DNA of 34,644 bases, taken from a virus. Positions 1 to 34,644 of this stretch are shown here, one piece after another. The notes beneath the pieces were generated by a model that saw only the letters and a list, made by a program, of their open reading frames with translations, was not told where the DNA came from and searched no databases. The stretch is taken from positions 71,267-105,910 of IMG/VR virus record IMGVR_UViG_3300031965_000001, one strand, 5' to 3'. A program made the position numbers and the translations under genes. The first letter of the stretch is position 1. Each line of letters starts with the position of its first letter.

Positions 1-118
1 CTATATTCACAGCCTTCATTTTTCCATAAAGTTGTATTGTTCCTTCTCCATATTTTTTGTTCAGTGCCGAAATTACAGATGTCAAAGATTTTTGTTCCAC
101 AGATATATTTTACTTCTC

Positions 119-517
119 CTATGATCCAGAATCAATTTTTTTCTCCTTATCCTTAAAATACCCCATTGACATCGTACCCATTATATTCCCTGTTCTTCCT
201 ATCTTATATACTTTACCATCATCGGTAGCCCCTTCGATCATCCCAGTCTTTTCTAAAAACCACACTGCCACTCTTTCCTGATCTTCCTTGCCCATAGTTG
301 AATACTCAGAAAGCTCTTGACTCTTTATTGTCTCCCATGCCTCTATAAAAATTTTCATTGTGCTCTTTTCTTCATCTTTGGTTTCCTCAAGGGAGATTGC
401 ATGTTCAAAGTATTCACACAATTTATCTGGATGCAGATATGGAACTAGATCATAGGTTAGTATCGGATATTTCGTATCCTTTGAGAGCCTTGATGATAGG
501 TCTTTTCCTTTACCCAT
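119..517 (-). CDS. hypothetical protein
   Basis: 132-aa ORF, co-oriented with neighbours, CU-rich leader (ttccccagcaaaATG). Confidence 0.7.
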   Translation of the reverse strand: MGKGKDLSSRLSKDTKYPILTYDLVPYLHPDKLCEYFEHAISLEETKDEEKSTMKIFIEAWETIKSQELSEYSTMGKEDQERVAVWFLEKTGMIEGATDDGKVYKIGRTGNIMGTMSMGYFKDKEKKIDSGS

Positions 518-533
518 TTTGCTGGGGAAGGGA

Positions 534-725
534 TTACTCTACTCCAACATCAACCTCGATTCCAACGCCAGATCCTGCGGAAGCCGACCCTGCGGCGTCT
601 GCATCTACAGACGATCCAGATCCGACATCAACATCTACATCTGTTCCAATGTTCACATCCGCACCTCCACCAAGGGAGCAAGCAGCGAGAAGGACAGTGG
701 ACATGGCTACAATAAATTTCTTCAT
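534..725 (-). CDS. small lipoprotein, Gly/Ser/Val/Asp-rich (possible superinfection-exclusion type)
   Basis: MKK + hydrophobic stretch + lipobox LAAC; own TTGACT/TAAACT promoter at ~752-779; function is inference. Confidence 0.7.
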   Translation of the reverse strand: MKKFIVAMSTVLLAACSLGGGADVNIGTDVDVDVGSGSSVDADAAGSASAGSGVGIEVDVGVE

Positions 726-1005
726 AATTTAACGGGGAAAATATCAGGTATAGTTTATAGCACCGACCAGAAAAGTCAATTAAAAGAAAAATCTAACAGC
801 GACAACTACAACCCCCACTGTCAGGACGATAAAGATGAACTTTTTGTACTCTTCTGGTACGAATTCTTTTGTTGCCCAGAAAGCAGCTGCAAAACCGAGA
901 ATAGTAAGGATAACTTTTTCCATGAGATAATATGGGTTAGGATAGAAAGTCTAATATACACCACTTTAATAATAAATGCAACTGCCTACTGCTCCACGGC
1001 AAGCA

Positions 1006-1647
1006 TCATGGACCTATTAGCCTCCTACCCCTACAATCGTAGCAATCTTTCTCGAAATCTGGACACGGATCAATAGAAAGACCCTCTTTGATGAACTCTT
1101 CGAGTTGTTTGTTCCGCTTCTCCATAAAATCTATCTCACCTCTTATAGCCATATTTTCGTCAAGAAGATTCCTAACTACATTCCTACACTCAAGGCATTC
1201 TCCATCTGCAAACGCATCACAGGGTCCATATTTCGGGTGATTTGGGTACGCCCTCTCGCCTAACTCTACGACAAGAGCCTGATTAGCAATATTAGCACAC
1301 TGCACAGCTGTCAAAGACTGTGAAAGGTCTCCTATTTTTTTTAATGCACCCGTTGTTTTTCTTAAAAAAGCCAGCGCAGCTTTTAGCTCTTCATCATCTT
1401 CTAAATTCTCCTCAATGTTAAATTCTCTTCTCAATTCCTGAATCAGCATTCTTCTCTTTCGTGAATCCGCCTTATACACTTCTTTTTCTCTGTAGAGACG
1501 ATCTCCCTCTTCCTTCTCTTCATCAATCTTTTTTTCTAGTGATCTGATGTAAGAGAGAACCTGATCCTCTTGATTATAACTAAGATTGCACAGCCTTTTC
1601 GCCAAGAGCTTCTGTATATCTGCCGATGGTGATAGTTGGCTAGTCAT
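1006..1647 (-). CDS. hypothetical coiled-coil protein with two C-terminal Cys clusters
   Basis: ORF 1006..1728; start moved to ATG 1647, which overlaps the upstream stop; PCDAF..CLEC and PCPDF..CYDC motifs. Confidence 0.7.
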   Translation of the reverse strand: MTSQLSPSADIQKLLAKRLCNLSYNQEDQVLSYIRSLEKKIDEEKEEGDRLYREKEVYKADSRKRRMLIQELRREFNIEENLEDDEELKAALAFLRKTTGALKKIGDLSQSLTAVQCANIANQALVVELGERAYPNHPKYGPCDAFADGECLECRNVVRNLLDENMAIRGEIDFMEKRNKQLEEFIKEGLSIDPCPDFEKDCYDCRGRRLIGP

Positions 1648-1867
1648 GATTGAATAGCGTAAAAATGAAAGCCATAACACCAACGCCCCAACCAGCACCA
1701 ACAGCGGAGATAATAAATATTGGATCAAAATAATTTGTGCCCAATCCCATGAACGTAGCTAGCGCTCCTATCGGGACAAACACAACGAGCGATCCACCCG
1801 CAATAAGTAGAAAAACGATAATCCCGTTTACGAGCGCTATGCCGATGGTGACGAGAAAGATTTTCAT
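1640..1867 (-). CDS. small multi-pass membrane protein
   Basis: 75 aa, almost entirely hydrophobic, starts 3 nt after the upstream stop. Confidence 0.7.
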   Translation of the reverse strand: MKIFLVTIGIALVNGIIVFLLIAGGSLVVFVPIGALATFMGLGTNYFDPIFIISAVGAGWGVGVMAFIFTLFNHD

Positions 1868-1870
1868 AAA

Positions 1871-2911
1871 TTATGATTCAAGAGTAAGTAATTTATATTC
1901 CATTGCGGTAAGCCCGAAGCTCCAAGCCTGTGCCAAATCAGCATCGCCTTTTTCACAGATGTCTGGGGCGACCCCCTTGACATAACATCTACTTGTGGAA
2001 GGGCAAATATATTTCAAAAAGTAAGCAGTCTGAGAAAAGACATTATTTATTCTATATAGCTCATTCCCCCTTGTAGATTTATCCAACTTCTCCGCTTCCA
2101 GTTCCTTGAGCATGGTTTCTGGCTCCATGTATTTAATCGCAATCATTCTCTGCTCCATGTTTTCAAGAGACAATGCCTCTTTCGGGTCTATTGTTTTACT
2201 TACTATAGATTCCCATAAGTTCTTTTCAAAAGAAACACCATGAAGAAAATAAAATTCCTTTCCACCCTTCCATCGAATTGCTGGACTGGTATCGGAATGG
2301 AAACTATTTTCTTTGTCTATTTTCACAAGGGGGGTCGGGACGCAGTATAGTATATCTTCCCATTCCACCCTATATCCCATGCCATACTCCTTCGCTTGCA
2401 TAAGAAGTTCACAGTATTCCAGATAAATCAGATCATCTTTAGTGGGAAGATTATCTGTAGGGTTCTTACAGTATTCATACTCGAACAAATACCAATCGAA
2501 ATCGTAATCTAGTGCGCTACTTGCGCTCCTTGCGCTACTTGCGCTACTTGCGCTCCATGCGCTACTTGCGCTCCATGCGCTCCTTGCGCTACTTGCGCTA
2601 CTTTCGCTCCATGCGCTCCTTGCGCTACTTGCGCTACTTGCGCTCCATGCGCTACTTGCGCTCCATGCGCTACTTGCGCTACTTGCGCTCCATGCGCTAC
2701 TTGCGCTCCATGCGCTCCTTGCGCTCCCATTAAATTTCTTGTAAAAAATATCCTTGCACCATATTACCTTCTTCGGTCTCGGAAGATTGAATATATCATA
2801 CGTCTTCATCAAGCATTCCTCTGCTCCCTCTTTATTCAGGTCGAAATCCTCCCTCTCTACGTTCCTACACATACGATCCAAGAGCGATGCTGTATCTGGA
2901 TGGTAGTCCAT
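1871..2911 (-). CDS. DUF6745-like phage protein with SA(W/S/R) tripeptide repeat
   Basis: H(S)DTSPAIRWKGG..YFLHGV, N.EQRMIAI and CPST.R.Y...V..A..AQAWSFGL motifs; low-complexity insert. Confidence 0.75.
   Translation of the reverse strand: MDYHPDTASLLDRMCRNVEREDFDLNKEGAEECLMKTYDIFNLPRPKKVIWCKDIFYKKFNGSARSAWSASSAWSASSASSAWSASSAWSASSASSARSAWSESSASSARSAWSASSAWSASSASSARSASSALDYDFDWYLFEYEYCKNPTDNLPTKDDLIYLEYCELLMQAKEYGMGYRVEWEDILYCVPTPLVKIDKENSFHSDTSPAIRWKGGKEFYFLHGVSFEKNLWESIVSKTIDPKEALSLENMEQRMIAIKYMEPETMLKELEAEKLDKSTRGNELYRINNVFSQTAYFLKYICPSTSRCYVKGVAPDICEKGDADLAQAWSFGLTAMEYKLLTLES
2513..2728. repeat. tandem 9-bp repeat x24 (TGCGCTACT/TGCGCTCCA/TGCGCTCCT)
   Basis: read directly; encodes (SAS/SAW/SAR)24 on the minus strand with one SES variant. 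Confidence 0.97.
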
Positions 2912-2934
2912 AAAAATAGTGGGTAGCAAACTAA

Positions 2935-3246
2935 CTAATCCTGTACCTGTCTGATGCTTTCTAGTGCGTAGTCAAATTCGTTCTCAAACACCCTCTCATA
3001 CATTCCAGCTGGGACTTCTATTGTCTTGTGTTCCTCATGTTTCAGGGGGGCGGGGATGGTCAGAGACATATAAATTACTCCGTTGCTTTCCACCACCTTC
3101 ACCTCTTTAGAATAAAGAACATGGCGATGCCCAGTCTTTTCACCAAGAGCAAGCACAAGCTCGCCACTATGTTTTACTTCCTTGCCATCAGGCATAGAGG
3201 ATATAGGTCTCAGCAATAGGTCTCCGTGGCGAATGAAGTTACTCAT
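2935..3246 (-). CDS. conserved His-rich phage protein, usual partner of DUF6745
   Basis: RHGDLLL...LALGEKTGHRH...LKHEEHKTI.VPAG.Y motifs; ATG 3246 lies downstream of promoter 3279-3307. Confidence 0.75.
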   Translation of the reverse strand: MSNFIRHGDLLLRPISSMPDGKEVKHSGELVLALGEKTGHRHVLYSKEVKVVESNGVIYMSLTIPAPLKHEEHKTIEVPAGMYERVFENEFDYALESIRQVQD

Positions 3247-3274
3247 GGTGTGATCTGGGGAAGCGATTATATGG

Positions 3275-3309
3275 AAAATACTAGCATAGTTTTCTATGGA
3301 AATCAAGAG
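3275..3309 (-). promoter_or_regulatory. sigma70-type promoter, copy 1 of a 35-bp direct repeat
   Basis: TTGATT-N17-TAGTAT with extended TG; 34/35 identical to 4196-4230. Confidence 0.85.
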
Positions 3310-3848
3310 GGTAAAGCTGAGAGCAGCTTGTTCTTCTTTAGTAATATCCACATGTCGGAGGCTGCGTTGGCTAGTAATTGGTCAGAGAATCCTGCTGGGT
3401 TTGGCAAGTAGCTTTCCTTTGGTCTTTCCGTCCAGAGCATCGTGTAATTTATGCTCATAGAGCCATTCTTGTTTTTCCAAATATTAAGACAGTGCTTTAT
3501 CCCGTCTTTTTCGATTTGATAAGGCAGTCTCCCCAAAATTTCACACGATAACGGTGCTGCATATAATATATGTGTCTTTGGTGGTGTCAGGATAGGGCAG
3601 ATATTTCCATTACTAGCCGACATAAGGAACGGTTCATATTTTCTGCTCGTTACTTTATCCGTATACTCTACCCAAAACATACAGGCATTTTGTGGGTATC
3701 CAGCCCTATAAAGATCTTTAGCCTTCTCAAGAGAGCAGACTAGGTTTTCCGATGGGAAGTACATGGTTTGAGGGTCTAGTCCTTTTTCTCCTGTGGCTAG
3801 TGAAGATTCATCCATTTTATTCAATGTGAATTTTAGATTATTTACCAT
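3303..3848 (-). CDS. conserved hypothetical phage protein
   Basis: SLEKAKDL..AGYPQ...AAPLS.EIL..LP...ANAA.DMWI.L pattern seen in phage hypotheticals. Confidence 0.7.
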   Translation of the reverse strand: MVNNLKFTLNKMDESSLATGEKGLDPQTMYFPSENLVCSLEKAKDLYRAGYPQNACMFWVEYTDKVTSRKYEPFLMSASNGNICPILTPPKTHILYAAPLSCEILGRLPYQIEKDGIKHCLNIWKNKNGSMSINYTMLWTERPKESYLPNPAGFSDQLLANAASDMWILLKKNKLLSALPS

Positions 3849-4192
3849 GCGTGAGATATCAGGAATAGGCTCATATCTTCTGGACGTAATAAGTCCTTTA
3901 TAGATGGTAGTATTACCTCTACCCTAGAATATTCTTCACCAAGACTATAGTGAGCAGTACTAAGTTCTATTACTTCTCCCGAATTATTGGGATCAACTTC
4001 TGCGATAACATGTCCTATAAGATAATATTTACCACTCCATTGATCTCGGATAGCCACGACGTTTTTACTTTGGTCTACCTCTTCGTGGTAAAAATCTACG
4101 AGTTTTTCAAGTTTTTCTTTCATATCAGTAGAAATATCTTCTCTGAGTATTTTCCAACCAGCCATAAGATAGATTTTATATGATATGCTCAT
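3842..4192 (-). CDS. hypothetical protein (leaderless)
   Basis: 116 aa; 6-nt gap between -10 TAGTAT (4204-4199) and ATG. Confidence 0.75.
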   Translation of the reverse strand: MSISYKIYLMAGWKILREDISTDMKEKLEKLVDFYHEEVDQSKNVVAIRDQWSGKYYLIGHVIAEVDPNNSGEVIELSTAHYSLGEEYSRVEVILPSIKDLLRPEDMSLFLISHAW

Positions 4193-4195
4193 GCC

Positions 4196-4230
4196 AAAAT
4201 ACTAGCAGAGTTTTCTATGGAAATCAAGAG
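4196..4230 (-). promoter_or_regulatory. sigma70-type promoter, copy 2 of the 35-bp direct repeat
   Basis: TTGATT-N17-TAGTAT. Confidence 0.85.
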
Positions 4231-4267
4231 CAAACACAAAAATGTGTTATTCATGTATAGTGTATGT

Positions 4268-4537
4268 ATGTCTGATACACACACTTCATTGCCTCCTACG
4301 ACTACTGCCCAGGAGGATGTTACCAAGGCAGGGCAGCGTAGAATCAGTCTTATCTGGGAGGCAACACAATCTATTGTAGCCGTAATGATTACAGCAGCAA
4401 CAATCTATTCGTCAATTAATAAGATCGAAACTCAAGTATTGAGTAATGCGTTCTTTCTTATTGTGTCAATGTACTTTGTTAGAACAAATCACCAGAAAAT
4501 TGGCGGTGTGTCAAGAGATACAAGTATCATTAGATAG
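4268..4537 (+). CDS. two-TM membrane protein, holin-like
   Basis: two hydrophobic helices and a basic C-terminus; ATG 4268 follows TATAGT (4256-4261) after 6 nt; holin call is inference. Confidence 0.55.
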   Translation: MSDTHTSLPPTTTAQEDVTKAGQRRISLIWEATQSIVAVMITAATIYSSINKIETQVLSNAFFLIVSMYFVRTNHQKIGGVSRDTSIIR

Positions 4538-4585
4538 ATTGATAATCCGTTGATTTGCACTGGAAAAATGTGATAAAATCAACGC

Positions 4586-5200
4586 ATGAAAATACCAAGA
4601 TGGCAAACTCCAGAGCGCAAGGCATATATGAAAGCATGGTATTTGGACAATCCTCGTGATCGTCGAGCTTATAGCAAGGCTTACCATGAATCTCATAGGG
4701 AACATGAGCGAGCTTATCGTATGAAGAATAAGAAAAAACTATCAGCCCGAAAACGTGCCTATTATCAGGCTAACAGAGAGAGGATATTGGCATATTGTAA
4801 AAAATACGCTTCTGAAAACCGTGAACGAGTTTCAGCTTATCATCGTAGGCACTATGCAGCTAACAAAGAGAGAATAAAAAAGAACGTATCTTCTTATAGA
4901 AAAGCTAACCCTGAAAAGAAAATACACCTCGAAAATCGCCGCCGAACTCGAAAATTCAAAAATGGTGGGTCTCATACTTTAGAGCAACGACAGGCGAAAT
5001 TCGAGCTTCTTGGAAATGAGTGTTTTTTCTGCAATGAGAAGGGGAATCTCAGCATTGATCACGACATTCCCCTAAGCCGTGGTGGTGGCGACGGAATCGA
5101 CAACATACTCCCAGCCTGTCGCTCCTGTAACTCAAAGAAGAATAACAAAACAGCATCGGAATATATCGAATTCCTCTTCAGAGAAAACCAAAAAAGCTAA
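4586..5200 (+). CDS. HNH endonuclease with N-terminal Tyr/Arg/Lys helical repeats
   Basis: CFFC...DHDIPLSRGG.D.IDNILPACRSCNSKK. Confidence 0.92.
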   Translation: MKIPRWQTPERKAYMKAWYLDNPRDRRAYSKAYHESHREHERAYRMKNKKKLSARKRAYYQANRERILAYCKKYASENRERVSAYHRRHYAANKERIKKNVSSYRKANPEKKIHLENRRRTRKFKNGGSHTLEQRQAKFELLGNECFFCNEKGNLSIDHDIPLSRGGGDGIDNILPACRSCNSKKNNKTASEYIEFLFRENQKS

Positions 5201-5865
5201 AACAGCTTTCCCTGATTTAACATCCTTTTCCCAGAATCATACCTCTTAGACTCTCCCTTGGGGTACGGTTGCACTTTATATCGAAGACTGTCTTTGATTT
5301 TTTGGGAACACCCAACGAAATAGATATATCGGTGTTTTCTCGGTCGGTCTTTCAGATAAAAATCATCCCCGTATTTTTCTCTCATATACTGCGCCCTGTT
5401 TTCCTGACCCCTTGATTTATCAGCTATTGTTGCCCCATGTAAATGCTCCATTCCTTTAATTTTCCAGTCGGTTCTTTTTTCGCTCAGTCCAGTATAAATG
5501 AAATTGCACGCCTGATAGATATAGCCGATATGCCCTTGTTCTGTATCAGCATAAGAAACTATAATAGAGGGCTTCGAGAGCATTCTTAATGATCTCCCAA
5601 CGAGAAATGACGCGGAATTTTTCGGGGAATTTTCGTCCACAATTAGCCTATTGAGTTCCATTACATGTTTTGCGTACTCTTTTCCGCATACCCCTTTCAA
5701 AAGAGATGAAGAAGCTGGAGTTCCATAGCTCACAACTCCAGAAAGGAATCCGTCGATGTATAGACCAAATGCGTAAGAAATACTGGGTATCCTTTTTGCG
5801 TAATGTCTTTTGAGACACCATGTTTTCATCTGTTCGTTTGGTATTGGTAAAACTTCTTTGGACAT
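5197..5865 (-). CDS. Mom-family (GNAT-fold) DNA adenine modification protein
   Basis: HY...FGLY...GVVSYG.P...ELNRL...KNSASFLV.RSL...IVSYAD..QGH.GYIYQA.NF.YTG motifs. Confidence 0.82.
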   Translation of the reverse strand: MSKEVLPIPNEQMKTWCLKRHYAKRIPSISYAFGLYIDGFLSGVVSYGTPASSSLLKGVCGKEYAKHVMELNRLIVDENSPKNSASFLVGRSLRMLSKPSIIVSYADTEQGHIGYIYQACNFIYTGLSEKRTDWKIKGMEHLHGATIADKSRGQENRAQYMREKYGDDFYLKDRPRKHRYIYFVGCSQKIKDSLRYKVQPYPKGESKRYDSGKRMLNQGKLF

Positions 5866-5903
5866 ACACTTATACTATCACAGTTTTACACAAAAATAAA
5901 GTG

Positions 5904-5932
5904 TTGATTTCGGGGGAATGGTGAGGTATAGT
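5904..5932 (+). promoter_or_regulatory. sigma70-type promoter of the HNH-replication operon
   Basis: TTGATT-N17-TATAGT. Confidence 0.75.
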
Positions 5933-5940
5933 TATGGGGA

Positions 5941-6041
5941 TGCAGACACATTCATTTTTTATCGGCAATTCCGCGCTGGGTCGGGACATTTCAATGTGTC
6001 TGCAAACCTTTGTGTGCCCGATCTGGCGCAGAGTTGCTGAT
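5941..6041 (+). ncRNA. structured leader RNA with interleaved stems (A-B-A'-B')
   Basis: 5941-5952 pairs perfectly with 5993-6004; 5961-5985 pairs with 6017-6041 (24/25, five G-U). Confidence 0.7.
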
Positions 6042-6055
6042 TTTCTTTTAATCCA

Positions 6056-6532
6056 ATGGAAAGAGAATCGTTAACCATTAATGGCACAGATACCATTTTA
6101 GTAAGCAATGGATACAATTGTGTCTGGAAAAGCAATATGCCAATTAGGTGTTCAATTTGCAAAAAGTTTTCTCCTATAATGACTCAATATAAGTTTCCAG
6201 ACGAGGAGATCACAATATGTTTCCATAGGGATGCAAAATGTTTTAATGAGATAATCGAAAAGATGGATTTCGATGGTATTGATTATGTCCTATGCAGAGG
6301 CATTCATTGTCCAACAAACACCAAGGAAACCAGAAAAGTGGAAAGGGGATTAATGAGTTACAAGCTACGATGGGAAATTCTAAAAAGAGATAACTTCCTA
6401 TGCGGTCTCTGTGGAGGGAAGGACAGACTTGAGGTGGATCATATCATTCCAGTATCTAAAGGCGGTAAGACTGAAAAATCCAATCTCCGTACTCTTTGCT
6501 ACCCATGTAATCATGGGAAATCAGATGAATAA
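6056..6532 (+). CDS. HNH endonuclease
   Basis: LRWEILKRDNFLCGLCG...LEVDHIIPVSKGG....NLRTLCYPCNHGK. Confidence 0.92.
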   Translation: MERESLTINGTDTILVSNGYNCVWKSNMPIRCSICKKFSPIMTQYKFPDEEITICFHRDAKCFNEIIEKMDFDGIDYVLCRGIHCPTNTKETRKVERGLMSYKLRWEILKRDNFLCGLCGGKDRLEVDHIIPVSKGGKTEKSNLRTLCYPCNHGKSDE

Positions 6533-7397
6533 CGATGGTAATTACATCCCAGAAGGCTGCATCTTACTTGCCCGCAGGGTACAGAAGAGTGACATATGGA
6601 ATAAGCCAGCAGATTGGCTGAAAATATGGGTCTATATCTTGCAAGAGGTTAATCATAGCGACGATAAGCCTTTTCCTCGTGGGTCAAATTTCTTTAACTT
6701 TCGTGATGAGGCTAGACATTGTGGCGTGAAGTACTGGACATGGGTCAACTGTATACAGTGGCTAAAATCGACAAGACAGATAACAACACGAAAAACAACA
6801 CGCGGAGTGGTCGTTTCTATTGTAAACTATGAGCAATACCAGAATTTAGAAAACTACAAAAACAAGACAGAAAACAATACGAGCGACAAATCAGAAACAA
6901 GTCAGCAACAAGTTGGTACCAACACTATAAACAAGAATGAGAAGAATGGTAAGAATGTTAAGAATGACAATATATATATTCCAGAATTTGACGAATCTCT
7001 GGATTGTGGTGCAATAGGTAATGACCATGGTGAAACAGAGTCAACGCGCGGGCGCGAGGTTATGCCAGAAAAATCAAAAAAGTCAAACAAGGAAGAGGAA
7101 TCTGAAATGCTGGATTTCATGTTCAGAGAGTTTGAGAGGATATCCGATAGAAGGGCTTGCAAAAGAAAAATAAAAAATAGGTCATCCAAGCTTCTAGCGG
7201 CCATAAAGGATTTTGGGGAAGAGGATTTAAGAAAATCTTGGCAACACATGTCCGAAGACGCGTTCCTCAGAGGTGAAAACAAGAATGGAAAGGACTACAT
7301 GACAATCGACTATGCACTACGAACGGATAAAATAGAAGAACATCTGGAGCCACCAAAGAAATCTAATCAAAACCCCAATTTCGCTTTTATTAAATAA
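6525..7397 (+). CDS. phage replication initiator / replisome organizer
   Basis: G.ILLAR....SDIW.KP..WLKIW.YIL..VNH N-terminus, winged helix, I.NYE.YQ motif, low-complexity linker, helical C-domain ending IDYALR. Confidence 0.75.
   Translation: MNNDGNYIPEGCILLARRVQKSDIWNKPADWLKIWVYILQEVNHSDDKPFPRGSNFFNFRDEARHCGVKYWTWVNCIQWLKSTRQITTRKTTRGVVVSIVNYEQYQNLENYKNKTENNTSDKSETSQQQVGTNTINKNEKNGKNVKNDNIYIPEFDESLDCGAIGNDHGETESTRGREVMPEKSKKSNKEEESEMLDFMFREFERISDRRACKRKIKNRSSKLLAAIKDFGEEDLRKSWQHMSEDAFLRGENKNGKDYMTIDYALRTDKIEEHLEPPKKSNQNPNFAFIK
6933..6968 (+). repeat. 4 x 9-bp AAGAATGnn within the initiator gene (candidate origin iterons)
   Basis: copies at 6933, 6942, 6951, 6960, next to ACAAGACAGA/AACAACACG repeats; lambda-O-like placement is inference. 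Confidence 0.55.
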
Positions 7398-7412
7398 ATT
7401 CCCCCAGTCCCC

Positions 7413-7940
7413 ATGAGATTTCTCAGTTACATCAAATACTTCGATGGAAGTTTCCGAACCATTACGAACGAACAAGCCAGTGAGCTAAAAAAACACCAAA
7501 TGAATAATGTGAAATATGTCGCACTACCAGACTCACAAATCACGGTTTCTAATATTTCTCGTATCGAGAGCACACGATTCTTACTGGCTGAAATGGATGA
7601 AAGTGTTTTTTCAAGGTTCGGTCGCAAATTAACAGATATCCAGTGCATGAAACTCGGATTATTGCCGCTTACCGAGGAATTTTTAGAAGAATGTCTTGCA
7701 GAAATTCGTGATTCCCTTGCCAAAAAAACCAATGATCTTGCAGTTTTAGAGGAAAAAATAGCCGCTCATGAAGAGTCTAAAATCCCAGAGAACGAACGCC
7801 TTGAACCGCTGGCAGCTAAGCTAAGGGATAAGCAAAAAGTCGAATCTGAAATTGCAGAATTGAAAAATATTCTTGCGATGTACGACGAAAATTTGAAAAA
7901 ACCGCCAGTTTCAGACAAAAAAAAGACTCCAAAATCGTGA
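7413..7940 (+). CDS. hypothetical coiled-coil protein downstream of the initiator
   Basis: 175-aa ORF with CU-rich leader ttcccccagtccccATG. Confidence 0.75.
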   Translation: MRFLSYIKYFDGSFRTITNEQASELKKHQMNNVKYVALPDSQITVSNISRIESTRFLLAEMDESVFSRFGRKLTDIQCMKLGLLPLTEEFLEECLAEIRDSLAKKTNDLAVLEEKIAAHEESKIPENERLEPLAAKLRDKQKVESEIAELKNILAMYDENLKKPPVSDKKKTPKS

Positions 7941-7980
7941 ATCTCCGTTTCTCACCATAATTTTTCTCAAAAGTCCAAGC

Positions 7981-8074
7981 AACTCGCCGTATAATCCCCG
8001 AAAAAAATCAGATGGTACCAGATTACCTAAACGATATTCAAACTTCACCTACCCCCATCAGAATGGCGAGATTT
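7981..8074 (+). repeat. ~94-bp dispersed intergenic repeat, copy 1
   Basis: shares TTACCTAAACGATATTCAAAC, CCTACCCC and GAATGGCGAGATTT with 21208-21300. Confidence 0.85.
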
Positions 8075-8102
8075 GCCTTTTATTTTTTAGGGTGTTTCCC
8101 CC

Positions 8103-8555
8103 TCATTCACTTTCCGACCTCCCGACTTTTTCCACCTTGCAATTTGGAGGAGCACCAACAAGGTTCCATGTTTCACCATTTCGGCTTGCAGAGGCGTAAT
8201 AGTGAGCACTTATGGGACTATTAAACTCAAAATGGATTCTCGTCTCGAACCCGCGCTTCGCCAATCCCTCTGCAAAAATCTTGGCAGAACCCCCACATCT
8301 CACCTTGTTTTCGTGCGCTGAAAAGTCCCCCACAACAAAATCCCAACCTCCGACATCTTCCGAATCTTTGTATTCGTGGGAATTTAATATTTCCAAGCAC
8401 CGAGAAATTTCCTCTTCTGGAGAAAGGAGTGTTTCTGAAAACGCTGATTTATATTTTTCGCAATTTCTTTGGATATTCGCCACTTGGATTAGATGGGAAC
8501 CAACGATTCCCGATGACAGCAGAGCCAAGGGGTAAAGAGCCTTCTTGTAATCCAC
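8103..8555 (-). CDS. membrane-anchored transglutaminase-like (Cys-His) protein
   Basis: N-terminal hydrophobic segment; RCGGSAKIFAEGL.KRGF..R...AHYY.....GETW pattern. Confidence 0.55.
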   Translation of the reverse strand: MDYKKALYPLALLSSGIVGSHLIQVANIQRNCEKYKSAFSETLLSPEEEISRCLEILNSHEYKDSEDVGGWDFVVGDFSAHENKVRCGGSAKIFAEGLAKRGFETRIHFEFNSPISAHYYASASRNGETWNLVGAPPNCKVEKVGRSESE

Positions 8556-8665
8556 TGATTTAATTGTACCATAAATATACCATAGAAAAAAACCACACTT
8601 TCCCTATTGACAGAAATAAAAACATAAGCTAACCTTCGATGCTGTAATTTTTTCCAATCTTTATT

Positions 8666-9034
8666 ATGAAAAGAGCAAAATACCCAAGCGTGCCAGCACC
8701 CGTCAGACAGCGCATCAAAGAACTGTCTGAAAAAGAAGGGGTACACAAGAGAGTCGTCGCAGATGCCCTCGGTGTCTCGCCACCCACTCTCTACAAAATC
8801 ATCGGCGGTAAAAATTTCCGTGTCAGCCAGAAGACACTTAGGCTCATCAATAAATTCGATGAGTCAAAGATCACCGACAAATCTTCTCCGAAGAAAATCA
8901 CGATCAAGAGGGAAGACATTATTGCGTCGAGGGGTGATACGAAGATGATCATTGACTCGGTGACATCTATTCTCGAATCATCGGACATCGACAGTGATGA
9001 AAAGGTGTTTGCGTGTCTGAAAATTCTGGGCTAA
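8666..9034 (+). CDS. helix-turn-helix (XRE/Cro-like) regulator
   Basis: KRVVADALGVSPPTLYKIIGG; promoter TTGACA-N17-TAACCT at 8607-8635. Confidence 0.85.
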   Translation: MKRAKYPSVPAPVRQRIKELSEKEGVHKRVVADALGVSPPTLYKIIGGKNFRVSQKTLRLINKFDESKITDKSSPKKITIKREDIIASRGDTKMIIDSVTSILESSDIDSDEKVFACLKILG

Positions 9035-9140
9035 GATTGTATTTCTGGGGTCTTAGGTTGTCTGGAAGCCCGAGGGGTCGGGGAAAATAGGGGACAAGAG
9101 TAATCTTGCTCTCCTTTTTTCTAAGGTGTAAAATACATAC

Positions 9141-9494
9141 ATGGCTCGGAAGATACATTCTAATGTACATCATTTGGCAGCCACATCCAGGGGCGGCACA
9201 AACCACCCAGACAACAAAAAAAGAATGGAAGTCAAAGACCACAACGCGCTCCACAGAATTTTTGGCAACCAGCTTCCTCATGAACAAATTCTTTCCATCC
9301 TACAATTTAACAAGGGAATTTTCAGGGAGGATTTTCTGAGATGCATCGCATCTCATATTCTTTCACATAGGCACGAAGAAATGTATCAGCCGCAAGCCAT
9401 AGCAAAAGATAGGCTGGAAAGTATGACGACTGTGATCTCAGACGATCTCTTAAAACTTGTACAAAATGGAGAAAATCCCCATCCTGAAAAATGA
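9141..9494 (+). CDS. HNH-like protein
   Basis: HH...SRGG.N...N........H...H..FGN..P.EQI; leaderless start after TAAAAT 9129-9134. Confidence 0.65.
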   Translation: MARKIHSNVHHLAATSRGGTNHPDNKKRMEVKDHNALHRIFGNQLPHEQILSILQFNKGIFREDFLRCIASHILSHRHEEMYQPQAIAKDRLESMTTVISDDLLKLVQNGENPHPEK

Positions 9495-9747
9495 TGAACA
9501 CAGTACTGATCACCATTATGCTATCCAGTTTTGTATGTTCTGTCCTAATAGGTTCGTACATCATCTTCTCCGAAATCAGCCTGAGAAAATCTCTTATCAC
9601 AATTTTTTTGGGGTTAGCTATTGCCTTTTTTGTTTTGGTACGCTAGGATATCACCAGTTCTTTGAAAATGAGTCTTCTGTCTTGGCATGGCTGAACAAGT
9701 CTTTGTGCGAAGGACTAAGGCACAATGAATCGTCCGAAGGGGCGTGA
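9457..9747 (+). CDS. hypothetical protein with two CxxC motifs
   Basis: CMFC...CLFC; overlaps the end of the upstream gene. Confidence 0.55.
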   Translation: MYKMEKIPILKNDEHSTDHHYAIQFCMFCPNRFVHHLLRNQPEKISYHNFFGVSYCLFCFGTLGYHQFFENESSVLAWLNKSLCEGLRHNESSEGA

Positions 9748-9812
9748 AGTTGGTTCCCGAAAGATATTACCTATCTTTCATTTCGCTCTAGGGATGCAGG
9801 TAATATCTCGAA

Positions 9813-10115
9813 TTGATCTCCGAGATGAAAGACTCCTGCTGCCAAGACAGAGGACTTAGAGAACAATGGCAATTGGAATTGTTAAGAGAAAGTGGTATTA
9901 TGTGTCCTGTGTACGAACATGACAATGCGAGGCTCGTAGAGACCTACAGGGAACAGCTTCAAAAAAACAGCGGGGACGAACCCAGAATGGAAAAATTAAT
10001 GGAGGATATCGAGGAATCTCACTACATGGATGGATACATAACAAGTATCCAATTTGAGAGCCTATTTTCTCTCTACCAAGAATTAACAGGGGACTATTCT
10101 GTTTTGCGCCCCTAA
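9813..10115 (+). CDS. hypothetical protein
   Basis: 100-aa acidic ORF in a + strand run; start uncertain. Confidence 0.6.
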   Translation: MISEMKDSCCQDRGLREQWQLELLRESGIMCPVYEHDNARLVETYREQLQKNSGDEPRMEKLMEDIEESHYMDGYITSIQFESLFSLYQELTGDYSVLRP

Positions 10116-10190
10116 CAACATATCTATGGATTGTCTATTGTAATATATGGCAATTTCTGCTAGAATTGTTTACGATTTTTCCACTATATT

Positions 10191-10454
10191 ATGCCAGCTA
10201 TATTCATTATCGGCTCCATCGCGTTCTCCGTGTCGCTCTTCACCCTAGCGGTGCTGTTCGCCTGTCCACAAATCGTAGACCTGATCATCTACAGGTTACA
10301 GGATGCGAGAGAGTATCTAAAAGAAGAGAGGTCGAATGAGACCCCTGTTCATAAACTGGCAAAGCTGATCTGCTTGGCGCATCTGGATTGGAAATTCTGG
10401 ACAATCTATCTAGCCCTTGGTATCACCATGGGCTTTCTCATTGGAAGACTATGA
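10191..10454 (+). CDS. two-TM membrane protein
   Basis: hydrophobic termini; promoter TTGTAA-N17-TAGAAT at 10138-10166. Confidence 0.7.
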   Translation: MPAIFIIGSIAFSVSLFTLAVLFACPQIVDLIIYRLQDAREYLKEERSNETPVHKLAKLICLAHLDWKFWTIYLALGITMGFLIGRL

Positions 10455-10726
10455 AAAAATACGAAGATGTAAAAATCGACGGCGGTGATCAGATCAGCCT
10501 CGTTAAATTATCAGGACACAAAATCAGAGATATTAGGGGATACATTATTGAAGATGAATATGAAGAAAAGATATTTATTTTATCAGAGATAATTTCTGAA
10601 AATGGAACGATTGTTGATGTCCAATCAGAAAATGAATGTGCATATTTAGATGATTATAAGGAGGGGGTTCTCACACATGCGCTCCTTGAAAGTGTCTATA
10701 ATTCCGATCCCAATAACCTAGTATAA
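10451..10726 (+). CDS. hypothetical acidic protein
   Basis: ATGA overlap with the upstream gene. Confidence 0.7.
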   Translation: MKKYEDVKIDGGDQISLVKLSGHKIRDIRGYIIEDEYEEKIFILSEIISENGTIVDVQSENECAYLDDYKEGVLTHALLESVYNSDPNNLV

Positions 10727-11113
10727 AATACATGCCATGTCCCCTTTGCCATAGGCGCGGAGACACTAGGCTAGTAACACTATCGAAGGTTATGGCTAAA
10801 TTGAAAAATATTGGCATTGAAGAAGAACCGAAGACTTCTTGTTGATGCCATTCTTGAGTTGGATTTCTACCTCGACTCAAAGGGATACGCCCCCCAAATA
10901 TAATTGAGAGCTAGGGAGCCTCTATTTCTATAGGGGGTAGTCTATATACAGATAAATGGGGGTATGGATTGTATTGTTAGGCAAGTACCTATAAATTTTT
11001 CGTAGGATTAGAGATGTATAAGTAAAAAATAATAACTCCACTTAAGCGGGGTTGACGGCGGTGAGAAAATAGGGGGTGGTATACTATGGCGAGGCGGCTA
11101 GTGATAGCCATAG

Positions 11114-11145
11114 AAAAAAGCCGCAACCTGTAAAGGTTGCGGCTT
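11114..11145 (-). terminator. intrinsic terminator of the leftward 13.0-11.2 kb operon
   Basis: 12-bp stem AAGCCGCAACCT/AGGTTGCGGCTT, 4-nt loop, U-tract on the minus strand. Confidence 0.88.
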
Positions 11146-11162
11146 GCTATTCTCTCCACGTA

Positions 11163-11492
11163 CTAGCGCATAGAAGATGAGGAGCTGCTGCTACCGGTAG
11201 CGGTCCCGTCCCGATGTCCACCCGCAGCAATCCCGTTCGGATTCGATATTATCCCCATTCCGAATGCAAGGGATACGCATAGGGCCCCTGTTAGGAAAGC
11301 GTGAAGGGAGGCCCGCCGCCGGATAGGTACTATGCGGCTTGTAACACTCGCGCGTACTCTCTTTTTCATGGCGCTTTTTTTGTCGCGTTGCGTCCTACCC
11401 ATATATTTCACGTGTTCCGATCGCCACGTAGTACCGTTTTTTTTCGCCGATGGTGTATTGTTAATCCGTATTATAGTATTAAGATCGTGCAT
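11163..11492 (-). CDS. hypothetical basic protein with one TM
   Basis: 109 aa; leader ttttccccttcacacaATG. Confidence 0.65.
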   Translation of the reverse strand: MHDLNTIIRINNTPSAKKNGTTWRSEHVKYMGRTQRDKKSAMKKRVRASVTSRIVPIRRRASLHAFLTGALCVSLAFGMGIISNPNGIAAGGHRDGTATGSSSSSSSMR

Positions 11493-11522
11493 TGTGTGAA
11501 GGGGAAAAGAAAAAAAGAAATT

Positions 11523-11705
11523 CTATGAATGACGCAAGTCATGCCATGCATTCCTACGTTGCTCTATATATTCACGGAAACGTGAAGGAGAAAATTTGTC
11601 ATTGTCCCGCTTAAAACTGTCGCAGAGGGAGGAAATAAGCTGATCGCTTGCTTGCCAGTCTGCCAGTGAAGAGGCGATCATATTATAGTATTTACGTGAA
11701 AGCAT
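11523..11705 (-). CDS. small conserved phage hypothetical protein
   Basis: MLSRKYY.MIA...L...F.RDN.KF...RF pattern; CU-rich leader. Confidence 0.75.
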   Translation of the reverse strand: MLSRKYYNMIASSLADWQASDQLISSLCDSFKRDNDKFSPSRFREYIEQRRNAWHDLRHS

Positions 11706-11732
11706 TAGAGGGAAAGGAAAGAAGTAAAAAAA

Positions 11733-11990
11733 TTATCGTGCAAGTATCGCTAAGCCTTTTTCGTGTAGCTCTTTTATTTTTTTCTCTGTTAGGCGTTTGA
11801 CTGTACCGTGTTCATGCCCTACGCCTGTAGGTACACTTTCGATCATGTTCCCGCGTTGCGTATAGGACCATTCACTAGTACGCACTCCGTTTCCAGCGTA
11901 TGCGGTCCGATATATTTTTTTGTTCTCTTCATCCTGCGTTTCCGCCTTCCATCCCACTAGTGCGCTTTTTCTGTAGTACGTTTTCATCAA
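11733..11990 (-). CDS. hypothetical protein
   Basis: 85 aa; CU-rich leader. Confidence 0.7.
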   Translation of the reverse strand: MMKTYYRKSALVGWKAETQDEENKKIYRTAYAGNGVRTSEWSYTQRGNMIESVPTGVGHEHGTVKRLTEKKIKELHEKGLAILAR

Positions 11991-12063
11991 AAAGAGAGGA
12001 AAAGAAACAAAAAGCCCGTTGGCATGATAATGAACCTAAAAATTGCCGATGATATAACTCTCT

Positions 12064-12213
12064 TTACTTCCATATTTTCGACGTAAAGCGGTCGATTGCC
12101 TCCATGTCTCGCCGCTTGCCTAGTTCTACGGCTTCGTGCTCTGCCTGACGTAGCGCGGAGCGGTTGAGATTTTCCATGTCGGCGTTGGTTGTTGGTTGTT
12201 CTTTTTTGTGCAT
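12064..12213 (-). CDS. small hypothetical protein (49 aa, below the ORF-track cutoff)
   Basis: MHKKEQPTTNADMENL...; leader attttccccttcaccctATG. Confidence 0.6.
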   Translation of the reverse strand: MHKKEQPTTNADMENLNRSALRQAEHEAVELGKRRDMEAIDRFTSKIWK

Positions 12214-12252
12214 AGGGTGAAGGGGAAAATGTATAAAAGAGAAAACGGTGAA

Positions 12253-12846
12253 TTATCGGTAAAAGTCTTCCATCAAGTCGTATATATATTTTGAAAGCCC
12301 ACCGCTTTCGTCTATTTTATTTTGTATCATGCATTCTATAATTGTCCCGACCTGGTTATGATCGAGTTCTTCCGTGTCGTCAAGATTCCAGTCGTCAATA
12401 TAACTTGAATAATGCGATGAAAAGCCGTCGCACGATGTGAAGTCTTCTTTTATTTTTTCACGTAGTTTTTCACGGTCAACCATCTTGACTAGTCTTTTCA
12501 CTTCAGCCTCTTCAATATCCGCAAAAATCCTATCGGTTGCAAAATTGTATTCTCGCGGGCTATCGAGGCTTTCATACTTCAATTCTATTTCATTGTCTTC
12601 CGAGAATCTTTTTGCATACTCTTCGGCGTATTCTTTCATCATTCCTTTATAGTCTGCTCTATCTTCTCGCTCTTCCCAAATTGCATCAATCCTCTTTTCG
12701 TACTCCTCTTCCGTTTCTTTGTCTTTTTTAGGGTTATCATCTTTCAAGTTGTACGCATCAGACTCCGATAGGCATAGTGCCTCTTCCACCTTTTCCATAG
12801 ACCACGACTCATAGAATCCATCGAATGGTATTGTGGTGCTTTGCAT
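12253..12846 (-). CDS. highly acidic phage protein (candidate DNA mimic / anti-restriction)
   Basis: about 28% D+E by hand count; IPF.GFYES, SPREYNF.TDRI and FTS.DGF.S motifs; first gene after tandem promoters. Confidence 0.6.
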   Translation of the reverse strand: MQSTTIPFDGFYESWSMEKVEEALCLSESDAYNLKDDNPKKDKETEEEYEKRIDAIWEEREDRADYKGMMKEYAEEYAKRFSEDNEIELKYESLDSPREYNFATDRIFADIEEAEVKRLVKMVDREKLREKIKEDFTSCDGFSSHYSSYIDDWNLDDTEELDHNQVGTIIECMIQNKIDESGGLSKYIYDLMEDFYR

Positions 12847-12965
12847 AGGATGAATGTTGTAAGCCGGAAGCCGTCCGGCGCGGCGGGGAAGTGTGCCCGT
12901 GTATAGAGCGTCAATAGTCGCTCTTTCCTATGGTGTGAATGATCGTTTTCTTACGTTGCTATGCC

Positions 12966-13069
12966 ATTATAGTTTACAGTTTTATATGGTGCAAGGAACA
13001 GGGCTTTACAATTCTATTGTTTCTGTTCTTTACTATACATATTATAGTATAGTTTTATACTATTGTCAA
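12966..13069 (-). promoter_or_regulatory. two tandem near-consensus sigma70 promoters
   Basis: TTGACA-N17-TATAAT (13069-13041) and TTGCAC-N17-TATAAT (12994-12966); palindrome ATAGTATA-N4-TATACTAT at 13044-13063. Confidence 0.9.
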
Positions 13070-13301
13070 TATCGTATATGGCTATTCTAAGCCCTTTTTC
13101 TTGCTTTTTGAGGCGATCTGTGCTATACTGTAGACCATGAGTAAACTACAGAATAGGCTACAATATGCGAAAATAGTCAAATTTTCGGCAAGATTTGAAA
13201 GTGTCATATTTTCAGAATATGGCAAATACAGGAATGAGAGGCAAGCGTGTAGCAAGCGTGTGGCAAAAATCTGGGCAAAAAGTTGGCGAGAAATCTGATA
13301 C

Positions 13302-13395
13302 AAAAAACCGTAGTTGCCGCATGTAGTCGACGACCACGGTTCTCTGCCTTTTTTATTCCTTACCCCACCATTCTATGCACAAAAATGGTTGAGAT
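13302..13395 (-). ncRNA. candidate ~94-nt small RNA
   Basis: promoter TTGACT-N17-TACCAT (13430-13402); 5' hairpin starting at the predicted +1; purine-rich linker; terminator hairpin + U6; no meaningful ORF. Confidence 0.65.
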
Positions 13396-13652
13396 GAAGG
13401 AATGGTAGCAGAAACAATGTCGAGAGTCAAGGGTTTAGGATGAAAAAATCTGTATGTCTGTATTTTCTTGCGGCGCGAGAGAATAGAATACAATCATCTC
13501 CATTATTTACGATCTCTCACACTATAACACTCTCACAAAAATAATATCAGTCTCACTCACAAAACGATTAGTGTCACAAAATAAGAAATAAGAAAGACCA
13601 TAATACCCATGAAATCATTTACTTCCATTGAACGATCATGTATATTCATTCC

Positions 13653-13922
13653 ATGAGTAACGACGACATTGCGCCTCAACGATCGGATACTCCGTCCGTG
13701 TCTGATAACGTAGAATACAGTGCTGCTGCGTTGGCGAGCGGCGAAGGATACGATGTTAGAGATTTCACGAACCTTCTGTATTCTTACTATGTCCTGTACA
13801 AAAATGGTGAAAAATCACTTTCTGAATTCTTGAGAGAACCAGACGAAACAGGCAAGGTTTCAGAAAATTCTGCGGATCAAAAGACCAAATACAATCAAGA
13901 TCATCCCTCTAGGCTATCTTAG
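13653..13922 (+). CDS. hypothetical protein (leaderless)
   Basis: TTTACT-N17-TATATT (13618-13646), 6-nt gap, then ATG 13653. Confidence 0.65.
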   Translation: MSNDDIAPQRSDTPSVSDNVEYSAAALASGEGYDVRDFTNLLYSYYVLYKNGEKSLSEFLREPDETGKVSENSADQKTKYNQDHPSRLS

Positions 13923-14051
13923 CCCAAAAAACAAACAACCTCTCTCCTACGCTCTATAAATACCCTCATACGATTTCCGTTTTCGTTTTGATTCTAATTC
14001 CCATTCCTCTCCCTCATTCTGAAATGGAAGTGGAGCAGGGGGGTGGGGGTA

Positions 14052-14120
14052 TGATGTGATCATATTGTGATGTTATCAATTTGACATGATGTGATCATTA
14101 TAATAAAATTGATGTGATCA
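14052..14120 (+). promoter_or_regulatory. promoter overlapped by four TGATGT(G/T)ATCA boxes
   Basis: TTGACA(14081)-N17-TAAAAT; boxes at 14052, 14068, 14087, 14110. Confidence 0.85.
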
Positions 14121-14145
14121 TTTTTATTTTTACCCAAAATTCATC

Positions 14146-14505
14146 ATGGCACGAAAGAATCAGCAGCATGTATCCACTATCGCATGGGAGAAGGCGGCGC
14201 AAAAGGAGTTAGCGCAAAGCATCGCAAAGAAGCATGGCTTCAAGAGCCTATCTCGATTTATGAGACAGTCTCTAAATTTTATTGTTTTGAAAGAAGCTGA
14301 GGCTGGTTCATTTTTTGCGGAAATAATCGAAAAACAAAAACAACCCGTTTCTCTCGCTCAAAAATTCGATTCTGTCACTTTCGATAGTGATGTGATCAAT
14401 TCTGAAAATGATGTGATCATTGATAAGGTGGCTACACATAGCGAAGAACCAAAGGAGAAGGCGCAAGGTAAAGAATTGCTAGCACCATGGGATATAGAGG
14501 AATAA
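14146..14505 (+). CDS. ribbon-helix-helix (CopG/ParG-like) DNA-binding protein
   Basis: beta strand VSTIAW, helix KELAQSIAKKHG, then SLSRFMRQSL; acidic tail; two more boxes inside the gene at 14388 and 14409. Confidence 0.65.
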   Translation: MARKNQQHVSTIAWEKAAQKELAQSIAKKHGFKSLSRFMRQSLNFIVLKEAEAGSFFAEIIEKQKQPVSLAQKFDSVTFDSDVINSENDVIIDKVATHSEEPKEKAQGKELLAPWDIEE

Positions 14506-14982
14506 TTAGGATTCTATTCTGACCCCTATCAACACCAATAGAATTTGGCTTTTGTTAGCCATTTCGTAAAAAGCGATTATTTTAATTTTTGGGAGAGATG
14601 TTGCGCGAAACACCACATAATTTAGAGTTTTATGGCTTGTTAGAGCGAAGTTATGGGATTTTTGGGAACTTTTGGTGGATTTGGCTTTGGACTTGGTTAA
14701 TGTTCACCCCTACGATTTCGGTTTATTTTTGGCTTACTACAGCCATTTCTGTTTTTCTGTTTGGGCTGGCAGGGAGGGGAATAAAGCGTAGGCAGTGAGA
14801 GTGGGCTAACCCTTGCCACAAAAATGGGCAGATTTTGAATGATTTTTTTAGAGCTACACGAAACCAAAAAGAACAAAAACACCTCCCTATACCCATATAA
14901 ACTAGTTCCCTATACAACCTCAATCCTAATCAATGAGAAAATATCAAAAGCGAAAAGAGTACAGGGGGCATGAATTGATCCA

Positions 14983-15228
14983 TCACTTTCCATTTCTCAA
15001 ATACTCTACAATTGCCTTTTCTCTCCTTTCCTTGCTTATGTGGAATAATTCGGGATTCTCCTCTACTACATCAAGTATATGGTCTAAGAATCGTGAGTGG
15101 GATTGTCTACTGTTATATATTCCTATCTTTGGGGCAAATGACCTTATTCTCTCCCATGTATCCTTTCTTATGTCTCTTAGGTAATATCTTTTTTTTCTGT
15201 ATTGGTATTTGCTTCCTTTTACTGGCAT
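14983..15228 (-). CDS. small basic hypothetical protein (leaderless)
   Basis: TTGCAA-N16-TAAATT, 6-nt gap, then ATG 15228. Confidence 0.65.
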   Translation of the reverse strand: MPVKGSKYQYRKKRYYLRDIRKDTWERIRSFAPKIGIYNSRQSHSRFLDHILDVVEENPELFHISKERREKAIVEYLRNGK

Positions 15229-15295
15229 ACGCACAATTTACACCCTGCACATTTATTTGCAAGCCGCGAAAAAATCCCCTAAATCTCCCCATTTC

Positions 15296-15655
15296 TCATT
15301 GATTCAATTCTTTCTCCCATTCTTCAATTGTATCTTTCGCTGTTTCTATCGCCTCCACAGCCTCTTCAATTTCATTCTGTAAATCATCTATTTCATCTCG
15401 CGAGTCTTGCAGCTCTTTTTGTAAATCTATGATTTCATTGTGAAGGTCTGCTTTTTCATTTTCTAGTTTATCATTGTCTTCTAAGAGTTCTTTTATCGTA
15501 TCATCCTTGTATTCAACACGCAATTCATCAATTATTTCTGCCGCTAATTCCCGCAATTTTTTTAGGTTTTCCGTTTTTTCATCATCTAATTTCACTCCAT
15601 GCAATTTCAAAATCTCTTTTACCGCCTCAATCTTTGAATTTCTATCATTAGTCAT
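15296..15655 (-). CDS. acidic coiled-coil protein (leaderless)
   Basis: heptad repeats; TTGACT-N17-TATAAT (15691-15663), 7-nt gap, then ATG 15655. Confidence 0.75.
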   Translation of the reverse strand: MTNDRNSKIEAVKEILKLHGVKLDDEKTENLKKLRELAAEIIDELRVEYKDDTIKELLEDNDKLENEKADLHNEIIDLQKELQDSRDEIDDLQNEIEEAVEAIETAKDTIEEWEKELNQ

Positions 15656-15687
15656 GGCAAGAATTATAAGTAAAATAAAGGTAAAAG

Positions 15688-15993
15688 TCAAAGTTCTTCA
15701 CTTGCTTCGGGAAAGAAAAAACACCGTACAAATACCAGCAAATTCTCATACTCTCCTCTCTCATCCTTCTCTGTGTCATGCCACCTCTTCCGTGTTGGAT
15801 AAATGTCTAATCGGTTGTTTATTCTCACTTGGTATAATTCATTGCCCGATGAATGGAGAACGATACACTTGTACCCTTCGGATTCTAAAATTTTGAATAG
15901 AGGATATTGTGATTCTCTCACTTTCTGCTTATCCTTTTTGTTAGCCTGCTTTATCACACGACCGACAATAGCAGTATCTGAATCGTGAGACAT
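15688..15993 (-). CDS. hypothetical protein
   Basis: 101 aa; TAATG coupling to the upstream gene. Confidence 0.7.
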   Translation of the reverse strand: MSHDSDTAIVGRVIKQANKKDKQKVRESQYPLFKILESEGYKCIVLHSSGNELYQVRINNRLDIYPTRKRWHDTEKDERGEYENLLVFVRCFFFPEASEEL

Positions 15994-16289
15994 TATACTT
16001 TATGAGAAAGATAACCGCACCAAATACACTCGTAGCAGCTCCGTTCCTCTTTCGTATTCAACTTTCTTCCGCAATCACATATCTCCTCTGTTTCTTGGCA
16101 GAGAGGGGAAAGGTGACTAAGAAACCCTATAGGGTCACGGGTAGCCCATGCACAAGCGTCTGCAATGATGAAAACAAGGTTATGATCTTCGATCCATTCA
16201 TCAGCGTGCCAATGTAGGATTCTCTTCCCATCAATGGAAAGCTCTATTGTATCGCCTGTCATTTTAATGTCGGTTCGTGCTGTTTTCAT
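15993..16289 (-). CDS. hypothetical protein with C-terminal zinc finger (leaderless)
   Basis: CDCG...CYECIWC; TTGACT-N17-TACACT at 16325-16297. Confidence 0.75.
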   Translation of the reverse strand: MKTARTDIKMTGDTIELSIDGKRILHWHADEWIEDHNLVFIIADACAWATRDPIGFLSHLSPLCQETEEICDCGRKLNTKEERSCYECIWCGYLSHKV

Positions 16290-16321
16290 GGTTAGAAGTG
16301 TAGCGAACTAGATAGGAATAG

Positions 16322-16675
16322 TCAAGAGTTTTCTTCTGATTCTTGAAGGTGATCTTCGTACAAAAGAGAGTATACAGAGACATTATATTTATCCTCAATC
16401 CATTTCCAAATGTGTTCTATGTTAGTTCCTTTACTAAAATTCATGAAATTTTCCTCAATCTCTCCATTGTCATTTACTGGAATATCACCCAACTTTTCCC
16501 ATATTTCTCTTAATTCCTTTCTGTTTCCTTCGTATTTAGAGCTATCACAATCGGAACAGGCATTTTTGGGGTCTGCATCACAATCATCATGGTCACGGAT
16601 TTCGTATGTAATATTTTCAGGACATTCCACATCTGTAACGCATCCTCCATGGACATGTATTACAATGTTTTTCAT
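16322..16675 (-). CDS. conserved phage hypothetical protein
   Basis: W..LGDIPVND.GEIEE.F..F..GT..E.IW.W.E pattern. Confidence 0.75.
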   Translation of the reverse strand: MKNIVIHVHGGCVTDVECPENITYEIRDHDDCDADPKNACSDCDSSKYEGNRKELREIWEKLGDIPVNDNGEIEENFMNFSKGTNIEHIWKWIEDKYNVSVYSLLYEDHLQESEENS

Positions 16676-16745
16676 GATAATAATTGGTAAAAAGTAATCT
16701 TAGTCTATCATATATTTGAATAAATAGCAATAGTTTTATATGTAC

Positions 16746-17030
16746 TTAATAGTAAATACCAGCAAAATCATATAATTCCTCCATGTACTGTTTCGTTTCC
16801 TCGCTTGCACCTTGGCATAAATCCATTAAACGAATTTGATTGATACTATCGAACATGGCAATCATATAGCCAGTATTGTCGCCTACGTTCTTAATGTCCT
16901 TAATCCTATTTATTTTTTCAGTAGCGTATCCATAAGTATCATCATATCCGTTCCAAATGAAAATACACATTTCTTTTATTTCGTTAAAAACCTTATCGGG
17001 CGGTGGGGTGTATAAATCGAAATCAGTCAT
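16746..17030 (-). CDS. hypothetical protein
   Basis: 94 aa; CU-rich leader. Confidence 0.75.
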   Translation of the reverse strand: MTDFDLYTPPPDKVFNEIKEMCIFIWNGYDDTYGYATEKINRIKDIKNVGDNTGYMIAMFDSINQIRLMDLCQGASEETKQYMEELYDFAGIYY

Positions 17031-17054
17031 TTTTAAGAGGGTGAAAAGAAATAA

Positions 17055-17240
17055 TTATTTACATTTATCACATTCACAACCATCAAAGTGTGTTTTTTTA
17101 TTTCTACACTCGGGACATTGAATATATTTCTCAAGTGGAAGAGAATCCATTTCATCTGTAGGTTCATAACAGTTTGTGCAGCCTTCATTGTCGCAAAGTC
17201 GTACTAACATTTTGCTGTTAGGTATGAGCAACGACCGCAC
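17055..17240 (-). CDS. small Cys-rich protein
   Basis: multiple Cys pairs in 61 aa. Confidence 0.6.
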   Translation of the reverse strand: MRSLLIPNSKMLVRLCDNEGCTNCYEPTDEMDSLPLEKYIQCPECRNKKTHFDGCECDKCK

Positions 17241-17383
17241 ATTTCATCATATTCAAATTGTTCTTTCGTAATCTCTTCACCGCAATCACACAACGCAGTT
17301 TCAGGCTTACAACCCTCTTTGCATTCCGAACAAATATCAGAATTTTCAATGAGTGCCGATGAACAACAATTACTAATAAGCAT
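17204..17383 (-). CDS. small Cys-rich protein
   Basis: MLISNCC...CSECKEGC...CDCG...CGRC; start placed just after the upstream stop. Confidence 0.6.
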   Translation of the reverse strand: MLISNCCSSALIENSDICSECKEGCKPETALCDCGEEITKEQFEYDEMCGRCSYLTAKC

Positions 17384-17384
17384 A

Positions 17385-17750
17385 CTAGAAAGGCAAATCG
17401 GCTGTATTATACGATTCAATTTTCTTTCCAATTCTTTTCTCAATGAGTTTTTGCAGTATTTCGGAACACTGTTTTACCATAGCAGGAGAAAGTTCTTTGT
17501 ATTCTCCATCCGTAGTCCATGCCATTTTTTGATACACCTCTATCAATTTTTCAAGTTCGTTTTCCTCAAAGTCTTTTGCAGAAACTACTGATACCCTTCT
17601 TACGTTTCCATTCACCGCGTTATCCATAAAGTCCGTAGCTTTTTCAAGCGCATCTTCGGGAGTTATAGATGGAACATTCGCTACAATTCTTTTTATGGTT
17701 CTCGCCTCATCATCCATTGTAATCGCCAGTGTTATAGGATGATTTTTCAT
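17385..17750 (-). CDS. hypothetical protein
   Basis: 121 aa ending in DLPF (SSB-tail-like). Confidence 0.7.
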   Translation of the reverse strand: MKNHPITLAITMDDEARTIKRIVANVPSITPEDALEKATDFMDNAVNGNVRRVSVVSAKDFEENELEKLIEVYQKMAWTTDGEYKELSPAMVKQCSEILQKLIEKRIGKKIESYNTADLPF

Positions 17751-17791
17751 GGTTAATCGTGAGAGAATACGGAAATAAATTTTAGTAAGAA

Positions 17792-18316
17792 TTAGGGGTT
17801 TTGTATATTTATTGTCTTAATTCCTGTTATGGTGTTTGCATCAAAAATTATTTTCTCTCCCCAATCTTTGTATGTCTTCGGTTCTTCCATTCTTTTGTCT
17901 TCCTTGGAATATCGTACAACTGTAATCTGGTATGCCTTTTCTTCGTTAAACCTTTCAAGAAGTTTCTCGTAAAAAATATCTGTATGACCTTTCAACAATC
18001 CCTTTATCCTTACCTCATATACATATTCTAAATCCCCCTGTCCATCGGGTTCCCAATCTGCATTCTCATAGTGTCTAGGAATATATTGTTTTTCTAAGTC
18101 TGCAATCCCCATTGTGCTAAAATAGTTAAAAGCATCCTCGTCAACCGCCTTCCTCAGAATATCAACCAACTCTAATCCAACACCTGTTTCATATCCGTCA
18201 TGGTGATGGTAATAATTTTTCTTTTCTTCCCGTTCCTTTACTTCGGGATTGTCCGTTGCGCTTCCAAAAATATATTTATCTTCTGCTGATACGATAACCA
18301 TTGATCTTGTACTCAT
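17792..18316 (-). CDS. conserved phage hypothetical protein (MSTRS...Y.H.DGY..GVG family)
   Basis: motif recognition; promoter TTGACT-N17-TACACT at 18368-18340. Confidence 0.78.
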   Translation of the reverse strand: MSTRSMVIVSAEDKYIFGSATDNPEVKEREEKKNYYHHHDGYETGVGLELVDILRKAVDEDAFNYFSTMGIADLEKQYIPRHYENADWEPDGQGDLEYVYEVRIKGLLKGHTDIFYEKLLERFNEEKAYQITVVRYSKEDKRMEEPKTYKDWGEKIIFDANTITGIKTINIQNP

Positions 18317-18388
18317 AGTGAAGTAAGGAAAGTATCTAAAGTGTAGCGGAAGTTCATATAAAAGTCAATGAGTAAGGCTTTACTTTTC

Positions 18389-18781
18389 TTAACTTTTCCA
18401 GTATTCCCATTCTTTGTCTTTACCTTCGGATTTGTCTATTGCACCGCTAACTATTTGCCTAAGAGTCTTACCACTTTTTAGTTCTCTATCGGCGTTGTGC
18501 AAATACATCGCAGCTAGTTTCAACACTTCCAGTAACTCACCCGAACACAATGCTGCATTAACATTTATGTATCCGCTTGAAACACGGCGACACAATGCGC
18601 TGGCTCTGTGATCATTCCATTCCTCAAGTGCCTCAGCGCAAGCATCCAAGAAAAACATGGAGCTATCAGAATACTGGCTCATCATTCTCCCAAACCTAGT
18701 AGCGTTGTCTACTTCTACGTTATACGACTTTTGCATATCGTACACGATAGCGGCTATTTGTTCTCTCTGCTCTTTGTTCAT
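18389..18781 (-). CDS. hypothetical protein
   Basis: 130-aa ORF in the leftward run. Confidence 0.7.
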   Translation of the reverse strand: MNKEQREQIAAIVYDMQKSYNVEVDNATRFGRMMSQYSDSSMFFLDACAEALEEWNDHRASALCRRVSSGYINVNAALCSGELLEVLKLAAMYLHNADRELKSGKTLRQIVSGAIDKSEGKDKEWEYWKS

Positions 18782-18828
18782 AGTTCGGGAGTGTAAAAAG
18801 TAATAAATTGTTTGTTTTTGTTTCTTCT

Positions 18829-19167
18829 CTACTTGGAAATGACTTGAACAATAAAGGACTCAGAAACGGGAGACTTGAATTGGTTAGCGTCAATCTTCTT
18901 AGAGGCGAAATAGTTATTCAGCTTTTCGGAGTCAAATCTTAAACTTCCAGCCCTGTAGGAAGCTGTTATCATTACATTGTCACCATCAGCACTTGTGATC
19001 TTCCTATCTTTAATGAACTCTTTGACACGGCTCCATAATTTCCCCGCCCTATCGCTTGCGAGTTTTGCGGCAGCGGCGAGTTCAGCCAGTTTTGCCATGT
19101 CTGGCTTCTTCGACGCTTCCAGTTCATCCATGACCTGTTCATGCTTACTGAATAGAATGTTCTCCAT
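18829..19167 (-). CDS. hypothetical protein
   Basis: 112 aa; promoter TTGACT-N17-TAGACT at 19228-19200. Confidence 0.75.
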   Translation of the reverse strand: MENILFSKHEQVMDELEASKKPDMAKLAELAAAAKLASDRAGKLWSRVKEFIKDRKITSADGDNVMITASYRAGSLRFDSEKLNNYFASKKIDANQFKSPVSESFIVQVISK

Positions 19168-19255
19168 GTGAATAGTTGGTAAGGAATAAGACTGAACTCA
19201 GTCTAGCAGATCATCATAGAAAAGTCAATCATTTTATGATTGTAAATAAAGGCTT

Positions 19256-19498
19256 TTATGGGAAAAACCATATCATCAATCCCCAAAAAATTATATTCCC
19301 TACCACTTGAAACCATATTTCCCAAGGTTCGTATTTTTTGAATGGGTAAAAATCCAACGGCTCTGGCTCATAGGGTTGTTGCTCCAACCATTTTTGATAT
19401 TCTTCGATGGACATTCCCTCTTCTTTTAATTCTTCCCTCTGTTTTTTCAAACTCTTTTTTGGGATTATGCCTAGAGGGGAAACAATTTTTTCCATCAA
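19256..19498 (-). CDS. hypothetical protein with C-terminal TM
   Basis: hydrophobic C-terminus; overlaps the upstream stop. Confidence 0.65.
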   Translation of the reverse strand: MMEKIVSPLGIIPKKSLKKQREELKEEGMSIEEYQKWLEQQPYEPEPLDFYPFKKYEPWEIWFQVVGNIIFWGLMIWFFP

Positions 19499-19818
19499 TT
19501 AAAATATCCGTCAAGGGATAACTTGTCTTCTTCCAAAATTTTCGTTACCTTTTCAATTTTTCTTATTTTCTGTAAAACCAATAAATGATTGTTCCCGTAA
19601 TCGTCTGAAAATTCACTGTATCCGTTCCTCCTGTTCCATCTGTCTGTTTTATCATAGGCGTTTCTTATGTGTTCTCTCATTTCTTCGTAAGAAGAAAATT
19701 CTAATTGTAGATTTCCCGTTAGCTCATCATTTTTGTATAAAAGAATCGTGAGCATATATGCCGTTTTTTCCTCTTCGAGCACGTTGCTAGGCTTCTTCGG
19801 TTTTTGAGTGGCGTACAT
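19495..19818 (-). CDS. hypothetical protein
   Basis: 107-aa ORF. Confidence 0.7.
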   Translation of the reverse strand: MYATQKPKKPSNVLEEEKTAYMLTILLYKNDELTGNLQLEFSSYEEMREHIRNAYDKTDRWNRRNGYSEFSDDYGNNHLLVLQKIRKIEKVTKILEEDKLSLDGYFN

Positions 19819-19836
19819 AAATATGAATGAATGGAA

Positions 19837-19995
19837 TTAAAAAGGTAAATCAGGAAGGGAAATTTCATATATCGCACAATTCTCTTTTTTACAGTATGTG
19901 CAATTTATCGCGATAACGTGTAGTTTTTCGAGAACAACGGTTCCTTTTTCTTTGTCGCCTTTGTAACAATCTTCGCATATTTGAGCGGTGTACAT
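19837..19995 (-). CDS. small zinc-finger protein (52 aa, below the ORF-track cutoff)
   Basis: MYTAQICEDC...CTYCKKENC...DLPF; CU-rich leader. Confidence 0.6.
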   Translation of the reverse strand: MYTAQICEDCYKGDKEKGTVVLEKLHVIAINCTYCKKENCAIYEISLPDLPF

Positions 19996-20034
19996 GAGTG
20001 GCTAGGGAGGATGAATAAAATATTTGCCTTTGGA

Positions 20035-20499
20035 TTAGGAAGAGATGGCGAGGGAAAATTCCTCACTTCTTGAATTTAATACAGCGACACCGGACGCGCG
20101 GAGACCGTCTATTGTCCCCTCTTCTTTGTCGTTTCTCTCCATTTTGTAGTTTTCTCTACCGACAATCCTGTAATAAAGTCCTAGCGTTGTTTTTACTACA
20201 ACCGTATCATTGTGTAAATCAGCGATAGCAGAACAAATTACTCCTTTTTGCTTCAATTCTTCGCGCCTGTCTTCTGTTTTCTTGTATTCAGCGGAAGCGG
20301 TCCTACATGACTCGTGATTCTTTTTGCTTTTGTATTCCTTCACCTTATCCGTTCCTCTGCAATTAGGACAAACGGCGATAGGCCCGCAGTATCCGTAGGG
20401 ACAGCCCTGTTGTTTTCGCGCGTGGCAGCCGTCGCAGAAATTGCAGCACATTGATTCATATCCGCTAGGGAGAATTCTGAAAAGATTGCAATTACCCAT
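20035..20499 (-). CDS. Cys-rich hypothetical protein
   Basis: CCNFC...CPYGYC....CPNC; promoter TTTACT-N17-TAGTAT at 20555-20527. Confidence 0.75.
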   Translation of the reverse strand: MGNCNLFRILPSGYESMCCNFCDGCHARKQQGCPYGYCGPIAVCPNCRGTDKVKEYKSKKNHESCRTASAEYKKTEDRREELKQKGVICSAIADLHNDTVVVKTTLGLYYRIVGRENYKMERNDKEEGTIDGLRASGVAVLNSRSEEFSLAISS

Positions 20500-20577
20500 G
20501 AGAGTGAGGGGAAGGAAAGTGATCCTATACTAGCAGAAGTAAATGGAAAAGTAAAGACAAAACACTTGTTATTTACA

Positions 20578-21069
20578 CTATTTCCTGTTCCAAATAAATT
20601 TGTATTCTTCATCGTATTTTCCATTACAACAGCTACCACAAGCCAATGTTTTCCTAATTCTGTACCTTTCTATTTTTCTATCGCATGAAGGGCAAGTCCC
20701 TATCCATATTTTTTCGGGTGCCACTATCTCGCTACCATAACATCGAAGTCCATTACATCCTATACTCACCGCTATTTTTTGCCATTTTCTGTTATGCGAA
20801 AATTCCCTTGTTTCTTCCCAATGTAAAGCGTGTGCTATTTCATGTAGGATAGTATCGCGCACATCGTCCTCACTATTTAATTCTGTTAGGTGACGGGAAA
20901 GCGTAATTTTTCTTCCGTGTTTTCCTGTAGGATTTTTGCAGCTTCCAAATCTCCTTTTTGCGTTATCAAATTCAAAAATCCATCCGTGACCTTCCATATT
21001 ACTCCCATCTGATAGCCCGTGCTCTTTTATTAGGCTGATAGCCATTGATTGTGCATCGTTTAGATTCAT
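20578..21069 (-). CDS. SprT-like zinc metalloprotease with C-terminal zinc ribbon
   Basis: RRFGSC...ITLS...DTILHEIAHAL....H...WQ..A..IG; CPSC...CGSC; promoter at 21120-21092. Confidence 0.9.
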   Translation of the reverse strand: MNLNDAQSMAISLIKEHGLSDGSNMEGHGWIFEFDNAKRRFGSCKNPTGKHGRKITLSRHLTELNSEDDVRDTILHEIAHALHWEETREFSHNRKWQKIAVSIGCNGLRCYGSEIVAPEKIWIGTCPSCDRKIERYRIRKTLACGSCCNGKYDEEYKFIWNRK

Positions 21070-21207
21070 GGTGAAGGAAGAAAGTTACTAAATACTAGCA
21101 GAAAAACATATAAAAGTAAATAGCTTTTCATTGATTTTACACATAGTTATTTTTTAATATGTTATGAATTTCAGATTCTCGCATATATAAGGATATAAAA
21201 ATATCAA

Positions 21208-21300
21208 AACTCGCTCTATAAGAGGCGTTAAAAAATCAGAATAGGATTTTACCTAAACGATATTCAAACAGCTCCTACCCCTATAGGAATGGCGAGATTT
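21208..21300 (+). repeat. ~93-bp dispersed intergenic repeat, copy 2
   Basis: colinear with 7981-8074; identical 21-mer at 21249-21269. Confidence 0.85.
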
Positions 21301-21509
21301 AGACGGGGAAATTTAGGATGTAATGGCATTTGAAGAATCCGAAAAGCGTGGAAAATAGGTCTGGTAAAGCGTGGACCAAGCGTGTGGCAAAAATTTGGCT
21401 CAAAATCTGGGGAATTTCTAGAAAAATCTGGAGAATTCTGTTGACATTTTTTGGTGTAAATAGTAGAATGAATTTGAAATTTTATTTTATATTAATAACT
21501 ATTAATTTT

Positions 21510-21944
21510 ATGTCATCAATCTTATTTCTGATGGGAGTTTCAATTCTTTCTGTAGTTCTGTGGATTCAGTTGTCGAAAATCGTGGAGAAACTAGGAATAT
21601 TAGTTACATTTTTTGAAACTGATGAAGGAAATACTGATGACACGGGCATGGAAATTACATACAATGTTATCAACGACGGATGGAAAGATGAAAACACGGC
21701 AACACAAGGAACATATTATCTTGAAAATAAATCCCTACCAGAGTGTTTCAAATATCCTATAGCTACAAAAACAGATATTGAGAATGGAACCATAGAATTA
21801 TTGACAAAAGATAAAAACTCCTATTGCACGATGAGTATTGAAGATTTTGTGGGATCTTTCAGGCATCTACCGACAGAAATTAAAAATAGGCTGGTGGAGG
21901 AGGAAGAGAGTGAAGATATTTGCCCCGACTGTGAAAAATCTTGA
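21510..21944 (+). CDS. membrane-anchored hypothetical protein
   Basis: N-terminal TM from MSSILF; promoter TTGACA-N17-TAGAAT at 21441-21469; C-terminal CPDC. Confidence 0.7.
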   Translation: MSSILFLMGVSILSVVLWIQLSKIVEKLGILVTFFETDEGNTDDTGMEITYNVINDGWKDENTATQGTYYLENKSLPECFKYPIATKTDIENGTIELLTKDKNSYCTMSIEDFVGSFRHLPTEIKNRLVEEEESEDICPDCEKS

Positions 21945-21970
21945 CGGCGACAGTGTGTTTTTTCTATAAT
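21941..21970 (+). promoter_or_regulatory. tRNA promoter
   Basis: TTGACG-N18-TATAAT ending 6 nt before the tRNA 5' end. Confidence 0.85.
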
Positions 21971-21976
21971 GAAGAT

Positions 21977-22055
21977 CGCGGGGTAGAGAAGTCAGGTCCA
22001 TCTCGCTAGCTTCATACGCTGGAGATCGCGGGTTCAAATCCCGCCCCCGCTACCA
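21977..22055 (+). tRNA. tRNA-Met(CAT), initiator-like, with encoded CCA
   Basis: cloverleaf: acceptor CGCGGGG/CCCCGCT (C1xU72), D stem GAGA/TCTC, anticodon arm CTAGC-TTCATAC-GCTGG, T arm GCGGG-TTCAAAT-CCCGC, ACCA end. Confidence 0.95.
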
Positions 22056-22188
22056 CATAAAATCTGTACTAAATATTCTACATTATTGTGTGCATCCTGC
22101 GATTTTCGTTTTTAATTCAATTTTGTTTTTATCTTGTGACGATGGAATAAAAATGGAGATGGAGGAGGGGGGTACTCTATAGCGTCCA

Positions 22189-25128
22189 TTAGGATATTTG
22201 CCCGTTCCCCTCAAACTGCCCAATTATTTCAGCGTCCTTTTCTCTAAATGGCACTCCCACATGTTTGGTTCCGTAGAATTTGGAGCAATTATACAAAGAG
22301 GCGGCTACTGCATCAGCAACGTCCGATGTTCCATAGCGCGGGTGATCAATTTTATCAGTAGTTGCATGCCTCTCAAGTTGTTTAAGCTCCTCCAATAAAA
22401 TCTGGTGTTCGGGCAAAAACACCCTTTTTTCATAAATAGCGGCCTTTAGTGTTTCATACGCAGTAGGAGTGCGGACTGTGCTAATAATATCTGAGACTAT
22501 CCCATTTTTTTGTAAGGTCTGGATACTTGAAACAGAATTATGAACAAAAACACCTGCTTTCAGTGCAAAATTGTGAATCCCTTCCACTTCTATATCCCAA
22601 ACCTCATCCTCTATTCCTAAACATTCGACCTTCACGACTTTATGATTTTTAGGAGATTCCTGAAAATCCTTCCACCCTTTATACCCCTTGGCCCTAACTC
22701 TTTTAGAAATTGTTGCGTGATGAACACCCAATATTTTAGCTACCTTTGCACACTTTAAGTGAGATAGCCCAACAATCATTTCCCATGTTACAGAACTATT
22801 AAAATTACCAGCATCTTCCCCCCGATAAACGGGTCTCTTAGACATTTTTTCTCTATATTTCGGATCTGCCCACCTTTTTTTTTGTGATACGCCAACTTTT
22901 TTTCTAGTTTCCTCATTTTTCATGGGATGATTTTTTTTCATCCTTTCTGAAATAATTGAAGAATTTTTTATGTTTGCCTCTGTCATTCTTTTTGAGGCTT
23001 CCTTCCTTCTTTTTTCAGTCCAATTTTTCGTGTTTGCCTCTGCCGTTCTTTTTGAAGTTTCCTCTCTTCTTTCAGCGGTCCAATGTAACTTGGAGTGAGA
23101 ACCGTGGCCCATTATTTCTAGGTTACTTGGATCGTTGTTCATTTTATCTTCATCTATATGGTGAACAGCCATACCCTTGGGGCATCCTTTTACAAGCCTA
23201 TGCTCAAGTTTATTTTTACCAGATTTCATGTCTCTCACTCGTAAATAACCATCAGGCGTTACGCACCTATAAAACGGCATCAGACTATCTCTGGGTTTCA
23301 ATAATTTTGCCTCTACATAAGTTCCATCTCTCATCATAAATGGATGATTATCCGAACAATCTATAAATTCACCATTATCTAAAGTAATTCTCCATATTAC
23401 CTTTTTCCCAGAGCACCAAGCAGCCTTTACCCTTCTGCAACAAATTTCTCCATCTTCTTTTGAAGAATAGACATAATCCCCTTCTTTGACTTCACATATC
23501 CTCTTGTTTTTCAGAGAAAGACCAGTTATAATTTGGCCGGATTTCAATGGCATGTTGGGATTATATTCACCTTTGATACCACTAGCAATAGGTATTAGGG
23601 TACTCTTTTCGAGACATTGATAGCTGTCGAAGGTGGTCTTATATATATTCCAACCCCTCCTCTTCATTTCAAGAATTAGCTCAACAATGGAGCTGAACTC
23701 AACCTCTCTATCACTACCCGCGCCAATTCTTGCTACAGCGTCAAAGATAATAATAGGGCGACCCCCGTGTTCATTATCAAAACCCCCGAAATGACACACT
23801 GCGAACCCCGCAAAATCACCCCTTGACCCGTCTGCCCTGATTTTATTAAGTCCCAAGTCTACATGAATAAATGTAAGATCCTCTGTGGGATTATCGAAAT
23901 CAAATTCTGACAAACTCGATTTGGGTGTGAATCTGTTTTGAATTTCAACATACATGCACTTTTCTATTTCCTGCGGTCTCCTGAAGAATCGTTCTAGGCT
24001 GTTGCTGGGAATCGCACCATAGTCTCTCGCACTCAATTCGGGGGATTTTTCAAAGTCCTCCTGAAGATCGACTGGGATAATCCACACCCTTTCATCCAAT
24101 TTATTTCCATACAGTAACTTTTCTTTGTTTCTCTTCGTGGGAGAAATGTCATAGACCTTACCATCCATGACAAAATTCTGTATTTCTCGGTCATTCATTA
24201 TTCTGTAATTCTCACGATCAAAAAGAAAAACATCATCACTCATTCGATCCCTATCCTTTGCTAACCATGTTGGAAGATTAATAACATATGTGTTTTTTAG
24301 CCCAAGATGCTTGACTTCTTTAATTTTTTTATTCATAAAATCTTCTTCGTGTTTAGGACTGGATATTAGGCATATAAGCGGTTTTACCAAAGAATTTTTA
24401 TCTTTTTTGAAGCGAGAATTTATGCGGCGCTTAATTTGAGAATAGAGCATCTCTGCATGGTCCTGCCCCTCCCCCGCGCCACCAGTTTTTGACCGTAATT
24501 GCTCAACATAAAATGCCGCTTCGTCGAGAATCGCGCAGAACACATTCAACCCAAGCGCAACAGTTTTTGACGAACTTCCACAGATCATCGCAATTTTATC
24601 TTTTTTGAACCGTATCCTGTCCGACAAAATCTCCATTCCAAACTGTTTGAAGAACGGTGACTCTGAAACCATTGATGAAATCCCCTGAAAAACAACGTCC
24701 CTTGCCTGATTTAATGACAACCCCATATTCAAAAGAACAATGTTTTTATCCTGAGAGAGACCAAGATACCCGTGGGGGTACTTTAGGCAGAGGAGCTGAT
24801 GTGCCTTATACAGTAGCAAAATGCTACTTTTGAAAGATTTTCCCGAGCTGTAGCCCTCGTAATCAATCACCTCCGTATAACCACCATCCAGTATCTTCTC
24901 GCACTCAATCATGACTCTCTTAAAAACCTCTCCTTCAAGACCAAGATAATATGGGTCTAATATAAATTCAAGAACGCTAGCTGGGCGGAATCGAAATTCT
25001 GGATTATCCTGCAACCACATTTCATCCACCATTTTTTTCAGAGAGCGTGAATCCGAATTCATCACCATCTGTTCAAGATAGTCTATTTCTTTTTCGCCTA
25101 AAATTAATGTTTCACTCGTCTTCATCAA
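22189..25128 (-). CDS. terL: terminase large subunit containing an intein
   Basis: Walker A-like GYSSGKS, Walker B AILDE, coupling motif ISSP, nuclease motifs HVDLG and KIDHP..GTSDVADAVA; 619 aa after splicing. Confidence 0.9.
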   Translation of the reverse strand: MMKTSETLILGEKEIDYLEQMVMNSDSRSLKKMVDEMWLQDNPEFRFRPASVLEFILDPYYLGLEGEVFKRVMIECEKILDGGYTEVIDYEGYSSGKSFKSSILLLYKAHQLLCLKYPHGYLGLSQDKNIVLLNMGLSLNQARDVVFQGISSMVSESPFFKQFGMEILSDRIRFKKDKIAMICGSSSKTVALGLNVFCAILDEAAFYVEQLRSKTGGAGEGQDHAEMLYSQIKRRINSRFKKDKNSLVKPLICLISSPKHEEDFMNKKIKEVKHLGLKNTYVINLPTWLAKDRDRMSDDVFLFDRENYRIMNDREIQNFVMDGKVYDISPTKRNKEKLLYGNKLDERVWIIPVDLQEDFEKSPELSARDYGAIPSNSLERFFRRPQEIEKCMYVEIQNRFTPKSSLSEFDFDNPTEDLTFIHVDLGLNKIRADGSRGDFAGFAVCHFGGFDNEHGGRPIIIFDAVARIGAGSDREVEFSSIVELILEMKRRGWNIYKTTFDSYQCLEKSTLIPIASGIKGEYNPNMPLKSGQIITGLSLKNKRICEVKEGDYVYSSKEDGEICCRRVKAAWCSGKKVIWRITLDNGEFIDCSDNHPFMMRDGTYVEAKLLKPRDSLMPFYRCVTPDGYLRVRDMKSGKNKLEHRLVKGCPKGMAVHHIDEDKMNNDPSNLEIMGHGSHSKLHWTAERREETSKRTAEANTKNWTEKRRKEASKRMTEANIKNSSIISERMKKNHPMKNEETRKKVGVSQKKRWADPKYREKMSKRPVYRGEDAGNFNSSVTWEMIVGLSHLKCAKVAKILGVHHATISKRVRAKGYKGWKDFQESPKNHKVVKVECLGIEDEVWDIEVEGIHNFALKAGVFVHNSVSSIQTLQKNGIVSDIISTVRTPTAYETLKAAIYEKRVFLPEHQILLEELKQLERHATTDKIDHPRYGTSDVADAVAASLYNCSKFYGTKHVGVPFREKDAEIIGQFEGNGQIS
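22537..23616 (-). mobile_element. intein (360 aa) with HNH homing endonuclease
   Basis: FDSYQ|CL start; block B CSDNHPF; block F VWDIEVEGIHNF; block G VFVHN|S; HNH core HRLV...VHHIDEDKMNNDPSNL; NUMOD3-like repeats and an HTH. Confidence 0.93.
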
Positions 25129-25963
25129 TTTCTTGCTTGGATTCGATAAATGCGACCTCTTCTGGGGTCAGTTCTCTCCCCAACTTCTCTTCTACGGTCT
25201 CTGTCGGGATTTCTGGGGGTTTGTTATGCTGTTCGATCATCGCCTTGTTACGCGCCAATTTTTCCAGATGTTCTCTGAATTTAACTCTATCTGTGGGTGC
25301 CATCAATTCATATACCTTACCCATTTGCGTAAAATTATGTGTAAATTCTTGCAGTGCGGATTCATTATCCTCCATCCCTATCGTTTTCTTATATGTCCCA
25401 AGTTTATCAAGATAACGGGCATATCTGTCCATTTCTACCTGAACAATCTCTGATGTCACCCTTTCCCCCGACTTCTGAGACATTTTATCTTCTTCCGAAA
25501 GAGCACGAACAACCCTAGATTCCTGCAAATGAATCAATCTCTCCCACATGGCAGAAACGATGAGTGGCTTATGTCTCATATTCATTACCTCATAATCAAT
25601 TCTGTTCACTGGTAGCGTCGCCACCTTTTCATTTTCTCCCAATCTATAGACCTCTTTGTATAGTTCTGTTTTGAATCTCTCTAGTGTTTCTGCGAGCCAA
25701 CTTGCAGTTTTACCTGCGAATTCGTGTTCTGCTACAGACATGAGATACATCGCTAGGTCTTTTATGTCTTGCCCCGCCATAATCCTCCTACAAATTTCTC
25801 CCATATAGGAAGATTGCTGGATCAAAAGGAACTTATCCTTTGCCATTTTTCTTGCTAGCTCCTCCAATTCTAATTGTTCCCATTCCATTTCTTTTACGAG
25901 GTCTTTCTCTATCGAGTCTTTCGTTGGTTTTTTATCCTCGTCTTTCTTATTTTTTTTAGACAT
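25112..25963 (-). CDS. putative terminase small subunit
   Basis: helical charged 283-aa ORF overlapping the terL start; positional inference only. Confidence 0.5.
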   Translation of the reverse strand: MSKKNKKDEDKKPTKDSIEKDLVKEMEWEQLELEELARKMAKDKFLLIQQSSYMGEICRRIMAGQDIKDLAMYLMSVAEHEFAGKTASWLAETLERFKTELYKEVYRLGENEKVATLPVNRIDYEVMNMRHKPLIVSAMWERLIHLQESRVVRALSEEDKMSQKSGERVTSEIVQVEMDRYARYLDKLGTYKKTIGMEDNESALQEFTHNFTQMGKVYELMAPTDRVKFREHLEKLARNKAMIEQHNKPPEIPTETVEEKLGRELTPEEVAFIESKQEIDEDE

Positions 25964-26062
25964 AGTAAAATTGTTAATCGAGTATATACAAATATTAACA
26001 TATATTTTTCTGTTTGCAATATAAATAGAATATTAAACTATCATCTGCTAGAATTCTCCCAT

Positions 26063-26413
26063 ATGGAATGGACGACATTCGACATGAAGGCAATGGTGCA
26101 CTCAGAGCCATCCTGCGAAGATGAAATGGAAGCATTGTCTCAGGAGATACGGGACATCTGCGAGAATGAGAGATCAAGACTGCAAAAGGATTTCTATGAT
26201 TTTCGCGCTGACCTACAAGAAGAACTGAATCAACATCTGACCATCCTAAAATCGACGAACCCAAGAGACAAGGGTGCGCGTGAGAGAAAGATGGGACACT
26301 TTCAGTGTGTTCTTGCGCAAGAGTCTGGAAAATATGAGTTGCTTCTTATCGAAATTCAGAAGAAGGAACATGGACTTTTAGAGGCTGCGAGAGACTACTG
26401 TTTGTTTTCGTAG
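26063..26413 (+). CDS. hypothetical helical protein
   Basis: ATG 26063 follows tgcTAGAAT (26049-26054). Confidence 0.65.
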   Translation: MEWTTFDMKAMVHSEPSCEDEMEALSQEIRDICENERSRLQKDFYDFRADLQEELNQHLTILKSTNPRDKGARERKMGHFQCVLAQESGKYELLLIEIQKKEHGLLEAARDYCLFS

Positions 26414-26433
26414 TTCAGGAGTATCATACGTCT

Positions 26434-26724
26434 ATGGGAGAAGACATGGGCATACCCATGAGGCTCCATGAGATGACCGCACACGAAGGCGACAGCACCG
26501 TCTATGTGAATCTGGCTATGATGTGCTACGGAGCCAAGGAAGAGACAGTAAAGATTTTGAGAGAAAAAACAGACATGGCGTATGTGCGCTACGCAATCAC
26601 CCTTGAGCAATGGGGACGGCTGTATGACATTATGGCAGCTCCTGGATGCTTGAATACGACAGCACAGACAATAGCTGCCGACCGGCAAACGAGAGTAATC
26701 CCCACACGCCAGTCCTCAAAATAG
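26434..26724 (+). CDS. hypothetical protein
   Basis: 96-aa ORF; 3' end overlaps a convergent gene. Confidence 0.55.
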   Translation: MGEDMGIPMRLHEMTAHEGDSTVYVNLAMMCYGAKEETVKILREKTDMAYVRYAITLEQWGRLYDIMAAPGCLNTTAQTIAADRQTRVIPTRQSSK

Positions 26725-27122
26725 GAAAGTCCTTCTCTGTATTGATAACCATGATTTTTAAGATCAAGTCTTTCAGGGTCATAGGATGTGGCTGTTTGTC
26801 TAAATTGATTTGCTGCCACTCGCAATTCTCTCCCGTCCTCTTCCCATGATGAGTACCATTTCCCATCAATAAACATCGGTAATTGTTCTTTGGTATATCC
26901 TCTCCAATCCCGTACTCTCATTCCGTGGCTTGTCAGTACCCAATAAATCATCTGTCTGAACCCGATTGCATTTCCGTTTGCGACGATGTTATCCTCGATT
27001 GTTTCCACGGTATCACAATCCGGCCTCTTCTTTTCATGGAATCCGAAAGCATCCGAAGCCAATCCCATAGTGATCGCAGTGCTCCGCGCAAGAAAGTCCC
27101 TCCTGTTTTCCGGTTTCTCCAT
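26589..27122 (-). CDS. hypothetical protein with twin-arginine-like N-terminus
   Basis: MEKPENRRDFLARSTAITMGLA; TAATG coupling to the upstream gene. Confidence 0.6.
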   Translation of the reverse strand: MEKPENRRDFLARSTAITMGLASDAFGFHEKKRPDCDTVETIEDNIVANGNAIGFRQMIYWVLTSHGMRVRDWRGYTKEQLPMFIDGKWYSSWEEDGRELRVAANQFRQTATSYDPERLDLKNHGYQYREGLSYFEDWRVGITLVCRSAAIVCAVVFKHPGAAIMSYSRPHCSRVIA

Positions 27123-27526
27123 TACAAAATCGCGTAAAAAATCCTTTCTCCCTCTTTTTTGATTTTGATCTCCTTTCCCCAATGAAAAAAGGTGGCAGTC
27201 GCCTCCATGTGTGTCAATTCAAACTCCTGCTCCTTTCCGTCCTCGGTTCTCTGGTAGAGAAAAATCCTCTCATCCTCCGTGGCTATTCTGAAAGCTCCAT
27301 CGTAGATTCCCCTATAGGGAATCTGAGTCCAGTTCAGCTTTTCCTCGTGAACCTCTCTCGGCTTCTTTGAGAAGAAAGACGCGGCATACGGGACGGCAAC
27401 GGTCGCGGCACCGGCGAAGTAGGCAATGACTTTTGCAACGAACTCCCTTCGTTCTATTTCCTGCTCCTCCTCACGAGCGGATTTGTATCCTACCTTTTTG
27501 CCGAGGTTGTAGTTTTCGCGGGACAT
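27122..27526 (-). CDS. membrane protein with twin-arginine-like motif
   Basis: IERREFVAK followed by a hydrophobic helix; TATAAT upstream at 27552-27547. Confidence 0.7.
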   Translation of the reverse strand: MSRENYNLGKKVGYKSAREEEQEIERREFVAKVIAYFAGAATVAVPYAASFFSKKPREVHEEKLNWTQIPYRGIYDGAFRIATEDERIFLYQRTEDGKEQEFELTHMEATATFFHWGKEIKIKKEGERIFYAIL

Positions 27527-27596
27527 GGGGAATGATAATTGTTCCTATTATAGCGTTTTTTGCGAAAGTGCTCTAACAGCACATGTTGCCTAGTTT

Positions 27597-27746
27597 TCAT
27601 CGAGTAATAGATTTAGCTAGATTGTCCGACTGGTACTCTGCGAGGCAGTCATCACACAAGTCCATTCCATCAATGGAAACATATCCATCATCGTCATTGA
27701 GTGGCACATCACACTTATCGCAACGGACTCCATAGTCATTTTCCAT
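27597..27746 (-). CDS. small zinc-finger protein
   Basis: CDKC...CDDC. Confidence 0.6.
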   Translation of the reverse strand: MENDYGVRCDKCDVPLNDDDGYVSIDGMDLCDDCLAEYQSDNLAKSITR

Positions 27747-27975
27747 GTGGAGAGAGGGAAGAGAGTATCTTGCAGCGTTGGCAATCAAAGTCTTTTCCGC
27801 ACATGCAATCTCTTTTCTGAATCCACTCCCGCATCAGCTTATTCTCCTTGTACATCTGATCGCTCGCCGCATTGAATCCCGCTATAAAACAATCGCACGT
27901 CTGTTCTCCATCATTGTAAGCACAGAAATGATTTGATAGTGCCTCTTTTGCCGCTGGTTTATTAGGTTCTGTCAT
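27736..27975 (-). CDS. hypothetical Cys-containing protein
   Basis: ATGA-coupled chain member. Confidence 0.65.
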   Translation of the reverse strand: MTEPNKPAAKEALSNHFCAYNDGEQTCDCFIAGFNAASDQMYKENKLMREWIQKRDCMCGKDFDCQRCKILSSLSPHGK

Positions 27976-28262
27976 GGCTGGAGATTGGAAAGTGTGTCGG
28001 ATGCCTTTTTTTGGAAATAGTCATTCGGCTTCCAATCATCGTCATACGACCTTTGGGGCTGCTCGTTAGCCCATCGAACCCGTGACGTGTGTGTTACGGT
28101 TCGCATATCCTCTAGTGCTTCACGCATTATCTTGTGCTCATTCAATACGATTGACACGGGGCATTTCTCAGCATGAAACCCTTGATCTGCGACATGGCAA
28201 AACCGACACACTGTTGAGTCACGAAGCCTGTGCCATGCCGATTTTGTCGTTGTTCTGCTCAT
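27972..28262 (-). CDS. hypothetical protein
   Basis: CRFC...H...CP; ATGA coupling. Confidence 0.65.
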   Translation of the reverse strand: MSRTTTKSAWHRLRDSTVCRFCHVADQGFHAEKCPVSIVLNEHKIMREALEDMRTVTHTSRVRWANEQPQRSYDDDWKPNDYFQKKASDTLSNLQP

Positions 28263-28429
28263 AGCTGTGTATTGGTGGCAGAGAATATTTCGTAGAGTCT
28301 CCTGGCTTTCGCCTTGCCCAGTGCAGAATCGTCCAGCGACAGTTTCAAGGTTTCTCGTACACCTACAATGTCTACTTGTTCGCCACGAAGCAATTTTTCA
28401 AGACCGATGGATGTGAGGTAAAAACTCAT
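28259..28429 (-). CDS. small hypothetical protein (56 aa)
   Basis: fills the gap in the chain; ATGA overlap downstream. Confidence 0.6.
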   Translation of the reverse strand: MSFYLTSIGLEKLLRGEQVDIVGVRETLKLSLDDSALGKAKARRLYEIFSATNTQL

Positions 28430-28432
28430 GGG

Positions 28433-28603
28433 TTAGGGGAGGATGGGGCGAGTAGCTTTTTCTTCCGCAACAATCTTACGATGCTTTTTGCAAAGCCCTG
28501 TCTTGTCTGCATGTTGTAAGCACAAAACGTGAAACTGACTATCGTTGTACACAACGCCTGTGCATCGGTTCCATTCTGCCAATGGTGTAGAGGGTTCTGT
28601 CAT
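28433..28603 (-). CDS. small hypothetical protein (56 aa)
   Basis: ATGA overlap with the upstream gene; C...C...CKKH. Confidence 0.6.
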   Translation of the reverse strand: MTEPSTPLAEWNRCTGVVYNDSQFHVLCLQHADKTGLCKKHRKIVAEEKATRPILP

Positions 28604-28815
28604 GGGAGGTGCTTGAGAAGTAGATCAATTGCTTCCTGTAACACAGTAGCTCGTCGCTCTCCCTTTGTTGTGTCTTGAACGGCTTGGATAAGGCCAAGAG
28701 CACGATACAGGTCACTGATGATACCGATGTTCTCAACCGTCATTTCGATCTTCTTTGGCCGGACCGTGTTTCTCTGTTTTGCCTTTGCTTTAGAACGTTT
28801 GCTATCGTGCTTCAT
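28600..28815 (-). CDS. hypothetical protein
   Basis: ATGA coupling on both sides. Confidence 0.65.
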   Translation of the reverse strand: MKHDSKRSKAKAKQRNTVRPKKIEMTVENIGIISDLYRALGLIQAVQDTTKGERRATVLQEAIDLLLKHLP

Positions 28816-29021
28816 TGGGGGGAGGGGGAATCATCTTTCTGTGGAAGGGGAGAGAAACAATCCATATCCTCAGCCGCAATCTGCACAAGGGCAAAATTCG
28901 GGCATGCTGGATTCACGCAACATCTCGGTTTTGCTTTCGTGTGGTGTACGGCAATAACGGGAGAACTAAGTTCTGCGCCACATTGGTTACAGGTTGCCGA
29001 TGGTGTGACAGGCGTGGTCAT
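28812..29021 (-). CDS. small zinc-ribbon protein
   Basis: CNQCG...CVNPACP; ATGA coupling. Confidence 0.65.
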   Translation of the reverse strand: MTTPVTPSATCNQCGAELSSPVIAVHHTKAKPRCCVNPACPNFALVQIAAEDMDCFSPLPQKDDSPSPQ

Positions 29022-29311
29022 GTGTAATTGAGTTTCCCTTTCGTATAGTATTCCCTGATCCCAGACTCCTTTTCAAGATATGCTCCATGTGGTTCAGGAA
29101 CTGCACAATCCTCTCCGATAATGGAAGCCCTTACGGCCAGCCATTCCTCCTGTGTTATTGTACCGAGTCGGAAAGCGATCGTGGCTGCGTTGAGTTCTGC
29201 AATCCTCGGGCCGATTTCTTCCATTGCCCTCTTGTCAGATGCTTCTTGGGATGGCCTTCCTGCGAAGCATCGCATATCGAGTGTGCCGTCTGATTTGTTT
29301 CTAATCTTCAT
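29018..29311 (-). CDS. hypothetical protein
   Basis: begins K.DGTLDMR (motif seen in small phage proteins); ATGA coupling. Confidence 0.65.
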   Translation of the reverse strand: MKIRNKSDGTLDMRCFAGRPSQEASDKRAMEEIGPRIAELNAATIAFRLGTITQEEWLAVRASIIGEDCAVPEPHGAYLEKESGIREYYTKGKLNYT

Positions 29312-29478
29312 GCTGCGTCGGGGCGGCCAAGGAGTTCATTCATTTTTGCATGGATCATCACGCGGAGTTTCTGTTCACGATCCACGGTCATTTCTGGGGT
29401 TTGAAAGTCCACAAAATCGGCCAGGTCTTCGAGTTCAATCAGCGTCTGGGCCTGTTTGATGGATTGTTCAAATTTCAT
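29308..29478 (-). CDS. small hypothetical protein (56 aa)
   Basis: first gene after promoter TTGTAT-N17-TAGTCT (29520-29492); ATGA overlap downstream. Confidence 0.6.
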   Translation of the reverse strand: MKFEQSIKQAQTLIELEDLADFVDFQTPEMTVDREQKLRVMIHAKMNELLGRPDAA

Positions 29479-29528
29479 AACCTCGTAAATAAGACTAGCA
29501 TACTTTTACAACAAATACAATAGAATTT

Positions 29529-31838
29529 TTAGACAACACCAACAACCTTTTCTATATCACCCACCTCTCCTTTTATTGTTTCTGTATCAACAACAATGCC
29601 CTTAATTAAAATAATAGTCGGAGCAGCAGAGGGGGATGGGGAAACAGAAGAAGATGGAGAAGAACTCTGACTCTCTGATGATGATGGCGAAACGGATAGA
29701 GACTCGCTCGAAGAAGGAGAGACAGAGGCAGATGGTGATATAGATGGAGAAACAGACGACGAAGGTGAGACCGAGGAGCTGGGAGAAACTGATGGAGAAA
29801 CAGAGGAAGACGGGCTTACCGAAGAAGATGGAGAAACTGATGGCGACTGACTCGATGAGGGGGAGACTGATGGGCTTTCGCTGCTACTGGGAGAAACAGA
29901 TGCGCTGGGGGACACAGATGGTGATTCAGAGCTACTTGGACTGACTGAGGGGCTTTCAGACGATGATGGTGAAACCGAAGGGCTTTCTGAGCTTGAAGGG
30001 CTTACAGAAGCCGAGGGACTAACAGATGGAGATTCACTTGATGATGGCGATACGCTGGCACTCGGAGAAACAGAGGCAGACGGGCTAACGCTGGGTGAAG
30101 CTGAAGACGACGGAGAAACGGATGCCGACTCAGAAGACGATGGAGATACGCTTGCTGAAGGCGATACGCTGGATGACGGGGAAACAGACGCACTCGGAGA
30201 AATCGAAGGGCTTACTGAGGCAGACGGGCTAACACTGGACGATGGTGAAACCGAAGGGCTTTCTGAGCTTGAAGGGCTTACAGAGGAAGAAGGCGAAACA
30301 CTTGGAGATTCTGAACTAGATGGCGAAACCGAAGCACTGGGAGAAATGCTCGGGCTTTCCGAAGAACTTGGGCTGACAGAAGAACTTGGTGAGACAGAAG
30401 GACTTTCTGAGCTGGATGGTGAAACCGAGGAACTTGGAGAGGTGCTTGGAGACTCAGACGATGATGGGGATACAGAAGAACTAGGAGAAACACTTGGAGA
30501 TTCAGAACTGCTAGGGGAAACAGAAGGAGATTCACTACTCGAAGGGGAAACAGACGCACTAGGACTAATAGAAGGGCTAATACTCGAAGATTCTATTATT
30601 TCCGTATACTTCAATATCTTAAAATCATCCGCACGTCCTGCCGTGCTTGCAAATGCCCCATGGCGCATCATGCCGCCTTGGTTTGCGAGCCATCGCTTGT
30701 TGAACCCTCGTATTTCGAGATTTCCATCAACGTAGCAATCAAAACGCCCGTCTGCGGCGTAGATGACTTTCAGAGCGTAGGTCGTTGAGTTGTTGATCGT
30801 TTTGGTGGCATATCCAAGACTAAGTAAAGTATTACTCTCATCAAACGAGTACACGCCAACAAAGTTAACGTCTGTTAAAAGACCAAGCCCTACACCCTCG
30901 CGGTTCGCCGTGCCGACAAGTTGTGAACCGACAAAGGTAAAATGGCGGTTTTCCACGCCTCCGGCGTTCCATGTACACTCGGCGGCCAGCGCGTAGACAG
31001 AGTTCACGGCAACCCCTGAGTCAATGACAGAGCGGCTGTTGAGAGCGGAGAAATTGAACTTGCCCGACCCGTCTACTTTTACATGGTTAGCCCCGCTTGT
31101 GTCCCATACCGTTCCGGCATCCACCGTATCCGGCGAACGACCGTCAATATCGGCTGTTGTCCCCGATGCCGCGTCGTGAAGGAGCAGGGTTTCGGTTCGG
31201 CTGGCAATGTCAATATCGGGGAGCGTCCGAACTTCCATGTTGTCCCACCGGGCATTGGAATCCGCAGCAGCGTTTCGGGAAAAGAAAATATATGTTTCGT
31301 CCGAAGCCGGATCAGCCGCCGCCCCAAACGCAAATATCTCCACCCCGTCTACCAGTGCAACAATCGTCCGATCTCGTACTGCCAGTCCGACACGGTATGT
31401 CTGGCCGGGGTCTATGGCATAGGGGATTGTTCCCACCTCTGTCAATGTGCCACCGATGACTTCAAAAATGATGATCGTGCCTCCGGCTTCTCCCGGCCGG
31501 AAACTTATTAACATATAGTCTTGCCGTGACGAGTCGCTTCGTGCGGCAACCGTCATTCGATTATCCGCCGTGCCGCTTACCGGATCAGCCGTGTAGTCAA
31601 TCTCAAAGATATAATCAAAGACACCTGCTCCGAGGTTGAGTTGTGCATATCCTCCCAATCCAAAACTAGTGTTGATTCTTATTTTATCGCTGCCGTCGAA
31701 CTCAACGGCATTGGCAGCCCCTTGTGTCCAAGCATTCCCGCTATCGTTTACCGTATCCGGGTTAATGCCCGCAAGGTCAGTGCCGTCAGACCTGCTGCCT
31801 CCGAAGCCGTCTTGTTCAATAGTGGTTATCTCGGCCAT
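29529..31838 (-). CDS. putative virion surface/adhesion protein: two ConA/lectin-like beta-sandwich domains, Ser/Pro stalk, short C-terminal tail
   Basis: internal duplication of D..G..PDTV..G..W, ALVDG/CYVDG and WDN/ADDF endings; ~320-aa SPS repeat; no signal peptide. Confidence 0.65.
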   Translation of the reverse strand: MAEITTIEQDGFGGSRSDGTDLAGINPDTVNDSGNAWTQGAANAVEFDGSDKIRINTSFGLGGYAQLNLGAGVFDYIFEIDYTADPVSGTADNRMTVAARSDSSRQDYMLISFRPGEAGGTIIIFEVIGGTLTEVGTIPYAIDPGQTYRVGLAVRDRTIVALVDGVEIFAFGAAADPASDETYIFFSRNAAADSNARWDNMEVRTLPDIDIASRTETLLLHDAASGTTADIDGRSPDTVDAGTVWDTSGANHVKVDGSGKFNFSALNSRSVIDSGVAVNSVYALAAECTWNAGGVENRHFTFVGSQLVGTANREGVGLGLLTDVNFVGVYSFDESNTLLSLGYATKTINNSTTYALKVIYAADGRFDCYVDGNLEIRGFNKRWLANQGGMMRHGAFASTAGRADDFKILKYTEIIESSSISPSISPSASVSPSSSESPSVSPSSSESPSVSPSSSVSPSSSESPSTSPSSSVSPSSSESPSVSPSSSVSPSSSESPSISPSASVSPSSSESPSVSPSSSVSPSSSESPSVSPSSSVSPSASVSPSISPSASVSPSSSVSPSASVSPSSSESASVSPSSSASPSVSPSASVSPSASVSPSSSESPSVSPSASVSPSSSESPSVSPSSSESPSVSPSSSESPSVSPSASVSPSSSESPSVSPSSSQSPSVSPSSSVSPSSSVSPSVSPSSSVSPSSSVSPSISPSASVSPSSSESLSVSPSSSESQSSSPSSSVSPSPSAAPTIILIKGIVVDTETIKGEVGDIEKVVGVV
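29625..30594 (-). repeat. coding Ser/Pro repeat (SPSSSE/SPSV/SPSASV units)
   Basis: regular at protein level, synonymously diversified at DNA level. Confidence 0.95.
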
Positions 31839-31839
31839 A

Positions 31840-32205
31840 TCATCTAAAGGTACTGCGGGAATCGTATTTCACGTTGAGCTTCTCAAGTGCCTCCTCAACA
31901 GTCGTTGCCGTCACCGTTTCCCCTGTTCTGGTAGCAACGGTATCTAAGGCTCCTTCTCGCACTCCCGTCTCGTCACCCAAGAGCGTGATGTCGGGATCGG
32001 CGTCAATCGCGTTCTGCTCGGCTCTCGTTTTGATGCCTGCAAAGATAATCATGTACCCTGTTTTTTCCCGTAGGTCTGTTCTGGCATCCGCTAATCTTTT
32101 CCACCATGAACCGCTGAACCGCTTGGAAATATGGTTAGCTATGCAGGGGCGTACCGGATCGTCGGGCGTTCCCGCGCCGATGAGCTTGCAGAGGTAGTAT
32201 TTCAT
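31840..32205 (-). CDS. hypothetical protein coupled to the lectin/stalk gene
   Basis: YYLCKLIGAGTPDDPVRP N-terminus; stop 1 nt before the next ATG. Confidence 0.7.
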   Translation of the reverse strand: MKYYLCKLIGAGTPDDPVRPCIANHISKRFSGSWWKRLADARTDLREKTGYMIIFAGIKTRAEQNAIDADPDITLLGDETGVREGALDTVATRTGETVTATTVEEALEKLNVKYDSRSTFR

Positions 32206-32206
32206 A

Positions 32207-32247
32207 AAATATAGGGGATGAATCACAATGAATTATCCCCTATATTT
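32207..32247 (-). terminator. 13-bp hairpin directly upstream of ATG 32205 (terminator or translation attenuator)
   Basis: AAATATAGGGGAT / ATCCCCTATATTT inverted repeat. Confidence 0.55.
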
Positions 32248-32751
32248 ATATTTTTGTCTAATACACTAAAAAACAGGTGGACTAAAAACAATAATAACCG
32301 AGAGTAAAACAATGAAAGCACTCAACACATATTTAATTTTCTCCTGTAACCAGTTTATTTTTTTAATAGAAAAAATTTTGTTCTCCATATTTCAATGGGG
32401 GTAAAAATAATCTGCTCCGATTCTGCCAGTTTCTTGGTGCCAAAAAATGCACACCGAAACAGTCTCCTACTCCATACTTTTCATGTCAACCCACTTGATC
32501 AAAAATTAAATACAGGTTTTTCACCTTATCTTGGCGGTCTAAATTTTTAACTATTGACACATCTAATTTTTGTTGTCCTGATGGTTTTTAATGCCCAAAA
32601 TTGCATAGCCGCATATATCGTCGAAAGGAGATTCAGCCCCAAAATCTGGCTTGTTTGCCACTCTGAAGAGCTTGTCGATAATCCTCACAAGGCATAGCAT
32701 ATCCACATACTGATCTGGTTTTACACCATCAGGATACAAAACTTTCATTAT

Positions 32752-34033
32752 CAGAAAAAATCAGAAAGAAAACCCTGACCTCTGGTCTGGGATGAATTTC
32801 CTTGCATAATGCCCAATGATGTATTAAGATGTGAGTAATGCATCATTGTTCCCTAAAACTAAGGTTCTATCCTACAATAACACAGGAAGATATTTTCTCC
32901 AAGGAATTTGGATGTGCTCGTTATGTCTATAATTGGGCACTTAGATATAGGACTGACAAATATGCCGCAGGAGAAAAAATAACATACGTTCAGAGTAGTG
33001 CAGCTCTCACCAACTTAAAGAAAGAATTGCCTTGGATGAAAGAATCATCTTCTGTTCCTCAGCAGCAAGCTCTAAGACACCTACAAGAAGCCTTTAATAA
33101 TTTCTTTGAGAAAAGAGCAAAATATCCAAAGTTCAAAAAGAAAGATGGTAAACAATCTGCTACCTATATGAATACAGCATTCAAGATTAGAAATGGAAAA
33201 ATAATAATAGCAAAAGCTGGGGTATTAGATATTGTTTGGAGCAAAAAGATGCCAGATAACATCTCCAGTCTCACTATTTCCAAGGACAGAGCAGGGAGAT
33301 ATTTTGTTTCTGTAAAGTACGAAGAAGTGAAAAAGAAACTCCCCAAAACTGGAAAGAATGTCGGGATTGATTTAGGGATTAACGCCCTTGCCACCCTCTC
33401 TGATGGAACCTCCATCCCCAACCCACGCTATACTTCCAAGTATTCTTCTCTCCTTACCCGCGCCCAACGTAGATTGAGTCGGAAAGCCAACGGCTCAAAG
33501 CGAAGGGAAAAGGCTAAGCTAAGAGTAGCGAAGATACATGCGAAGATAGCAGATTCCCGTCTTGACCATATTCGCAAGGCAACGACGAAAATCGTACGAG
33601 ACTTCGATACAATCTGTATCGAGGACTTATCTCCGAGGAACATGATGAAGAATCATTGTTTGGCGAAAGCTATCGGGGATTGTTCATTCTTTGAGTTCCG
33701 TCGCCAACTTGAGTACAAGTCTCTTTGGTACGGGAAAACGGTCGTAACTATAGATAGATGGTTCCCTAGTTCCAAGAGATGCCATGATTGTGGTTATATT
33801 ATAGACTCCCTCCCCTTAGATGTTCGGGAATGGGATTGTCCAGAATGCGGTGTATCCCATAATAGGGATGAGAATGCAGCGAAGAACATCTTGTCGGTCG
33901 GGCTGACCGATACTGCGCGTGGAGGCACTCTGAAACCGCGTGGCACTTCGGTGCTACAACGTAAGGGCCAGCGAAACGCGAACCGCACTGCTTAGTCAGG
34001 AATCCCCTGCCTCTGGCAGTGGGAGGATGTCAA
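32752..34033 (+). mobile_element. non-autonomous IS200/IS605-family (IS1341-type, tnpB-only) element, 1282 bp
   Basis: inserted 3' of TTAT, ends in TCAA, no target duplication; subterminal hairpins at 32773-32791 and 34004-34023 preceded by guides AAAA and GAAT. Confidence 0.92.
32838..33995 (+). CDS. tnpB: RNA-guided endonuclease TnpB
   Basis: FGCARYVYN; RuvC motifs GIDLG, IEDL and RDENAA; zinc finger CHDC/CPEC. Confidence 0.96.
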   Translation: MHHCSLKLRFYPTITQEDIFSKEFGCARYVYNWALRYRTDKYAAGEKITYVQSSAALTNLKKELPWMKESSSVPQQQALRHLQEAFNNFFEKRAKYPKFKKKDGKQSATYMNTAFKIRNGKIIIAKAGVLDIVWSKKMPDNISSLTISKDRAGRYFVSVKYEEVKKKLPKTGKNVGIDLGINALATLSDGTSIPNPRYTSKYSSLLTRAQRRLSRKANGSKRREKAKLRVAKIHAKIADSRLDHIRKATTKIVRDFDTICIEDLSPRNMMKNHCLAKAIGDCSFFEFRRQLEYKSLWYGKTVVTIDRWFPSSKRCHDCGYIIDSLPLDVREWDCPECGVSHNRDENAAKNILSVGLTDTARGGTLKPRGTSVLQRKGQRNANRTA

Positions 34034-34125
34034 ATCTGCCGCATTGTGGAAAGAATCTCCATACGCAATGTTTTTCTCCTGAACCAGCTTGCCGATTCTG
34101 GTTCCAATTTTTTCGTAAGACATGG

Positions 34126-34506
34126 CTAAGATGGATTGTCCACCACAGATTGTATAATAAATATCTTGCCAATGTCCATTGTCGTAAACGATCCATCGGG
34201 AAACTCAACCGCCAATTCATAATCGTTATACCCACCAAAACCAGATGTATTCACATTCAAATGGACCAATATCTCGCCAGTATTCTCGTCAACCCATTCT
34301 ATTTCTGTTTCGACATCATCTGTCAATTCTACCCTTGCAGTCACATCCTCAGCCCTTCTTTTGATATAAAAATGAACCTTCTCTGTCTCTGATCTTTGTA
34401 TAGGATTCCCGATATCTGACTCATCTATCCAATCCTCATCGTATGTCATTGTATACGGGATTGCGTATTTTCTCCCCTCTACGATGGTGTAGTTAGCTAT
34501 TGACAC
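34126..34506 (-). CDS. BppU N-terminal-like (Ig-fold) phage structural protein
   Basis: VHFYIK...IEWVD..TGEILVHL....T......YELAVEFPDG...T...G.I.I pattern; leaderless GTG. Confidence 0.6.
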   Translation of the reverse strand: MSIANYTIVEGRKYAIPYTMTYDEDWIDESDIGNPIQRSETEKVHFYIKRRAEDVTARVELTDDVETEIEWVDENTGEILVHLNVNTSGFGGYNDYELAVEFPDGSFTTMDIGKIFIIQSVVDNPS

Positions 34507-34644
34507 AAAAATATAATATCAGTTTCAACCTGTGGAAACAATACGGGATGTCAACTTTCCCTTTGCCGTGACAGATTTCGGTGAAAATGTATTTTGAGCT
34601 GTCACAGAAGATGATTCAAATGTGTTAGTCAGATACATTTTTAT

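Follow-up and report, generated by a model that had tools for sequence, protein, structure and literature searches.

A candidate antisense RNA complementary to the start regions of neighboring genes in a tailed phage

Can a short intergenic interval of a phage genome encode a stand-alone RNA directed against the translation leaders of the phage's own genes? The question is raised by positions 13302 to 13430 of the window (the whole 34,644-nt stretch of DNA analyzed here), where the original prediction placed such an RNA, complementary to the CU-rich starts of the phage. It makes up the final third of a virus record of 105,910 nt, the first 100 nt of which are repeated at 105,770; a soil metagenome is the only run listed for the record, and this one DNA run, which may be its source, showed no variants. 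Since terminase, portal, capsid, tape measure and tail proteins are encoded, the record must belong to a tailed phage, and its gene starts are of two types, either leaderless or with a pyrimidine-rich leader. On balance we lean toward the reading that the predicted 94-nt RNA is a trans-acting antisense repressor of translation of about 7 neighboring, probably early, phage genes, a view that comes from modeling of folds and duplexes and from comparison with controls.

The locus has the layout of a small minus-strand transcription unit. Its promoter (13402..13430) consists of a −35 element TTGACT at 13430-13425, a 17-nt spacer with a TGC end and a −10 element TACCAT at 13407-13402, and ranks 11th among 211,740 positions scored with a matrix from 23 leaderless-gene promoters of the same genome, a training set that excluded it. 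With the usual 6-nt gap, +1 is predicted at A13395, as had been claimed. From there the predicted 94-nt RNA (13302..13395) would fold into a 13-bp 5′ hairpin with one bulged A and a 7-nt loop, an unpaired linker, a 3′ hairpin and six U residues, which reproduces the anatomy first proposed. The minus-strand fold has an energy of -37.2 kcal/mol (z -6.83), equaled by 0 of 200 shuffles; the plus strand of the locus folds at -18.8 kcal/mol (z -1.78), and 12 of 200 shuffles were as good. Because 8 G-U pairs of the minus-strand fold become mismatches on the plus strand, the structure favors the minus strand. Within the hairpin, a leader-like 5′ arm (nt 1-14, 13382..13395) sequesters a G-rich, anti-leader 3′ arm (nt 22-34, 13362..13374), which would be released upon target binding to judge from cofold structures. 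The loop, UGUGCAU (nt 15-21, 13375..13381), is the complement of AUG(C/U)AC(A/G) and the putative nucleation seed. The purine linker (nt 35-48, 13348..13361) is single-stranded, with an unpaired probability of at least 0.99 throughout, and may offer a second, largely compositional entry point. The intrinsic-terminator-like hairpin (13300..13347) has a core at 13339-13308 of -14.9 kcal/mol with a bulged inner stem, followed by U6 at 13307-13302; it can also fold back onto the purines 5′ of the stem, and a consensus terminator scan did not include this bulged hairpin among its calls. As modeled, then, an intergenic promoter and intrinsic terminator bound the unit, as they do in trans-encoded small RNAs. 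No Rfam family matched within 13302-13430 at E values up to 5, and ARAGORN and Rfam placed no tRNA, tmRNA or other known RNA at the locus.

The surroundings are rich in repeated words. Four TCACA repeats, about 16-24 nt apart, lie at 13510-13585 (plus strand) between the RNA promoter and gene 13653 and could be operators for the RNA. All five genomic copies of TGATGTGATCA are found at 14052-14120 and 14388-14419, around the promoter of and inside gene 14146-14505 (plus strand); this gene, which lies about 700 nt from the RNA, resembles ribbon-helix-helix proteins (a lead only) and likely encodes a repressor that controls its own expression. A block of AAGCGTG and AAAATCTG repeats is common to 13232-13300 and 21344-21430 (47 nt at 81%), with the second copy ahead of a plus-strand promoter at 21441, and may hold protein-binding sites.

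The start regions that pair best with the RNA all lie on the minus strand. The best target is gene 17792..18316 (174 aa), whose leader and the AU of its start codon (18315..18330) pair over 16 of 16 nt, 3 of them G-U, at a net -19.2 kcal/mol. Next comes gene 12064..12213 (49 aa; start region 12203..12251), with a 13-nt perfect match across the AUG and a net -18.0 kcal/mol; this gene is also the probable source of the inverted copy discussed below. Genes 11163..11492 (109 aa; 11486..11520, net -16.8), 19495..19818 (107 aa; 19812..19845, net -14.7) and 19837..19995 (52 aa; 19989..20025, net -13.9) are targets in the loop register. The leader of gene 18829..19167 (112 aa) pairs over 12 of 12 nt at 19178..19189 (net -15.7), and TTCCTTACC occurs in the genome only in the RNA and in this leader. 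Finally, the leader and AU of the SprT-like gene 20578..21069 (21050..21083) pair over 15 of 16 nt (net -13.2), with a second loop-matching word at 21056-21050. The three duplexes named in the original prediction, at 18330-18315, 21083-21068 and 19189-19178, were all recovered exactly. The targets are 1-8 kb from the RNA gene, none is overlapped by it, and the pairing is imperfect. The claim that leaderless messages would be spared agrees with the two leaderless flanking genes, which hardly pair (net -0.8 and -2.2 kcal/mol).

Judged solely by promoter class and gene size, the targets are probably early genes. Apart from the one SprT-like protein they are mostly without known function, and Atlas, NCBIfam and a representative search returned none for those queried. 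No antirepressor was found among the flanking proteins with PHROGs, Pfam and NCBIfam, in a set where most proteins have no family and a remote one is possible. Direct repeats of 52 nt (88%) at 8023-8074 and 21249-21300 enclose 13.2 kb with both small-gene clusters; the left repeat overlaps a minus-strand promoter at 8041 that has no called gene start right behind it.

The complementarity to the flanking starts is real but moderate. When the full RNA was tested against 161 phage start regions, the 6 best-pairing ones all flanked the RNA gene, as did 7 of the best 8, and an energy of -10 kcal/mol or lower was reached by 10 of 21 flanking starts versus 14 of 140 others. For the 21 flanking starts, structure-matched controls equaled the top-4 energy in 0 of 250 cases when block-shuffled and in 1 of 250 when fully shuffled; for the single best target, 9 of 250 and 8 of 250 such controls were as good. 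The proposed stand-alone RNA complementary to the phage's own CU-rich starts is supported computationally. When all 163 starts were used, with no choice of cluster, none of 50 block-shuffled and none of 50 fully shuffled structure-matched controls equaled the RNA on its top 3, 5 or 10 targets, and for the mean energy over non-flanking starts 34 of 50 full shuffles were as good. The pairing is less extreme against natural sequence: among the 742 windows tested (out of 2,239), which were composition-matched, not structure-matched, 23 did as well on the top 4, 24 on the top 8 and 102 on the mean. When windows across the whole genome were scanned, flanking start regions accounted for 4 of the 5 best non-self matches on the minus strand, and equally strong plus-strand matches lay mostly opposite genes. 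On top-4 duplex energy the RNA also beats the reverse complements of all 21 flanking starts (self left out), of 139 of 140 other phage starts and of 9 of 9 starts from related contigs; among 262 complements of real host leaders, 29 equaled it. Target pairing above that of controls, which a trans-acting small RNA should display, is observed.

Where in the RNA does the specificity lie? The original prediction had credited the purine linker, with the caveat that low-complexity tracts can match by chance, and had overlooked the loop. Shuffles of the linker alone were as good in 49 of 120 cases on the top 4, 26 of 120 on the top 8 and 10 of 120 on the mean; shuffles of the loop alone were as good in 1 of 120. 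We therefore place the specificity in the loop and arm and regard the linker as mostly a matter of composition; the caveat holds for the linker, whose assigned role is not supported. The specific signal is carried by the loop, and the order of bases in the linker is of little weight. The last base of UGUGCAU faces the A of AUG, and the natural loop ranks 2nd among the 256 loops that retain the anti-AUG. With the adjoining stem bases it pairs 13 of 13 across the 12213 start, and the loop itself pairs 7 of 7, wobble allowed, with the 11492, 19995 and 19818 starts and with the word inside the SprT-like gene. Starts of the form AUG(C/U)AC(A/G), a motif defined post hoc after inspection, occur at 4 of the 21 flanking genes. 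Of the 140 other phage genes none begins in this way (Fisher p 2e-4; 1 of 140 with all wobbles), and in the host 9 of 556 genes do (p 8e-4). Because several flanking starts (including 12213, 11492 and 19995) had been added by hand after the 12213 match, most other starts being called automatically, all 34 ATGYACR sites of the genome were enumerated; an ORF of at least 40 codons and a pyrimidine-rich leader are combined only at 12213, 11492, 19995 and 19818.

In the antisense reading, two routes would lead to the same end. For starts of internal cistrons (12213, 11492, 19995, 19818 and partly 12846), the loop would first pair with AUG(C/U)AC(A/G), and the G-rich 3′ arm would then carry the pairing on into the CU-rich leader. 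Where a gene is promoter-proximal and its leader short (18316, 19167, 21069 and, weakly, 20499), the linker would serve as a toehold from which pairing invades the 3′ arm as far as the AU of the start codon. By either route the leader-mimicking 5′ arm would give way and the start codon would end up inside an imperfect duplex of 25-35 bp, with leaderless messages spared. Since the RNA shares the promoter class of its targets and both of its ends would be protected, it would accumulate alongside them, and the outcome would be a delayed shut-off or a damper. In the probable host order, Hfq was found in none of 200 genomes (the genomes are incomplete, and the control was positive in 5 of 14), which fits such long, chaperone-free pairing; an LSM search is uninformative on Hfq, being silent in E. 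coli.

How may the RNA have come about? An alignment of the plus strand of the locus with the 12213 leader matches at 39 of 53 columns and extends into the terminator arm, with a score of 43.5 (the next start scores 30); it suggests that the RNA probably arose through inverted duplication of that leader. Descent from a leader cassette could give part of the complementarity without selection; a case for recruitment of the inverted copy is made by the promoter, by the loop-framing 5′ arm and by the terminator. Searches for relatives of the RNA were negative. An exact 19-mer had 0 matches in viral contigs, and blastn against GenBank phages gave only two 24-nt chance matches. A promoter-plus-hairpin pattern hit 66 loci, with the full layout in none among the matches listed; a promoter-plus-anti-leader pattern hit 119 loci in 57 of 64 parts scanned, of which 92 were distinct and 7 passed filters, with no homolog among them. 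A single-sequence covariance model, R1, matched 0 of 5 sequences, found in 151 host-order genomes 4 weak matches that read as reversed leaders or terminators, and hit 82 viral loci with a best E of 0.29 and, among 80 metagenome loci, 11 with a best E of 0.2. On the two contigs nearest for the adjacent 197-aa gene (identities of 52% and 49%), other genes, and not the RNA interval, are found upstream of the shared gene. One look-alike of about 90 nt with promoter, hairpin, linker and terminator (L416, 1450-1579, minus strand), which lies divergent to a serine recombinase gene and belongs to a prophage whose genes have purine-rich leaders, was judged unrelated.

Other structured elements came up alongside. 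The nearest related contig (L280, 2950-3200) has a hairpin-dense non-coding stretch with a near-perfect 30-nt palindrome, and a GC-rich multi-hairpin element with a terminal terminator recurs in viral contigs L017, L033, L037, L048, L051, L065 and L075 (~601-710); the two copies tested had no Rfam match, and the element is probably unrelated to the RNA. On the plus strand at 9621-9849, a strong promoter (rank 16) precedes a structured region, a second RNA candidate with a sub-threshold Rfam match to manA (E 1.3e-4, 31.6 of 55.2 bits). Of all 96-nt segments of the genome, the one with the strongest structure (z -5.4) is intergenic, at G000 42865-43010, with facing promoters at 42915 (plus) and 42995 (minus).

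The alignment with the 12213 leader could also mean that the locus is simply an inverted-duplication relic, or an antisense RNA for a single target, regulating only 12213 with its near twin 11492, or nothing at all, with the other matches reflecting a common CU-rich leader style. The plus-strand copy does read as a leader followed by a 5-codon ORF, and about 3% of natural windows and 11% of the complements of host leaders equal the RNA. We nevertheless think this unlikely: a relic would not be expected to have a top-ranked promoter, an anti-AUG heptamer framed in a loop, 8 G-U pairs that favor the minus strand and a U6 terminator, and the flanking set is paired better by the RNA than by the complement of 12213. 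The related concern, that the locus is the decayed leader of a plus-strand gene, probably describes its origin; however, the opposite strand has only the 5-codon ORF, its best promoter within 200 nt upstream ranks 815th and the fold favors the minus strand. The position of the unit invites a further reading, namely that promoter, hairpin and terminator act as an attenuator or insulator, the RNA being a by-product: the 12846..11163 operon begins directly downstream of the unit, which is itself downstream of a convergent leaderless ORF of 53 codons (13137..13298, plus strand; promoter rank 37, no family) that stops just short of the terminator hairpin, and the unit might gate readthrough into the operon or halt transcription of the ORF. 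This we find improbable. The operon owns a 12/12 promoter, TTGACA-17-TATAAT (13041..13069, minus strand), and hence does not need the RNA as its leader; about 21 kcal/mol is lost when the terminator arm is blocked, and no alternative, antiterminator fold was found for the RNA; the hairpin on the plus strand is weak (-12.2); and the complementarity to targets would be unaccounted for.

Two more readings place the action of the RNA in the host, whose probable identity, judged from sequence, is a member of the Peribacteria. Among 80 listed relatives of the phage's IS1595 transposase, the best 4 are from Peribacteria/Peregrinibacteria (17 of 64 parts scanned), and Peribacteria-type genomes share the start style of the phage, with a UUCCC peak at -14, no GGAGG and 48 of 262 starts leaderless-like. 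As a ribosome decoy, GGUAAGGAA (from the linker with the last three arm bases) would pair with the 16S 3′ tail like a perfect Shine-Dalgarno without a start codon, occupying or remodeling the 30S subunit in favor of leaderless phage messages. The complementarity extends over 8-9 nt: UCCUUACC is present in all 12 of the Peribacteria 16S tails read and the full 9-nt complement in 7 of the 12, as counted on gene sequence, from which the mature 16S 3′ end may differ. The net energy of -4.3 to -7.1 kcal/mol is matched by 0-4 of 100 controls. These energies are, however, one third of those with phage start regions, the 16S-complementary word also occurs in the phage leaders 19167 and 18316, which accounts for its presence, the loop is left unexplained and the 16S tail is itself predicted to be paired in a hairpin, so we hold the decoy to be quite improbable. 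Equally directed at the host is the idea that the RNA masks host mRNA leaders of the UUCCC type as a class; the original prediction had raised host genes with CU-rich leaders as possible targets. Host leaders are CU-rich, with the UUCCC peak just mentioned, and some pair at -12 to -17 kcal/mol; yet over 214 leadered Peribacteria starts, drawn from relatives of the host and not the host itself (the strict set holds 18 genes only), full shuffles equaled the RNA in 9-14 of 28 cases, so that it is no better than they are, and block shuffles in 3-6 of 28, a slight advantage for the RNA; of 556 host leaders, 1 contains TTCCTTAC. Because host starts pair no better than shuffles, host-wide silencing is unsupported and a very improbable role; the pairing claim is accordingly limited to the phage's flanking genes.

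The 16S tails are of interest in their own right. In a survey of 16 loci, with 14 of 31 genomes matched, all 12 readable tails carry a YUCCUU-ACC-AGGGAR hairpin past the usual end. The base of the hairpin is C-G in 5 and U-A in 7, a covariation, and CCUCC is kept in only 2. The hairpin could sequester the anti-Shine-Dalgarno. Its AGGGAR arm complements the UUCCC leader box, a possible reversed Shine-Dalgarno by sequence; this was tried and rejected, with no covariation between leader UUCCC/CUCCC and tail AGGGAA/AGGGAG (p 0.22; 129 and 427 starts). We found no paper that describes this conserved hairpin, nor, in the literature searched, a description of the mechanism of translation initiation in Peribacteria. 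The available text of one study classes Ca. Peribacter riflensis as Shine-Dalgarno-scarce (PMC10783764), and the accessible portions of two others do not mention Peribacter (PMC6107228, PMC9297842).

Other searches speak to the lifestyle and kin of the phage. No integrase matched among the phage proteins scanned, and no prophage was found in 200 host-order genomes. The capsid has 7 relatives, all on short contigs; none were found for the terminase, the helicase, the ribbon-helix-helix-like protein or the single 197-aa query. Several genes of the window are unusual: the large terminase subunit (22189-25125, minus strand) contains an intein with an HNH domain, a Mom-family DNA modification gene (5197-5865, minus strand) is flanked by two HNH genes, and a 769-aa protein (29529-31838, minus strand) has a long Ser-Pro repeat tract and no family match.

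Early-gene turn-off in tailed phages is mostly credited to proteins. If the antisense reading is true, a single RNA acting over about 7 start regions would amount to a class switch at the RNA level, and its seeds would point to the leader features that matter in Peribacteria. More tentatively, as a proposal that we rate possible and short of probable, one chaperone-free phage RNA would shut off the early-gene class by its loop (start and second codon) and its tail (CU-rich leader) in a host without Shine-Dalgarno use; it would then be the first such regulator from a phage of Patescibacteria and a member of a recurring phage "early-off" timer design, with a tail that might dock on the 16S 3′ end.

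How does such an RNA compare with known systems? GcvB directs a G/U-rich seed against C/A-rich enhancers, and this one seed masks a common initiation element. In SgrS, as far as the source available goes, the seed likewise masks an initiation element other than the Shine-Dalgarno, the manY enhancer; unlike the RNA described here, both are chromosomal and Hfq-dependent and have no anti-start-codon loop. As for phage RNAs, sar of P22 overlaps its target on the opposite strand, and c4 is processed out of a precursor. Like the present RNA, sar and lambda OOP are phage antisense RNAs that run from promoter to terminator, at 68-77 nt, and sar blocks initiation of ant translation, according to the accessible part of a review (PMC12197685). 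Each has one target, and the overlap with perfect complementarity that defines cis-encoded antisense RNAs (OOP, sar, type I antitoxins) is absent here, where no target is overlapped. PreS of lambda and VpdS of VP882 are trans-acting, multi-target phage small RNAs; in the text available they are Hfq-dependent and directed largely at host mRNAs (10.1101/2024.10.31.621285), in contrast to an RNA whose probable host order had Hfq in 0 of 200 genomes and for which host targeting is unsupported.

The closest parallels are with CI RNA and c4. The CI RNA of satellite P4 is a small antisense RNA with sites both upstream and downstream of its own gene, and, in the portion of the source at hand, it is cut from the transcript that it controls and acts by premature termination (PMC4825925); here, the sites are the starts and leaders of separate transcripts 1-8 kb away. 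The c4 RNA of P1 and P7 is a short structured phage RNA whose exposed sequences pair around the ribosome-binding region of an mRNA of the same phage and block its translation, as the available text has it (PMC12197685). It targets the ant message in an immunity region, whereas the RNA here would address about 7 unrelated genes from its own promoter and terminator, has no Rfam match and belongs to a host without Shine-Dalgarno use. Of the features by which c4 is recognized, a match to the Rfam model and an antirepressor or immunity region were not found, and exposed segments complementary to the phage's own initiation regions are present. As far as the accessible text of these sources goes, the published phage antisense RNAs compared act on one phage message each or are Hfq-dependent (PMC12197685, PMC4825925, 10.1101/2024.10.31.621285), and no description of a phage RNA that covers the start codons of its own early genes as a class was found in the literature searched, mostly open-access main texts. 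By analogy, the RNA would act like c4 and CI yet stand outside both as they are defined, and it is best read as a c4-like multi-target antisense RNA.
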